Source: an uncultured Verrucomicrobiae bacterium
GTDB lineage: Bacteria > Verrucomicrobiota > Verrucomicrobiia > Chthoniobacterales > UBA10450
Length of the DNA: 64,000 nt
Assembly (NCBI GenBank): GCA_963834385.1
Contig: CAWIBO010000002.1
Location: 640,001-704,000, forward strand
Direction: 5' to 3'
Under the pieces are notes generated by a model. The model ran no database searches, was not told the DNA's origin, and saw only the letters and a program-made list of their open reading frames with translations. Position numbers and translations under genes: made by a program. Position 1 is the stretch's first letter; every line of letters starts with the position of its first letter. This document shows positions 1 through 64,000 of this stretch, one piece after another.

Positions 1-132
1 CCCGGAATCGATCACCAGGGTATCGCGCTGGGCCCGGCCGAGATAAATGGCGGCGGAAAGGCCGGCGAGACCGCCTCCGACGACGATGACCTCGCGCTGC
101 CGCGGATCGCCCAGGTCCTTGTGCTCAACCAT
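1..132 (-). CDS. NAD(P)/FAD-dependent oxidoreductase, thioredoxin-reductase-like (5' part; runs off window)
   Basis: Manual translation from ATG at 132: [44 protein letters not shown], with a GxGxxG FAD-binding motif. Not in the ORF track. Confidence 0.85.
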
Positions 133-186
133 GCGAGAATACTACGGTCGTCCCCCGGTGCCGGGACGTGAGCAACTCGCCGGAGG

Positions 187-955
187 TCACTGTCCGGGTG
201 GAGGCGCGGCCCCGGGCGTGGGGGCGGCATCCCCGGCGGGGGCGGGGGGCGCTCCGCCGGGCAGCGCTGCGTCCTCGGGCACCGCCTTGAGCTCAGGTTC
301 GGTGTAAGCTTCGGCGCGGCCGGCCAGTTCCTTGCGCAGGGCGGAGATGCCTTCCGCCGCCACGGGGCCGGCGTTGTTCCCCCATTCCGCGCGAATGTAG
401 GTGAGAACGTCGGCGATCTTCTGGTCGTTCAACGTCTTTTCCCAGGGCTGCATGACCGCGCTGCCATATTGCTGCCCCTTTACCGTGAGCGGACCCTGCA
501 GACCCTTGAGCAGGATCATGCCAAGACGCTTGGTGCTGCCGGTGACCCATTCCGACTGGCTCAGCGGAGGATAGATCCCGGCCTGCCCCCCGCCGTTGGC
601 CTGGTGGCAGGTGGCGCAGTTCTGTGAGTAGATTTTTTTGCCGCGCTCCGCCGGGGTGAGTTCGACCACGGCGTCCGCACCGCCGCCACCGGTGGTGGCA
701 CGGGCCTGGCGCGGGCGCACCGCCGAGCGGGTCGAGGCCGTCGCCGGAGAAATTGCCGGCGAACCGGCCGAGATAGGCGCCACCGAGAAAGACGGCGAGG
801 CCGTAGACGGCGATGAGCCAGAGGGAGAGCGGCTCCAGGCCGACGCGCGGCTCCAGCTTTTCGCGCTGGATCGAGGCGTGGACCTCCTGAACGTCCTCGG
901 TTTCGCCGTAATCCATGCCCTGGCGGGCCTGCCTGTCTGGATGCTGCTCGTTCAT
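187..955 (-). CDS. Membrane-anchored monoheme cytochrome c (apparent frameshift near 700)
   Basis: N-terminus MNEQHPD with a TM helix (ORF 293..1057) continues in ORF 187..783 with CATCH, YPPL and MQPW (axial Met). ATG overlaps the upstream stop (ATGA 952-955). Confidence 0.85.
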
Positions 956-1884
956 TTCGTCTGTTCGCCCGGCGGGGGCGGCGAAGGCGGGGTGACCGAT
1001 TTCACTTCCTTCAACGGATGCGTCTGGTTCAGGGCCATAATGTAGGCGACGAGACATTTGGCGTCATACGTCGGGATAATTTCCCAACCCGGTTCGGGCA
1101 TTTCCTGGCGGGCGAGGAAGAGGGCATCATGGGCGGGTCCGGCGCCGATCCGTTGTTTGCGATAAAGAAAACGGAAAGCCGGCATGGTGGAATCGCGGGT
1201 GATGCTGCGCGGCGAGTAGAGATGCCGGTGATGCCAGGGCTCGGTGTAGGGAAGGGGCGTGCCCTGGACGATCGGCGTGACCTTGCCCGGCGCGGCTGGG
1301 CGGGAGTGGGCGAGGGCTGAGCCTGGGCGGCGGCGGTCTGTGCGGGCGGACCGGAGGAGGTGGCGGAAGGAGGCATGGTTTCGGGCGCGGCGGGCGGCAC
1401 CACGGGCGGCGTGCTGCCGGGCAGGGCGCCGGCCACAGCGGGGACCGTTTCGCCGGGAACAGGCGCGCCGGAAGTGGTGCTGTAGGTGGCGGCCGGATCG
1501 GCTCCTTCCTCGTCCTGCGGAGGGGCGCGATGGCCGACGTTGGCGAGGTCGGGCCCGGTCCGAAGTTTACCGAGGAGAGCGGGCCGCTCGAAGATGTAAT
1601 CGCGGGGAGCGCTCCGACGCGTGCCCCATTTGCGGGCTGATATCCGAACCGGCGTAGTCGGCCCGAACCTGCTGGGTATGGCAGTAGACGCAGCCGTTGG
1701 CCACGTAGATTTCGCGGCCGCGCTCCGCCATGCCGGAGAGCGGCATGGGATAAGTGTCGGTGCCATCCTCCTCCATTTGCGGCTCGAGCTGCCCGATCTG
1801 GAGCGTCGGGACGAGAGCGAGGCCGAGCCAGGAAAAGGCAAAGGTGCCGAGGATGCCGAGGAAAAGTCCGGTCCAGCCCTTCAT
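952..1884 (-). CDS. ccoO: cbb3-type oxidase subunit II (CcoO/FixO)-like cytochrome c with a Pro/Ala-rich insertion (two apparent frameshifts)
   Basis: MKGWTGLF TM anchor; GREIYVANGCVYCHTQQVR; LLGKLRTGPDLANVG; WHHRHLYSPRS..STMPAFRFLY. Spread over three frames (breaks near 1638 and 1295). Confidence 0.8.
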
Positions 1885-3372
1885 AGTTTTGCCTCCGCGA
1901 GTTCTTCCTCCACCGGGTTCAGGAAAGTCGGGACGCTGGCCGGTGCGGCCGAGGCCGAAGAGCATCAGGCCGAAATGATAGGCGAAGACGAAGTGGGAGA
2001 CCGCGAGGAGAAGCCCGGCCAGGCTGCGGCCGCGCAGGTAAGGCAGGACCGACTGGGTGCTTTCGATGAAGGAAAGCCCCGGATTATTGAGGGCGATGCC
2101 CTGCATGAGGCCACCCACGAGCAGCATGGTCACCATGAGACCGATGCCGTAGGCGGACGACCAGAAATGGAGCTTGATCATGGCGGCATAACGCCATTCC
2201 CGGCCGACCAGGCGCGGGACGATGTAATACATCGAGCCGAACATGATCATGGTGAAGAAGGCATACAGACCCATGTGCGAGTAGGCGACGCTGGCCTGCG
2301 TGAAATGGACATAGGCGGCGGCGGAACGAAGCGAGATCAGGATGCCGACCACGCTGAAAGCGGTGTAGGCGATCGCGCCAAAGACGGTAAAGCGCAGCGT
2401 GGGACTGTAGCGCATGAGCGGAAAATGGCCGCGCATGGTCATGTGATGATTCAGGCCGACGGTGGCCACGGGGATAATGGAGAGGATCATGGCCGCGATG
2501 CTGGCGGTGACCATCCAGGCCGGGAACGGCCCGTCGACCAGCCGCTGCATGCCGGTCCAGCTGGCAAAGAGGGCGTAAGTCCAGAAACCGATGGCGGCCA
2601 AATGATAGCTGTAGATGGGACGCCCGATCACCTTGGGGATCATGTAATAGGCGGTGCCCAGACCGATGGCGCCAAACCAGAGGAACATGAGGTTGTTGCC
2701 ATACCACCAGTTCACGGCCGCCTGCATGACGCCCTGGACTGGGGTGACGAAGAGCATGACCTGAGCGGCGCCGTAAAGCCACGGGAACCAGAGGAAGGCA
2801 GCCAGCAGGTACCATTGCGTCACATAAATGTGGCTGGAGCGGCGGAAGCGGAACATCAGGACCGCCCAGGTCACGATCATGGTGTAGGCGACAAAAAGGA
2901 TGATGGCGGAATAACCGGGGAACTCGAGCCATTGATAGCCGGTGCTCGCGCCGGCGAGGATGGCGATCACCCCGATGACGACGCCGAGATTCCAGAAGGC
3001 ACCGCCGGCGACCAGGAGAAGCGGATGGCGCAGGGTGGTACGGCAAAGGCGGGCCATGAGCCAGATGGCGGTGCCCATGCCGGCCATGGAGGCCCAGCCG
3101 TACATCATGGCGTTGGTGTGGGCGGGCCGGAGACGGCCCCAGGTGAGCGGACCGAACTGGGCCAGCAGATCCGGCATGGTCGATTTCACAGCCACGAGGA
3201 GCGCCAGCAAAGTCCCGAGAAGCAGCCAGATCACGGCCGAGCTGTAGAACATCAGGACCGGCAGGCGGGTGGAGGCGTCGATCAAGGCGCGTTCCACCGC
3301 CTCGACATCGCGGCTGCTCACCTTCTCGCTGATCGAGAGATCCTGATCGTTGCTGGGTTCCGTCGGCATCAT
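1881..3372 (-). CDS. cbb3-type heme-copper oxidase subunit I (CcoN)-like protein with a degenerate binuclear centre
   Basis: About 12 TM helices; TWGRLRPAHTN, STGYQWLEFP, YVTQWY, YYMIPKVIGRPIYSY, YYIVPRL. Removing one base near 1940 gives the end RTASVPTFLNPVEEELAEAKL* at 1881, overlapping the ccoO ATG. Confidence 0.85.
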
Positions 3373-3377
3373 GTTGG

Positions 3378-4148
3378 TTACGGCGTGGCTCCTTGCACAG
3401 GAATGGGTGTTCCGGCGGTGGTGGCCGTCGGCTTGGGCAGCGGGACCTGACCCGGGTTCGGTTCCGCGGTGCCGCGCAGCGGAGTCGCGGCGGGAGTGGC
3501 GTTCGGCCCAGGCTGTGTTCCCGGGGGCGCGGAAGGCGGGTTGGCGGCGCCGGCCGGCTGGGCCCGGCCCATCGAGTCGGGTCCTTTTTGCGAGTCAGGC
3601 GCCGGCGTCGGGCTGGCGGCCCCCGCGGGTGCGACCGGTGTTGCGGGAGATTGGCCTGCGGCCGGTGCGGCCGGGGACGGGGTGGCTCCCGCACCGGGGG
3701 CGGGTGAAGTGCCGGCCGCTGGAGCGGTCGTGGCAGCCGGCGCGGCTCCCGCGGCGGACGCCGGGACGGCGGTGGCATCGGCGGACGGGGAAACGGCGGG
3801 TGCCGGAGCGGGCGCCGGCAGGGCAATGGGACCGGCCGCCTTGGGCGACTGGCCCGCCAGCTCGGCGGCAGAGAGTTCCATGGCCCGCTCGATCGGGATG
3901 CGGACGACGCCCTTTTCCTGATCGACCCAGGCATATTCGGCCAGAGTGGGATCGATCTCAGCGTGCAATTGTTTCAGTTTCTCGAGCCGCGCCTCGGCCC
4001 GCTTCCCTTCGTAGCGATCGCCGCGCGGAATGGCGGCGAGCAGGACAAGGACAAAGAGACCGAAGATGCTGAAGAGCAGCACCATCCCGAGCCAGGTCTT
4101 GAAGAACGGCTGGGGCTGGTTAAGCGGCGTGGTTTTTTCCAGGTCCAT
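3378..4148 (-). CDS. ActG-like single-TM ACIII accessory subunit with a long Pro/Ala-rich tail
   Basis: One N-terminal TM helix, YAWVDQEKGVVRIPIERAM motif, located directly after actF. Confidence 0.6.
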   Translation of the reverse strand: MDLEKTTPLNQPQPFFKTWLGMVLLFSIFGLFVLVLLAAIPRGDRYEGKRAEARLEKLKQLHAEIDPTLAEYAWVDQEKGVVRIPIERAMELSAAELAGQSPKAAGPIALPAPAPAPAVSPSADATAVPASAAGAAPAATTAPAAGTSPAPGAGATPSPAAPAAGQSPATPVAPAGAASPTPAPDSQKGPDSMGRAQPAGAANPPSAPPGTQPGPNATPAATPLRGTAEPNPGQVPLPKPTATTAGTPIPVQGATP

Positions 4149-4154
4149 GGTCCG

Positions 4155-5358
4155 CTAGTTCTGCATGTTGAGCGACTCGATCAGGCGCGGATCGCGCACG
4201 GGAAAGAGCGAGGTGCGCGGGAGGATGCGCAGGAAAAAGAAGGCCAGCGTGCCGCCAATGCCGAGGATGGGCAGGAGATCGAGAATGCTGGGATGAAAAC
4301 CGGTCCGGTGCAGCTCGGGCAGGATGATGATGTAGATGTCGAGCAGCTGCATGAAAAGGATCCAGCCGGCCATGACCGAGAGCCGGGTGGGCTGCTTTTT
4401 GATCGAGCGCAGGAGGAGGATGCCGAAGGGAACAAAGAACCGCCCGATGACGAGCAGGGTGCTGAGGATCCACCAACTCTCGATGTTGCGCAGGATGAAG
4501 TACTCCGTCTCCTCCGGGATGTTGGCGTACCAGATGAGCATGTACTGGCTGAAGCCGATGTAGGCCCAGAAAACGGAGAAGGCGAGCATCCACTTCCCCA
4601 TGGTGTGGTAATGCTCGAGGTTCACGATCCCCTCGAGGTAACCGGCCTTGCGCAGCGCCGTGATGATGAGCACGAGGAGGGACATCGAGCTGCCGGCGGC
4701 GCCGGCGAAGATGTAGACGCCCCACATGGTGGAGAACCATTTGTAGTTCAGGCCGCTCAGCCAATCGATCGCGGCAAAGCTGAGCGACAGCCCGAAGAGC
4801 GGGAGCGAAATAAAGGCCAGCCTCCGCATGGTGAGAGTGAAGGCGGGGTTGCCGTCCCGGTCCTGCCGGACGGAGTAACGGCGGAAAAGCCAGCCCGCGA
4901 GGCAGAAGAAGGCGAAATAGAAGATGGCGCGCGCCGAGGAAGAATCCCCAGTTCAGATAAAGCCGTTTGCTGTCGAGGAGGGTGTCGGCCCCGGGCGGGA
5001 TGGTCATCCAGCCCCAGATTTGCTCGCGAAAGATGAGGAGCGGAACGAAGAAGAGGGCGAGAAGCGGGAAGAGGGAGACGATGTTCTCGAGCTGGCGCCG
5101 CACGACCACCGACCAGTTCGCGTCGACCGCGTGGTGGACCACGATCCAGAAAAAGCAGCCGCAGAGGATGGTAAAGAAATAGGTGAACCCGAAGAGCCAG
5201 GAATAGCCAAACTGGACCGGGGCCAGGACCGCGCCGATGAGGCTGCCGACCACGCCGACCACGGCGAGCGCGCCCATGAGAGCTTTCAAGCCGGAGAAGC
5301 GGCCCGCCTCGAAATGTTCGCCCTCGGGCCTGGGCAAGGCGTGTGTTCGTTCGCTCAT
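4155..5358 (-). CDS. actF: Alternative Complex III membrane subunit ActF (frameshift near 4930)
   Basis: MSERTH start; ANWSVVVRRQLE, KRLYLN, AAIDWLSGL..KWFSTMWG, FSQYMLIWYANIPEET motifs. Confidence 0.85.
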
Positions 5359-6043
5359 TTCTTTTCCAGCTCCGCGCGTTTCTCCTCCGGCACATCGCCA
5401 AGAGTCGCATTCTGGCTGCGCTGCAGCGCCCGCAGATAGGCGATGATGGCCCAGCGGTCGTGCACCAGGACATTTCCGCCGTAGGCCAGCATGGTGCCCT
5501 TCCCGTGGGTGATGGTGTTGAAAATCTCCCCGTCGGACATGTTGCGGATGCGCTGGTCCTGCAAGGTGACAATGGTGGCGAGGCCGTATTGCTTGGCGAT
5601 GCCATTGCCGGCGCCATTGGCTCCGTGGCAGACCGCGCAGTTGATCATGAAACGTTCGCGGCCGCGCTCCATCAGTTCCGGCGTCACCGCCACCGGGAGG
5701 CCCGTGCCCCAGTTCTCGCCCATCTTCCCGGTGTCGTAATAATCCGGGTTGCTGCTGAAATGCAGGGCCGGCAACGGCTGCCAGGGCCGCCTGGTCCTCG
5801 CCAGGCGAAGACTGCGGACGCGGCATGTCGTATCCGATCGGGACGGTGCCCGGGACCGGCGGCCCGGCTGCCGCGACCGTCGGGGAAAAAGGAGAGGGGC
5901 GCCTGCGGCCGCACTTTCGGCTGCCGGTCCATGTCCGGGAAAATCTCGATGGGCGGCTCGGTGCTCTTTTGCCCGCGAAAGCCGAGGGCGGCGACAAGAG
6001 CGACGCCGATCAGGAGAAGGATGAGGAAAAAGCCGCGGAGCAT
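5355..6043 (-). CDS. actE: ACIII monoheme cytochrome c subunit ActE (two frameshifts)
   Basis: IFPDMDRQPKVRPQ, PPVPGTVP, RGRERFMINCAVCHG, GEIFNTITHGKGTM, DRWAIIAYLRALQ. Confidence 0.85.
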
Positions 6044-6044
6044 A

Positions 6045-6599
6045 TCAGTCTTCGTGAATCAGGGTGACGTGTTGCCCGCCGGTCTGCTCGAGGAGCCGCC
6101 GGGTCTCGGCCTCGGTGAAGCGGGGGTCGCGCGCCTCGATGACGAGGAAAAAGCCGTCGTTGGTGGCGCGCTCAAAGCGTTTCCAGTTAAAGACTGGATG
6201 GTACCACCGGGGCAAACCGTTCATGATGAGCATGGCGAAAAAGGCGGAGAAAGCCGCCAGGAGCACGGTGAGCTCGAACATGATCGGGAAAAAAGCCGGC
6301 ACGGTGAAGAAGTCACGCGGTTTGCCGTGCACGATGAGCGGATAGATGAACGAGGAAGGTCCAAAGGTCAGCGTGGCCGCGGTGAGAAACCCGGTGACAC
6401 CGCCGGCCAGCACCGCGGCGCTGAGCCACGATTTTCCGAGGCCCATGGCGTCGTCCATGCCGTGGATGGGAAAGGGCGAGTGCACGTCCCAGCGCTTGAA
6501 CCCGGCGTCGCGCACCTGCTTGGCCGCCTCGTAGAGGGCGCTTGGGCTCGCGTATTCCGCGCCCATCCCATAAACCTTGTTGCCGCGCGGCGTCCTCAT
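6045..6599 (-). CDS. actD: ACIII subunit ActD (DUF3341)
   Basis: [30 protein letters not shown]; two TM helices; operon position. Confidence 0.9.
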
Positions 6600-8068
6600 G
6601 AGGTGCGCTCCTTTCCGCCGGCCTGGACCACATGATGCTGGAGCGGGGAGACGTGGTGGGGATCAGCCTCCGGCAGGACAATTTTCACCTCCGACATCGC
6701 GATCATCGGGAGGTAGCGAATGAAAAGGAGGAAGAGCGAAAGGAAGATGCCGAAGGTGCCGGCAAACGTCCAGATATCGACCCAGGTGGGATAAAACATG
6801 GCCCAGGAGCTGGGAAGAAAGTCGCGGTGCAGGCCGCCCACGATGATGATGAAACGCTCGAACCACATGCCGGCGTTCACGCACATGCAGACGAAGTAGA
6901 CCACGTAGATGTTGGCCCGGAATTTCTTGAACCAGAAAAGCTGGGGCGCGAGGGCGTTGCAGAAAAGCATGCCGACCCACCAGTACCACCAGTAGGGCCC
7001 GAGGATGCGGTTCACGAAAGCGTAACGCTCATATTGGTTGCCGCTGTACCAGGCGACAAAGAACTCCATGGCGTAGGCGTAGCTGACGATCGAGCCGGTG
7101 AGCAGGATGATCTTCGCCATCTTGTCGATGTGCTGGATGGTGATGACGTCGTGCAGCTTGTAGATCGCGCGGGCCGGGATCATCAGCGTGAGCACCATGG
7201 CGAAGCCGCCGAAAATGGCGCCGGCGACGAAATAGGGCGGGAAGATGGTGGTGTGCCAGGTGGGCAGGACCGAGGTGGCGAAGTCGAAGGAAACGACGCT
7301 GTGCACGGAGAGCACGAGCGGCGTGGAAAGACCGGCCAGGAGCAGGTAGGCCATCTCGTAATGCCGCCAGTTGCGGTTGGACCCGCGCCAGCCGAGCGCG
7401 AAGACGCCATAGAGCATCTTCTTGATCTTCGAGGTCGCCCGGTCGCGCAGGGTGCCGAGGTCGGGGATCAGGCCGGTGTACCAGAAGAGGACCGAGACGG
7501 TGAAATAGGTCGAGACGGCGAAAACGTCCCAGAGAAGCGGGCTGCGGAAGTTCGGCCAGATGGCGTTGGCGTTCGGCACCGGGGCAAGGAACCAGGCCAT
7601 CCAGACACGGCCGACGTGGACGCCGGGGAAAATGGCGGCGCAAATGACGGCGAAGAGCGTCATGGCCTCGGCGGCGCGGTTGATGGAGGTGCGCCATTTC
7701 TGGCGGAGGAGGAAGAGAATGGCGGAGATCAGGGTGCCGGCGTGACCGATACCGATCCAGAAAACGAAGTTGGTGATGTCCCAGGCCCAGCCGACGGGAT
7801 GGTTCAGGCCCCAGGTGCCGACCCCGGTGGAGATCTGGTAGCCGAGACAGAAGAGGCCGATGGCGGCGAGGAGCGAGGTGCAGGCAAAGGCGACCCACCA
7901 CCAGCGGGGCGCGGCTTCCTCCACCACCCCGGAAATGCGCTGGGTAATCCAGTTGAAGTTCCGGTTGTTCAGGACCAGCGGCACGTGGGCGAGCGGCTGC
8001 TCGACGGACGATGAGGCCTCCGCCCTGATCACTTCCGGCGCTGTGATTCCTTCGTTCGCGTTTGCCAT
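6596..8068 (-). CDS. actC: ACIII quinol-binding subunit ActC (NrfD family)
   Basis: [72 protein letters not shown]. Confidence 0.95.
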
Positions 8069-8073
8069 GGCCG

Positions 8074-11535
<3,462 letters not shown>

Positions 11536-11540
11536 GTCGT

Positions 11541-12266
11541 TTAGCGGTGGCAGCCCTGGCAGTTCAGGGGCGGCTGCACGTTCCACTTCTCCTTTAAGAC
11601 CTGGCCAATCTCCCGCTGGGTCAGTTTTTCCTTCTTCGACCAATCCTCGGTCACGCCGCTGGGCTGACCGTACTCGGCCACGAACTCGGCCGGTTTCACG
11701 TCCGACGGTTTCCAATCGAGATTATAAACCTGGTCCATCGGACGGAGATGGTCCTCCGGTTTGCGGTGACACTCGAGACACCAGCCCATGCTGTGCGGCT
11801 TGTCGTGCCGGACCACTTCCATGTGGTTGACCTGCCCGTGACAGCTGGCGCAGCTGATCCCGCGGTTCACATGCGCGGCGTGGTTGTAATAGACGTAATC
11901 AGGCGAACGATGGATCCAGACCCAGGAGATCGGCTCGCCCGTCTTCCAGCTTTCACGCAGCGGCTCCAGCTTCGGATTCTCCTTCTGCACCTGAGTATGG
12001 CAGGCCATGCAGGTCTGGGTCGTGGGCAGGTTCGAATGCGCGGCCACGTCGACAAAACTATGGCAGTAGCGGCAGTCCATCCCCAGCTGGGTCACATGCA
12101 GGTCATGCGGGAACGGCACCGGCTGGATCGGCTCGTAACCGACCCGGGTATATTTCGGGGTCACGTAATACCACGTCGCCCCGGTCAGGGCGGTCACGAG
12201 CACGACCGCGCAGACGAGCAGCTTGAGCGGCAGCCAATTCGTCCAGCGCGGAAAAAAGTTCGCCAT
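11541..12266 (-). CDS. actA: ACIII pentaheme cytochrome c subunit ActA
   Basis: N-terminal TM helix, PIQPVPFPH, five CxxCH motifs (CRYCH, CMACH, CASCH, CLECH, CQGCH). Confidence 0.95.
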   Translation of the reverse strand: MANFFPRWTNWLPLKLLVCAVVLVTALTGATWYYVTPKYTRVGYEPIQPVPFPHDLHVTQLGMDCRYCHSFVDVAAHSNLPTTQTCMACHTQVQKENPKLEPLRESWKTGEPISWVWIHRSPDYVYYNHAAHVNRGISCASCHGQVNHMEVVRHDKPHSMGWCLECHRKPEDHLRPMDQVYNLDWKPSDVKPAEFVAEYGQPSGVTEDWSKKEKLTQREIGQVLKEKWNVQPPLNCQGCHR

Positions 12267-12378
12267 AAACGGGTCAGCGACCGCGGGTTTCCAAAACCGG
12301 CGAGCACCAACCTATAAACGTAGTCGAGATGGCGAAAGGACGTGAGGTGTTCAGAACAAAAACCGGTTAAAGCGTTGT

Positions 12379-12489
12379 TTTTCTCAGGGAAAGCAACGCG
12401 TTGACTCTATGAATGGGAATCACCTTGGCAAAAGAAAAAAGATTTTTGCGCAAAATCGCCGGTCGTTCGTACGGTTTTCCCTGAGAAAA
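12379..12489. repeat. Perfect 14-bp inverted repeat flanking the predicted act promoter
   Basis: TTTTCTCAGGGAAA at 12379-12392 and its reverse complement TTTCCCTGAGAAAA at 12476-12489. Confidence 0.8.
12404..12431 (-). promoter_or_regulatory. Putative sigma70 promoter of the act operon
   Basis: Minus strand TTGCCA-16 nt-TAGAGT with an A/T-rich tract upstream. Confidence 0.5.
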
Positions 12490-12587
12490 TTGCGGCGGGC
12501 CGGGACGAGAGCCCGTTTTTGCGCGCCTGCGGTCCTGCTGGAATTCCGCGTCGTTTTTTCGGTTGCGGCCAGTGTTAGAGTGCCGGC

Positions 12588-13670
12588 ATGAGCGAACTGA
12601 CGTTGGTTCCCCCGGCCGAGATGGAGCGCGCCTGGCGCACGCGCGATGCGAGTTACGACGGCGTCTTCTTCACCGCGGTCAAAACCACCGGCATCTTCTG
12701 CAAGCCTTCGTGTCCTTCGCGTCCGAAACGCGAGCACATCGAATTTTTTCCCGTGCTGGGCGAAGCGATTCGCGCCGGTTATCGCCCGTGCAAACGTTGT
12801 CAGCCGGAACTGGCCGGGGGCCGTCCGCCCGCCTGGATTGCCCAGCTCATGGAGCGGGTGAACGCCGCCCCCGAACGCCCCTTGAAGGCGAGCGACCTGC
12901 GCGCGATGAATCTGACCCCGGAACGGGTGCGCCGGTGGTTCCAGCAGCATTATGGCATGACTTTCGCGGGCTGGTGCCGCGGCCTGCGTCTCTCCTCGGC
13001 CTTCACCCAGCTGCGCAACGGTTCGCCGCTCGAGGATGTGATCCTGGGGACCGGTTTCCAGTCGCACAGCGGGTTCGGCGATGCCTTCGCCCGCACCTTT
13101 GGCAAGGCCCCGCGCGCCGCCAGCAAAGGAACCTGCCTTCGCGCGGCCATGATCGAGACGCCGCTCGGGCCGATGGTGGCGGCGGCGGATGAGGAGTCCG
13201 TCTGCCTGCTGGAATTTGCCGACCGCCGGGGGCTCGAGCGGAGCTACGGGGAGATGCGGCGGCTTTACGGCGTGGAAGTGATTCCCGGCGACAACGAGAT
13301 CCTGCGCACCCTCCGCGCGGAGCTCTCCGCCTATTTCAAAGGGCGCCTGAAGAAATTCAGTGTCCCGGTTTCGCTGCGCGGCACGCCCTTCCAGGAAGAG
13401 GTCTGGCGCGAATTGCGCCGGATCCCAAGCGGCGAGACCGCCAGCTACGAGGCGATCGCGGAACGGCTCGGGAATCGGCAGGCGGTGCGCGCGGTCGCGC
13501 GGGCCAACGGCACCAACCGCATCTGCATTCTCATCCCGTGCCATCGCGTCATCGCGAAGGACGGCACCCTTAGCGGGTATGGCGGCGGCGTCTGGCGCAA
13601 ACGGCTCCTGCTCGAACTGGAACAGGGCCGGGCCCACCCTCCGGCCGGGACGCGGGCACGAAAGAATTGA
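12588..13670 (+). CDS. ada: Bifunctional transcriptional activator / O6-methylguanine-DNA methyltransferase Ada
   Basis: Zn-binding TTGIFCKPSC..YRPCKRC, AraC-type HTH, C-terminal IPCHRV active site. Confidence 0.95.
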   Translation: MSELTLVPPAEMERAWRTRDASYDGVFFTAVKTTGIFCKPSCPSRPKREHIEFFPVLGEAIRAGYRPCKRCQPELAGGRPPAWIAQLMERVNAAPERPLKASDLRAMNLTPERVRRWFQQHYGMTFAGWCRGLRLSSAFTQLRNGSPLEDVILGTGFQSHSGFGDAFARTFGKAPRAASKGTCLRAAMIETPLGPMVAAADEESVCLLEFADRRGLERSYGEMRRLYGVEVIPGDNEILRTLRAELSAYFKGRLKKFSVPVSLRGTPFQEEVWRELRRIPSGETASYEAIAERLGNRQAVRAVARANGTNRICILIPCHRVIAKDGTLSGYGGGVWRKRLLLELEQGRAHPPAGTRARKN

Positions 13671-13704
13671 CGGCCGCCTCCCGGCCTGCGCAATAAGCAG
13701 GCCA

Positions 13705-14952
13705 GTGCGCCCGGAAGCTGCAGGCCCGCCCGGCAGGGTCAATCCCTCTCCCATCCCGGTCACCCCAGCCGGGGCCCGGCCTCGTCTCGACTCGCTCGAT
13801 CTGCTGCGCGGCGCGATCATGGTCCTGATGGCGCTCGATCATGCGCGCGATTATCTGAGCGCCGCCGTTCTCCTCTTTGAGCCGACCGATCTCGCCCGAA
13901 CGACGCCCGCGATTTTCCTGACCCGCTGGATCACGCATTTCTGCGCGCCGGTGTTCTTTCTGCTCGCCGGCACCGGGGCTTACCTTTCCCGGGGACGCGG
14001 CCGAACAACAAATGAGGTGGCGTGGTTTCTCGGCACACGCGGCCTCTGGCTGGTGGTCCTTGAACTGACCCTGGTCCACCTCGGCTGGATGTTCCGGTTC
14101 GATCCGCAGAACCTGGCCGGGCAGGTCATCTGGGCGCTGGGCTGGTCGATGGTGATCATGGCGGGCCTGGTTTACCTGCCGCTCCCGGCCATTGCCCTGT
14201 TCGGTCTCCTGCTCGTCGCAGGGCACAATCTTTTCGACGGCCTGGGGGCCGGGGCGTTCGGTTCGCTGGGCTGGCTTTGGCAAATCCTGCATGAGGGAGG
14301 CCCGATTCCCCTGGGCTCCTGGGGATTGCTTTTCATCGCCTATCCCCTCGTGCCCTGGGTGGGAGTCATGGCCGCAGGTTACGCGCTGGGCCCGGTCTTC
14401 CAGCGCGACCGGGTCGCGCGGCGCCGCACGCTCCTCCAGCTCGGCCTGCTCCTGACGGTGGCTTTCGTCCTCCTGCGCGCGTCGAATCTCTACGGTGATC
14501 CCCGGCCATGGACGTCCCAAAAGGATTGGATCTTCACCCTGTTCTCCTTCCTCGACTGCGCAAAATATCCGCCTTCACTCCTTTATCTGCTGATGACGCT
14601 GGGACCGGCGCTGCTTTTCCTGGCGTTTTTTGACGGAGCGCAGGGGCGCTGGACCCGGCCCTTCATTATTTTCGGGCGGGTGCCGCTCTTCTTTTACCTG
14701 TTGCACCTCCCGCTGATCCACGGGCTGGCGCTTCTCCTTTCCCTGATGCGGCACGGCCACGCCGCGGGTCTTCTCCAGACGCCTCCATTCTGGGGCCCGG
14801 AGGCGGCGGCGCTTTATCCGCCGGGTTACGGCTACACTCTTCCAATCGTTTACGCCTGCTGGATTGGCGTGGTCCTGCTGCTCCTGCCCTTGTGCCAATG
14901 GTTCGCGGCGCTGAAGCAGCGCCGGCGTGATGCCTGGCTCAGCTACTTCTGA
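13705..14952 (+). CDS. DUF1624 / HGSNAT-like membrane protein (start uncertain)
   Basis: RLDSLDLLRG..MALDHARD, RWITHFCAPVF, KYPPSL, FGRVPLFFYLLH; multiple TM helices. Confidence 0.8.
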   Translation: MRPEAAGPPGRVNPSPIPVTPAGARPRLDSLDLLRGAIMVLMALDHARDYLSAAVLLFEPTDLARTTPAIFLTRWITHFCAPVFFLLAGTGAYLSRGRGRTTNEVAWFLGTRGLWLVVLELTLVHLGWMFRFDPQNLAGQVIWALGWSMVIMAGLVYLPLPAIALFGLLLVAGHNLFDGLGAGAFGSLGWLWQILHEGGPIPLGSWGLLFIAYPLVPWVGVMAAGYALGPVFQRDRVARRRTLLQLGLLLTVAFVLLRASNLYGDPRPWTSQKDWIFTLFSFLDCAKYPPSLLYLLMTLGPALLFLAFFDGAQGRWTRPFIIFGRVPLFFYLLHLPLIHGLALLLSLMRHGHAAGLLQTPPFWGPEAAALYPPGYGYTLPIVYACWIGVVLLLLPLCQWFAALKQRRRDAWLSYF

Positions 14953-14988
14953 AGGTTCGCATCCCCTGCCCGGCCCGGTGGGATGGAA

Positions 14989-16200
14989 TCAGGAGTAAAG
15001 ATATTCGTCGTGATACTCGCGCTGCGGCGCGAACTGGACCTGGGCGTCCCCGGCCGTTTCCGGATACTCGAAGATTTTGCCCTCGTAGTTCCGGATGACG
15101 ATTTTCTCGTTGTCGTGATAAAGCACGTAATCCGGATTGACCGGGACCTTGCCGCCGCCGCCGGGGGCATCGATGACGAACTGCGGCACGCCGTAGCCGG
15201 TGGTGTGGCCGCGCAGCCCCTCGATGATTTCCACGCCCTTCGCGACCGAGGCGCGCAGGTGGGATGAGCCGGTGATCAGATCGCACTGGTAGAGGTAATA
15301 GGGACGCACCCGGCACATGAGCAGCTTGTGCACGAGCGTCTTCATCGTCTCCAGGTCGTCGTTCACGCCGCGCAGGAGCACGCTCTGGTTGCCGAGCGGG
15401 ATGCCGTGGTTGGCCAGGCGTTCCAGCGCCTCCTTCACCTCCGTGGTGAGCTCGCGCGGATGGTTCACGTGCACGCTCATCCAGAGCGGATGATACTTCT
15501 GCAGCATCGCGCAGAGCTCCGGCGTGATCCGCTGCGGCAGGAAAATCGGCACGCGCGTGCCGATGCGCAGAAACTCGATGTGCGGGATCGCCCGCAGGCG
15601 GCTGAGGATTTTCTCCAGCTTTGCCGTCGCTGAAGAGCAGGGCGTCGCCGCCGCGAAAGCAGCACGTCGCGAACCTCGGTGTGTTCCTCGAGATAACGGA
15701 AGGCGGCCTCGAATTCCGTGTGCAGTTCCTGCTCGCCCACGCCGCTCACCACGCGGCTGCGGGTGCAGTAGCGGCAGTAGCTGGCGCAGCGGTCGGTCAC
15801 CAGGAAGAGCACCCGGTCCGGATAGCGATGGACCAGGCCCGGGACCGGCATGTGCGAATCCTCGCCGCAGGGGTCCGCCATTTCGTAGGGCGACGTCCAG
15901 GTTTCCTCGATCCGGGGAATGACCTGGCGGCGGATCGGGCAATCCGGATTATTGGGCTCGATCAGGTTGAAGAAATGCGGGAGTGATGGCCAGGGCCAGC
16001 TTGTCGCCGGAGAGCAGCACGCCGGCGCGCTCTTCGGCAGAAAGCTGCAGATGACGTTCCAATTGCGGCAGCGACGTGACGCGATTCTTCAGCTGCCACT
16101 TCCAGTCATTCCACTGCTCCGCCGGCACCTCCGGGAAGTATCCCGGTGCGTGCGAAATAAACTGTCTGCCCTCGCTGTTCCCTGCGGTGAGATTCACCAT
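14989..16200 (-). CDS. kamA: KamA-family radical SAM lysine 2,3-aminomutase (frameshifts near 15980 and 15650)
   Basis: WNDWKWQ, DPCGE, GLVHRYPDRVL, CASYCRYC, NQSVLLRGVND, RPYYLYQCD, PGGGGKVP, RNYEG across three ORFs. Confidence 0.88.
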
Positions 16201-16220
16201 TATTCGATTTGTGGAAGAAA

Positions 16221-16248
16221 AACTTAAGGCTGTTAACTATCGTGTCAA
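16221..16248 (-). promoter_or_regulatory. Putative sigma70 promoter of kamA
   Basis: TTGACA-16 nt-TAAGTT, ending 20 nt upstream of the ATG. Confidence 0.55.
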
Positions 16249-16351
16249 CGGCACGCGAACCTTACGCACGGGAAGACCCGCGCGGTTGCCTTCCCGGGGT
16301 GGACGCACCGGCTTGAACGATGCAGGTTTCAGCGTGTCCAAGGTTTCTACC

Positions 16352-17833
16352 ATGCGCCCCCTCCTCCTGCTTTTCTCCCTTGCCCTCCTCCCCCTTGGCT
16401 CCGCCTGGGCCCAGTCCACCAGCCCGGTGGAATCGGCCCCCACTCCTGCAGTGGAACCTGCCGCCGCGGAAGCCGGGAAAGATGTGCTGCACCAGCTCAG
16501 TAACGCCTTCGCCCGGGTCTACGATATCGTGGCCCCGGCCGTGGTCGTGATCGAGGTCTCAAAGGAGGCCGGGGAGGCGCCCTCTCTCGAGGATCTTTTT
16601 TTCCGGGGCCAACCGGAGGAGGAGGATGGCAATCGGCGGCGACTGCCGCGCAACTTCGGACCGGCTGAAAGCGAAGGCTCCGGCTTTATCGTCCGGGCGG
16701 ACGGCTACATCTACACCAACAACCACGTCCTCGACGGCGCGAACAAGGTGCGGGTGAAGCTGAAGGACGGCCGTGAATTCGAGGCCAAAGTGGTGGGCAC
16801 GGATGAAAAAACCGATATCGCCGTGATCAAGGTCGAGGCCGACAACCTCCCGGTGGCGCAGATCGGCAACAGCGAATCGGTCCGGGTCGGGCAGTTTGCC
16901 TTCGCCATCGGCGCCCCCTACAAGCTCGATTACACCTTTACCTACGGCGTCATCAGCGGCAAAGGCCGGAACCGTCTCTTTGAATCAGGCGGCTATGCCA
17001 TCACCGATTTTATCCAGACGGACGCTTCCATTAATCCGGGCAACAGCGGCGGGCCGCTGTGCGATATCGACGGCAACGTCATCGGCATGAACACCCTGAT
17101 CAACGGGCTGAACCGCGGCCTCGGCTTCGCCATTCCCATCAATCAGGTCAACGAAATCGGGCAGCAGCTCATGGCCGGGAAGAAAATCCTCCGGCCCTGG
17201 CTCGGCATCCGCATCGAGACTCTTGGGCAGGACTCGAGCATCCGCGATCTCTTCAAGGGCCTGGAGAACGGCGTGGTCGTCCGCACCATTGAAGCCGACG
17301 CGCCCGCCTACAAGAGCGAACTGCGCCCGTTTGACGTCATCACCGCGGTGGACGGCAAGACCGTGGATTCCGACACGGCCCTGCAGCGCGAGATCCTGCG
17401 CAAGGAAATCGGCCAGAAGGTGGAGCTGACCGTCTGGCGCAAGGGGAAGACGGTGAAGATCCCGATTACCACAGGCGAACTGCCGGGCCAGGTCAGCCGC
17501 GCCGCCAACGTCCCCTCGGCCCCCGCCCCGGATGATCCGCCGGAGACGAACAAGTTCGGCGTCCAGGTGCAGGAACTGACAAAGGAGGTGGCGGACCGCC
17601 TGAAGCTGAACACCGACCAGGGCGTCATCGTCACCGGGGTGGACGACAACAGCCTGGCCTCGCGCCAGGACATTCAGCGGGAGGATGTCATCACCGAGAT
17701 TGACGGGCAGCCGGTGACCGACCTGAAAAGCTTTCGCGCGGCCCTGAACAAGGCCGACCCGCGGAAAGGCGTCCTGCTTTATCTCGACCGCAAGGGCACG
17801 AAGACCTTTGCTGTCTTGAAAGCGGACGGCTAG
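16352..17833 (+). CDS. degQ: HtrA/DegQ-family periplasmic serine protease with two PDZ domains
   Basis: Signal peptide; intact triad motifs TNNHV, TDIAV, INPGNSGGPL; two PDZ domains. Confidence 0.92.
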   Translation: MRPLLLLFSLALLPLGSAWAQSTSPVESAPTPAVEPAAAEAGKDVLHQLSNAFARVYDIVAPAVVVIEVSKEAGEAPSLEDLFFRGQPEEEDGNRRRLPRNFGPAESEGSGFIVRADGYIYTNNHVLDGANKVRVKLKDGREFEAKVVGTDEKTDIAVIKVEADNLPVAQIGNSESVRVGQFAFAIGAPYKLDYTFTYGVISGKGRNRLFESGGYAITDFIQTDASINPGNSGGPLCDIDGNVIGMNTLINGLNRGLGFAIPINQVNEIGQQLMAGKKILRPWLGIRIETLGQDSSIRDLFKGLENGVVVRTIEADAPAYKSELRPFDVITAVDGKTVDSDTALQREILRKEIGQKVELTVWRKGKTVKIPITTGELPGQVSRAANVPSAPAPDDPPETNKFGVQVQELTKEVADRLKLNTDQGVIVTGVDDNSLASRQDIQREDVITEIDGQPVTDLKSFRAALNKADPRKGVLLYLDRKGTKTFAVLKADG

Positions 17834-17887
17834 GCGGGATCAAATATTGGCACGCAGCGGCACCGGCCGTTACGTTCCCCTCTTAAC

Positions 17888-18301
17888 ATGATCTTCCAGC
17901 TGATCTACCGAAGCACCGCGGCGCGGCCTTTTTATCCGGGCGATTTGCTGGCGCTCCTGGAACAAAGCCGCCGCAACAACGAGCGGCTGGAGATCACGGG
18001 CATGCTTCTCTTTCGGGACGGCCAATTCATGCAATTGCTTGAAGGGGACGAAGAGGTCGTGCGAGCCCGCTTCGAGATCATCGCGCACGATCCCCGGCAC
18101 AAGTGGGTCCACCTGGTCATGAGCGGCCCGTCCGGCCGCCGCGAATTCACCGGCTGGTCCATGGGTTTTGACGAGGCGGAGCGCTCCTCCTACCCCGCAA
18201 TCTGGCAGGAACAACTCCCGGGGGCGCAACCCTTTCCCGAGCAGGAAAGCGTGGCCCGCACTCTTCTCCTCTCTTTCCGGCCGGAGTCAGCCGCCGCCTG
18301 A
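17888..18301 (+). CDS. Stand-alone BLUF blue-light sensor
   Basis: LIYRS, SRRNN..ITGMLL, FMQLLEG, DPRH, REFTGWSM. Confidence 0.92.
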   Translation: MIFQLIYRSTAARPFYPGDLLALLEQSRRNNERLEITGMLLFRDGQFMQLLEGDEEVVRARFEIIAHDPRHKWVHLVMSGPSGRREFTGWSMGFDEAERSSYPAIWQEQLPGAQPFPEQESVARTLLLSFRPESAAA

Positions 18302-18314
18302 AGCGCGGGCCAGG

Positions 18315-18536
18315 TCAGCCTTTGCGGCCGGCCACCACCAGGACGATACCGCCGACCAGGCAGAGGCCGCCCACGACCGGGCCGATCGGAATCTTGTGCT
18401 CGTTCTCCTTGTTGATCTCCAGCGGCCCGAGCTTGGCCACGTTTTCCTTCGTGGTAAAGCTGGTGTAGCCGCCATAGGCGAGGGCAACGATGCCGATGGC
18501 GATCAGGATGACGCCGATAATACCGACTGGTTTCAT
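18315..18536 (-). CDS. Small membrane protein (DUF3185-like)
   Basis: Two TM helices flanking TTKENVAKLGPLEI. Confidence 0.75.
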   Translation of the reverse strand: MKPVGIIGVILIAIGIVALAYGGYTSFTTKENVAKLGPLEINKENEHKIPIGPVVGGLCLVGGIVLVVAGRKG

Positions 18537-18562
18537 AAGGGATGGTCTTTCCGGGTGCCCTT

Positions 18563-18712
18563 TTAGAGGGGCCGTCGACCTTGGATCAAGTTAATAATCA
18601 GAACGACGAGAGCGATGACGAGGAGGATGTGGATAAAGTTCCCCAGCACGCCAAAACCGAGCCAGCCGAGGGCCCAGAGCACGAGAAGAATGACGAAGAT
18701 AGTCCAGAGCAT
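18563..18712 (-). CDS. lmo0937-family small membrane protein
   Basis: MLWTIFVILLVLWALG...FIHILLVIALVVLIINLIQGRR. Confidence 0.88.
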   Translation of the reverse strand: MLWTIFVILLVLWALGWLGFGVLGNFIHILLVIALVVLIINLIQGRRPL

Positions 18713-18766
18713 ATGTTTCCTTTTGTTGAGGTTACCAACGACTTCGCAAGCCGCTGGCTGGTCGCG

Positions 18767-18795
18767 CTTATGCACTTTTTATTTTTTTTCGTCAA
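18767..18795 (-). promoter_or_regulatory. Possible promoter for the lmo0937/DUF3185 pair
   Basis: TTGACG-17 nt-CATAAG in an AT-rich intergenic tract. Confidence 0.3.
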
Positions 18796-18868
18796 GAGAT
18801 GTCGATATTTCCAAAAAAAGCACTAATTGCTGGCCTCTCCTTTCGTTCCTCCCTAAAAATGGACGACG

Positions 18869-19475
18869 ATGAACCGTCTCACCCGACTCCTCTGGCTTCC
18901 GCTCTTCCCCATCTTTCTCGCCTGCGCCCACGATGGAACCGTGGTGCGCAAGGAGTTCCGACCCCTCTCCGCCTGCCTGAGTTACGGCATCGAGGGCATC
19001 TATAATTTTGTCCTGCGCGGTCGCGACGGTGTCCTGCGCAGCCAGATGGTGACGCGCGAGGTCTACTCCCGCTATCAGCCCGGCGATTATTTCAACGATC
19101 TCCAGCCGCCCCCCACCGGTTCCTACGCAGGCAAGCACGGCGACAAGCAGGTGATTGATGCCCCCCTGCCGGAACCCTGCTGCCCGCCCACCCCGCTGCC
19201 CCGTCTTTATTACGGCGATCCGGGCACAATCACTCCGCTCAGCGATCACCGGGGCCACAAGCCCACGGCCGCCGTGAAGAAGGAAACCGTCACCCGCCTG
19301 GCTGCAAAAAAATCGGGCCGGCCTGCCACCGCGCGCCTGGCGACCACCCGCAAAAAAGCGACGGGTAAGTCCTCGAACAGGACCGCCACGGTCTCCCGCC
19401 CGGTCAGAACTGCCCCGGCAGCAACGGCACGCCTCCAGACCCGGACCACCGCCGCGGCCTGGCGCAGTGTCCCGC

Positions 19476-19501
<26 letters not shown>
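18869..19501 (+). CDS. Hypothetical lipoprotein with a basic low-complexity C-terminus
   Basis: Signal peptide ending in FLAC lipobox; K/R/T/A-rich tail. Confidence 0.65.
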
Positions 19502-23354
<3,853 letters not shown>

Positions 23355-23358
23355 ACCG

Positions 23359-24411
23359 TCAGGGGGTGCGTTCCGCCGCGCTCGGGCGGGACTGCAGCCG
23401 CAGGGGGAGCGCCTGCTGCGGGGAAAGCGAGGAGGCGGTCACCGCGCTGCGCGCCGCCGGATGCCAGCTCGCCTCAACATCAAAGGTCAGTTTCTCTTCG
23501 CCACGCCGCACGGTCACCGGCACGGTTTCGCCGGCGGTGATAAAGAAAGAGGCGTCAATCACATCCTCCGGTTCGCGGACTTCGACGTTGCCCACCTGCA
23601 GAAGAATATCGCCCATCTGCGCGCCCGACTCGGCCGCGGGCGTTTCCGGCATGATCGCGGTCATCTGCGCGCGGGATTGTTCCACCCGCTCAGGCGCCTC
23701 ACCCACGTTGATGCCGACCCAGCCATGGCGGACCTCCCCAAAACGAACATAATCGCCCCGGATTTTCTCCGCGGCGTCGATCGGCAGAACATAACAGGAG
23801 GAGGCGTTCTCGAGGCTGCTCACCACCATCCCGACCACTTCACCGCGGAAATTCAGGAGCGGAGCCCCCGCTTCGCCCCGCTGCGTGGGCAGGTTTACCC
23901 GGAGATGCGTGGTGGCAAAATAGCGGCCGCGATACTTGCGGTCGAACCCGGCCACCATGCCAAAGCTGGGCGTCTGCGGCAGGTCGAGAGGAAACCCGAT
24001 CGTGACCACCGGGGTGGCGATCTCCAGCTGCGAGGATCTTCCAATCGGCAGAGCCTGGGTGGTGGCATCGATCTTGAGAATGGCGAGCCCGCTGCGCACA
24101 TCGGCCACGAGTTGTTGCGCCGGGTAGGTTTTCCCATCCATCTCCACGCTGAAACTTTCGGCGTCTCCACCCACCGAGTAGGCGGTGTAGAGCGTCCCGG
24201 TGGGATCAACGAAGAATCCGGTCCCGGAAAGCTCGCCATGTTTGTCGATGGCCTTGATCTTGACCACGGCGCGGGCGTGCCGGGCAAAGATGCCCTTGAC
24301 CTCCTGGCTGATGGAAGCCGCCACCGGGCCGGCCGGGGGCGATGCGGGGGAGGTCTCCTGGGCCGCGAGCGAAGCCGCGAGCAAAGGGGACAGGAAAAGC
24401 GTCCTGAACAT
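23359..24411 (-). CDS. HtrA/S1C-like protein with one PDZ domain; catalytic triad absent
   Basis: Signal peptide, GTGFFVD, IGFPL, GWVGI, PDZ domain; triad motifs read TAYSV, SGLAI and GEAGAP. Confidence 0.82.
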   Translation of the reverse strand: MFRTLFLSPLLAASLAAQETSPASPPAGPVAASISQEVKGIFARHARAVVKIKAIDKHGELSGTGFFVDPTGTLYTAYSVGGDAESFSVEMDGKTYPAQQLVADVRSGLAILKIDATTQALPIGRSSQLEIATPVVTIGFPLDLPQTPSFGMVAGFDRKYRGRYFATTHLRVNLPTQRGEAGAPLLNFRGEVVGMVVSSLENASSCYVLPIDAAEKIRGDYVRFGEVRHGWVGINVGEAPERVEQSRAQMTAIMPETPAAESGAQMGDILLQVGNVEVREPEDVIDASFFITAGETVPVTVRRGEEKLTFDVEASWHPAARSAVTASSLSPQQALPLRLQSRPSAAERTP

Positions 24412-24445
24412 GAAAACGAAACCGGGCTGGCCTGACCGGAACAGG

Positions 24446-24934
24446 CTAGAACCTGAACGACGCCGACTCATAACTCACGGGAGGACTATCCAGCACATAC
24501 CGCGGCGGCGCGGTCCGTTGAGTTTGAGGGGACTCCGTCACGCTGCGGAAAACCGGGGTGCGGAAATCGCGGGTGGCCACGGGACTATGGAGGCTCCAAT
24601 TGGCCGTCTCCGGCGCGGTCGTCTCGATGGCAGCGGCCTCAAACTGTGCCAGTCCGTTGGTTTCCGGGGCCTGGTAGACCTTCAGGGTCAGAACGGCGGC
24701 ACAGATCAGAACGGCCGCCGCGGCCACCGGATAGGAAGTGAGCGAAGGAACATTCAGGTTCAGCATGAAGTCCTGCGCCCGCTGCAGGGCGAGGCGCCAG
24801 AGCGGCTGCCGCAGCAGTTCATCGCGCTGGCGGCGATGAAACTCGTGAATGAAATTATCGAAGTAGCCCGGCGGCGGCTGCTCAAATTTTTTGAGCCGCA
24901 GCAATTTTCCGATTTCCTGGTCGAGATTATCCAT
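24446..24934 (-). CDS. Putative single-TM anti-sigma factor
   Basis: Directly downstream of the ECF sigma gene; LLRLKKFEQPPPGYF N-terminal domain plus one TM helix. Confidence 0.6.
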   Translation of the reverse strand: MDNLDQEIGKLLRLKKFEQPPPGYFDNFIHEFHRRQRDELLRQPLWRLALQRAQDFMLNLNVPSLTSYPVAAAAVLICAAVLTLKVYQAPETNGLAQFEAAAIETTAPETANWSLHSPVATRDFRTPVFRSVTESPQTQRTAPPRYVLDSPPVSYESASFRF

Positions 24935-24954
24935 GGGGGTTTGAGCCGGTCTGT

Positions 24955-25650
24955 CTAGGCAACAGGATTCTTCCGGAACTCGTCCAGATAATTCTGCAAT
25001 TGCCGGTTCGCGTAAAAGAGCCGGGACCGTACCGTACCCTCGGAGACGCGTAATATTTTACTGATTTCTGCATGGGGCATGCCCTGAATGTGGAACATGG
25101 TGACGACCGCTCTGTGTTCATCAGACAATTTCATCATGGCCTCGTTCAATCTTCGCTGCAGTTCGGACAGGTCGGCCTCGCGGACCGGACTGCTGGTGGC
25201 GGTCAGCTCAAGGAACTCCTTGTCGTTGTGGACGCTGCCGTCCACGTCATCCAGGCTCAGGTGAAAGCGCCGCCCCCGCTTTTTCAGGAAATTAAGTGTC
25301 ATGTTCACCGCGATCGAGTGAATCCAGGTGTAAAAGGAGGATTTGCCCCGGAACCCGCGGATTGACTTGTAGGCCTTCGAAAACACGTCCTGCAGCAGGT
25401 CGTTCGTGTCCTCGTGGTTCGAGGTCATGTTGTAGACCAGCCCGTAAAGCCGGGGGGTATACTTGATCACCAGCTGGTCAAAGGCGGAGGCGTCGCCCTC
25501 CTGAGCGCGCGCCACCAACTCCTGGTCGTCATCGGTCCGCGGCTGATCCATCACCTTGCGCCCAGCTTTAGCACGCGAGGAGAGCCCGGACGACAACAAT
25601 CCGGAAAGTCGTCCAGTTACAGGCACGGCCAGTGATTCACCCATCGCCAT
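24955..25650 (-). CDS. ECF sigma factor (RpoE-like); alternative start at 25551
   Basis: AFDQLV, DLLQDVF, FRGKSSFYTW, EISKIL..GTVRSRL; TGATG coupling with the upstream gene. Confidence 0.92.
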   Translation of the reverse strand: MAMGESLAVPVTGRLSGLLSSGLSSRAKAGRKVMDQPRTDDDQELVARAQEGDASAFDQLVIKYTPRLYGLVYNMTSNHEDTNDLLQDVFSKAYKSIRGFRGKSSFYTWIHSIAVNMTLNFLKKRGRRFHLSLDDVDGSVHNDKEFLELTATSSPVREADLSELQRRLNEAMMKLSDEHRAVVTMFHIQGMPHAEISKILRVSEGTVRSRLFYANRQLQNYLDEFRKNPVA

Positions 25651-26351
25651 CAGCCCCGGCGGTCCCGCAATAAAATAAGGTAGATCAGGTTGCCGAGGGC
25701 GGCGATGAAGGCCGCCACGTAGGTAAGGGCGGCGGCATTCAAGACCTTGCTGACGCCGGAAGCCTCGTGCCCCGCCTGCACCATCCCCATCTCGGAGAGG
25801 ATCACCTTGGCCCGGCGCGAGGCGTCAAACTCCACCGGGAGGGTGATGAGCTGGAATCCCAGGATGATGAGGTAACAATAAATCCCCAGCGTGATCAGGC
25901 CGGTAATCTGGAAGAAAATGCCGCCAAAAATGACAAAAGGAAGCAGCTGCGAGGAAACCTGGGTCAGGGGCACAATGGCCATCCGCCATTTCAGAGGCGC
26001 GTAGGCCTTGGCATGCTGGATGGCGTGGCCGCTCTCGTGCGCCGCAATCCCCAGCGCCGCCACTGAGGGCGTATGATAGACGTTCGTGGAAAGGCACAGA
26101 CGCTTCTTTGAGGGATCATAGTGATCGCCCAGGAAATCGTTGGTCTCCACCACCTCGACATCGTGGATCTGCGCCGCGCGCAGAATATCCCGAGCCGCCT
26201 CGGCACCGGTGATGTTGGAGCTGGCCCGCACTTCGCCCCATTTCTTGAAAGCGCCGCTCACGCGCATCTGCGCCCAGAGGCCGACAATGAGCGGGACGCC
26301 AATAAGAAGCATCCAGCTGCCAATTCCTCCACCAAGTCCTATCGGGTACAT
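25650..26351 (-). CDS. YugP-like membrane zinc metallopeptidase
   Basis: TGAEAA, DHYDP, AAHESGHAIQH (HExxH), TLPVEFDASRRA, AAALTYVA. Confidence 0.92.
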   Translation of the reverse strand: MYPIGLGGGIGSWMLLIGVPLIVGLWAQMRVSGAFKKWGEVRASSNITGAEAARDILRAAQIHDVEVVETNDFLGDHYDPSKKRLCLSTNVYHTPSVAALGIAAHESGHAIQHAKAYAPLKWRMAIVPLTQVSSQLLPFVIFGGIFFQITGLITLGIYCYLIILGFQLITLPVEFDASRRAKVILSEMGMVQAGHEASGVSKVLNAAALTYVAAFIAALGNLIYLILLRDRRG

Positions 26352-26428
26352 AATTCTTCTGTTTCTCCTGCCCTCTTAGACCGCCGAGGCGCTGATTCGT
26401 TCATCCACCAGCCGGCTGACGCCCAAAC

Positions 26429-27601
26429 CTACACCTCGAGAAATTTTTCGAGGCGCGAAAGCAGGCGGATGCCGGTTTTCGTCAGCACCACCACATCTTC
26501 CAGGCGAACACCGCCCAGCCCGGGATAATACAGGCCCGGTTCCACGGTGAGGGTCTGCCCTTCCTTGAAAACGGTTTTCTGAAAGCGCGGGTACTCATGG
26601 ATCTCGAGCCCGAGACCGTGGCCCGTCCCGTGGAAAAACCCGGTCTGGCGGCCCTGGCTCACCCGCGTGGGATAACCCTCGCGGGTGAAGAAGTCCTTGA
26701 TCTCATGGTGCAAGGCGAGGCCGTCGACACCCGGCTTCATTTTTTTCAGGCCGAGTTCCTGGCCGCGGCGCACGGTCTCCCAGAGCGCGCGCTGCTCCTC
26801 GCTCGCGCGTCCCCGCACCACCGTGCGGGTGAGGTCGCCATAGTAACCGGTGGCGGCATCGCGGGGGAACACATCCAGGATGATGAGCGAATTCGCCTTG
26901 AGCGGCCCCGAGCCTCTTTCATGGGGATCGCACGCCTGGTCGCCCCCGGCCACAATGGTGTTGGCCGGCAATCCACCGGCCCGCAGCACGGCGGAATCGA
27001 TCTCGGCCCGGAGAATCTCGGAGGTCAGCGTTTTGCCCTGCCAGGTCAGCCGGCGACCGCGCCCGATGCGGGACCGGCGCAGCACCTCGATCCCGCGGGC
27101 CATGCCGGTCTCGGTGATGATCAGGGCGCGCCGCATCAGCTTCTGTTCCTCCGCCGTCTTGGTCTCCCGTTCCGGCCAGAAGAGGCCGTCGACCGCCCGC
27201 AGCCGGATATTCCGCCGCTGCAGCCGCTGAGCGAACCCCAGCGGAAAAGTGGAAGGGACCAGGGCGGACCGGATACCCCGGCTTTGGAGGAAATGAGCCA
27301 GCACTTCCACGTAGGGCGGTGCCTTCCGGGCCGATCCCTGCACTTCGCTTTCGAAGCGCGAGTAGGGCAGCACCTGGTCGACCTCCGCCTGCCGCCGGCC
27401 GCGATCAATCTCGAGGTCGCTCAGGACAATCGTGCGGCGCCCTTTTTGTTCCAAAAAGATGAAGGGATCCGGCACAAAGAGGCGGGTCGCGTAAAGCATG
27501 TCCGGATCGGTCTCGCTTGCGGCGACGATCAGCCGGACGGGTGAGGCGGTCTTTTTTCTTGGCACGGTCACAGATGTAACGCGCCCGGCGGCCCTTGTCA
27601 T
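26429..27601 (-). CDS. Xaa-Pro aminopeptidase (M24 family)
   Basis: DPH, ILD, YGDLTRT, HGTGHGLGLEIHE, TVEPGLY, GVRLED. Confidence 0.9.
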   Translation of the reverse strand: MTRAAGRVTSVTVPRKKTASPVRLIVAASETDPDMLYATRLFVPDPFIFLEQKGRRTIVLSDLEIDRGRRQAEVDQVLPYSRFESEVQGSARKAPPYVEVLAHFLQSRGIRSALVPSTFPLGFAQRLQRRNIRLRAVDGLFWPERETKTAEEQKLMRRALIITETGMARGIEVLRRSRIGRGRRLTWQGKTLTSEILRAEIDSAVLRAGGLPANTIVAGGDQACDPHERGSGPLKANSLIILDVFPRDAATGYYGDLTRTVVRGRASEEQRALWETVRRGQELGLKKMKPGVDGLALHHEIKDFFTREGYPTRVSQGRQTGFFHGTGHGLGLEIHEYPRFQKTVFKEGQTLTVEPGLYYPGLGGVRLEDVVVLTKTGIRLLSRLEKFLEV

Positions 27602-30600
27602 CAACTGCGGCGGACCTCGAGCTGGCGGCGCAGGACGTACTGCAGCAGAACAAGCGGCCCGAGCACGGACCCGAGGAGGACGAAAGTGTTGAAGGTGAAG
27701 ATTCCGATCTTGAAGGTCCGTTCCTTCCCGAACCACGTCCCAAGCGAGTAGGTCTTCTCGCTCCCGAAGAAAACGTTCGGTTCCCCGCCGCGGCGATAAT
27801 CCTTCTGCTCCATCTCCGCATTCGAGATCAGGTCGGAGATCTTCTGGTTCACGTAGAGGCGCTCCGCCGAAACCGGCCCGACCGCCTCCTCGAAAAGCTG
27901 GCGATCAAAGGCCCGTTCGCCGTCGAGAATCCGGTCGATGGTGACAAGATATGGTTCGATTTGCCGACCCGATTGCGCCTCCAGACCGAAGAGGATGGCG
28001 AGGATACCCTTCAGATCGTCAAGGCGCTGGGCCTGCTCCCGGCGGAGCTGGTTATCGGAGGCAATCCGGTCGATTTCGCGCTGGGCCCGTTCCTGCCGGC
28101 GGGTCAGGGGGTTTAACTTGGCATGGGCCACGATCATTTCCTCGTAGGACCAGCGCATGGCGATGAACTGGCAGACCAACGGCACCTCCAGCCGGCTGCT
28201 CATCTTTTTACCCTGTTCTTCCGTCGGGTTTTCGGAGAACCAGCGCGAAAAGGTGTAGATGAGCGCGAGGTTGCGGTTCATGTCCTCGTACTTGATCAGC
28301 GCGCCGCCCATGATGATCTGCGGAATCAGGACCAGGGGGACGATGTTGGCCGCCGTTTTCGGGTCGGCCACGAGTGAGGAGACCAGGAGGCCGAGCGAGA
28401 CGCCGCTCATGGCCGTGAGGAACATGATGGCCAGATCGATCCAGAACATGCCGCGGATCTGCAGGAGATAATTGCCGATCAGGACAAAGAGAACGCACTG
28501 GGCCAGGGCAAAGACCGCCAGGGAAACGGTTTTCGCGATGACGTAATAGGACAGACGCACATTCAGGTTGCGTTCCCGGTTCAGGACCGGCCGGTCGCGG
28601 ATGATATCGTCCGCGCTGTTCGTCAGCCCGAGGAACATGGCCACGATCAAGGCAAGAAAAAGATAGGTCGGGATATGGTAGGCCGAGGCAAAGTCGTATC
28701 TCCCGCTGTCGGAATAGCGCAGGATGGTGGCGATGAGCAGCGCCAGGACCGGGGCAACCCCGATGGTGATGCCGAGGTTGGCCCGGTTGCGCAGCTTGCT
28801 CATGAAAGCCCGCCGCATGAGCGTGCGGAATTGCGTCCACTCGTCGTGCCAGCGCACGGAACTGAGCCGCCGCTTCCTCGGCGCCGGCGCCGGCGCCTGC
28901 GTCATGGTGCTCTCGCGCCGGAGCGAGACCTGCTTCACATCCTGGATCAGCCGGAAGGCCTCGTATTTGTCGCGCCAGAACTCGGGGGAATAACGGCGGG
29001 CCGGGACCAGTTGCCCGCGATTGTTCTCCTCATAGATGATGTCGCCGCTGAGATCGCGCAAGGGCGTCTCCAGCACGTCAAAAATGAACTCGGGGCGGGT
29101 CGTGCCACAGGCGGGGCAGGCCCCGAGGTCCGCGCCGAACTGGTGCTGATGCTCCGCCTCCGCGAAATAGCGCAGCATCTCCGTGGGGGTGCCGAAGAAG
29201 ACCAGCCGCCCGCCCTTGTCGAGCAGGACCGCCTTGTGAAACATCTGGAAGAGTTTTGAGCTCGGCTGGTGAATGACGACGATAACAATCTTGTTGTGCG
29301 CCATCCCGCGGATGATCTCGATGACGTGCTCGGAATCCTTCGAGGAAAGACCTGAGGTCGGCTCGTCAAACAGGTAGATGTCGGAGGAGCCGATCATGTC
29401 GAGGCCGATATTGAGCCGTTTTCGCTCGCCGCCGCTGAGCGTTTTCTTGACCGGGCTGCCGACAATGCTGTCGCGGCGTTCGCTCAAGCCCAGCTCGATC
29501 AGCTTGCTGTCGAGACGCCGGTTCCGATCGCGGCGGGAAAGGTGGGGCGAGCGGATGGCGGCCGCGAAATGGAGGTTCTCCGCGATGGTCAGGTGCTCGT
29601 CGAAGGCGTCCTCCTGCGGGATGTAGCTGATGTAACGCTTCAGATCGTCGAGATTGCCATAAAGCGACTGTCCGTTCAGGAGGACCTGGCCGCCGCTGGG
29701 CTGCAATTGCCCGCCGACCACCTTCAGGAGCGTGCTTTTGCCCGAGCCGCTCGCGCCCATGACGCAGACCATTTCCCCGCGGCTCAAGGCCATGGAAATG
29801 CTGTCGAGACCCAGCTCGTTGTTGGAAAACCGGTGGCTGATGTCATTCAGCTCCAGGCTGCGGATGATGTTCCGCTCCTCCTCGATGATCCGCTCGGAAA
29901 AGTTGCAGCGAAGAAACTGGCCGACATCGATCCGGATGGTGTCGCCATCCGCGAGTGGGGCGGAGGTGCGCACCGAATTCTCCCCCACCATGATGGGCCG
30001 GTCGGCCTCGACCACTTCCAGCACCCCGATGCGCTGATCGTAGTCGCACGAGATCTTGAGCAGGACGTCGCCGCTCGTTCCCGGCGAAAGCAAAATGTCG
30101 TCCTCGCCGAGCAGGCTCGGATTGTTGGAAACCAGATACTCGGACTTGCTGGCCTTGAGCTGGAAACGGCCGCCGAGGGCGCGGGCGCGCCGCCGGAGAT
30201 CGAGCAGGTCCATTTCGCTGCCGCTCTTGAAGATGATCCGGTCGTCGAGGGTGGCTTCGACCTCGCGGCCCGAGCGCAGCTCGATGCCGTTGAGGCTGGC
30301 CGCCACCGGCCGCAGCGCTTTCACTTTGACCTTCAGGCCAAAGGTCACCTCGAGGGAACTCTCGCGCGAGCGTGAGCGCTCCAGTTCCACCTCGTCCGCG
30401 TCGCGGTTCACCCGCACGAAGATCTGCGGGAGCGAAACGTTCTTCTTGGCGTTGAAATAGGCCGCGAGTTCCTGGTAGGTCAGGACCTGGTCGCCCACGA
30501 GGATGCGCTGGCCGGGATAGATCCGGCAAAAGCCGCCGCGGGCCAGCGGACGGCCCCGCACGGAAACAGGCTGGTCACTGTAGTTCTTGAGCAGGATCAG

Positions 30601-31245
30601 GTCGTGATACCGGAAGGCGAGGAGCCGGTCGTTTCCCTGCAACGACTTGACCAGGACATCGGCGGCTCCATTCGGCCCGAAGGAGATCGACTCGAGCGGG
30701 GACGCGCCCCTTTGGTAGATCGAGGGATCGGATTCCTCGGAGGCATTCAGCTGGTAGACGATGTCGATCGCCTGCGCCGCCATGCCGAGCTGCGACATGA
30801 AAGAGTAGAACTGGACGACCTGTTCCTGCTTCAGTCCGGCCTGGGAAATCAGGTCGTAAAGCTGCACGCCGAGCATGATCTTGCGGTCGGCGCTCAATTG
30901 CGTGGCCAGCTTTTGCGCCATCGCGGAAAGATCCTGCTGCTCGTAGAGCGCCTGCCGGAAAAGCTTGCGCAGCTCGGAGTAAACCGCCTCCGGGTAGTCA
31001 TACCGCAGGAACCCGAGGCTCGAGTCGATCTCCTCCTCCAGCAGGACGCCATCCGCCTTGGAAAATCCGGCCAGCACCTGGATCAGGAGAGGGAGCAGAT
31101 TCGGGCTCTCGGAGACGCTCCGCGGTTTGCGCAAGGCGCGCCGAAGCAGGCGCCGGCCCGTGCGACGAAAGCGGTACGCCAGCGGCGTCACCTTCTGCAC
31201 AGCGCGGTCGATTCTGTCGGCGACGGTTGTGACCAGCTCAGTCAT
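27601..31245 (-). CDS. Large ABCG-type transporter: TerB-like domain, FHA-like repeats, ATPase and permease in one polypeptide
   Basis: SKADG..EEEI N-terminal domain; GASGSGKS, LSGGERKR, LFDEPTSGL, IHQP; about six C-terminal TM helices. Confidence 0.88.
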   Translation of the reverse strand: MTELVTTVADRIDRAVQKVTPLAYRFRRTGRRLLRRALRKPRSVSESPNLLPLLIQVLAGFSKADGVLLEEEIDSSLGFLRYDYPEAVYSELRKLFRQALYEQQDLSAMAQKLATQLSADRKIMLGVQLYDLISQAGLKQEQVVQFYSFMSQLGMAAQAIDIVYQLNASEESDPSIYQRGASPLESISFGPNGAADVLVKSLQGNDRLLAFRYHDLILLKNYSDQPVSVRGRPLARGGFCRIYPGQRILVGDQVLTYQELAAYFNAKKNVSLPQIFVRVNRDADEVELERSRSRESSLEVTFGLKVKVKALRPVAASLNGIELRSGREVEATLDDRIIFKSGSEMDLLDLRRRARALGGRFQLKASKSEYLVSNNPSLLGEDDILLSPGTSGDVLLKISCDYDQRIGVLEVVEADRPIMVGENSVRTSAPLADGDTIRIDVGQFLRCNFSERIIEEERNIIRSLELNDISHRFSNNELGLDSISMALSRGEMVCVMGASGSGKSTLLKVVGGQLQPSGGQVLLNGQSLYGNLDDLKRYISYIPQEDAFDEHLTIAENLHFAAAIRSPHLSRRDRNRRLDSKLIELGLSERRDSIVGSPVKKTLSGGERKRLNIGLDMIGSSDIYLFDEPTSGLSSKDSEHVIEIIRGMAHNKIVIVVIHQPSSKLFQMFHKAVLLDKGGRLVFFGTPTEMLRYFAEAEHQHQFGADLGACPACGTTRPEFIFDVLETPLRDLSGDIIYEENNRGQLVPARRYSPEFWRDKYEAFRLIQDVKQVSLRRESTMTQAPAPAPRKRRLSSVRWHDEWTQFRTLMRRAFMSKLRNRANLGITIGVAPVLALLIATILRYSDSGRYDFASAYHIPTYLFLALIVAMFLGLTNSADDIIRDRPVLNRERNLNVRLSYYVIAKTVSLAVFALAQCVLFVLIGNYLLQIRGMFWIDLAIMFLTAMSGVSLGLLVSSLVADPKTAANIVPLVLIPQIIMGGALIKYEDMNRNLALIYTFSRWFSENPTEEQGKKMSSRLEVPLVCQFIAMRWSYEEMIVAHAKLNPLTRRQERAQREIDRIASDNQLRREQAQRLDDLKGILAILFGLEAQSGRQIEPYLVTIDRILDGERAFDRQLFEEAVGPVSAERLYVNQKISDLISNAEMEQKDYRRGGEPNVFFGSEKTYSLGTWFGKERTFKIGIFTFNTFVLLGSVLGPLVLLQYVLRRQLEVRRS

Positions 31246-31357
31246 GGATCAGGGCAGGCAAGGTTACCGCATGCGGGCTCTCCCGGCAACGAAGGGGCCA
31301 CCTGCGCCACCGCCACGAACTTCGCCCGCAGCCCCTCTCCGGCGCGCCCCCTGCTCT

Positions 31358-31386
31358 TTGCAATGGCAAACCCCGCATGTTAGCGT
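31358..31386 (+). promoter_or_regulatory. Putative promoter of ftsH
   Basis: TTGCAA-17 nt-TAGCGT with an extended -10 TG. Confidence 0.5.
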
Positions 31387-31419
31387 TTCCGACTCGCCCG
31401 TTACCGGGCCCCAACTGCC

Positions 31420-33462
31420 ATGGCATCACCCGATCGTAATTCCCCGAAAGAGAACCGGCCCCGCGGCTCCGAGCCCAGTTTCAACTGGCGCGGCGTCATC
31501 CTTGTCGCCATCGCCATCGGCCTTTTCGCGCTTGCCCTGCTCGTCCGCAACAGTGGCTCGGTCAACCAGGAGGTTCTGCCTTACAACCGTTTCCTCGAGC
31601 TGCTGGAGAACAAGCAGATCGTCAACGATCCGGCCAAGCCGCTCCAGCTCGTGGTCGAGGAAGGCCGCCCGGTCCAGTCCTTGCGCGGCGAATACATCAA
31701 GCAGGGGAGCAGTTCCGCCCCCTCCCAGCAGGTGCCTTTCCGCACCGTGGTTTACCTCAATTTCACCTCCGACCTCGAGGAACGTCTCGCCAGCGCCGGC
31801 ATCCAGCCAAACATCATCGTCGAGTCCACCAGCGTCATCACCCAGACCCTGATGAGCTTCCTGCCCATCGCGCTCTTCCTTCTCGTGCTCTACTTCCTTT
31901 TCCGGCAGCAGATCCGGATGGCCGGCAAGGGAGCGCTCAACTTCGGCAAATCGAAGGCGCGCATGCTCGCCCGCGACAAAAACAAGATCACCTTCCGTGA
32001 TGTCGCCGGCGTCGAGGAGGCCAAGGACGAGGTCCAGGAACTGGTCGAGTTCCTGCGTGACCCGAAAAAATTCCAAAAACTCGGCGGCCGCATCCCCAAG
32101 GGCGTTCTCCTGGTCGGCCCCCCCGGCACGGGCAAGACGCTCCTGGCCCGCGCCATCGCCGGCGAAGCCGATGTGCCTTTCTTCTCCATCAGCGGCTCCG
32201 ACTTCGTGGAGATGTTTGTCGGCGTCGGCGCCAGCCGCGTGCGCGACATGTTTGAGCAGGGCAAGAAATCGGCCCCCTGCATCATTTTCATCGACGAGAT
32301 CGACGCGGTCGGCCGCCATCGCGGCCATGGGGTCGGCGGCGGGCACGACGAGCGCGAACAGACCCTGAACGCGCTGCTGGTCGAGATGGACGGTTTCGAC
32401 ACCCAGGAAGGCGTCATCATCATCGCCGCGACGAACCGTCCTGACGTGCTCGACCCGGCATTGCTGCGCCCCGGCCGGTTTGATCGCCAGATCACGGTGA
32501 ATTTGCCGGACGTGAAGGGGCGCGAGGAAATCCTGCGCGTGCACTCCAAAAAAGTGAAGCTGGCCGAGGGCGTTGATCTTGCCGTGGTCGCGCGTGGCAC
32601 GCCCGGCTACTCGGGCGCGGAACTGGCCAACGTCATCAACGAGGCCGCCCTGCTGGCGGCGCGCCGCGGCCTCAAGGGCATCACCCTGCGCGAGCTCGAA
32701 GAAGCCCGCGACAAGGTCCGCTGGGGCAAGGAACGCCGCAGCCTGGCCCTGAGCGAGAAGGAGAAAACGAACACCGCCTACCACGAGGCCGGGCACGCCC
32801 TCCTGCTCGAGCTGCTGCCGCACACGGAGCCGCTGCACAAGGTCACCATCATCCCGCGCGGTCCCTCGCTCGGCTCCACCATGTGGCTCCCGGAGGAAGA
32901 CAAGTACACCAACCGCAAAAATGAGCTGCTGGCCAGCCTCGCCGTGAAAATGGGCGGCCGCGTCGCGGAAGAGATCATCTTCGGCGACGTCACCAACGGC
33001 GCCAGCGGCGACATCAAGATGGCGACCAACGTGGCCCGTCGCATGGTCTGCGAATGGGGCATGAGCGAAAAAATGGGCATGGTCGAGTACGGCGAGCATG
33101 AGGATTACGTCTTCCTCGGGCGCGATATTTCCCGGGCGCGCGATTACAGCGAGGCCACCGCGGAGGAGATCGACCGCGAAGTGCGAAAGCTGCTCGACGA
33201 CGCCTACACCAAGGCCACGGAGGTGCTGACCGAGCACCGGACACACCTCGAGGCGATTGCGAAGGCGCTGCTCGAGTACGAGACTCTCGACGGTGCGCAG
33301 ATCAAGGAAATCATCGAGCACGGGCGATTGCTGAACCCGCCGCCGGGACCGCCGCCTACTTCTGGCAAGACCATGCCGGCGGAGAAGCCGCCGAAACAGG
33401 TCGTGGTCGCGCCCGATGTGAACCCGCCGCTCCCCGGCGGACTCAGCGGGGCGCCCGCTTAA
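31420..33462 (+). CDS. ftsH: ATP-dependent zinc metalloprotease FtsH
   Basis: Two TM helices, [15 protein letters not shown] (LLRPGRFDR), HEAGH. Confidence 0.98.
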
Positions 33463-33500
33463 CCAGGCCCCACCCCCACGGGCTCCCGGCCCCGCACGTC

Positions 33501-33809
33501 ATGGACACGCTTCACTCCGTTTTGCTGGCCGGCGCCATCGGTGCGCTCTCCCTGGGTGTCGTCGTCTTCGCCCTGCGGCGCTGGACCACCTTCCACTCCG
33601 AGCGGAATTGGCGAAAGCTGCTCGCCGTGGCCGCGCTCGGCCTCGACCTTGCCGCCGCCTTCATCCACTTCCTCCACACGCATGGACCGGCCGGTCCCGC
33701 CGCCATGAGCTTCCCGGGGTTTCTCCGCGACCATCCCGCCTTCGCGATCGTGGCCCTTCTGGCCGTCGCCCTCTTCTTCACCGCCGGACGGCCCCGGCCC
33801 CGCTTGTAA
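33501..33809 (+). CDS. Hypothetical membrane protein (3 TM)
   Basis: Three hydrophobic segments; fills the gap after ftsH. Confidence 0.55.
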   Translation: MDTLHSVLLAGAIGALSLGVVVFALRRWTTFHSERNWRKLLAVAALGLDLAAAFIHFLHTHGPAGPAAMSFPGFLRDHPAFAIVALLAVALFFTAGRPRPRL

Positions 33810-33834
33810 CCGAGGGCGAGGATAAGCCCCGCGC

Positions 33835-34395
33835 CTAGATGCGCGGCCCGCCGGTGTTGACCACGTGGACGGTGCTGGCCTGCGGCCCCATTTCGCCATG
33901 GGACTCGTCGTAGCGCACCTCCATCCCGACCTTCAGTTCCTCGAAGGACATGCCGACCACGGCATTGCGATGGAAGTAGACATCGGTCCCCATGAATCCG
34001 GTGATGAAGCCGTAATCGGCGAAAAGCTTGGCGATGAGCGCGCGCGGCTCGGCATGCGTCTTCACCTCATGCCGCTGGCGTTCGGCGAGCTCCTTCACCT
34101 GCCGCTCCATGTTCTTGAAAGCGTCGTTGATCACCTTGCTCAACGGTTCGTGCATTTCGTGCTCGTTTTGCCTCTCGTCCGCCACCAGCTCGTGCCCCGG
34201 CGGCACCGTCACGTCCACCCGCACCCGAAACGGGTTGCCGGAATGCTGCGCTTGGTTGGGACGCTCCACCGCCACGTCGCACCGACTGACGTGGTCACAA
34301 AAGCGGTCGAGGCGGGCCGCCTTGGTCCGGATGAGCTGATCGATGTCTTCCGTTTTTTCGACACCGCGGTAGGTCACGTTCACAGGCAGTTGCAT
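33835..34395 (-). CDS. HPF/RaiA ribosome-associated protein fused to a cold-shock domain
   Basis: MQLPVNVTYR..RLDRF..VTVPPG..INDAF; C-terminal YGFI..VYFHRNAV..GPQASTV. Confidence 0.88.
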   Translation of the reverse strand: MQLPVNVTYRGVEKTEDIDQLIRTKAARLDRFCDHVSRCDVAVERPNQAQHSGNPFRVRVDVTVPPGHELVADERQNEHEMHEPLSKVINDAFKNMERQVKELAERQRHEVKTHAEPRALIAKLFADYGFITGFMGTDVYFHRNAVVGMSFEELKVGMEVRYDESHGEMGPQASTVHVVNTGGPRI

Positions 34396-34444
34396 GCGCC
34401 TTAACCTAGCTGATTCCCCTTCCCGACCAACTTTTTCGTCCCGC

Positions 34445-34912
34445 TCACAGCGGCTGGAGCGAGCGAAAATGCGATGAGAGCTTGCTCGGCTCGATCTTGA
34501 CCAGGTCTGAATGGACGTGTTCGACAATCCGATTGCGCGCTGCCGCCGGGATCAGGTCGACGATGGCTGCATGAATGGCCGACGGGGCGGCAAACGACCA
34601 GCCCTGCGGTTTCTCATCCTCGACGATCCGGCCGATGTTTTCCGCCAGGTCCTTCAGGATCCGCCGGTCGATCTCGCTCTCGATGCCCTGCCGCTCCGCC
34701 ATCGCGTTCATATGATGCCCCCCGTTTGCCCCCGGCGCGCTCGGAAAACGGCCGGCCTGGTCCGTCAGCTTTTCGTTGTAACGCCCGTGCGCGTCGGTGA
34801 TATCGAACGCCTTGACCATCTGGAGCGAGGGCCCGCGGTTGGGCGTTTCGTTTACTTTGTAGGCTTTCAGGCTGCCACGGTCAGCCACCACAATCAGTGA
34901 AGTTGGTGTCAT
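34445..34912 (-). CDS. Host-attachment / baeRF12 family protein
   Basis: LIVVADRG, TDQAGRF, FAAP, DLVK pattern. Confidence 0.78.
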   Translation of the reverse strand: MTPTSLIVVADRGSLKAYKVNETPNRGPSLQMVKAFDITDAHGRYNEKLTDQAGRFPSAPGANGGHHMNAMAERQGIESEIDRRILKDLAENIGRIVEDEKPQGWSFAAPSAIHAAIVDLIPAAARNRIVEHVHSDLVKIEPSKLSSHFRSLQPL

Positions 34913-34944
34913 AATCTTTTTTCACAGACGCGCGCGCCACAGCC

Positions 34945-34959
34945 GCACGGGTGATGCCA
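34945..34959 (-). promoter_or_regulatory. Putative sigma54 -24/-12 promoter
   Basis: TGGCATCACCCGTGC with exact GG-N10-GC spacing, 32 nt upstream of the baeRF12 ATG. Confidence 0.5.
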
Positions 34960-35033
34960 CAATCACCAACCAAAAATCGCATCTGGCAACGTCTTTGCGC
35001 CTGCGACTTTTTCCGGCCACCGCGGCCCACGCG

Positions 35034-37263
35034 CTATTTCCGCTTTTTCTTTTCCGGTTCGCCGCCATTGTGCGGCAACCGCACCTCACGCTTCTTCCAC
35101 GACTCCTGCCGCGCCTGGGACTGCGCGCCCGCGCTCAGACGGAGCAGGCAGACCGCCCGGCCGCCGACTTCCGCATCGTCCCCCGAGGGCAGATGAGACG
35201 GTTCCGGCAGAAAACCGGATTCCGTCACGGTGTCGAGGATCAGATCCCAGACGAGTCCCTCCTGGCCCGGGAGGCGAAAGGGCACCGGCTCGTAATGGGC
35301 GTTGATAAGAAGAAGAAAGGTTTCATCACGGATCGGGGTGCCCTCGAAGCTCGAGCACGTCGATCGAATCACCGCTCAGGAGCATGCCGAGGCTGCGGAC
35401 AAAAGGCGATGTCCACTCCTCGTCGGTCATTTCGTTCCCGCCCGGGTTGAACCACATTACATCCTTGATCTCCGAGCCGCGGATTCGGCGTCCCTGGAAA
35501 AATTTCGGCCGGCGAAAGACCGGATGATCGCGGCGAAAAGCAATCAACTGCCGGGTAAACTGGAGGAGCTGCTCCTGTTCCTCCGTTCGTTCCCAGCTCA
35601 GCCAGCTCAGTTCGTTGTCCTGGCAGTAGGCGTTGTTGTTCCCGTCCTGCGTCCGGGCGAACTCATCGCCTGCCGTCAGCATCGGCACGCCCTGCGAGAG
35701 AAAGAGGGTGGTGAGAAAATTGCGCCGCTGCTGCGCCCGGAGCTGTTTGATCTCGGGGTCATCCGTAGGCCCCTCTTCGCCGCAGTTCCACGAATGGTTG
35801 TTGTTGTCGCCGTCGTTATTCCCCTCGCCATTGGCCTCGTTGTGCTTGTCGTTGTAACTCACGAGATCGTTCAGGGTGAAACCATCGTGCGCGGTGATGA
35901 AGTTCACGCTCGCATACGGCCGGCGGCCACTGTGCTGGTAGAGATCGGGACTCCCGGTCAGGCGATAGGCCACTTCGCCGATACGACCCTCGTCCCCCTT
36001 CCAGAAACTGCGTATCGCGTCCCGGTATTTTCCGTTCCATTCCGCCCAGAGCACGGGAAAATTGCCGACCTGGTAACCGCCCTCGCCCACGTCCCACGGC
36101 TCCGCGATCAGTTTCGTCTGCGAGAGGACGGGATCCTGGTGAATGATCTCGAAGAAAGCGTGCAGCTTGTTCACTCCCTGATGGTCCCGGGCCAGGGTCG
36201 AGGCCAGGTCGAACCGGAACCCGTCCACGTGCATTTCCAGGACCCAATAGCGCAGGGAATCCATCACCATCTGCAGGGTACGCGAATTGAGCAGGTTCAG
36301 GGTGTTCCCCGTCCCGGTAAAATCCATGTAAAACCGCGGATCCTGCGGCGAGAGCCGGTAATAGGCGTGATTATCGATCCCCCGAAAGCAGAGGGTCGGC
36401 CCGAGATGATTTCCCTCCGCGGTATGGTTGTAGACGACGTCGAGAATCACCTCGAGCCCGGCGGCGTGCAGGTTCCGCACCATGGTTTTGAACTCCGTCA
36501 CCTGCCCGCCCCGCTCGTCACTGGCGGCATAATCGGCCTGCGGCGCAAAGAACCCTATGGTGTTGTAGCCCCAGTAATTCGTCAGGCCGCGGTCGATCAG
36601 CACCTTGTCGTCCACGTGCGCGTGCACCGGCAGCAACTCGACCGCCGTCACCCCAAGCTTCTTGAAATACTCGATCGCCGCGGGACTCCCCAGCCCGGCA
36701 TAGGTCCCCCTGATCTCCGCCGGCACTTCCGGGCAGAGCTTGGTGAAACCCTTCACGTGCGTCTCGTAAATGACGGATTGATGCAGCGGGATGCGCGGAA
36801 GCTTGTCGTCGCCCCAGTCAAAGGCATTATCAATCACCACCGACTTCGGCATGCCCCAGGCGTCGTTCCGGAAATCGCGCGCGAGATCCTCGTGCGGGCC
36901 GCCCACGACGTAACCAAACATGTCGTCCGCCCAGTTGATCTCACCCGCAATCGCCTTCGCATACGGATCCAGCAGCAGTTTTGAACTGTTGAAGCGCATG
37001 CCCCGCTCCGGATCGTAGGGGCCGGTCACCCGGTAGCCGTAGAGCTGGCCGGGGCGGACATCGGGCAGGAAGACATGCCACACCTGGTCGGTGTGCTCCG
37101 TCATCGGGATGCGGATGTTTTCCTGCGGCGCATCCACCGAATCAAAAAGGCAGAGATCGACCGAAGTGGCCGCGTGGGAAAATAGCGCGAAATTAACGCC
37201 GTGGCCGAGCCAGGTGGCGCCAAGCGGATAAGGAAAGCCAAGCCAGATTTTTACCGGTGTCAT
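35034..37263 (-). CDS. glgX: Glycogen debranching enzyme (frameshift near 35345)
   Basis: [52 protein letters not shown]. Confidence 0.95.
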
Positions 37264-37348
37264 GTGCGAGCGGTTCTATGCTCTACGCGCCTGCCCGGCG
37301 CAATGGTTCCGGAAAAAAGCGCGTGTCTTTTTGCTGTTTCGCGGGCCG

Positions 37349-37522
37349 TCAGGCCGCCGGCTTGTCCGGGCTGACCACGTCCCGCCACTCCGCGGGCAGA
37401 GGATCGATCTCGAGACGACGCGAGGACTGTTCCCGCGCCATTTCAGCCGCCCGGGCGAGCCCGACCACCACCACAAAGGTCACGATCAGGCCCAGAAGAA
37501 AAATGGCGATGAGGTAATCCAT
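37349..37522 (-). CDS. Small single-TM hypothetical protein
   Basis: MDYLIAIFLLGLIVTFVVVVGL...; starts 2 nt after the upstream stop. Confidence 0.6.
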   Translation of the reverse strand: MDYLIAIFLLGLIVTFVVVVGLARAAEMAREQSSRRLEIDPLPAEWRDVVSPDKPAA

Positions 37523-37524
37523 GG

Positions 37525-37719
37525 TCAGGGTTTTCGCCGAAGTTCCTGCGCCTGGGCGAGAAGGACCACGCGCACGCCCACCCAGAGGGCGAGAATGCTC
37601 GGGACCCAGAGCCCCACGAAAAGACCGTAATCCCGGTTGACCAGGAACCACAGGGCAATGCTGAAAATGAAACTGATGAAAGTGGCGATGAGAAAGGGAT
37701 AATCAACTTTGGTGAACAT
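37525..37719 (-). CDS. Small two-TM hypothetical protein
   Basis: GLFVGLWVPSIL motif; two hydrophobic helices. Confidence 0.7.
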   Translation of the reverse strand: MFTKVDYPFLIATFISFIFSIALWFLVNRDYGLFVGLWVPSILALWVGVRVVLLAQAQELRRKP

Positions 37720-37796
37720 GACTTATAACTACGCTACGGGCGGGCGGCAGGGCGAGACGCCATTTCCCCGTTTTCTCCGCGCCGGGCGTGCCTTGC

Positions 37797-38994
37797 CTAG
37801 CGGAAACGGCCCAGCCAGCCATAGGGAAAATCGTCCCCGGGGCAATCGGTTGACCAGCGTGGCGGATTGACCGCTTTATGCGGCCGCACCGCGAGGATGC
37901 GCCCTTCGCTTTTGCCACAGCGTTCGCGCAGGTAACGAATCAACTCCTCGGTCGCCGCGAGCTGGGCTTGGGTCGGCTGATCACGGTTGAAATCGCCCAC
38001 CAGGCAGATGCCTAGTCCGATGTTGTTCAGATAATCGCTGTGCACGTGGCCGCCGTTGATCTGGCGCCGCCAGCGATCGCCGATCTCAATCTGCCCGTTG
38101 CCGGTGGAGGTCCCGTTCCCGACCACAAAATGGTAGGCCATGCCATTGCGCATCTTTCGGACGCGGCGGTGGTAATACTCAAAAATGCGCGCGTTCCCCT
38201 GGCGACTGCCGCTGTTGTGCACCACCACCAGCTTCCAGCGTCCGCGTCGCACGGGCGCGCGCCGAATGGCTTCGATGACCGCGCTGGTCAGGTAACGGTA
38301 GCGGTAGGCGGGTTCGCGCCGGCTGAAGAGCGACCAGAAACCGCGGCGCGGCGGCGGGGAGGGAGGCGGCAGATATCCCTGGTCCTCTTCGAGACCCGAT
38401 TTTTCGACCGTGATATCGGCCGCTCCGCCCTGGAAGGTCTGCGCCGGCGCGCTGGACCCAGGCGGCGCGGGAGCAGGCAGTGGCGGCTCGACTCGCGACC
38501 GCCTTGCGCACCGGAGCCGGCGTTGTTTTCCCTTTGGCCGACTTGCCCTTCGTCTTTTTGGTTTTCGAGGTGGTGGCACCACTCCCGCTCTTCTTCTTCC
38601 CGGACGATGAAGAGGTCTTTTTCCCGCCGCTGGTCTTTTTCTTTTTCGCGCTGCTCGCCGAACTCGATTTCTTCGTGGTCGACTTCTTCGAAGCTGCTTT
38701 TTTCGAAGGAGCGGTTTTCTTTGACGGCGTCGGGCTGCTCTTCTTTGCGCTTTTCGCCGGCGACGTCGACTTCTTCGGTGTTGGCGTGGGCGACTTGGAG
38801 GCGCCGGCGGCCTTCTTTTTCGCCGGGGTGGGAGAGGGCTTCGCCGCCACCGCCTTCTTCACCGTCGGGCTGGAGGCAGTTTCCTGGCCCGAGGCCGTGG
38901 GCAGGAACAGGAGACCGGGCAAAAGCGCGATCGCGAGGGAAAGGCGGAAGCGCGCCACAATGCGGAAGGGTAGCGGCGGAGCGGGCCGCTTCAA
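37797..38994 (-). CDS. N-acetylmuramoyl-L-alanine amidase (Amidase_2/PGRP-like) with a Lys/Ser-rich linker (frameshifted)
   Basis: Signal peptide and K/S linker (ORF 38179..38994); VVHNSG, AYHFVVGNG, GGH, IGLGICLVGDF, PH..TDCPG (ORF 37797..38582). Confidence 0.82.
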
Positions 38995-39875
38995 GCGGGC
39001 TCCGCCGCGGCCTCTGCCGGGACGCCCCGTCTTTCCCGTTCCCGGCGCAGGATGGCGTTGAGTTTACCGCCCAGCAAAAGAAGCAGACAGGTGAGGTACA
39101 TCCAGGTCAGCAGGACAATGACCGAGGCGAGCGCAAGATAGGTCGGGTTGTAGCGGTCATACTCCGCCACATAATATTGGAAGAGTTTCGTCACCACGAT
39201 CCAGCCGAGGGCGAAGAAAATCGCGCCGGGCAGGGCTTGCCGGGCGGTGAGATAATTCTCGGGCGTGAGCAGGTAAAGACCAAGAGCCAGACCGATCAGG
39301 AGCAGGGCGGTAAAGGGAAGACTGAGGGCAAGGACCCATTCCTGCAGAGGAAAATTGAGCTGGAACGTCACCTCCGCCATGCCGGCGAGGGTCTCGCCGA
39401 AAACCACGAAGTTGAAGCAGATCAGCAGGGTCAGTCCAAACCAGAAGAGCAGAAAAAAGGAGATGATGTACTTGGACCACCAGTTTCGGTCCTCCCGGAT
39501 CCCGTGCGTCCGGCTCAGCGCGTGGGAAACCGTCGAGATGAAGAGCATGCCCAGCAGCATCCCGAGAAATATTCCGAGATTGGCCAGGAGACCGCCGGTG
39601 CCCGTCACGACCACGCTCGCCATGGTGGCATCCAGGATCGCGTGCATCCGCGGGTCCGGCGGAAGAAAACTTTTCAGCAGCTCAAACATCTGGTGCAGCT
39701 TTTCCGGGTCGGTCCCGAAAAGGCTGAGCAGGTGCCAGAGAAAGAGAAGACCCGGGGCCACGGCAAAGAGGAGCTGGTAGGCCATTTGCGCCGCCAGACC
39801 GGTCGTGTCGTCGAAAAAAGTTTCGACCACAAGACGGCGCGTCACCTTCCAGCCAAAGCCGAGTCGTCGCATCAT
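38991..39875 (-). CDS. YihY/virulence factor BrkB family membrane protein
   Basis: LAAQMAY, ALPGAIF, YNPTY..LASVIVLLTWMYL..GGKLNA. Confidence 0.9.
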   Translation of the reverse strand: MMRRLGFGWKVTRRLVVETFFDDTTGLAAQMAYQLLFAVAPGLLFLWHLLSLFGTDPEKLHQMFELLKSFLPPDPRMHAILDATMASVVVTGTGGLLANLGIFLGMLLGMLFISTVSHALSRTHGIREDRNWWSKYIISFFLLFWFGLTLLICFNFVVFGETLAGMAEVTFQLNFPLQEWVLALSLPFTALLLIGLALGLYLLTPENYLTARQALPGAIFFALGWIVVTKLFQYYVAEYDRYNPTYLALASVIVLLTWMYLTCLLLLLGGKLNAILRRERERRGVPAEAAAEPA

Positions 39876-39943
39876 TCCGCGGAAGTTTACTTTGCCGCCT
39901 CTAAATTGCCATTACACTCTCGCCGGCCGCGGCCCCCCTCCCC

Positions 39944-41038
39944 ATGGTGAAACGCATCCTGATCCTCACGGCCGGATTCGGCGAAGGTCATAACGCGGCC
40001 GCGCGCGGCCTGCGCGATGCCCTGGCCCGGCTGGGCCCGGCGGCGGCCGAGGTCGAGATGCACGATCTTTTCGCCGAGACCTACGGCATTGCCAACGAAT
40101 GGACCCGGCGCCTTTATCTCGCCGTGATCAACCATTGGCCGGTCCAATGGTCGGCCTTTTACCAGTGGCTCGATCGCCGGCAGACTTTTGATCTGCGGAT
40201 GTTTTTTTGGGCGCGCAACCGGCTCGCCGCCTTGCTGGCCCGGTTCCGGCCCGACGTCATCGTCTGCGTTTACCCGGCTTATCCCTACATGCTGGCGGAA
40301 ATCCTCGGGGACTCCGGCAGCGGCGGGGCCCGGCGCGTGGTCGTGGTGACCGACTCGCTCACGGTCAACGCCATCTGGCATCGCGCGGCCGCCGATTATT
40401 TTTTCGTGCCGAACGCCCTCACCGCGGATGTCATGCGGGCAGCGAGCGTGCCGGAAGAAAAACTGCGCGACTTTGGTTTTCCGGTGAACCCCCGGTTCGC
40501 CGAGGAAGAAACTGCCGCGCCCGAAGCGGCGGACGCGCCACGCCGGATCCTCCTCATGATCAGTTCTGGAAAATCGACCGCGCCCGATCTGGTGCGGCGC
40601 CTGGCGGCGTTGCCCAACACGGAACTGACCGTCACCTCCGGCCGGGATGAAACCCTTCGCGCCCGGCTCGAGCAGACGCGGGCGGAGTCGGGTCTGGCCT
40701 TTGAAGTCGTCGGCTGGAGCGATGAAATGCCGCGCCTGATGCGGCGCAGCCATCTGCTGATCAGCAAGGCGGGTGGAGCCACGGTGCAGGAAACGATTGC
40801 CGCTGGTTGCCCTCTCATCATCAACCAGGTGGTGCCGGGGCAGGAAGAAGGGAACGCTCGCCTGATTGAGCAGACCCGCTCGGGCCGGGTGGCCGGGTCC
40901 GACGACGAAGTGGTGGCCGCGGTGGAAGCGGCCTTTGCCGATGGCGCCGCGCTCTGGCAGGAATGGGCCGCGAATATTCGGGCGCAAAGCCGGCCCGGGG
41001 CCGCCCTCGAGGCGGCGCGTTTCCTTACCTCCCTGTAG
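39944..41038 (+). CDS. MGDG-synthase/UgtP-like glycolipid glycosyltransferase (GT28)
   Basis: TAGFGEGHNAAA, VVTD, GFPV, ISKAGGAT..E, PGQEEGN. Confidence 0.88.
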   Translation: MVKRILILTAGFGEGHNAAARGLRDALARLGPAAAEVEMHDLFAETYGIANEWTRRLYLAVINHWPVQWSAFYQWLDRRQTFDLRMFFWARNRLAALLARFRPDVIVCVYPAYPYMLAEILGDSGSGGARRVVVVTDSLTVNAIWHRAAADYFFVPNALTADVMRAASVPEEKLRDFGFPVNPRFAEEETAAPEAADAPRRILLMISSGKSTAPDLVRRLAALPNTELTVTSGRDETLRARLEQTRAESGLAFEVVGWSDEMPRLMRRSHLLISKAGGATVQETIAAGCPLIINQVVPGQEEGNARLIEQTRSGRVAGSDDEVVAAVEAAFADGAALWQEWAANIRAQSRPGAALEAARFLTSL

Positions 41039-42182
41039 AGAGAAGGGCGCCGGCCAGGTAGGTTCTTTTTACCTCAAGCGCCGGGTCCAGCACAACCAGG
41101 TCGGCCTGCAACCCGACCGCAATCCGCCCTTTCTCGGCCTCCAGTCCAAGAACACGCGCAGGGTTGGTCGAGGCCATCCGAACGATTTCCTCCAGCGGAG
41201 CCTCCGTGGCCTCTTTCATGGTGCGCACACAATCGATCATGCGCGCCGCGCTCCCGGCCAGGGCCGATCCGTCTGCCAGTTTGCAGACCCCGTCGTCCAC
41301 CACGCAGTCGCGGCCGGCCAGCGAGAACGCGCTCCCCTGCGCAAGCCCAGCCCCGGCGGTGGCGTCGGTGATGAGACAGATATGGTCAGGCCCTTTGGCA
41401 CGATAAAGGACGCGCAACAATTCCGGCCGCACATGGTGCCCATCGGCGATCACTTCACAAACGAGGCCCGGTTCGCCGAGGGCAAATTCGAGGAGCCCCC
41501 CTTCGCGATAGATCCCGCGCCGGTGGGTCGTGGACATGCAATTAAAGGTATGGGTGGTTTGGCGCAGTCCCGCCTCCCAGGCCTGCGCCACCACGGATGC
41601 GGAAGCGTCGCTGTGCCCGCCGCTCACCCGCACACCGCGCCGGGTCATCTCGCGGATGGCCTCAAGCGCTCCCGGGAGTTCCGGAGCCAGGGTCACGATC
41701 CTGAGCAGATCGGCGTCTTCCAGAATTTCCTCCACCAGCGCCGGGGTTGGTTCGAGAAAACAGTCTAGTCGCTGCGCTCCCGGTTTCCGCGGGGAAAGAA
41801 ACGGTCCCTCGAGGTGAACGCCGGCCACCTGCGGCAGGGCGGTTCGCGCAGCGCGCACCGCGGCCACGGTTTGTCGGATCGTGGGGAGCGGCGCCGAAGC
41901 CGTGGTCAGGAGCAGGGAGGTCGTGCCGCCGGCGGCGTGAAAATCGCAAATGGCGCGAAAGGCCTCGGGGACGGCTTCCATGGTGTCGCGCCCCGCGCCG
42001 CCGTGCAGGTGAAGATCGATAAAACCAGGCACCAGGAAATCTCCGGCAAGATCGTGAATGGTTTCACCCGGTCGCGCCGACCCTCGCCTTGAAAGGGCGA
42101 CAATGCGTTCTCCCGCCACTTCGACCTCGAGATCTTCCCGGACGCCGTCCGGCAGCACCACGCGCCCATTGGTGAAGATCAT
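41025..42182 (-). CDS. nagA: N-acetylglucosamine-6-phosphate deacetylase
   Basis: PGFIDLHLHG, HLEGPF, GHS, THTFNCM, IADGHH, LITDA, LAGS. Confidence 0.95.
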   Translation of the reverse strand: MIFTNGRVVLPDGVREDLEVEVAGERIVALSRRGSARPGETIHDLAGDFLVPGFIDLHLHGGAGRDTMEAVPEAFRAICDFHAAGGTTSLLLTTASAPLPTIRQTVAAVRAARTALPQVAGVHLEGPFLSPRKPGAQRLDCFLEPTPALVEEILEDADLLRIVTLAPELPGALEAIREMTRRGVRVSGGHSDASASVVAQAWEAGLRQTTHTFNCMSTTHRRGIYREGGLLEFALGEPGLVCEVIADGHHVRPELLRVLYRAKGPDHICLITDATAGAGLAQGSAFSLAGRDCVVDDGVCKLADGSALAGSAARMIDCVRTMKEATEAPLEEIVRMASTNPARVLGLEAEKGRIAVGLQADLVVLDPALEVKRTYLAGALLSTGR

Positions 42183-42284
42183 CGCCCAGCCTAAGCGCGT
42201 GGCGGCGCGCACGCACGGTTTTAGCGCGGGGCAAAGGACGGAACCGGTTGCCTTTGCCGGTGCGGCACACGAAGATCAGCCTCA

Positions 42285-43829
42285 ATGCCTTTCGATTACG
42301 ATGCCGTCATCATCGGGGGCGCTTTCTCGGGCGCCGCCACCGCCATGGTGCTCAAGCGCAAGGCGCCGGGAGCGCGGGTGCTCCTGCTCGAAAAATCACG
42401 GCAGTTCGACCGCAAAGTCGGCGAATCCACCACCGAGGTCAGCAGTTGTTTCATGACCCGTATCCTCGGCCTGACCAACTATCTCGGGCATCACCAGCTG
42501 ACCAAGCAGGGTTTGCGGATGTGGTTTGCGCGTCGCCCGGACCAGGCCTTTGACGATTGCGTGGAGCTGGGTGGCAAATATCAATCGCGGCTCCCGACCT
42601 TTCAGGTGGACCGCTCGACGCTCGATCAGCACCTGCTCGAGCAGGCGGTGGCGGCGGGATGCGACCTGGCCCGTCCGGCGAAGGTAACCGGCTTTGATCT
42701 CGGCGGCAGCGCGGGCCAGACCGTGAAATTCGAGAGGGAAGGCGTCGAGGAAACGGTTTCCTGCCGCTGGATCGTGGACGCCAGCGGCCGCGCCGCGCTT
42801 CTCCCCCGCCGGCTCGGCCATTTCCGGGCCAACACCGATCATCCGACCAGCGCCGTCTGGGCGCGCTTCACCGGGGTGAAGGACTGGGACAGCTACGATT
42901 GGCGGGAGAAATTTCCGGACTATGCCAACGCCTGCCGCACCGGGCGATCCTGGGCGACAAACCATCTCATGGGCCTGGGCTGGTGGTGCTGGATCATCCC
43001 GCTGAAAGGGGGCGACGTCTCGGCCGGCCTTGTTTACGACCGCCGTATTTTTCAACTGCCCGAAGGAGAAAACCTGCCCGCGCGTCTGCTGACCCACCTG
43101 CGCTCGCACCCGGTCGGGGCGACAATTTTCGCCGAAGCCGCCGCGGTGGAACACGACGTGCGGGCTTTTTCCGGGCTCCCTTATTACAGCGAAAAAGTCT
43201 GCGGAGACGGATGGGCCGTCGTCGGGGACGCCGCCGGGTTCATCGATCCGCTTTACAGCCCCGGCCTCGATTTTTGCTCCTACACGAGCAATTACGTCGC
43301 CGGCCTGATCGCCCGCCAGTTTCAGGGTGAAGATGTCGGGGCCGCTCTTTCCTATTACAACGAACAATACCCGGTGACCTACCGGAGCTGGTTCGAAACG
43401 CTTTACCGGGACAAGTACTACTACATGGGAGACGCCGAGCTGATGTCTGCCGCGCTTCTCCTCGATGTTGGTCTTTACATTGCCGGTCTGGTCCAGCCCG
43501 CTTATGCGGACCCGGAGAAGGCGTTCATGAGCCTGCCCTTCGAAGGCGTGCCGGGACGGGTGGTCACGGCCCTCATGAGTCTTTACAACCGGCGGCTGGC
43601 GGCGCTCGCGCGCCAGCGACTGGCCCATGGCACTTATGGTCTGCGGAACGAGGGATGGCGCGAGCTTTACGACGGTTTTGTGCCGGACCGGCGGGTGTTC
43701 AAGCTCGTGCGCAAGGGTCTCCTGCGCTGGTGGCGCGCGGAACTGGCCGCATTTTTCACGGCCGATCCCGCGCCCGGGGAAGCCGGGAGGCGCGACCCCG
43801 CCGCCCGTGCCCAGGCCTGCGAGGTTTGA
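42285..43829 (+). CDS. Flavin-dependent halogenase-like oxidoreductase
   Basis: IIGGAFSG, KVGES, TKQG, QVDRS..D, DASGR, WCWIIP (WxWxIP), GDAAGFIDPLYSPG. Confidence 0.8.
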   Translation: MPFDYDAVIIGGAFSGAATAMVLKRKAPGARVLLLEKSRQFDRKVGESTTEVSSCFMTRILGLTNYLGHHQLTKQGLRMWFARRPDQAFDDCVELGGKYQSRLPTFQVDRSTLDQHLLEQAVAAGCDLARPAKVTGFDLGGSAGQTVKFEREGVEETVSCRWIVDASGRAALLPRRLGHFRANTDHPTSAVWARFTGVKDWDSYDWREKFPDYANACRTGRSWATNHLMGLGWWCWIIPLKGGDVSAGLVYDRRIFQLPEGENLPARLLTHLRSHPVGATIFAEAAAVEHDVRAFSGLPYYSEKVCGDGWAVVGDAAGFIDPLYSPGLDFCSYTSNYVAGLIARQFQGEDVGAALSYYNEQYPVTYRSWFETLYRDKYYYMGDAELMSAALLLDVGLYIAGLVQPAYADPEKAFMSLPFEGVPGRVVTALMSLYNRRLAALARQRLAHGTYGLRNEGWRELYDGFVPDRRVFKLVRKGLLRWWRAELAAFFTADPAPGEAGRRDPAARAQACEV

Positions 43830-44764
43830 ACGCGACCGCAGGGACCGGTGCGCCGGCGACACCCCGGCGCTGGCGGCGCCTCGCGGCGGAGGGAGTTTTC
43901 TGGCGTCATTATCTCGACTGGGCGGCCGCCGAGGTTCCGTTCTTCCTCAAGCCCCTGAACCTCGCCTTCATGACGTCGTTCTTCCTTCTTTTCGCCGCTC
44001 CACCGCGACGCGCCCTCCTGGCAAATCTTCGTGCGATTTATCGCACTCCCTTTCCCCTGCTCCGGGCCTGGCGGACTTTTTACAATTATGCCGCCGGGCT
44101 GGGCGACGCCTCTTTTTATCGGCAGTTTCGCCGCTCTTTCACCTACGAATTGGACGGAAGCGAACATCTCCAGGCGCTCGCGGCGGTGCCCGCCGCCATC
44201 GTCCTGACCGCGCACATGGGGAACTACGATCTGGGAGCTGCCATTTTTACCCGCAAGTTCGGACGTTCGCTCCGCGTCGTTCGGGCACCGGAATTGGACC
44301 AGGAAAGCGCCCGCCACACCCAGGAAGCGCTCGAGCACTCCGCCGACCAGGCGGTCAAGGTCGATTACAACACGGACAGCATGCTTTCCTTTGATCTTCT
44401 GGCCGCCTTGCGCGGCGGCGAAGTCGTTTCCATTCAGGGAGACCGTGCGCCCGCCGGCATGCCCAGCAGCGAGACGATCCTCTTTGGCCGGCCGTTCCGT
44501 GTTCCCAGCGGCCCCTTTGCCCTGGCCTTCGTCACGGAGACCCCGATCTATCCGCTTTTTACCCTGCGCACCGGTTACCGCTGTTATCGCATTCTGGCCC
44601 TTCCCCCGATCCGCCTGAGCCGGGCCGAGGGTCCGCGGGACGAGCAAATTGCCGCCGCCGTGGCCCGCTGGGCCGCGGAGCTGCAGCGCGTTATCCGCGA
44701 ATTCCCAAACCAGTGGTTCGCTTTCGTCCCGCTCTTTTCCGCCGATGGAAACCATTCCGGCTAA
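43826..44764 (+). CDS. LpxL-like lysophospholipid/lipid A acyltransferase family protein
   Basis: TAHMGNYD (HX4D/E), IQGDR, FG..F..PSGPF, PNQWF; TTG start overlaps the halogenase stop. Confidence 0.82.
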   Translation: MNATAGTGAPATPRRWRRLAAEGVFWRHYLDWAAAEVPFFLKPLNLAFMTSFFLLFAAPPRRALLANLRAIYRTPFPLLRAWRTFYNYAAGLGDASFYRQFRRSFTYELDGSEHLQALAAVPAAIVLTAHMGNYDLGAAIFTRKFGRSLRVVRAPELDQESARHTQEALEHSADQAVKVDYNTDSMLSFDLLAALRGGEVVSIQGDRAPAGMPSSETILFGRPFRVPSGPFALAFVTETPIYPLFTLRTGYRCYRILALPPIRLSRAEGPRDEQIAAAVARWAAELQRVIREFPNQWFAFVPLFSADGNHSG

Positions 44765-45230
44765 CGATTCCCCCGGAGGCTACTTCGCCCTGCGCCGGCT
44801 TTGGCTTTATCTCCGCCGGGGCGCGGCGGTCCGTTCGGAAGACGACTGGCGCGAGGCGCACTTCCCCGGGTATTTCATGTTCGCCCTTACCTTTTTCTTT
44901 TTCGTCCACCGCCTCTTCGGCCAATTGGAACTCCATGAGTTGATCTGGCTGCCTTTGCTTGTTATCCCGGTCTGGCTGACCTGGCCGCTTCTGATCCATT
45001 TGAACGCCTGGGTGGCGGGCCGGCTTCGTCACCTGGGCCTGACCGATCTGCCCAGCCATCGCGTGCAAAGCGTCCTGTTTGGGTTCGTCATGAGCCTTCT
45101 CGCCGTTGATCTGGTGCTCGCTCCTTCCTGGATGCGCTGGTTCGGGGTCGTCTGGCTGGCCGCGGTGGCCTTGAATTTGGGCGCGGCCCTTGTTCTCGCG
45201 CTCTGGGGGATCAATGGGGATGCGGAATAG
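44745..45230 (+). CDS. Hypothetical membrane protein (about 4 TM)
   Basis: Hydrophobic; overlaps both neighbours, as expected in an operon. Confidence 0.65.
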   Translation: METIPANDSPGGYFALRRLWLYLRRGAAVRSEDDWREAHFPGYFMFALTFFFFVHRLFGQLELHELIWLPLLVIPVWLTWPLLIHLNAWVAGRLRHLGLTDLPSHRVQSVLFGFVMSLLAVDLVLAPSWMRWFGVVWLAAVALNLGAALVLALWGINGDAE

Positions 45231-46011
45231 GCGCTGGCTTCGGATCGCGCTTTTGACCCCGGCGGTGCTCGCGCCCGTCTGGACGCTTTTCGTTCTCCCG
45301 CATTCCCTCCTTTTCGGCCTGCTCCCCCTTTTCCTTTCCCACCTGCTCCTTCTCTACCCCACGCTCAACCCGCTCTCACAATGGTGGGGCACGGTGGTCA
45401 CGCGCTTTGATACGCCGCGACGCGAGGTCTGGCTCACCCTGGATGATGGCCCGTGGCCCGGACATACGGAGGCCTTCCTGGATCTTCTTGATCGTTACGG
45501 GGCGAGGGCCACCTTCTTTGTCATCGGCCGCCGTGCCGAGGCACACCCCGCTCTCGCGCAGGAAATCCTCCGGCGGGGGCATCAGCTCGCCAATCACACC
45601 TGGTCGCACCCCAGCTTCTCCTTTTGGTGCGCCACCCGGTCGAGGATTCGGCAGGAACTCGACCGGACCGAAAATCTCCTCCGGGCCTTCGGCGCGACGA
45701 ATCAACTTTTCCGGGCGCCGGCCGGGCTCAAAAACTTTCTGCTCCATCCCCTCCTGGACCGGCGCGGCCTCCGGTTGATCGGGTGGTCGGCCCGCGGCCA
45801 TGACACCGTCCGGCGCGACCCGGAGAAAGTGGCTCAGGCCGTCACCCGCCGTCTTTTTCCCGGCGCGATCATTCTTCTTCACGAGGGCACACATGGGCCG
45901 GGGGAGAGCAGCCTGGCGCCGCGCTGCCTGGAGCGGACCCTGCAGTTGTTGCAGGCGCAGGGTTATTCCTGCGTTCTCCCGCCGGCGGACCAGTTGCGAC
46001 CGGCGTCCTAA
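45214..46011 (+). CDS. Membrane-anchored polysaccharide deacetylase (CE4)
   Basis: LTLDDGP, ATFF, HQLANHTWSH, FRAP, IILLHE. Confidence 0.9.
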   Translation: MGMRNRRWLRIALLTPAVLAPVWTLFVLPHSLLFGLLPLFLSHLLLLYPTLNPLSQWWGTVVTRFDTPRREVWLTLDDGPWPGHTEAFLDLLDRYGARATFFVIGRRAEAHPALAQEILRRGHQLANHTWSHPSFSFWCATRSRIRQELDRTENLLRAFGATNQLFRAPAGLKNFLLHPLLDRRGLRLIGWSARGHDTVRRDPEKVAQAVTRRLFPGAIILLHEGTHGPGESSLAPRCLERTLQLLQAQGYSCVLPPADQLRPAS

Positions 46012-47102
46012 AGATCCGCGGGATAAAGCAACGCGAGATACCATTCCACCAGCGCGTCGCCGAAGAACATCCAGATCAGGGCGCCCGCCGCCAGATAGGG
46101 ACCGAATGGAAGCTTGGTTGACCACGCCCGCCCCCCGGAGAGCAACGCCGCCAGGCCCAGGACCGAGCCGAGGAGCGACCCGGCAAAAACGCTGAAGAGC
46201 ACGGCGCGCCATCCGAGAAAGGCCCCGATGCAGGCAAGGAACTTCAGGTCGCCGCGCCCCATCGCCTCCCGCGGGATTTGAAGTTCCCGCACCGTGCCCG
46301 TGATCCGGTTCACCTGATCGAGGGCAAACTCGTCCCCGGCGACAAAAAGACGATCGTAGCGCAGGCGCAGGGTCGCCGCTCCCAGGTCGCGCGCGTCGAG
46401 CATGACGCGGTCGCACTGCATGGTCATCACATCTGATTCGCGGCTGAAATGATCGCTCCAGAGCCCCGTCTCCTCCCCCACCGCGAAGCGGGCGTCCTGG
46501 CCCTCCCGGATCCAGGAAAAGGGAACAGGAGCGTCGAGGCGGATGCGCTTCTTGCCGAAGACGAGCTTGCCGGCCTCAAGCACGCCCCAGAGAAGAAAAT
46601 ACCCCAGCACGGCCGCGCCAAGGGAATGACCAAGCGCCGCGAGGCGATCCGTTTGCCTCATCAACTCGGGCACGAGCAGGCTCGCCACCACGCCCGCGGC
46701 CGCCCCGCCCAGCGATATCTCGTCGGGGATGATGAAATGCTCGAAGTCGACAAAGGTCGCGACCAGCACGAGCGCGAGGAAAACCCAATAGCAGATCGCC
46801 ACCGCGGGCGGAAAAGCCATCCAGGCGGCGAGAAAAAGGAGACCGGTCAGGAGCTCGACCAGAAAATAACGGAAGGCGATGGGAGCGCCGCAGGAAGCGC
46901 AGCGTCCCCGCAAAAGCAGCCAGCTCAGCAGGGGAATATTCCGGTGCCATGGGATCGGCGCACGACAAGCCGGACAAAATGAGCGGCGCGGTTCGTTTAC
47001 CGAGAGGTCGCGCGGCATCCGGTAGATGCAGACGTTCAAAAACGACCCGATGGAGGCGCCGAGGACAAAGGCAAAGACTTGAAAAAGAATTTCAAAGGTC
47101 AT
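46008..47102 (-). CDS. pilD: Prepilin peptidase (A24) with an internal insertion
   Basis: GSFLNVCIYR, CPAC/CASC, VDFEH, MGRGDLK, LPFGPYL. Confidence 0.9.
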   Translation of the reverse strand: MTFEILFQVFAFVLGASIGSFLNVCIYRMPRDLSVNEPRRSFCPACRAPIPWHRNIPLLSWLLLRGRCASCGAPIAFRYFLVELLTGLLFLAAWMAFPPAVAICYWVFLALVLVATFVDFEHFIIPDEISLGGAAAGVVASLLVPELMRQTDRLAALGHSLGAAVLGYFLLWGVLEAGKLVFGKKRIRLDAPVPFSWIREGQDARFAVGEETGLWSDHFSRESDVMTMQCDRVMLDARDLGAATLRLRYDRLFVAGDEFALDQVNRITGTVRELQIPREAMGRGDLKFLACIGAFLGWRAVLFSVFAGSLLGSVLGLAALLSGGRAWSTKLPFGPYLAAGALIWMFFGDALVEWYLALLYPADL

Positions 47103-47893
47103 GGCGCGTCCTCCTTCCGGTCGGCCGCGGGGACGAGGCGCGGCCGCATGAACCAGGCGATCCAGATGCAGCTCTCGTAAAGGAAATACATCGGGATGGC
47201 CATGGCCATCAGGGTCAGGACATCCGGAGTCGGCGTGATCAGGGCGGCCAGGATCACGATCAAAACAATCGCATACGGCCTGGTGCGCGCCATGAGGGCA
47301 TGGCTGATCACGCCAAGACGGACCATGGCGAGGACCACCACCGGGAGTTCAAAGGCGAGGCCGAACCCGATGGTGAAACGGGTCACGAACGAATAATACT
47401 CGCGCACCGTCCATTCCGGGATCCAGCCGAGCGAGCGCGCATCATGGAAAAAGAAGGCGATCGTCTTCGGCAGCAGAAAGTGATAACAGAAGAGCACCCC
47501 GGCCGCGAAGAGCAGAAAACTCACCAGGACGCCCGGAAGGACCACCCGTTTCTCCAGCGCGGTCAGGGCCGGCAGGACAAACTCCGCCGCGAAATAAAGC
47601 AGGACGGGAAAGGCCACCACGATCCCGGCATAAAAGGCGAGCGAGAAGGAAATCGTCATCGAATCGGTGATGCCGAGCGAGCGCAACGGCGTGTTTGTTC
47701 CAAGGACGTCGAGCGGCGCCTGAATGAGATGGGTCAGGCTGGAACGGAAAACGAGGCACAACGCCATGGCCGCCGCGAGGGCGATCGCCATCTTGACCAC
47801 GGTCCAACGCAGGTCCTCGAGGTGCTCCATGAACGGCTTGGTCGCTTCGCCACCAGGCGCTTCCCGGAACTTGAACATGTTGCGCAGAGCCAT
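47099..47893 (-). CDS. tatC: Twin-arginine translocase subunit TatC
   Basis: PFMEHLEDLR, FVLPAL..EK, FELP, ITPTPD, LYE. Confidence 0.93.
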   Translation of the reverse strand: MALRNMFKFREAPGGEATKPFMEHLEDLRWTVVKMAIALAAAMALCLVFRSSLTHLIQAPLDVLGTNTPLRSLGITDSMTISFSLAFYAGIVVAFPVLLYFAAEFVLPALTALEKRVVLPGVLVSFLLFAAGVLFCYHFLLPKTIAFFFHDARSLGWIPEWTVREYYSFVTRFTIGFGLAFELPVVVLAMVRLGVISHALMARTRPYAIVLIVILAALITPTPDVLTLMAMAIPMYFLYESCIWIAWFMRPRLVPAADRKEDAP

Positions 47894-47895
47894 GG

Positions 47896-48504
47896 TCAGG
47901 TGCCGGCGACAATCTCTCCGCGGGCCATAAGCCGCGCAAAGATGCTAAGGGTGTTTGCATCCCGAATTTCACCGTCGGCGACCATGGCCGAGACTTCGGG
48001 AAGAGAAAATTCACGGCAGTCGATGATGGCCTCACCCTGCTCGTGCGCCGCGCCCCCCGGCGACGGCCGGACCGGGCGGGCCAGAAAAAGAAAGGCGCGT
48101 TCGTCCGTGAAACCGGCGGAGGAGAAGAAATCGCCGAGAAAGGTCAGACTCCCGCCCTCCGCCAGCTCGTAGCCGGTTTCCTCCCGTAACTCCCGGAGGG
48201 CGACCTCGCGGAAGGAACCGGTGTCGCAAAGTTCGTCCACCTGTCCCGCCGGCACCTCCCAGATCGCCTCCCGGATCGCCACCCGTTCCTGCCGGATCAG
48301 CACCAGGCGATGATCCGCCGTCATCGGGGCCACCACCACCGCCGGCTTCCGGTGCACCACCGTCCAGGGCCGGCCTTCGGGGCGTGCCGGACTGGCGATC
48401 CGTTCCGTCACCACCTGCAGATGAGGACTCTCGAAATGCGGCTCGGTCCCGAGCACGCGCCAGCCGCGCTGTGGATTTGTTTCACTCTCCGAGGGCAGGG
48501 ACAC
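47896..48504 (-). CDS. Nudix hydrolase (ADP-ribose pyrophosphatase-like)
   Basis: WEVPAG, ALRELREETGY, SAGFTDE. Confidence 0.9.
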   Translation of the reverse strand: MSLPSESETNPQRGWRVLGTEPHFESPHLQVVTERIASPARPEGRPWTVVHRKPAVVVAPMTADHRLVLIRQERVAIREAIWEVPAGQVDELCDTGSFREVALRELREETGYELAEGGSLTFLGDFFSSAGFTDERAFLFLARPVRPSPGGAAHEQGEAIIDCREFSLPEVSAMVADGEIRDANTLSIFARLMARGEIVAGT

Positions 48505-48557
48505 GGTCGAAGGTTATGAACCTCGCGCCGAAAAGCGAATGCCGACTTTTGCCTTCT

Positions 48558-48929
48558 TCACCCGGCGGACCGCTCGAGGAAGACCGCGACGTGCGCGCTT
48601 CCCGGCAGAACGAATTTGCGCAGTTCCAGTTCCACCCGCTCAAGCGGGAACCGCTCCAGCAGGTGCCGGGCGGTCGCTTCCGCAAGCGTTTCGAGCAGTT
48701 TGTCCCGACGCCCGGCCACGAAGCGGCGCACTTCCCCGGCCACCTCGGCGTAATCCACCGTGTTCGCGATGTCGTCTGCCAGGTCCCCGAAGGATCGGGC
48801 CGGCCAGAAAGTCAGGTGCAGAACAAGCTCCTGCGGCGACGCGCGCTCCTCCTCCGGCACGCCAAGGTGCGCGGTCAGAGTCAGCCCGGCAATTCTGATT
48901 CGGTCGCCGGTAATTTTCTCGGGTTTCAT
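48558..48929 (-). CDS. folB: Dihydroneopterin aldolase
   Basis: HLGVPEEER, TVDYA, LLETLAE, K before FVLP. Confidence 0.9.
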   Translation of the reverse strand: MKPEKITGDRIRIAGLTLTAHLGVPEEERASPQELVLHLTFWPARSFGDLADDIANTVDYAEVAGEVRRFVAGRRDKLLETLAEATARHLLERFPLERVELELRKFVLPGSAHVAVFLERSAG

Positions 48930-48963
48930 TTCGCCACAGTATGCCCGCGCCCAGCCGCATGTT

Positions 48964-51384
48964 CTACTGCGGAGCCAGCGCCCCGACCATTTTGTCGAAG
49001 CGCGGATCTTCCCGCAGGGAATCCCAGTAAGGGTGCAGCCGCAGATGACCGTAGCTCAGGTAGGTCGGAACCCGCAGGGCCGCCGCGAGCTGTTCGATGG
49101 CCGCATCCGTTTCTCCGGTCCAGGCATGGACCAGGGCGAGGTTCCGCAGAAATTGCGCGCCGACGATGGAATCGCGGCTCACCGGCATCAACTCGACTGC
49201 GCGCCGGGCATGGACCAGCGCTTCTTTTTTTCGCCCGAGCAGCGCGTCGATCATCCCCAGCATGCCAAGGGCCTCGGGGTAATCGGGCTGGCGTGTCACC
49301 ATCGCCTCGACCTCGCGGCGCGCCTCCTCCAGGAGTCGCCGCGCCTCGTCTTCCTCCCCGGCCACCCGGGCCACCCAGGCCTCGCACCAGGTTTGCGGGA
49401 AGGCGAGCGTATCGTCGCGGCATCCGTCGACCGGTAAAACTTCCATCGCGCGGCGCGCGCTCCCGGCATCCCGCTGCGCCAGCGCGACAAAAATCCACGA
49501 GTCGGCGATGGCGGCGGCTAATGACGGCTCACGCTTCAAGGTTTCCTCCACGATCGTCCGCAGTGGCGCGGGGTCGGCTTTCCAGTCGAACTCGACCGCC
49601 GCGCGTTCCAGGCGGATGCCGGTATTGCCAGGATCCACCTCGAGCGCGCGATCGAGCGTGGCCGCCATTTCCGGGAAACGTCCCCGCAGCCCGTAGGTCA
49701 GGGCGAGCTGCCGCAGGATGTGGACGTTGCGGGGATCGAGCTCGAGCGCGCGCTCGAAGTTTTGGATGGCCTCGTCCCAGCGGCTTTGCCGGCGATCGAT
49801 CGAGGCAATCCAGAGATGGGGCAGCGAGTTGTTCGGAAGTTTTTTCTGGGCCAGCTCCAGCTCGCCCCGGGCGGCGGCATAATTCCCGTAGCCGAAATAG
49901 AAGTGCTCGGCCTGGGCCAGGTGCACCTCGCCCGCGCCCGGACGGATTCGCCGGGCCGACTTGATCGCCGCCTCGGCCAGTTCCAGGCGTTCCGGCGTGT
50001 GATCGAGGCCAAGGGAATAAATCAGGTCATGCGCGTGCGCGAGCAGGCAGTAGGCCGGGAAAAAGTCGCGGTCCCGGCTGACTGCGCGGTCGAGCAGGCG
50101 CGTGGCCTCGAAAAGGTTCTCCGTTCCCCGGGCATCGAGGAACCACCGGTCAATGAACCCGGTGGCGCGCAGGTAAAGATCATAGGCGGCCAGGTTGTCC
50201 GTGGGCTTTTCCTGGATGGCCGCCTTTTCCTCAGGGGAAAGCCGGGCCTTGAGCTGGTTGACAATTTTCTCCGCCAACTGCGTCTCGAGCGTGAAAATAT
50301 CCGCGACTTTGCCCTCGTAACGCTCGGCCCAGATCTGCGTGTCGGTGCGGGCGTCGATCAGTTGGGTGCTCACGCGCACGCGGTCGCCGGCCGAGCGCAC
50401 CGCTCCCTCGAGCACGTAGGCCACCCCCAGTTGGCGGGCGATCTCGCGGAGGTTGCGCACCCCGGTCTTGTACTGCATCACCGAGGTGCGGCTGATCACC
50501 TTGAGCCCCGCCACCTTCGCCAGGTCGGTCAGGATCTCATCGTGCATCCCCTCGTGCAGCCGCATGGTTTCCGGGTCGTCGTCCAGGTTCTCGAAGGGCA
50601 GCACGGCGATGCTCTTCTCGGAAACCGGCAGGGCGGGCGAGCCGGTGGTCACCGCCGCAGGCAGCCGCGGCGAGGGCTCCCGCAGAACCATCAGGATGCT
50701 GACAAGAGCGAGCGCGGCCAGCAGGAGCGCCCCGCCCACCAGGACCCGCGGCCAGGGCGATTCGCGCACCGGGCGGATGACCTGTGCCTTTTTTCCCCAG
50801 CGGCGACGCCGTAATTTTTCGGGGAGGGTGGGGTTTCCCAGGCCGTCCTTGTGCAGGTTGACCAGGTCGATGCGGACTCCGTGCTTCACTTCGCATGCGC
50901 CGATATCCTGCAGATACGGCTGCCAGTTCGCATAGTGCGCCAGATCATCGGCCAGGCGCCGTGAGAGCAGGATGTGACCCGCATCGCCGCAATCCATGAC
51001 CCGCTGGGCGATGTTGATGCCGGGGCCGGCCGCGTTGGAGCGATCATTTACGTCGGTGATCAGGTTGACCGGACCGCTGTGAAGCCCCATCCGCACCTTG
51101 ATCTTCCCATCGTCCCGCAACTTGTCCGCGATCTCGAGCGCGCAACGGACCGGCTGCTCCGGGTTATCGAAGAAAAGAAGCGCCATGCCGTCGCCGGTGG
51201 GCAGGCGGATCAGTTTCCCGGCGCTCTCCGCCTTTCGGAAACAATCGCCGCCGCGGACAATTCGTTGCAGCCGGTCAAGCGTCTCGACCTGCTCGTTCCC
51301 AAGCAGGCGCGAGTAACCCACGATATCGAGCAGGAGAAGATGCGCGATCTCCAGCGGGAGATCTGGCTTGGGCTCACCGGACAT
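48964..51384 (-). CDS. Class III nucleotidyl cyclase + TM + TolB-N-like + TPR protein
   Basis: LLDIVGYS, TGDGM, RMGLHSGPV, GINIAQR; SIAVLPFENL, KVISRTSV; TPR repeats. Confidence 0.88.
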   Translation of the reverse strand: MSGEPKPDLPLEIAHLLLLDIVGYSRLLGNEQVETLDRLQRIVRGGDCFRKAESAGKLIRLPTGDGMALLFFDNPEQPVRCALEIADKLRDDGKIKVRMGLHSGPVNLITDVNDRSNAAGPGINIAQRVMDCGDAGHILLSRRLADDLAHYANWQPYLQDIGACEVKHGVRIDLVNLHKDGLGNPTLPEKLRRRRWGKKAQVIRPVRESPWPRVLVGGALLLAALALVSILMVLREPSPRLPAAVTTGSPALPVSEKSIAVLPFENLDDDPETMRLHEGMHDEILTDLAKVAGLKVISRTSVMQYKTGVRNLREIARQLGVAYVLEGAVRSAGDRVRVSTQLIDARTDTQIWAERYEGKVADIFTLETQLAEKIVNQLKARLSPEEKAAIQEKPTDNLAAYDLYLRATGFIDRWFLDARGTENLFEATRLLDRAVSRDRDFFPAYCLLAHAHDLIYSLGLDHTPERLELAEAAIKSARRIRPGAGEVHLAQAEHFYFGYGNYAAARGELELAQKKLPNNSLPHLWIASIDRRQSRWDEAIQNFERALELDPRNVHILRQLALTYGLRGRFPEMAATLDRALEVDPGNTGIRLERAAVEFDWKADPAPLRTIVEETLKREPSLAAAIADSWIFVALAQRDAGSARRAMEVLPVDGCRDDTLAFPQTWCEAWVARVAGEEDEARRLLEEARREVEAMVTRQPDYPEALGMLGMIDALLGRKKEALVHARRAVELMPVSRDSIVGAQFLRNLALVHAWTGETDAAIEQLAAALRVPTYLSYGHLRLHPYWDSLREDPRFDKMVGALAPQ

Positions 51385-51453
51385 AGGATAATTGAGGGAA
51401 TTCGTCCGTGGAGCCATCTTTCCAAGTCCCCCCTCGGCCGTCGAGAATTACTC

Positions 51454-52419
51454 TCAGGCAGAACGCGAAGGCAACTTTCCGGCCGAGCCAGTCCGTCGCG
51501 CCGGACGGAGGAGCGTTCCCGGTCCGAACGCGGCGAGGTTCAAGACCACCATGACGAGCCCGAAAAGATACATGCCCATGCCGAACGCGATCATCGCGTG
51601 CATGGCCAGAACCAGGCACAACCAGAGTCGCCGGGTCCGGGCCGGCCAGATCAACACGATGTAGCCGAGTTCCACCAGGCAGATCCCCACACCGAGGACG
51701 GGCAGCAAATCCGCCAACGGAACGAGCATCTCCGGCGGCACCTGGTTGAAAGGAGGCCTGGTCAGGGCGCGCCAGAGATTGAGTCCGTTCCACCAGTCGG
51801 CTCCCAGACACTTGGAAAGGCCGCTGAAAAAATAGATCAGGCAAAGATGGACCTGCAGCAGGCGCTGAAAGAATCCGGAAACAGCGGCATCGCGCAAAGG
51901 CCGACGCCGCCAGATGTAATCGAGCGAATACCGGTCCGGCCAGGGCGCCAGCGCGAGATAAAAAAGGCCGATGGTGAGGAAACTATCGAGCCCGTAGGCC
52001 AGGAACCCGAGGCTCTTGGCCGTGGCCAGATGAAGCAGCCACGCCGCCACCGCGGTTACGCGGAGATACAATCCCGCGCAAAGGCCGAGCGCCGCCAGCA
52101 GCAAAAGCCACCATGCAGCGCCGAGAAGATGATCCTCGGCGAGTCCAAGCGTTGTGCCCGCCTGCACCAGCCAGTCCAGCCGTGGAACCAGGGGTGTCTG
52201 CAAGGAAAGCAGCGCTTCTCCCAGGCCGCGACCGATCAGGCCATCAGCCTTGTCCCCGACCAATACCAGCCAATCGTTTCGCAGGGAAAGCACATAAAGA
52301 AAAAGAACCAGACCCAGCCCAAGCCGGAGCAGCGTCATCCAGGCGGTCGATTGCGTCGGGAACAGAAAAGTGCGCACCCGGGAGACGAAGCTCATGCCCG
52401 CGAAATCAGTTCCCGTCAT
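51454..52419 (-). CDS. HTTM-domain (SdpB / vitamin K-dependent carboxylase-like) membrane protein
   Basis: LRLGLG, YGLD, YSLD, LQVHLCLIYFFSGLSK..WWNG, VEL, MHAMI..MGMYLF; alternative start at 52395. Confidence 0.85.
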   Translation of the reverse strand: MTGTDFAGMSFVSRVRTFLFPTQSTAWMTLLRLGLGLVLFLYVLSLRNDWLVLVGDKADGLIGRGLGEALLSLQTPLVPRLDWLVQAGTTLGLAEDHLLGAAWWLLLLAALGLCAGLYLRVTAVAAWLLHLATAKSLGFLAYGLDSFLTIGLFYLALAPWPDRYSLDYIWRRRPLRDAAVSGFFQRLLQVHLCLIYFFSGLSKCLGADWWNGLNLWRALTRPPFNQVPPEMLVPLADLLPVLGVGICLVELGYIVLIWPARTRRLWLCLVLAMHAMIAFGMGMYLFGLVMVVLNLAAFGPGTLLRPARRTGSAGKLPSRSA

Positions 52420-52979
52420 CCCGCGGAGCGAAATCGTAGCTGAAAATGATCTCGAACGGCCCGTCCGGCGCGCCGGGTCGCTCCTGCGGGCGAACGCCGA
52501 GCAAAGCCCGCATGCTGGTGGCCTCCGGATGATCGCGCCAGGCGGCCTGCGCCATTTTCCGGACGAGATACTCGCGCAGATCGGCGGAGGGCGTGCGGCC
52601 AATTTCGTCGAGCAACCCCGCCACGCGCAGGCCGGCGGCCGACGAATGGACGCGGGGAAGTTCCAGGACGACCTGGTCATCCGGATAGCGAATCTCGAAA
52701 ACCAGCCGCAACGGTTCCGGGACGTTCGGGGCAAAATAGCCGTAGCCGCGCTCGATGCCCGCGAGGTGCAGGTAGGAAAGGAGAACCGGGCGCAGGAGGC
52801 CCGCCCGGTCTTTTCCCGGGAGGGCCTCCTCGATCTTCCGCGCGCCCGCGGCAACGGCGCGCCGGCAGAATGGTCAGATCACGCCCGACAAGCCCAAGCG
52901 TCTCGCGGGCGCAAACGGCAATGAGGCAGAGAAAATGGAAGGCGAAAAAGAGTGCCAGGAGACACTCTTTTCGCGTCAC
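52406..52979 (-). CDS. SdpA/DUF5819-like partner protein (frameshift near 52860)
   Basis: N-terminal TM helix containing His (FAFHF); after the shift, YLHLAGIERGYGYFAPNVP, continuing into ORF 52406..52711. Confidence 0.65.
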
Positions 52980-53004
52980 GTTTCCGTTCTCCGCCCAGGG
53001 CGCG

Positions 53005-53421
53005 CTATTGGAGCTGGTCGAGCACGAGCTTCATGTCCGCCGTGCTGTTGCTCGAGACCTGCTGCGTCACGTGGCGCCCGATGGCGGTGAAACCTTCCAT
53101 CTTGACCGCCACCCGGGAAGTCGTGGTCAGATCGCCGCGCGCGCTGGTTTTGCCGCTCTTTTTCTCCTTCTCCTTGCCTTTGTCATCCTTGACCCGCAGC
53201 TGATAGACAGCGTCGGTGCTGAGCTTGCTTAGGGCGTCATCGAAGGCCGCTTCGTCCTTCTTGAACTCCTTCTGCTTCTTAATCTTCAGGACGTAATGGC
53301 GGTCGGGTTCAGCGGCCCCATCTTCATTCGATGTTTCGCCGTGGAGAACGCCCAAGGAGATGACCGCCAGGGCGGCTCCCGTGAGCGCTGCGATTTTTAC
53401 CGTGCGAGGTGCAGTCTTCAT
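53005..53421 (-). CDS. Secreted hypothetical protein
   Basis: Sec signal peptide, K/D/E-rich body, C-terminal RHVTQQVSSNSTADMKLVLDQLQ. Confidence 0.75.
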   Translation of the reverse strand: MKTAPRTVKIAALTGAALAVISLGVLHGETSNEDGAAEPDRHYVLKIKKQKEFKKDEAAFDDALSKLSTDAVYQLRVKDDKGKEKEKKSGKTSARGDLTTTSRVAVKMEGFTAIGRHVTQQVSSNSTADMKLVLDQLQ

Positions 53422-53468
53422 AGACACCCGTTTTGCGCCTCTCCGGGACGGCGAACAAGCAAAATCGC

Positions 53469-53828
53469 TTAGCCGACCCGGAACCGGAGGTCGCGGACCA
53501 CTTTTGTCCCGAATCTCTGCTTTAACTTCTTCAGGATCTGGGGCTTGGAAATCTGCTCCAGCTCATAGTGCAGGGCCGGCTGCAGGACCCGCACGATCAG
53601 GACCCCGTCCCGCATCGCCACGGGGGCGGAATGGGCGGCAATGAAAGGGCCGACGATTCCGCTCCACGCCTCCATGACCTCCGTCTCGTGGAGGCGCTCG
53701 GCCAGCCCGAGCTTTTGCATCAGCCTGGGGAGGAGATCCGCCGGCGACTGCCAGCGATCGGGCACGCGCGGTTTCTCCGGCAGACCGCGCCATTCGGCGA
53801 GCACGGCGGCGCGCAGGGCGGCATTCAT
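53469..53828 (-). CDS. DUF721 / DciA family protein
   Basis: WSGIVG..IAAHS.P, GVLIVRV, ILKKL, LRFRVG. Confidence 0.8.
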   Translation of the reverse strand: MNAALRAAVLAEWRGLPEKPRVPDRWQSPADLLPRLMQKLGLAERLHETEVMEAWSGIVGPFIAAHSAPVAMRDGVLIVRVLQPALHYELEQISKPQILKKLKQRFGTKVVRDLRFRVG

Positions 53829-53839
53829 TCCCGCATGCT

Positions 53840-55288
53840 TCACCAGGCGGGCGCGGGTGGCAAGAACGCAGCTGGTACCTGCCGCCGCATGTTGCTCGGC
53901 AGGATGTTCAGTTCCGTGCGGTACTTGGCCACGGTGCGCCGGGCGATGGGGATGCCCCGCTCGCTCAGAATCTCGACAATCTCCTTGTCGCTCAGGGGCG
54001 AGCTCGGGTCCTCGTCCTTGACCAGGTCGAGGATCGCCTCCTTCACGCTCGTGTTGCTCATGCTTTCACCCGTGGCGGTCTGGTAGCCCGGGGTGAAGAA
54101 ATATTTCATCTCGAAAACGCCCTGGGGCGTGGCCATGTATTTGCCGGAGATGGCCCGGCTTACGGTGGTCTCGTGCACCCCCACGGCGTCCGCGATCTGC
54201 ACCATCGTCATCGGCTTGAGATGGGCCGTGCCGTGATCGAAAAACTCGCGCTGCCGGTCGACGATCTGGTGGGCGATGTTTGAAATCGTCTGCTGGCGCT
54301 GGTGGATCGACTTGATCAGGAATTTCCCGCTCCGGATCTTGTCGCGGATGTAATCCTTCACCTCGTTGCCATTCCCGTCCTGGGACATGATGTCCTTGTA
54401 GGTGTTGCTGATGCGCAGGTGGGGAATTTGTTCGCCGTTGAGGATGACCTGGTACTGGTCGTTCACTTTTTCCACGGTGACGTCGGGCAGGACGTAATTC
54501 TGCGGCGCCTGGGCGAAGATGGCGCCGGGGCGCGGATCGAGCTGGGCGATGTTGTTGGCGCACTTCTGCACCTGCTCGACGCTGATGCCCATGCGGCGGG
54601 CGATCTCGGGAAAGCGTCGTTTCCCGAGGTCCTGCATGTGTTCGCTGATGATCTTGTACTCGAGCGCGGTCTGTCTGCCTTCGCGCTTCAACTGGATGAG
54701 GAGGCACTCGCGCAGGTCGCGCGCGCCCACGCCCGGCGGGTGAAAACTCTGGATGAGGGTCAGCATCGTCTCGAAATCGTCCTGGGCGATGCCGGTGTTC
54801 ATGGACATTTCCTCCGGGGTCGCCTGGAGGAAGCCGTTGTCGTCGATATTGCCGATGATCAGCTCGGCCGTTTTGCGATCCCCGGCGTTGAGCACCGTCT
54901 GGTTCAACTGTCCCATGAGGTGCTGCTGCAGGGTCTCCTGCGTGGCGATGGAGTCGAAGAAGAACTGCCGCTTTTCCTCGTCCTCCTGTGAGCGGCCGCT
55001 GTAGCTGCTCGACTGCGCCATGTAATCGCGCCATTCGTTGTCGAGTTTGGCCAGCCGGTCGAACTCCTCCTTGAACTCCTCGTCGCTGGCGGCCGGCTTT
55101 TGTTCCTCGGGGGCCTCGGGATCGGTGGCCAGTTCTTCGAGGACCGGATTGGTCTCCATTTCCTGCTGCACCAGGTTGCGCAGTTCGAGGAGAGGCGCCT
55201 GCAGGATGAGGAGGCTTTGCTGGAGCTGGGGCGCCAGGACCTGCTGCAGGGATAGGTTTTGCGACTGATGCATCCCTTGGCCGGCCAT
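53840..55288 (-). CDS. rpoN: RNA polymerase sigma-54 factor
   Basis: Q-rich region I, NPVLE, PPGVGAR, HETTVSRA, RpoN box ARRTVAKYR. Confidence 0.97.
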   Translation of the reverse strand: MAGQGMHQSQNLSLQQVLAPQLQQSLLILQAPLLELRNLVQQEMETNPVLEELATDPEAPEEQKPAASDEEFKEEFDRLAKLDNEWRDYMAQSSSYSGRSQEDEEKRQFFFDSIATQETLQQHLMGQLNQTVLNAGDRKTAELIIGNIDDNGFLQATPEEMSMNTGIAQDDFETMLTLIQSFHPPGVGARDLRECLLIQLKREGRQTALEYKIISEHMQDLGKRRFPEIARRMGISVEQVQKCANNIAQLDPRPGAIFAQAPQNYVLPDVTVEKVNDQYQVILNGEQIPHLRISNTYKDIMSQDGNGNEVKDYIRDKIRSGKFLIKSIHQRQQTISNIAHQIVDRQREFFDHGTAHLKPMTMVQIADAVGVHETTVSRAISGKYMATPQGVFEMKYFFTPGYQTATGESMSNTSVKEAILDLVKDEDPSSPLSDKEIVEILSERGIPIARRTVAKYRTELNILPSNMRRQVPAAFLPPAPAW

Positions 55289-55368
55289 AACCTGCGAGGC
55301 TAGGCCCTGTGCGGGATGAAGCAAGCAATTTTCACGCCGCGGACGTTGCAAAGCAGACCCTTCCCGGC

Positions 55369-55384
55369 GGGAACACGACTTGCT
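55369..55384 (+). promoter_or_regulatory. Possible sigma54 promoter for the small secreted protein pair
   Basis: GGGAACACGACTTGCT: GG-N10-GC with TTGCT; predicted +1 about 1 nt before ATG 55396. Confidence 0.35.
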
Positions 55385-55395
55385 CTTTACGCGGC

Positions 55396-55629
55396 ATGAC
55401 CCGGACCTTCGCTTTTGGCGCCCTTTTCCTCCTGACGCTTGCCGGCCCGCTGCGCGGCCAGGCGCCCGCGCCTTCCGCCGACGAGCAAAAGCTGGCCGCA
55501 CTGGTCCGCGAGATCCAGGCGCAACAGCTTCTCCTTCAGCAAAACCAGACCGCCATCGACGAACGCCTCGCCACCCTGGAGGAAACCGTGCGCCAGGCCC
55601 GCATCTACGCCAGCCGCAGCGGCAAATAA
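55396..55629 (+). CDS. Small secreted coiled-coil protein A
   Basis: Signal peptide, heptad helix, ends QARIYASRSGK. Confidence 0.75.
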   Translation: MTRTFAFGALFLLTLAGPLRGQAPAPSADEQKLAALVREIQAQQLLLQQNQTAIDERLATLEETVRQARIYASRSGK

Positions 55630-55635
55630 CCTTTT

Positions 55636-55899
55636 ATGAAACTCTTTCTTACCCTGCTTCTCCTTATCACAGCCGCCGTCTCAGGCATGGCTCAGATTCC
55701 CGTGGTCCAGGCGGCTTCCCCGGCCCCGGTGGCGGTGACGCCGGCCGCCGCGCAGGCGGGTGAGAACGCGGTGCGCGCCCTCGAGGCGGTGAAAGCAGCC
55801 AATCTCGAGCTGCTCAAAAAACAGCAGGATACCCTGCAGCGGCTCGACGCCCTCCAGAAGGAAGCGGAGCAGATCCGGATCTTCAGCAAGCGCGGCTAG
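55636..55899 (+). CDS. Small secreted coiled-coil protein B
   Basis: Signal peptide, heptad helix, ends QIRIFSKRG. Confidence 0.75.
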   Translation: MKLFLTLLLLITAAVSGMAQIPVVQAASPAPVAVTPAAAQAGENAVRALEAVKAANLELLKKQQDTLQRLDALQKEAEQIRIFSKRG

Positions 55900-55908
55900 G
55901 AAAGCCCG

Positions 55909-57279
<1,371 letters not shown>

Positions 57280-57337
57280 ATTCGCAGCGCGGAGAATATC
57301 GCAAAATTGAGAGAAGGAAAGCGGAAATGAGAGGGGC

Positions 57338-58536
57338 TCAGGCAGGAGCGCCGGCCACCTGGCCGCCGAGCATGCGCCACGGGACGGCACCTTCGTGCGC
57401 GAGGATTCCCTCGAACCAATCGGTTTCCTTCCGGGTTGGGAGCGGGACGGCGATGAGATCGGCGAGAAAGCCCGGGGGCGATCCGGCCGAGGCGATGGCC
57501 CTGGCCCAGCGCGGCGGCGCCGTTGCTCGTGGCGAACCGGAAAAGATCTTCCGGGGGCAGCCCGGGGTGTGTTTTCCGCAGGGCCCGCATTTCCGCCAGC
57601 ATGCTGAAATCGGTGTTGCTCGCCAGGCTGTCAGTCCCGAGGCAAATCCGGGCGCCGGCCTCACGCAGCTCCTCGAGCGGGAAGGACGAATGCCCAAAAT
57701 AGGCGTGACTGCGCGGGCAGTGCACGACGTACGGCGCGTCTTCGCCACCCAGCGTCGCAAGGTCGTCCGGGGCCAGCTCATTCACGTGGGCCAGGATCCA
57801 GCGATGATCCAGGGTGACCAGCCGGGCGAGCGTTTGCACGGGACTCTCTCCTTCGCAATCCTCCATCGGCCGTCCGAGCGCCTGCACGAGTTCAAAGAGC
57901 GGGCCCTCCCTGGTCGCGAAACATTTTCATTTCATCCCGCGACTCGGCGAGATGCATCGTTAAAAGAAAATCGTCTTCACGGGCGTATTCGAGACAGCGC
58001 CGAATAAGCGCGGGCGAGGCAGTGTAGAGCGCATGCGGCGCGAGGGCGCTGCGGGGCCGGCCGCGCCATTTCTCCACGAGGGCGTCAAGGCCGGCAGGTG
58101 CGCGTACATCGATCAATTCCGCGCCCCACCAGATGCGGAGCGGCTCGGTAAAACCGGTGTCGCGCAGCGCGGGATGTCCCGTCAGGTTCAGGACGCTGGT
58201 GGTGCCGAAGGCGGCGGCCTCGGTCATCCCCTCTGCCACGGCCGGCTGGTAATCGCTCTCGCTCAACCGGCTCCGCCATTCATTGATCTCGCGCACCCAG
58301 GCCGTGAACGACGAGGGACGCGCGATCTTCCCGCGCAGCATGGTGTAATCGAAGTGACAGTGCGCGTTGACCAGGCCGGGCAGAAGGGCGCAGTCTTCGA
58401 GTTCAACCGTTTCCTCTCCCTCCTTCGCCACCAGATCGTGACTCACCGCCGCGATCTGCTCTCCCTCCACCCGCACGGCGCCGCCGGGGATGACCGGGCC
58501 CGCCATTGTCACCACCGCGCGCGCCCGGATGATCAT
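57338..58536 (-). CDS. Metal-dependent amidohydrolase (chlorohydrolase / aminodeoxyfutalosine deaminase-like; two frameshifts)
   Basis: PGLVNAHCH, PHALYT, HLAES, HCPRS, LGTDS, ADLIAV across three ORFs. Confidence 0.82.
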
Positions 58537-59180
58537 TTCGTTTCTTTCACCGTCGTCCGGGCCGCGGCCACGAGGAGGGCGCAGGCCTCCTGGCAGAGGA
58601 GAGGCAGACACGTTTCATCACGGCCCGTCTGGTCGTGCAAAGGATCGTATTTTTGCGCCGGCAATAAGGAGCTGGCCGGCGTCCCGGCCCGGTCCCGGGG
58701 CCAAAGAATGGTGCGGAGACAACCGCCCTCCGAGCGGCAGATCCGCGCCACCAGCGTGTTCGCCGCCTCGTCGGAAATCCGGGCCGCCACCCGATACATC
58801 CCGGTCTGGCGTTCCAGCGTCTCGCGGAGAGAGGTCGGCTTCAGGCGCCCGGCGGTGAAAGAGTCGAAGGCGGCGAGACGCCCGGGATAAAAATAATCAA
58901 GCGCCAGCGCCAGCTCCGAGAGACCTCGCACCTGCAGCTGCCAGCCATGGGCAAGGTTGGGCGCCGTCTTCAACGGCCGGAATTTGCCCTCGTCATCCAG
59001 GCGGGCGAGGGAGGCGGCCGCTTCCGGTCCCGATTCTTGTCGCAATCCTGCGCGGCCCACATCGTCACGATGACAGAGCAAAAACAGCCCGGGACCCGCG
59101 GGAAGAATGGCGATCTCTCCCATCCGTCCGCGGCCATCCTCCAGGCACAAGGCGAGGTTCTTCTCGGACTGGCCCGGCAT
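58533..59180 (-). CDS. DR2241-family protein (putative Fe-S)
   Basis: FRPLKTAPNL..GW, DYFYPG, RQTGMY, C..GGCLR, LCQEAC. Confidence 0.78.
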   Translation of the reverse strand: MPGQSEKNLALCLEDGRGRMGEIAILPAGPGLFLLCHRDDVGRAGLRQESGPEAAASLARLDDEGKFRPLKTAPNLAHGWQLQVRGLSELALALDYFYPGRLAAFDSFTAGRLKPTSLRETLERQTGMYRVAARISDEAANTLVARICRSEGGCLRTILWPRDRAGTPASSLLPAQKYDPLHDQTGRDETCLPLLCQEACALLVAAARTTVKETK

Positions 59181-59198
59181 GGTCCGCCGTCCCCGGGC

Positions 59199-59654
59199 TC
59201 AGGAGAGCGGGTGGGCCAGGAGCGCGGCCGCCGCCTCCAGGAATTCCTTGTCTTCCTTGCCGAAAGCCCCGGTCTTTTCGCTCTCGGCATCAAGGATTCC
59301 GACCACCTTCTTGGAATCGTTACAGACCGGGACGATCACCTCCGAGCGGGTGTTGCAGAAGGTGGGCAGGTAGCGCGGGTCGCTCTGCACGTCGGCCACC
59401 ACGATGGTTTCGCGCGACTCGAGTGCGGCCCCGGCCAGGCCCTGCGTGACGGGAAAACGGGGATAGGTGGGCGGTTGCGTGCCCGTGGCCGCGCAGATGA
59501 TGAACTCTCCCCGGGAGACGGTATAAAGCCCGACCCAACGATAGTTTCGCGCGGCCCTGATCTTTTCCACCAGCTCTTTCAATTCGTTTGGCCCGACCGT
59601 GCCGGTCACAACCATGGCGCCGAGTTCCTGCAGGACTTCACGATATTTTTCCAT
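59199..59654 (-). CDS. Stand-alone GAF domain protein
   Basis: WVGLY, GLAG, VADVQSDPRY, SEVIVP, LDAES..F. Confidence 0.85.
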   Translation of the reverse strand: MEKYREVLQELGAMVVTGTVGPNELKELVEKIRAARNYRWVGLYTVSRGEFIICAATGTQPPTYPRFPVTQGLAGAALESRETIVVADVQSDPRYLPTFCNTRSEVIVPVCNDSKKVVGILDAESEKTGAFGKEDKEFLEAAAALLAHPLS

Positions 59655-59682
59655 GGGAGGGCCTTTAACTTCGCTCAAAAAC

Positions 59683-60512
59683 TCAGGCAGGCGAGCAGAG
59701 ATCACCGGTCTTTTCCCGGAGGGCCGCCGCCAGCTCGATGATGACATCGGCCACGCCGGGATCGGTGCCAATGGCGCTGGCATAATAAAGCTGGCGACCG
59801 TGCAGGGAGACAGGGTTGCGCCGGAAAACGTTGTTCAGGCTGGCCGAGCCCGGCCGGCTCCGTCTCCATCCCGAGCAGCACCGGGATGTCTTCGAAACTG
59901 TGGAGACCGTCCGCGATGAAGAACGGCACCACCACCACGTGCTTCGTCCGGGTCAACTTCACCCAATCGGAGACCAGGGGCGGCTCCTCCATGTAAACGC
60001 CCTGCACGCTGGCGTAGTCGCCTTCCGCCGCCAGGCGCCGGGCCTGCTCTTTTGCCGCCACCGCGCTGTTGTCGTTCAGCGAAGTGCCATGGCCGACAAT
60101 CAGGAGCGAGGTCTCGGCTTCCGGGACGCCGGGCGCCACGGCGCGCGCGCGGGCGAGCAGAAGCCGGGTCATGAGCGGGTGATTCCCCACCGGCTCGGCA
60201 TATTTCCAGACCTGGTGCGCCTTCTCCGTGACCGGCGCCCGCCAGCTCCAGTTCGCGCGGAATCACGGTCTGGGTGAAATATCCTTCGCTGATGAAATTG
60301 GGCACCACGTAGACTTCGGACAAGGCCCTTTCCCGGAAATACTCGCGCGCGTCGCGCAGGCTCGGCTCCTCCTTCCAGAAGGCGCAGCGAACTTCCCCAA
60401 ACAGATTGCGCCGCCGGATCTCGCGCGCGTGCGCCAGGGTCGGCGCGCTGGAATCGGCGTTGACGGTCGAGCCGTGCCCGACCACCAGAAGCCCTGCCCC
60501 GCGGAAATCCAT
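59683..60512 (-). CDS. CbiX/SirB-like chelatase-fold protein (two frameshifts)
   Basis: VVGHGS, FWKEEP, VVPNFISEGYF, IVGHGT, VVPFFIADGLH; third-frame end YYASAIGTDP..A* at 59683. Confidence 0.8.
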
Positions 60513-60587
60513 GGTTCACTGTGTCGGCAAATCCGCCGGGCGCCAGTGCTTTGACGGGGTGCTTCCTGCAAGCGAACCTGTGGCACG

Positions 60588-61628
60588 ATGAAATTTCGCA
60601 CCTACAAAAACACGGACCTGACCGTGAGCGAGGTGGGGTTCGGGCTCTGGACCATCTCGACCGGGTGGTGGGGGAACTTTACCGAGGGCGAGGCCGTGGC
60701 CCTGATGCACCGGGCTTTTGACCTCGGGATCACCCTCTTCGACGCGGCCGATACCTACGGCAACGGCCTGAGCGAGGAACTCATCGCCAAGGCCTTCCCC
60801 AACCAGCGGGACGAAATCGTGATCGCCACCAAAATCGGCTACGATTTTGTCACGCACGGCGACACGCGCGGGCGCGGCCAGCGCGAAATCCCGCAGGATT
60901 TTTCTCCGGAAGCGCTCGGACGCGCGACCGATGCCGCGCTGCGGCGGCTGAAGACCGACCGGATCGACCTCCTCCAGCTGCACAATGTCCGGATGGAACA
61001 GGTCTACGACGACGCGGTCTGGACCACACTCGAGCGCTTGCAGGAGAGCGGAAAGATCCGGCATTACGGCATTGCCCTCGGACCGGCCGTTGGCTGGCTC
61101 TACGAGGGGATCAACTGCATCCGCGAACGGGCTTTCGCCAGCGTCCAGCACATCTATAATGTGCTCGAGCAGCATCCCGGGCGCGCTTTGCACGAGGCCG
61201 CCGCGGCGGCGGAACGCGACACCATGTTTCTCATCCGGGTGACGCACTCCTCCGGCATGCTCGAAGGAAAATACACCGAGGACACCGTCTTCCCGCCGAA
61301 CGATCATCGCAATCATCGGCCGCGCAGCTGGCTGCTGAACGGCATTAAAAAAATTGACCAGCTCCGTTTTCTCGAGACCAGCGAGCGCACGCTCGGCCAG
61401 GCCGCCCTGCAGTGGCTCCTGGCCGATGAGCGCGTGGCTTCGACCCTGCCCAACATCTACGAGGAGGCACAGCTGGTGGAATTCGCCGGCGCGCCGGAGT
61501 GTCCTCCCCTGACCGCCGAGGATCTCGCCCGGATCGACGAGCTTTATGCCGCCAATTTCGGGCTGCCCGCCGAAGAACCGAAATTCAAGGGGACGATGAT
61601 GGAGCCGGCCGCGGCGGCGTCCGCCTGA
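60588..61628 (+). CDS. Aldo/keto reductase
   Basis: VSEVGFG, FDAADTYG, IATK, IDLLQLH, GKIR. Confidence 0.92.
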   Translation: MKFRTYKNTDLTVSEVGFGLWTISTGWWGNFTEGEAVALMHRAFDLGITLFDAADTYGNGLSEELIAKAFPNQRDEIVIATKIGYDFVTHGDTRGRGQREIPQDFSPEALGRATDAALRRLKTDRIDLLQLHNVRMEQVYDDAVWTTLERLQESGKIRHYGIALGPAVGWLYEGINCIRERAFASVQHIYNVLEQHPGRALHEAAAAAERDTMFLIRVTHSSGMLEGKYTEDTVFPPNDHRNHRPRSWLLNGIKKIDQLRFLETSERTLGQAALQWLLADERVASTLPNIYEEAQLVEFAGAPECPPLTAEDLARIDELYAANFGLPAEEPKFKGTMMEPAAAASA

Positions 61629-61638
61629 CCGCGGCGGG

Positions 61639-63519
61639 CTAGTTCGAGCGGTCGATCTCCTCTTCGGGCGTTTCTGCAGGCTCCGCCGGGACGGCGCGCC
61701 GCGAACGTTTCCCGTTGCTCTTGTAAACCTCCTTGAAGACCTGCGCGATCATCGGGGCGGCATGCGTGCCGCCGTGGACATCGGCGCCGACCGCGCCTTC
61801 ATAGACAGCAGCGAAAGCGAAACGCGGCTCGCTCGCCGGCAGGAAACCGGCAAACCACGCGGCCGTCCGCTCTTTTGTCTTTGGTCCCCACTGGGCCGTG
61901 CCGGTTTTTCCCGCGACCTCCACGTTGTCCATGCTGGCCGAGTGGCCGGTGCCCGAGGGACCGTTGACCACGTTGATCATGCCCAGGTGGACCAGGTCCA
62001 TGGAAAGCGCCGATGACCCGAGGGTTTTCTTGGCCCGCACCTGGTAGGCCGTGACCACTTCGTTCTCGACCGATTGCACCTGCTGCACCAGTCGCGTTTG
62101 GTAGAAGGTCCCCTTGTTGGCGATGATGCCCATGGCCTGCGCCATTTGCAGCGGGGTGGTCTCGCAGTCGCCCTGCCCGATGGAGAGATTGGCAATGTCG
62201 CCGTTGAGAAGTTTTCGACCGTGCGCGGCCCTCATGTATTGATCCGTCGGCACCCGGCCTTCCGCCTCTCCCCGCAGGGGAATGCCACAGCGCGCCCCGA
62301 AACCAAGACGCAGGGACCAGTCAATGATGGGATCGGCGCCGATGCGAATGCCAACCTGATAAAACCAGGTGTCGCACGATTCCGTCATGGCCTGGACAAA
62401 ATTCAACGGGCCCCGGTCGACCTTTTTCCAGTTCCGCATGGTGGTATTGCCGATCTGCATCGAGGGGTAACACTGGTAAAGGTCATCCGCGCGGACCAGG
62501 CCGGTCTCGAGCGCGGCCAGTCCGACCGCGACCTTGAAGACCGAGCCGGGCGGGTAGGCCGAGCGATAGGCCCGCGGCAGAAGCGGGATGTCCGGATCAT
62601 CCTGCAGTTCCTTGAATTTTGCCTCCGAGATGGAGGGGATGAACACGTTGGGATCGAAGGTGGGCCAGGAGGCCAGGGCCAGGATGTCGCCCGTGTTCGG
62701 ATCGGTGATGACGATGGCGCCTCGCTTGGCTTTCTCTGCCAGCGCCTTCTCCGCCAGTTCCTGCAGACGGACATCAAGCGTGGTCACCACGGTGTGACCG
62801 GGCACCGGCGGCTTCACGATCTTCTCCGAGGTCTTATTCCCATCCTTGTCGAAAGTGATGTTGTACTCGCCGTGGCGCCCGGTAAGCATGTCGTCGAAAG
62901 TCAGCTCCAGGCCCTCCCGCCCCTCGGTTTCCGGCCAGAGAGTTTCGTGGTTCTCGATGATGCCGTCGGCGGGCCGGCCGGTGCGCCCGGTGTAGCCGAT
63001 GACCGGGCCAGCCATGGCGCCGCGCGGATAGACCCGGATGTAAACCGGGCGCAGCACCGTGCCCTCGGGAAGTTCCTTCGCCGCCGCCACTTCCTTTTCA
63101 TTGAGATTCTGCGCAATCTCAAAGGGAAGAATGCCGCGGTTCTTGTAATGCCGCAGGATCGCGCTGTCGGAGACCTTGAAGTCGCGGCCAACGACCCGGC
63201 GCGCGCGGGCGATCTTGTCCCGCGCATAGGCGATCGCCTGTGCGTCGGTGAACTCGAGCGGGGCCGGATAGGTCACGGCCAGGTTGTAGCTGAGTTTGTT
63301 CTGGGCCAGCGGCTCGCCGTTCCGGTCGACGATCTGGCCCCGCGGTGCCGGAATATCCAGCACATAGGTGCGGGCGTGCTTCTGCGTCTCGTAGGTCGGC
63401 ACAATCTCCTCCGCCGGGCCGACCGAGGCCGCGGGCTCCCCTTCCTGCGCGCGGCCCTGCCCCGGGACGCCAGCGCAGGCCAGGACCAGAAAAGAGAGAA
63501 TGAGAAATCGATCTTTCAT
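61639..63519 (-). CDS. mrdA: Penicillin-binding protein 2 (class B)
   Basis: PAPRGQIVDRNG, SVFK, SCD, KTGTAQ. Confidence 0.9.
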   Translation of the reverse strand: MKDRFLILSFLVLACAGVPGQGRAQEGEPAASVGPAEEIVPTYETQKHARTYVLDIPAPRGQIVDRNGEPLAQNKLSYNLAVTYPAPLEFTDAQAIAYARDKIARARRVVGRDFKVSDSAILRHYKNRGILPFEIAQNLNEKEVAAAKELPEGTVLRPVYIRVYPRGAMAGPVIGYTGRTGRPADGIIENHETLWPETEGREGLELTFDDMLTGRHGEYNITFDKDGNKTSEKIVKPPVPGHTVVTTLDVRLQELAEKALAEKAKRGAIVITDPNTGDILALASWPTFDPNVFIPSISEAKFKELQDDPDIPLLPRAYRSAYPPGSVFKVAVGLAALETGLVRADDLYQCYPSMQIGNTTMRNWKKVDRGPLNFVQAMTESCDTWFYQVGIRIGADPIIDWSLRLGFGARCGIPLRGEAEGRVPTDQYMRAAHGRKLLNGDIANLSIGQGDCETTPLQMAQAMGIIANKGTFYQTRLVQQVQSVENEVVTAYQVRAKKTLGSSALSMDLVHLGMINVVNGPSGTGHSASMDNVEVAGKTGTAQWGPKTKERTAAWFAGFLPASEPRFAFAAVYEGAVGADVHGGTHAAPMIAQVFKEVYKSNGKRSRRAVPAEPAETPEEEIDRSN

Positions 63520-64000
63520 TTATGACGCTGTAAAAAACGGTGCACTTCCTCGGCCAGTTTCGGTCCAATCCCCTCGGTCGACGCAATCTGCTCCACGCTC
63601 GCCTTGCGCAGGCGGCTGACCGAGCCAAACTGCCGCAACAGCAGGTTCTTGCGGTTCTGGCTTACCCCAGGGCAATCATCCAGCACACTCTCGCCGATTC
63701 GTTTTTTCATCAACAACTGATGATAGGTGTTGGCAAACCGGTGGGCCTCGTCCCGGATCCGCTGCAATAGCCGCAGCGCCCCGGAATCCGGCGGCAGGAC
63801 CAGCGGCAGCGCCCGGCCCGGCCGGTAGATTTCCTCGTACTCCTTGGCCAGACCAATGATCGGGAGATCATGCAAACCGAGCCGTTGCAGCTCCCGGCAG
63901 GCCGAGGAGAGCTGCCCTTTCCCGCCATCGACAATGACAAGGTCGGGCAGCCGGACGGCGACAAACTTGTCCTCGCGCGCGGCGCGGGCCAGCGCTTCCG
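63516..64000 (-). CDS. uvrC: Excinuclease ABC subunit C (3' part; runs off window)
   Basis: PDLVIVDGGKGQL, IGLAK, QRIRDEAHRFA, HhH motifs. Confidence 0.93.
   Translation of the reverse strand, partial: EALARAAREDKFVAVRLPDLVIVDGGKGQLSSACRELQRLGLHDLPIIGLAKEYEEIYRPGRALPLVLPPDSGALRLLQRIRDEAHRFANTYHQLLMKKRIGESVLDDCPGVSQNRKNLLLRQFGSVSRLRKASVEQIASTEGIGPKLAEEVHRFLQRHK

Follow-up and report, generated by a model that had tools for sequence, protein, structure and literature searches.

The DNA analysed here (the window) is a stretch of 64,000 nt from an uncultured Verrucomicrobiae bacterium of UBA10450 (GCA_963834385.1, contig CAWIBO010000002.1, positions 640,001-704,000; genome G000, completeness 89.6%). 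The genes relevant to this work lie at its start, followed outside it by an oxidase operon:

11541..12266, minus strand: actA, five hemes, without the extra mobile monoheme domain
8074..11535, minus strand: actB, molybdopterin-like domain and Fe-S domain
6596..8068, minus strand: actC, NrfD family (PF03916, E 5.4e-23)
6045..6599, minus strand: actD (PF11821, E 2.3e-59)
5355..6043, minus strand: actE, monoheme cytochrome c, frameshifted
4155..5358, minus strand: presumably actF (label from position), frameshifted, C-terminal piece without a Pfam match
3378..4148, minus strand: gene in the actG position and named by it, small membrane protein with an Ala/Pro-rich tail, no Pfam match
1881..3372, minus strand: ligand-less CcoN homolog (pseudo-CcoN), ~496 aa, 12-helix heme-copper oxidase fold
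952..1884, minus strand: ccoO-like monoheme cytochrome c, CxxCH kept, Ala/Pro-rich insert, frameshifted in the assembly
187..955, minus strand: membrane-anchored, CcoP-like monoheme cytochrome c with a hydrophobic N-terminal segment, Gly/Ala/Pro linker and heme domain, frameshifted near 712
1..132, minus strand: first part of a gene for a pyridine nucleotide-disulphide oxidoreductase, at the window edge
G000:C2 ~631900-638980, outside the window beyond the gene at 1..132: A-type oxidase operon coxI-III-IV-x-II-ctaA-like-ctaB-sco

Annotation and profile matches confirmed the order actA-G, ccoN-like, ccoO-like and monoheme cytochrome c that an initial annotation of this DNA had read from the letters. 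The A-type oxidase operon begins ~1.1 kb beyond the window start, has intact ligands and encodes the only other heme-copper oxidase found in the genome; no bd oxidase was found in G000. A 601-aa open reading frame at 1567-3372 is an artefact, in which the ccoN-like gene (3372 to ~1881) runs into ccoO (1884-952) through a one-base indel near 1940; the indel touches only the last ~19 residues of pseudo-CcoN. Frameshifts are also present in ccoO, the cytochrome c gene, actE, actF, coxI and the ctaA-like gene, and they look like assembly errors, since relatives carry whole genes.

Active-site residues were numbered by alignment to Pseudomonas stutzeri CcoN (3mk7_A, E 8.6e-45), giving the equivalences (P. 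stutzeri = query) H60=H85, H207=N226, Y251=A270, H257=Q276, H258=R277, H345=Y364 and H347=H366. The positions of interest are:

3118..3120, minus strand: His85 (CAC), low-spin heme b ligand H60, kept; His in 77/79 informative family genes
2695..2697, minus strand: Asn226 (AAC) for CuB ligand H207; Asn in 82/82 family genes, His in 26/26 intact orthologs
2683..2685, minus strand: Phe230 for G211; Phe in 82/82 family genes, Gly in 26/26 intact orthologs
2671..2673, minus strand: Gly234 for T215; Gly in 82/82 family genes, Thr in 26/26 intact orthologs
2596..2598, minus strand: Ala259 for S240; Ala in 82/82 family genes, Ser in 26/26 intact orthologs
2563..2565, minus strand: Ala270 (GCC) for cross-link Tyr251; Ala in 42 and Ser in 40 of 82 family genes
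2542..2547, minus strand: Gln276 (CAG, 2545-2547) and Arg277 (CGG, 2542-2544) for CuB ligands H257 and H258
2533-2535, minus strand: Asp280, co-fixed with Gln276-Arg277
2281-2283, minus strand: Tyr364 (TAC) for heme b3 ligand H345; Tyr in 78 and Phe in 4 of 82 family genes
2275-2277, minus strand: His366 (CAC), heme b ligand H347, kept; His in 81 and Tyr in 1 of 82 family genes

All three CuB histidines are thus replaced (N226, Q276, R277), as is the proximal histidine of heme b3, and since none of the four binuclear positions holds a His, a metal site of the NO-reductase type is absent as well. The cross-linked Tyr251 on helix VII is gone; a family-fixed Y266 lies one turn away, and its His partner is lost. 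Both low-spin histidines are present, consistent with putative heme b binding. Phe230 would be a cavity filler beside the lost Tyr251, and Asp280 possibly pairs with Arg277. Of the residues that we take to form the proton-input channel of cbb3 oxidases (T215, Y223, S240, N289 and Y317), T215G and S240A are found in 82/82 family genes and the other three are kept. The TIGR00780 equivalog score was 183 against a cut-off of 583, although intact members of this divergent subfamily may also fall short. The alignment, a check named beforehand, bore out all five substitutions of the initial annotation (H207N, Y251A, H257Q, H258R, H345Y) with every coordinate, together with its two retained heme b ligands; its statement that the changes lie in frame held too, as the residues all fall within one open frame. 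In soil short-read contigs the Y364/H366 codons were covered by three runs and the A270/Q276/R277 codons by one, with no listed difference (N226 was uncovered), so that the reads agree with the assembly wherever these codons are covered; in ccoO, one contig carries an additional base at 1295.

The pattern H-N-A/S-Q-R-Y-H was shared by 115/119 close homologs (75-81% identical), the other four differing at one position each. Pseudo-CcoN is under purifying selection, with a median dN/dS of 0.047 for the 22 pairs whose dS was 0.02-0.5 and of 0.06-0.09 in bins of higher dS, and the predicted model matches CcoN, the nearest 12-helix fold of heme-copper oxidase subunit I. Family loci are also syntenic, with act upstream in 73/80 (the other seven have <500 bases upstream), ccoO in 79/80 and a cytochrome c gene in 70/80. 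A decaying pseudogene or sequencing artefact, which the frameshifts in the pseudo-CcoN tail, ccoO and the cytochrome c gene might suggest, is refuted by dN/dS <0.1, by whole genes in relatives and by the agreement among homologs, and we give it next to no credence; the frameshifts also affect coxI, actE and actF, and a ccoN-family match was found in 54/61 family genomes. As judged from its sequence, the gene encodes a CcoN that is catalytically dead, in the family to which Ca. Udaeobacter belongs. Pseudo-CcoN has no CuB ligand, heme b3 His or cross-link Tyr left and is under purifying selection, which supports the earlier proposal that the product is not an O2 reductase.

Orthologs with an intact active site place this family by descent. 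An intact version of the act-ccoN-ccoO-cytochrome c operon occurs in 26 relatives (e.g. G174, G005 and G168); these orthologs are 43-53% identical, keep all seven residues and have the same act-N-O-c operon in 18/19 examined. This orthology and the position behind actA-G meant that pseudo-CcoN belongs to the ACIII-linked verrucomicrobial CcoN subfamily. Ligands were lost at least three times independently (AU p=0.0004). Among 129 representatives, 62 keep 0/7 residues, and none of the 124 ligand-less representatives keeps the CuB triad. The replacement residues differ between independent losses, as expected if pocket chemistry no longer matters. Ser240, in contrast to this variety, became Ala in 106/124 ligand-less representatives, a convergence between separate dead lineages.

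These comparisons bear on the proposal, raised in the initial annotation, of a Tyr-ligated heme enzyme, in which Tyr364 would bind a high-spin heme with Asn226, Gln276, Arg277 and Asp280 on the distal side and serve a peroxide, NO or sensing role. N226, F230 and D280 are invariant in the family and R277 is kept in 81/82 genes, as such a site would require. Yet Tyr364 gave way to Phe on four independent occasions among the 82 genes, in which 162/446 positions are invariant, Tyr stands at the heme b3 position in only 5/124 ligand-less representatives, and most dead lineages also lack the heme b His, which makes Tyr-heme chemistry unlikely. Moreover, a single mutational step separates each of the N, Q, R and Y codons from a His codon, and none of the residues of the proposed site recurs in the other dead lineages. 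The distal pocket should be filled by G211F, and neither T215 nor S240 remains. The superfamily has evolved new active sites repeatedly, but its new NOR families keep most metal ligands, according to the accessible part of a 2024 survey (PMC11214002), and we consider a new catalytic site here very improbable.

A heme b conduit, also raised earlier, would have low-spin heme b bound and redox-active, either to buffer electrons or to form a branch linking CcoO with the membrane (e.g. the quinone pool). For the window's family this agrees with the retention of H85 (77/79), H366 (81/82), R82 (R57; 76/79) and E150 (E125; 82/82). In cbb3, R57, E122 and E125 are described as forming a periplasmic cavity (PMC3431322, in part), and E122 as a Ca2+ ligand (PMC10256718, in part). 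However, the residue assigned to E122 is Gln in the query and in 50/82 genes and Glu in 26, an assignment drawn from the E-x-x-E motif that the HMMER alignment gaps differently. One low-spin His changed to Tyr three separate times within the family, no acceptor past heme b is apparent, and the conservation of the histidines is unexceptional where 263/446 positions are >=95% conserved among the 82 genes. Since both histidines survive in just 3/124 dead representatives, the conduit may apply to the window's family and not to the dead copies at large, and we think it improbable.

The residues conserved across the 124 dead representatives are mostly Gly, Pro, Trp and aromatic. Polar positions are still conserved at R80, R108, N128, E150, N308 and T358 (82-92%), as might be expected of a 12-helix protein repurposed for a non-redox job such as an ion or gas channel, a heme carrier or a proton-coupling arm of ACIII. 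Such a job is hardly credible, given that among residues invariant in intact orthologs the polar ones were retained at 45% in dead copies versus 63% for the non-polar, and that the convergence at position 259 takes a hydroxyl away and adds none.

Unlike the pocket of pseudo-CcoN, the partner cytochromes keep their cofactor motifs. The whole ccoO gene of a relative matches PF02433 (E 7.2e-24), and the CcoO CxxCH is kept in 73/73 family copies and 16/16 other dead loci. The monoheme gene at 187..955 matches PF13442 and, far below the cut-off, TIGR00782 (E 3.1e-10); its CxxCH is present in 69/70 family copies and 16/16 other dead loci, the latter also with the axial Met in 16/16. The claim that the operon has no ccoP therefore stands only in part, as this gene encodes a membrane-anchored CcoP-like cytochrome. 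The argument that missing ccoP, ccoQ and ccoGHIS genes mark a non-oxidase fails, because intact orthologs share the same three-gene block behind act and 10/26 genomes with an intact copy lack ccoG, which tracks a different, longer ccoN-type gene. In G000 a PF00034 profile search matched ActE and the CcoP-like protein and nothing else, and by position it likewise matched only these two in G205 and G234, relatives with 99% completeness. Additional class I cytochromes c are present in most family genomes (3-10 matches in 18/20).

The proposed association of pseudo-CcoN with ACIII or the A-type oxidase is based on gene order. All 47 family ActA-like ORFs counted have five CxxCH, and A-type subunit II linked to family loci has a heme c in 0/16. 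Where >=9.5 kb lies downstream, coxI is inside the flank in 35/54 family loci and not within 9.5 kb in 19/54. All 19 dead-copy genomes hold an A-type oxidase and all six genomes without one keep an intact copy, a weak association (Fisher p=0.03) in which four of the six belong to one genus and are not independent. The intact orthologs of G174 and G005 also adjoin an A-type oxidase without heme c, indicating that the adjacency predates ligand loss. In another branch (f6, f7 and f15), a caa3 subunit II with its own heme c is found in 12/12 dead and 8/8 intact genomes, so that a missing heme is not a general reason for keeping the block. A second, longer ccoN-type gene, present in 11/19 dead-copy genomes, could equally be the electron acceptor.

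The retention of the block beside a caa3 that already has heme c is what a purely structural role would predict, in which the dead N-O-P block is needed for assembly or stability of ACIII or a supercomplex, ActE donates straight to the oxidases and the c-hemes act as sinks or work with other partners. Consistent with this, the block lies behind act in 15/16 dead loci of other lineages, the conserved dead-copy residues are mostly of the Gly, Pro, Trp and aromatic kind, and ActE can be a direct donor in R. marinus (PMC8552683, in part). Against it, hardly any dead locus has lost either heme c motif or the axial Met, and the six-subunit ACIII (ActA-F) of F. johnsoniae works without such subunits, as far as the same partial source describes it. 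We judge this role unlikely.

Most likely, a widespread group of soil Verrucomicrobia keeps pseudo-CcoN as a platform in the membrane on which two small cytochromes hand electrons to a different oxidase. Our preferred explanation, to which we assign a probability of roughly 0.55 and which develops the earlier option of a scaffold attached to ACIII, the best supported of those raised, is that pseudo-CcoN scaffolds a CcoO/CcoP-like relay linking ACIII to the A-type oxidase. The ancestor would have been an ACIII-linked cbb3 oxidase whose catalysis became dispensable once an A-type oxidase was also present. The body would still be needed, since we propose that it holds CcoO and the tethered CcoP-like cytochrome in place and in the right orientation. 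On this view the gene encodes a pseudo-enzyme, with 12 helices kept and the O2-reducing centre removed and plugged. Electrons would pass from quinol through ACIII (ActA, ActE) and the CcoP-like and CcoO hemes c to CuA of the A-type oxidase and O2, and in the window's family the relay would supply the heme c absent from both ActA and subunit II. Low-spin heme b may still bind there as a structural or buffering leftover. More speculatively, Ser240Ala and Thr215Gly would shut a proton channel that has become useless.

A broader and decidedly tentative reading, which we hold to be somewhat less than an even bet, is that Verrucomicrobiota repeatedly made a terminal oxidase into a cofactor-free docking platform, forming a three-part ACIII/dead-cbb3/aa3 supercomplex with an actively sealed core (the convergent Ser240Ala) and with its cytochromes now serving a different oxidase; the window's family would be an intermediate arrested on the way, with heme b still bound. 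If this were true, the "high-affinity cbb3 oxidase" of verrucomicrobial methanotrophs, implied also for Ca. Udaeobacter, would not exist, and low-O2 respiration in both would depend on different enzymes.

Database entries for homologs carry the name "cbb3-type cytochrome c oxidase subunit I", the mis-annotation that had been foreseen, and genome-based physiology can be corrected where a high-affinity label sits on ligand-less genes. ACIII-adjacent cbb3 has been linked to the high O2 affinity of Methylacidiphilum (PMC6688271), and cbb3 is listed among methanotroph oxidases (PMC8498564, in part; PMC10205796). Three pmoA-bearing genomes and Methylacidimicrobium tartarophylax (WP_178086931.1) keep <=1/7 residues. 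The available table of the superfamily survey gives C=0 for M. fumariolicum and 17/18 UBA10450 genomes (PMC11214002), scores that agree with the ligand-less methanotroph and UBA10450 copies. Our literature search found no paper describing a ligand-less, act-linked CcoN family. The lineage offers a natural series of independent enzyme deaths (intact, partly stripped and fully stripped, with one sharp convergent change) and a testable handle, in culturable, non-pathogenic strains, on how ACIII passes electrons to its oxidase.

Compared with the P. stutzeri CcoN-CcoO-CcoP enzyme (3MK7/5DJQ), the protein described here is without CuB ligands, Tyr cross-link and heme b3 His, carries T215G, S240A and G211F, and has a single-heme third subunit and a link to ACIII. 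A conserved heme-copper oxidase lineage without a binuclear centre falls outside the families in the accessible part of the superfamily survey, which lists NOR, NOD and N2O-reductase-like families (cNOR, qNOR, eNOR, sNOR, gNOR and nNOR) and calls gNOR the first to replace even one active-site His; cNOR and qNOR keep three His, a Glu and the high-spin heme, whereas all four binuclear-site His are gone here (PMC11214002). The intact ACIII-linked cbb3 oxidases noted for Opitutaceae and methanotrophs (PMC8498564, in part) are, in Verrucomicrobiota, direct orthologs in the same operon, and the window's family lacks their seven-residue set. In the F. johnsoniae ACIII-aa3 and R. marinus ACIII-caa3 systems, ACIII feeds an A-type oxidase, as it would here, and a terminal heme c bridges the gap, carried on a mobile domain of ActA in the former and on subunit II in the latter, a precedent for the need for such a heme (PMC8552683, in part); here it is on neither, and the two operons are separated by a dead cbb3 block that has two hemes c.

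Pseudo-CcoN is a real, conserved and mis-annotated protein, a pseudo-oxidase derived from cbb3, and it is almost certainly not an O2 or NO reductase.

1881..3372, minus strand: pseudo-ccoN (the query), a ligand-less ccoN homolog between actG and a ccoO-like gene

In an alignment with 119 close homologs, the window's own entry excluded, 115 shared the pattern H-N-A/S-Q-R-Y-H at positions 85, 226, 270, 276, 277, 364 and 366 (H60, H207, Y251, H257, H258, H345 and H347 in P. stutzeri), and the other four deviated at one site. Soil short-read contigs match the query at those ligand codons they cover, and the ligand replacements seen in the initial annotation are thus real and not sequencing errors. 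Conservation was followed in 82 genes of the query's close relatives (the family): the query, the best 80 of 303 confirmed stretches, and one gene from a phylum genome search, a set in which L054 and L087 are one and the same gene and two more pairs each come from a single genome. N226 was invariant, Q276 was present in 80/82 and R277 in 81/82, while the low-spin heme b histidines were kept at H366 in 81/82 and at H85 in 77/79. Position 364 was Tyr in 78 and Phe in 4; Tyr-heme chemistry would make use of this residue, but Y364F arose four times independently and we regard such chemistry as quite improbable. The median dN/dS was 0.047 (maximum 0.093; Nei-Gojobori, custom script, 22 pairs with dS of 0.02-0.5), with values of 0.06-0.09 in higher bins, where dS approaches saturation, and 93 of 3321 pairs excluded as saturated. 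The check proposed earlier, conservation of N/Q/R/Y with dN/dS below 1, therefore bore out the annotated replacements, and the chance that this is a pseudogene is negligible.

Named carriers among the best 80 of the 303 stretches were Chthoniobacterales, Spartobacteria, Ca. Udaeobacter and unclassified Verrucomicrobia MAGs. A ccoN-family match was found in 54 of 61 genomes of the window's family (a tally that includes one unpublished genome, G206), none reaching the ccoN cut-off. Pseudo-CcoN fell outside both the active C-family and the NOR families. One genome, G220, has a second ccoN-ccoO elsewhere (L188, G220:C1:492867-494185), frameshifted with motifs intact, about 46% identical to the query and perhaps acquired laterally. 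Within the window, a lysine 2,3-aminomutase-like gene (14989-16200) is split across several frames, a further sign of assembly indels, and one ORF (19476-21332) fuses a BadF/BadG-type kinase domain with a SIS domain, resembling an N-acetylmuramic acid kinase-etherase fusion.

The gene order is actA-G, pseudo-ccoN, ccoO and a membrane-anchored monoheme cytochrome c gene. In 73 of 80 loci the act genes lie immediately upstream (in the seven others the upstream sequence is <500 bases), and downstream are ccoO in 79/80 and the cytochrome c gene in 70/80. Past one oxidoreductase gene, the window's genome has an A-type oxidase operon whose CoxI retains MHGT, HPEVY, WAHH and HFH, answering the earlier question of a separate intact oxidase; among the 54 loci whose flank reaches 9.5 kb or more, 35 have coxI downstream. 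Subunit II of the operon in the window's genome has the CuA motif and no heme c, and the label aa3 is based on a UbiA-family gene and what we take to be a ctaA-like gene. In this genome, 89.6% complete, no other heme-copper oxidase and no bd oxidase were found, and PF00034/PF13442 matched only ActE and the CcoP-like protein. Nearby features are as follows.

G000:C2 634519-635409 (L005:10519-11409), close to the window but outside it: linked subunit II of the window's genome, CuA motif C-x-Q-x-C (16/16 family loci and 6/6 neighbours; C-x-E-x-C in caa3 subunits of other Verrucomicrobia, 20/20 loci)
1-132 (L005:15080-16132): pyridine nucleotide-disulphide oxidoreductase gene between the cytochrome c gene and coxI, at this position in a minority of family loci
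about 1250-1520: long Ala/Pro/Ser-rich insert within the CcoO heme domain (motif spacing, family median 135 residues versus 27 in intact and other dead lineages), resembled by the tail of the actG-position protein

In a set that likewise includes G206, many family genomes also have extra COX1-family genes, whose open frames run to around 750 or around 570-600 aa and whose score classes lie near 525, 500 and 270 bits.

The phylum search of 201 genomes gave matches in 58. In 45 genomes that carry the ACIII-linked subfamily, 26 copies have all seven residues (intact) and 19 lack some or all of them (dead). Since intact copies share the act-ccoN-ccoO-c operon (act lies upstream in 18 of the 19 inspected, and the remaining copy sits at a contig end; seven more outside the count), the lack of ccoG, or of a di-heme ccoP, is ancestral and not a mark of decay. 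The earlier argument from these missing genes consequently falls, as ccoG accompanies a second, longer ccoN-type gene. On a tree with ligand columns removed, dead copies require at least three changes, and a single dead clade was rejected (p-AU 0.0004, 22 rows). Among 129 full-length representatives at 50% identity (from 151 rows, 22 short rows left out), 5 were intact, 62 kept none of the seven residues and 43 kept one; the CuB triad was retained in 0/124 dead representatives. The window's family is thus a relatively little-eroded case, the binuclear site lost and the heme b ligands remaining; that these ligands serve a working heme b branch is unlikely. An Opitutales MAG protein (P0126, HHAQYHH), with four His remaining and Tyr and both helix VII His gone, would be another intermediate stage. 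An A-type oxidase is present in every one of the 19 dead-copy genomes, and each of the 6 genomes lacking it has an intact copy; the association (Fisher p=0.03) is overstated, as kin are not independent and four of the six belong to one genus.

G211F, T215G, S240A (query 230, 234 and 259) and Asp280 are fixed in 82/82 family genes, differing from 25-26 of 26 intact orthologs. From sequence, F230 plausibly fills the space vacated by Tyr251, and a pairing of D280 with R277 is possible. Of 124 dead representatives, 106 have Ala at position 259, where 26/26 intact orthologs have Ser, and S240A is convergent among dead lineages (2/2, 2/2 and 10/10 rows in three separately dead lineages). Of the 17 Ser/Thr sites that intact copies conserve, this one shows the sharpest replacement, S145G following at 90/124; exceptions are Ser in G081 and G132, Gly in G111, and Ala in one intact representative. 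We take T215 and S240 to be cbb3 proton-input channel residues. If these roles hold, lineages losing the active site would shut the channel, preventing proton leak, an idea that is a lead only, because Ser is also commonly replaced by Ala in helices. A non-redox channel or carrier is a very improbable role for pseudo-CcoN.

By descent, pseudo-CcoN is a member of the ACIII-linked cbb3 subfamily found in Verrucomicrobiota; the accessible part of PMC8498564 reports this subfamily as a functioning C-type oxidase in methanotrophs and in Opitutaceae. Stripped copies, keeping at most one of the seven residues, occur in three pmoA-bearing genomes and in M. tartarophylax (WP_178086931.1), and they undercut the link drawn in the available text of PMC6688271 between the ACIII-adjacent cbb3 gene and high O2 affinity. 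Fully stripped methanotroph copies (L138 in G111, L140 in G132, L184 in G093, and P0261) lie immediately upstream of an A-type operon; in G132, actF and the ccoN-like gene are parted by an insertion of 7.3 kb. Separately, L126 (G081) and L134 (G192) have an additional monoheme cytochrome c gene between actF and dead ccoN. The portions of PMC11214002 available describe no family like pseudo-CcoN, and in its supplement table 17 of the 18 UBA10450 genomes, as well as M. fumariolicum, have C=0. Ligand loss in this gene is likewise absent from the accessible parts of PMC10205796, PMC13608581, PMC4013037, PMC6431628, PMC5900883, PMC10256718, PMC3431322 and bioRxiv 10.64898/2026.01.22.701106, and searches of literature outside subscription journals found no description of it.

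CxxCH is kept in family CcoO (73/73) and CcoP-like proteins (69/70), and in 16/16 other dead loci, so selection spares the c-hemes while the core is stripped. Because of this retention, and because family ActA and linked subunit II both lack the extra heme that one or the other has in two known systems, we propose, at a probability of roughly 55%, that the dead core would anchor a relay carrying electrons from ACIII through CcoO/CcoP-like to CuA. Against such a relay, dead copies of the other branch accompany a caa3 with its own heme c, further cytochromes c occur in most family genomes, and a second ccoN-type gene is present in 11/19 dead-copy genomes. That pseudo-CcoN is an assembly-only subunit is possible, if doubtful. 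For the relay, the comparison is as follows. The available text of PMC8552683 has the final ACIII to aa3 step in F. johnsoniae proposed to run via a sixth, mobile heme on ActA, and in R. marinus, without that sixth heme, the caa3 carries an extra heme c. Family ActA, in contrast to that of F. johnsoniae, has five hemes (47/47), and the linked subunit II, unlike the R. marinus caa3, has heme c in 0/16.
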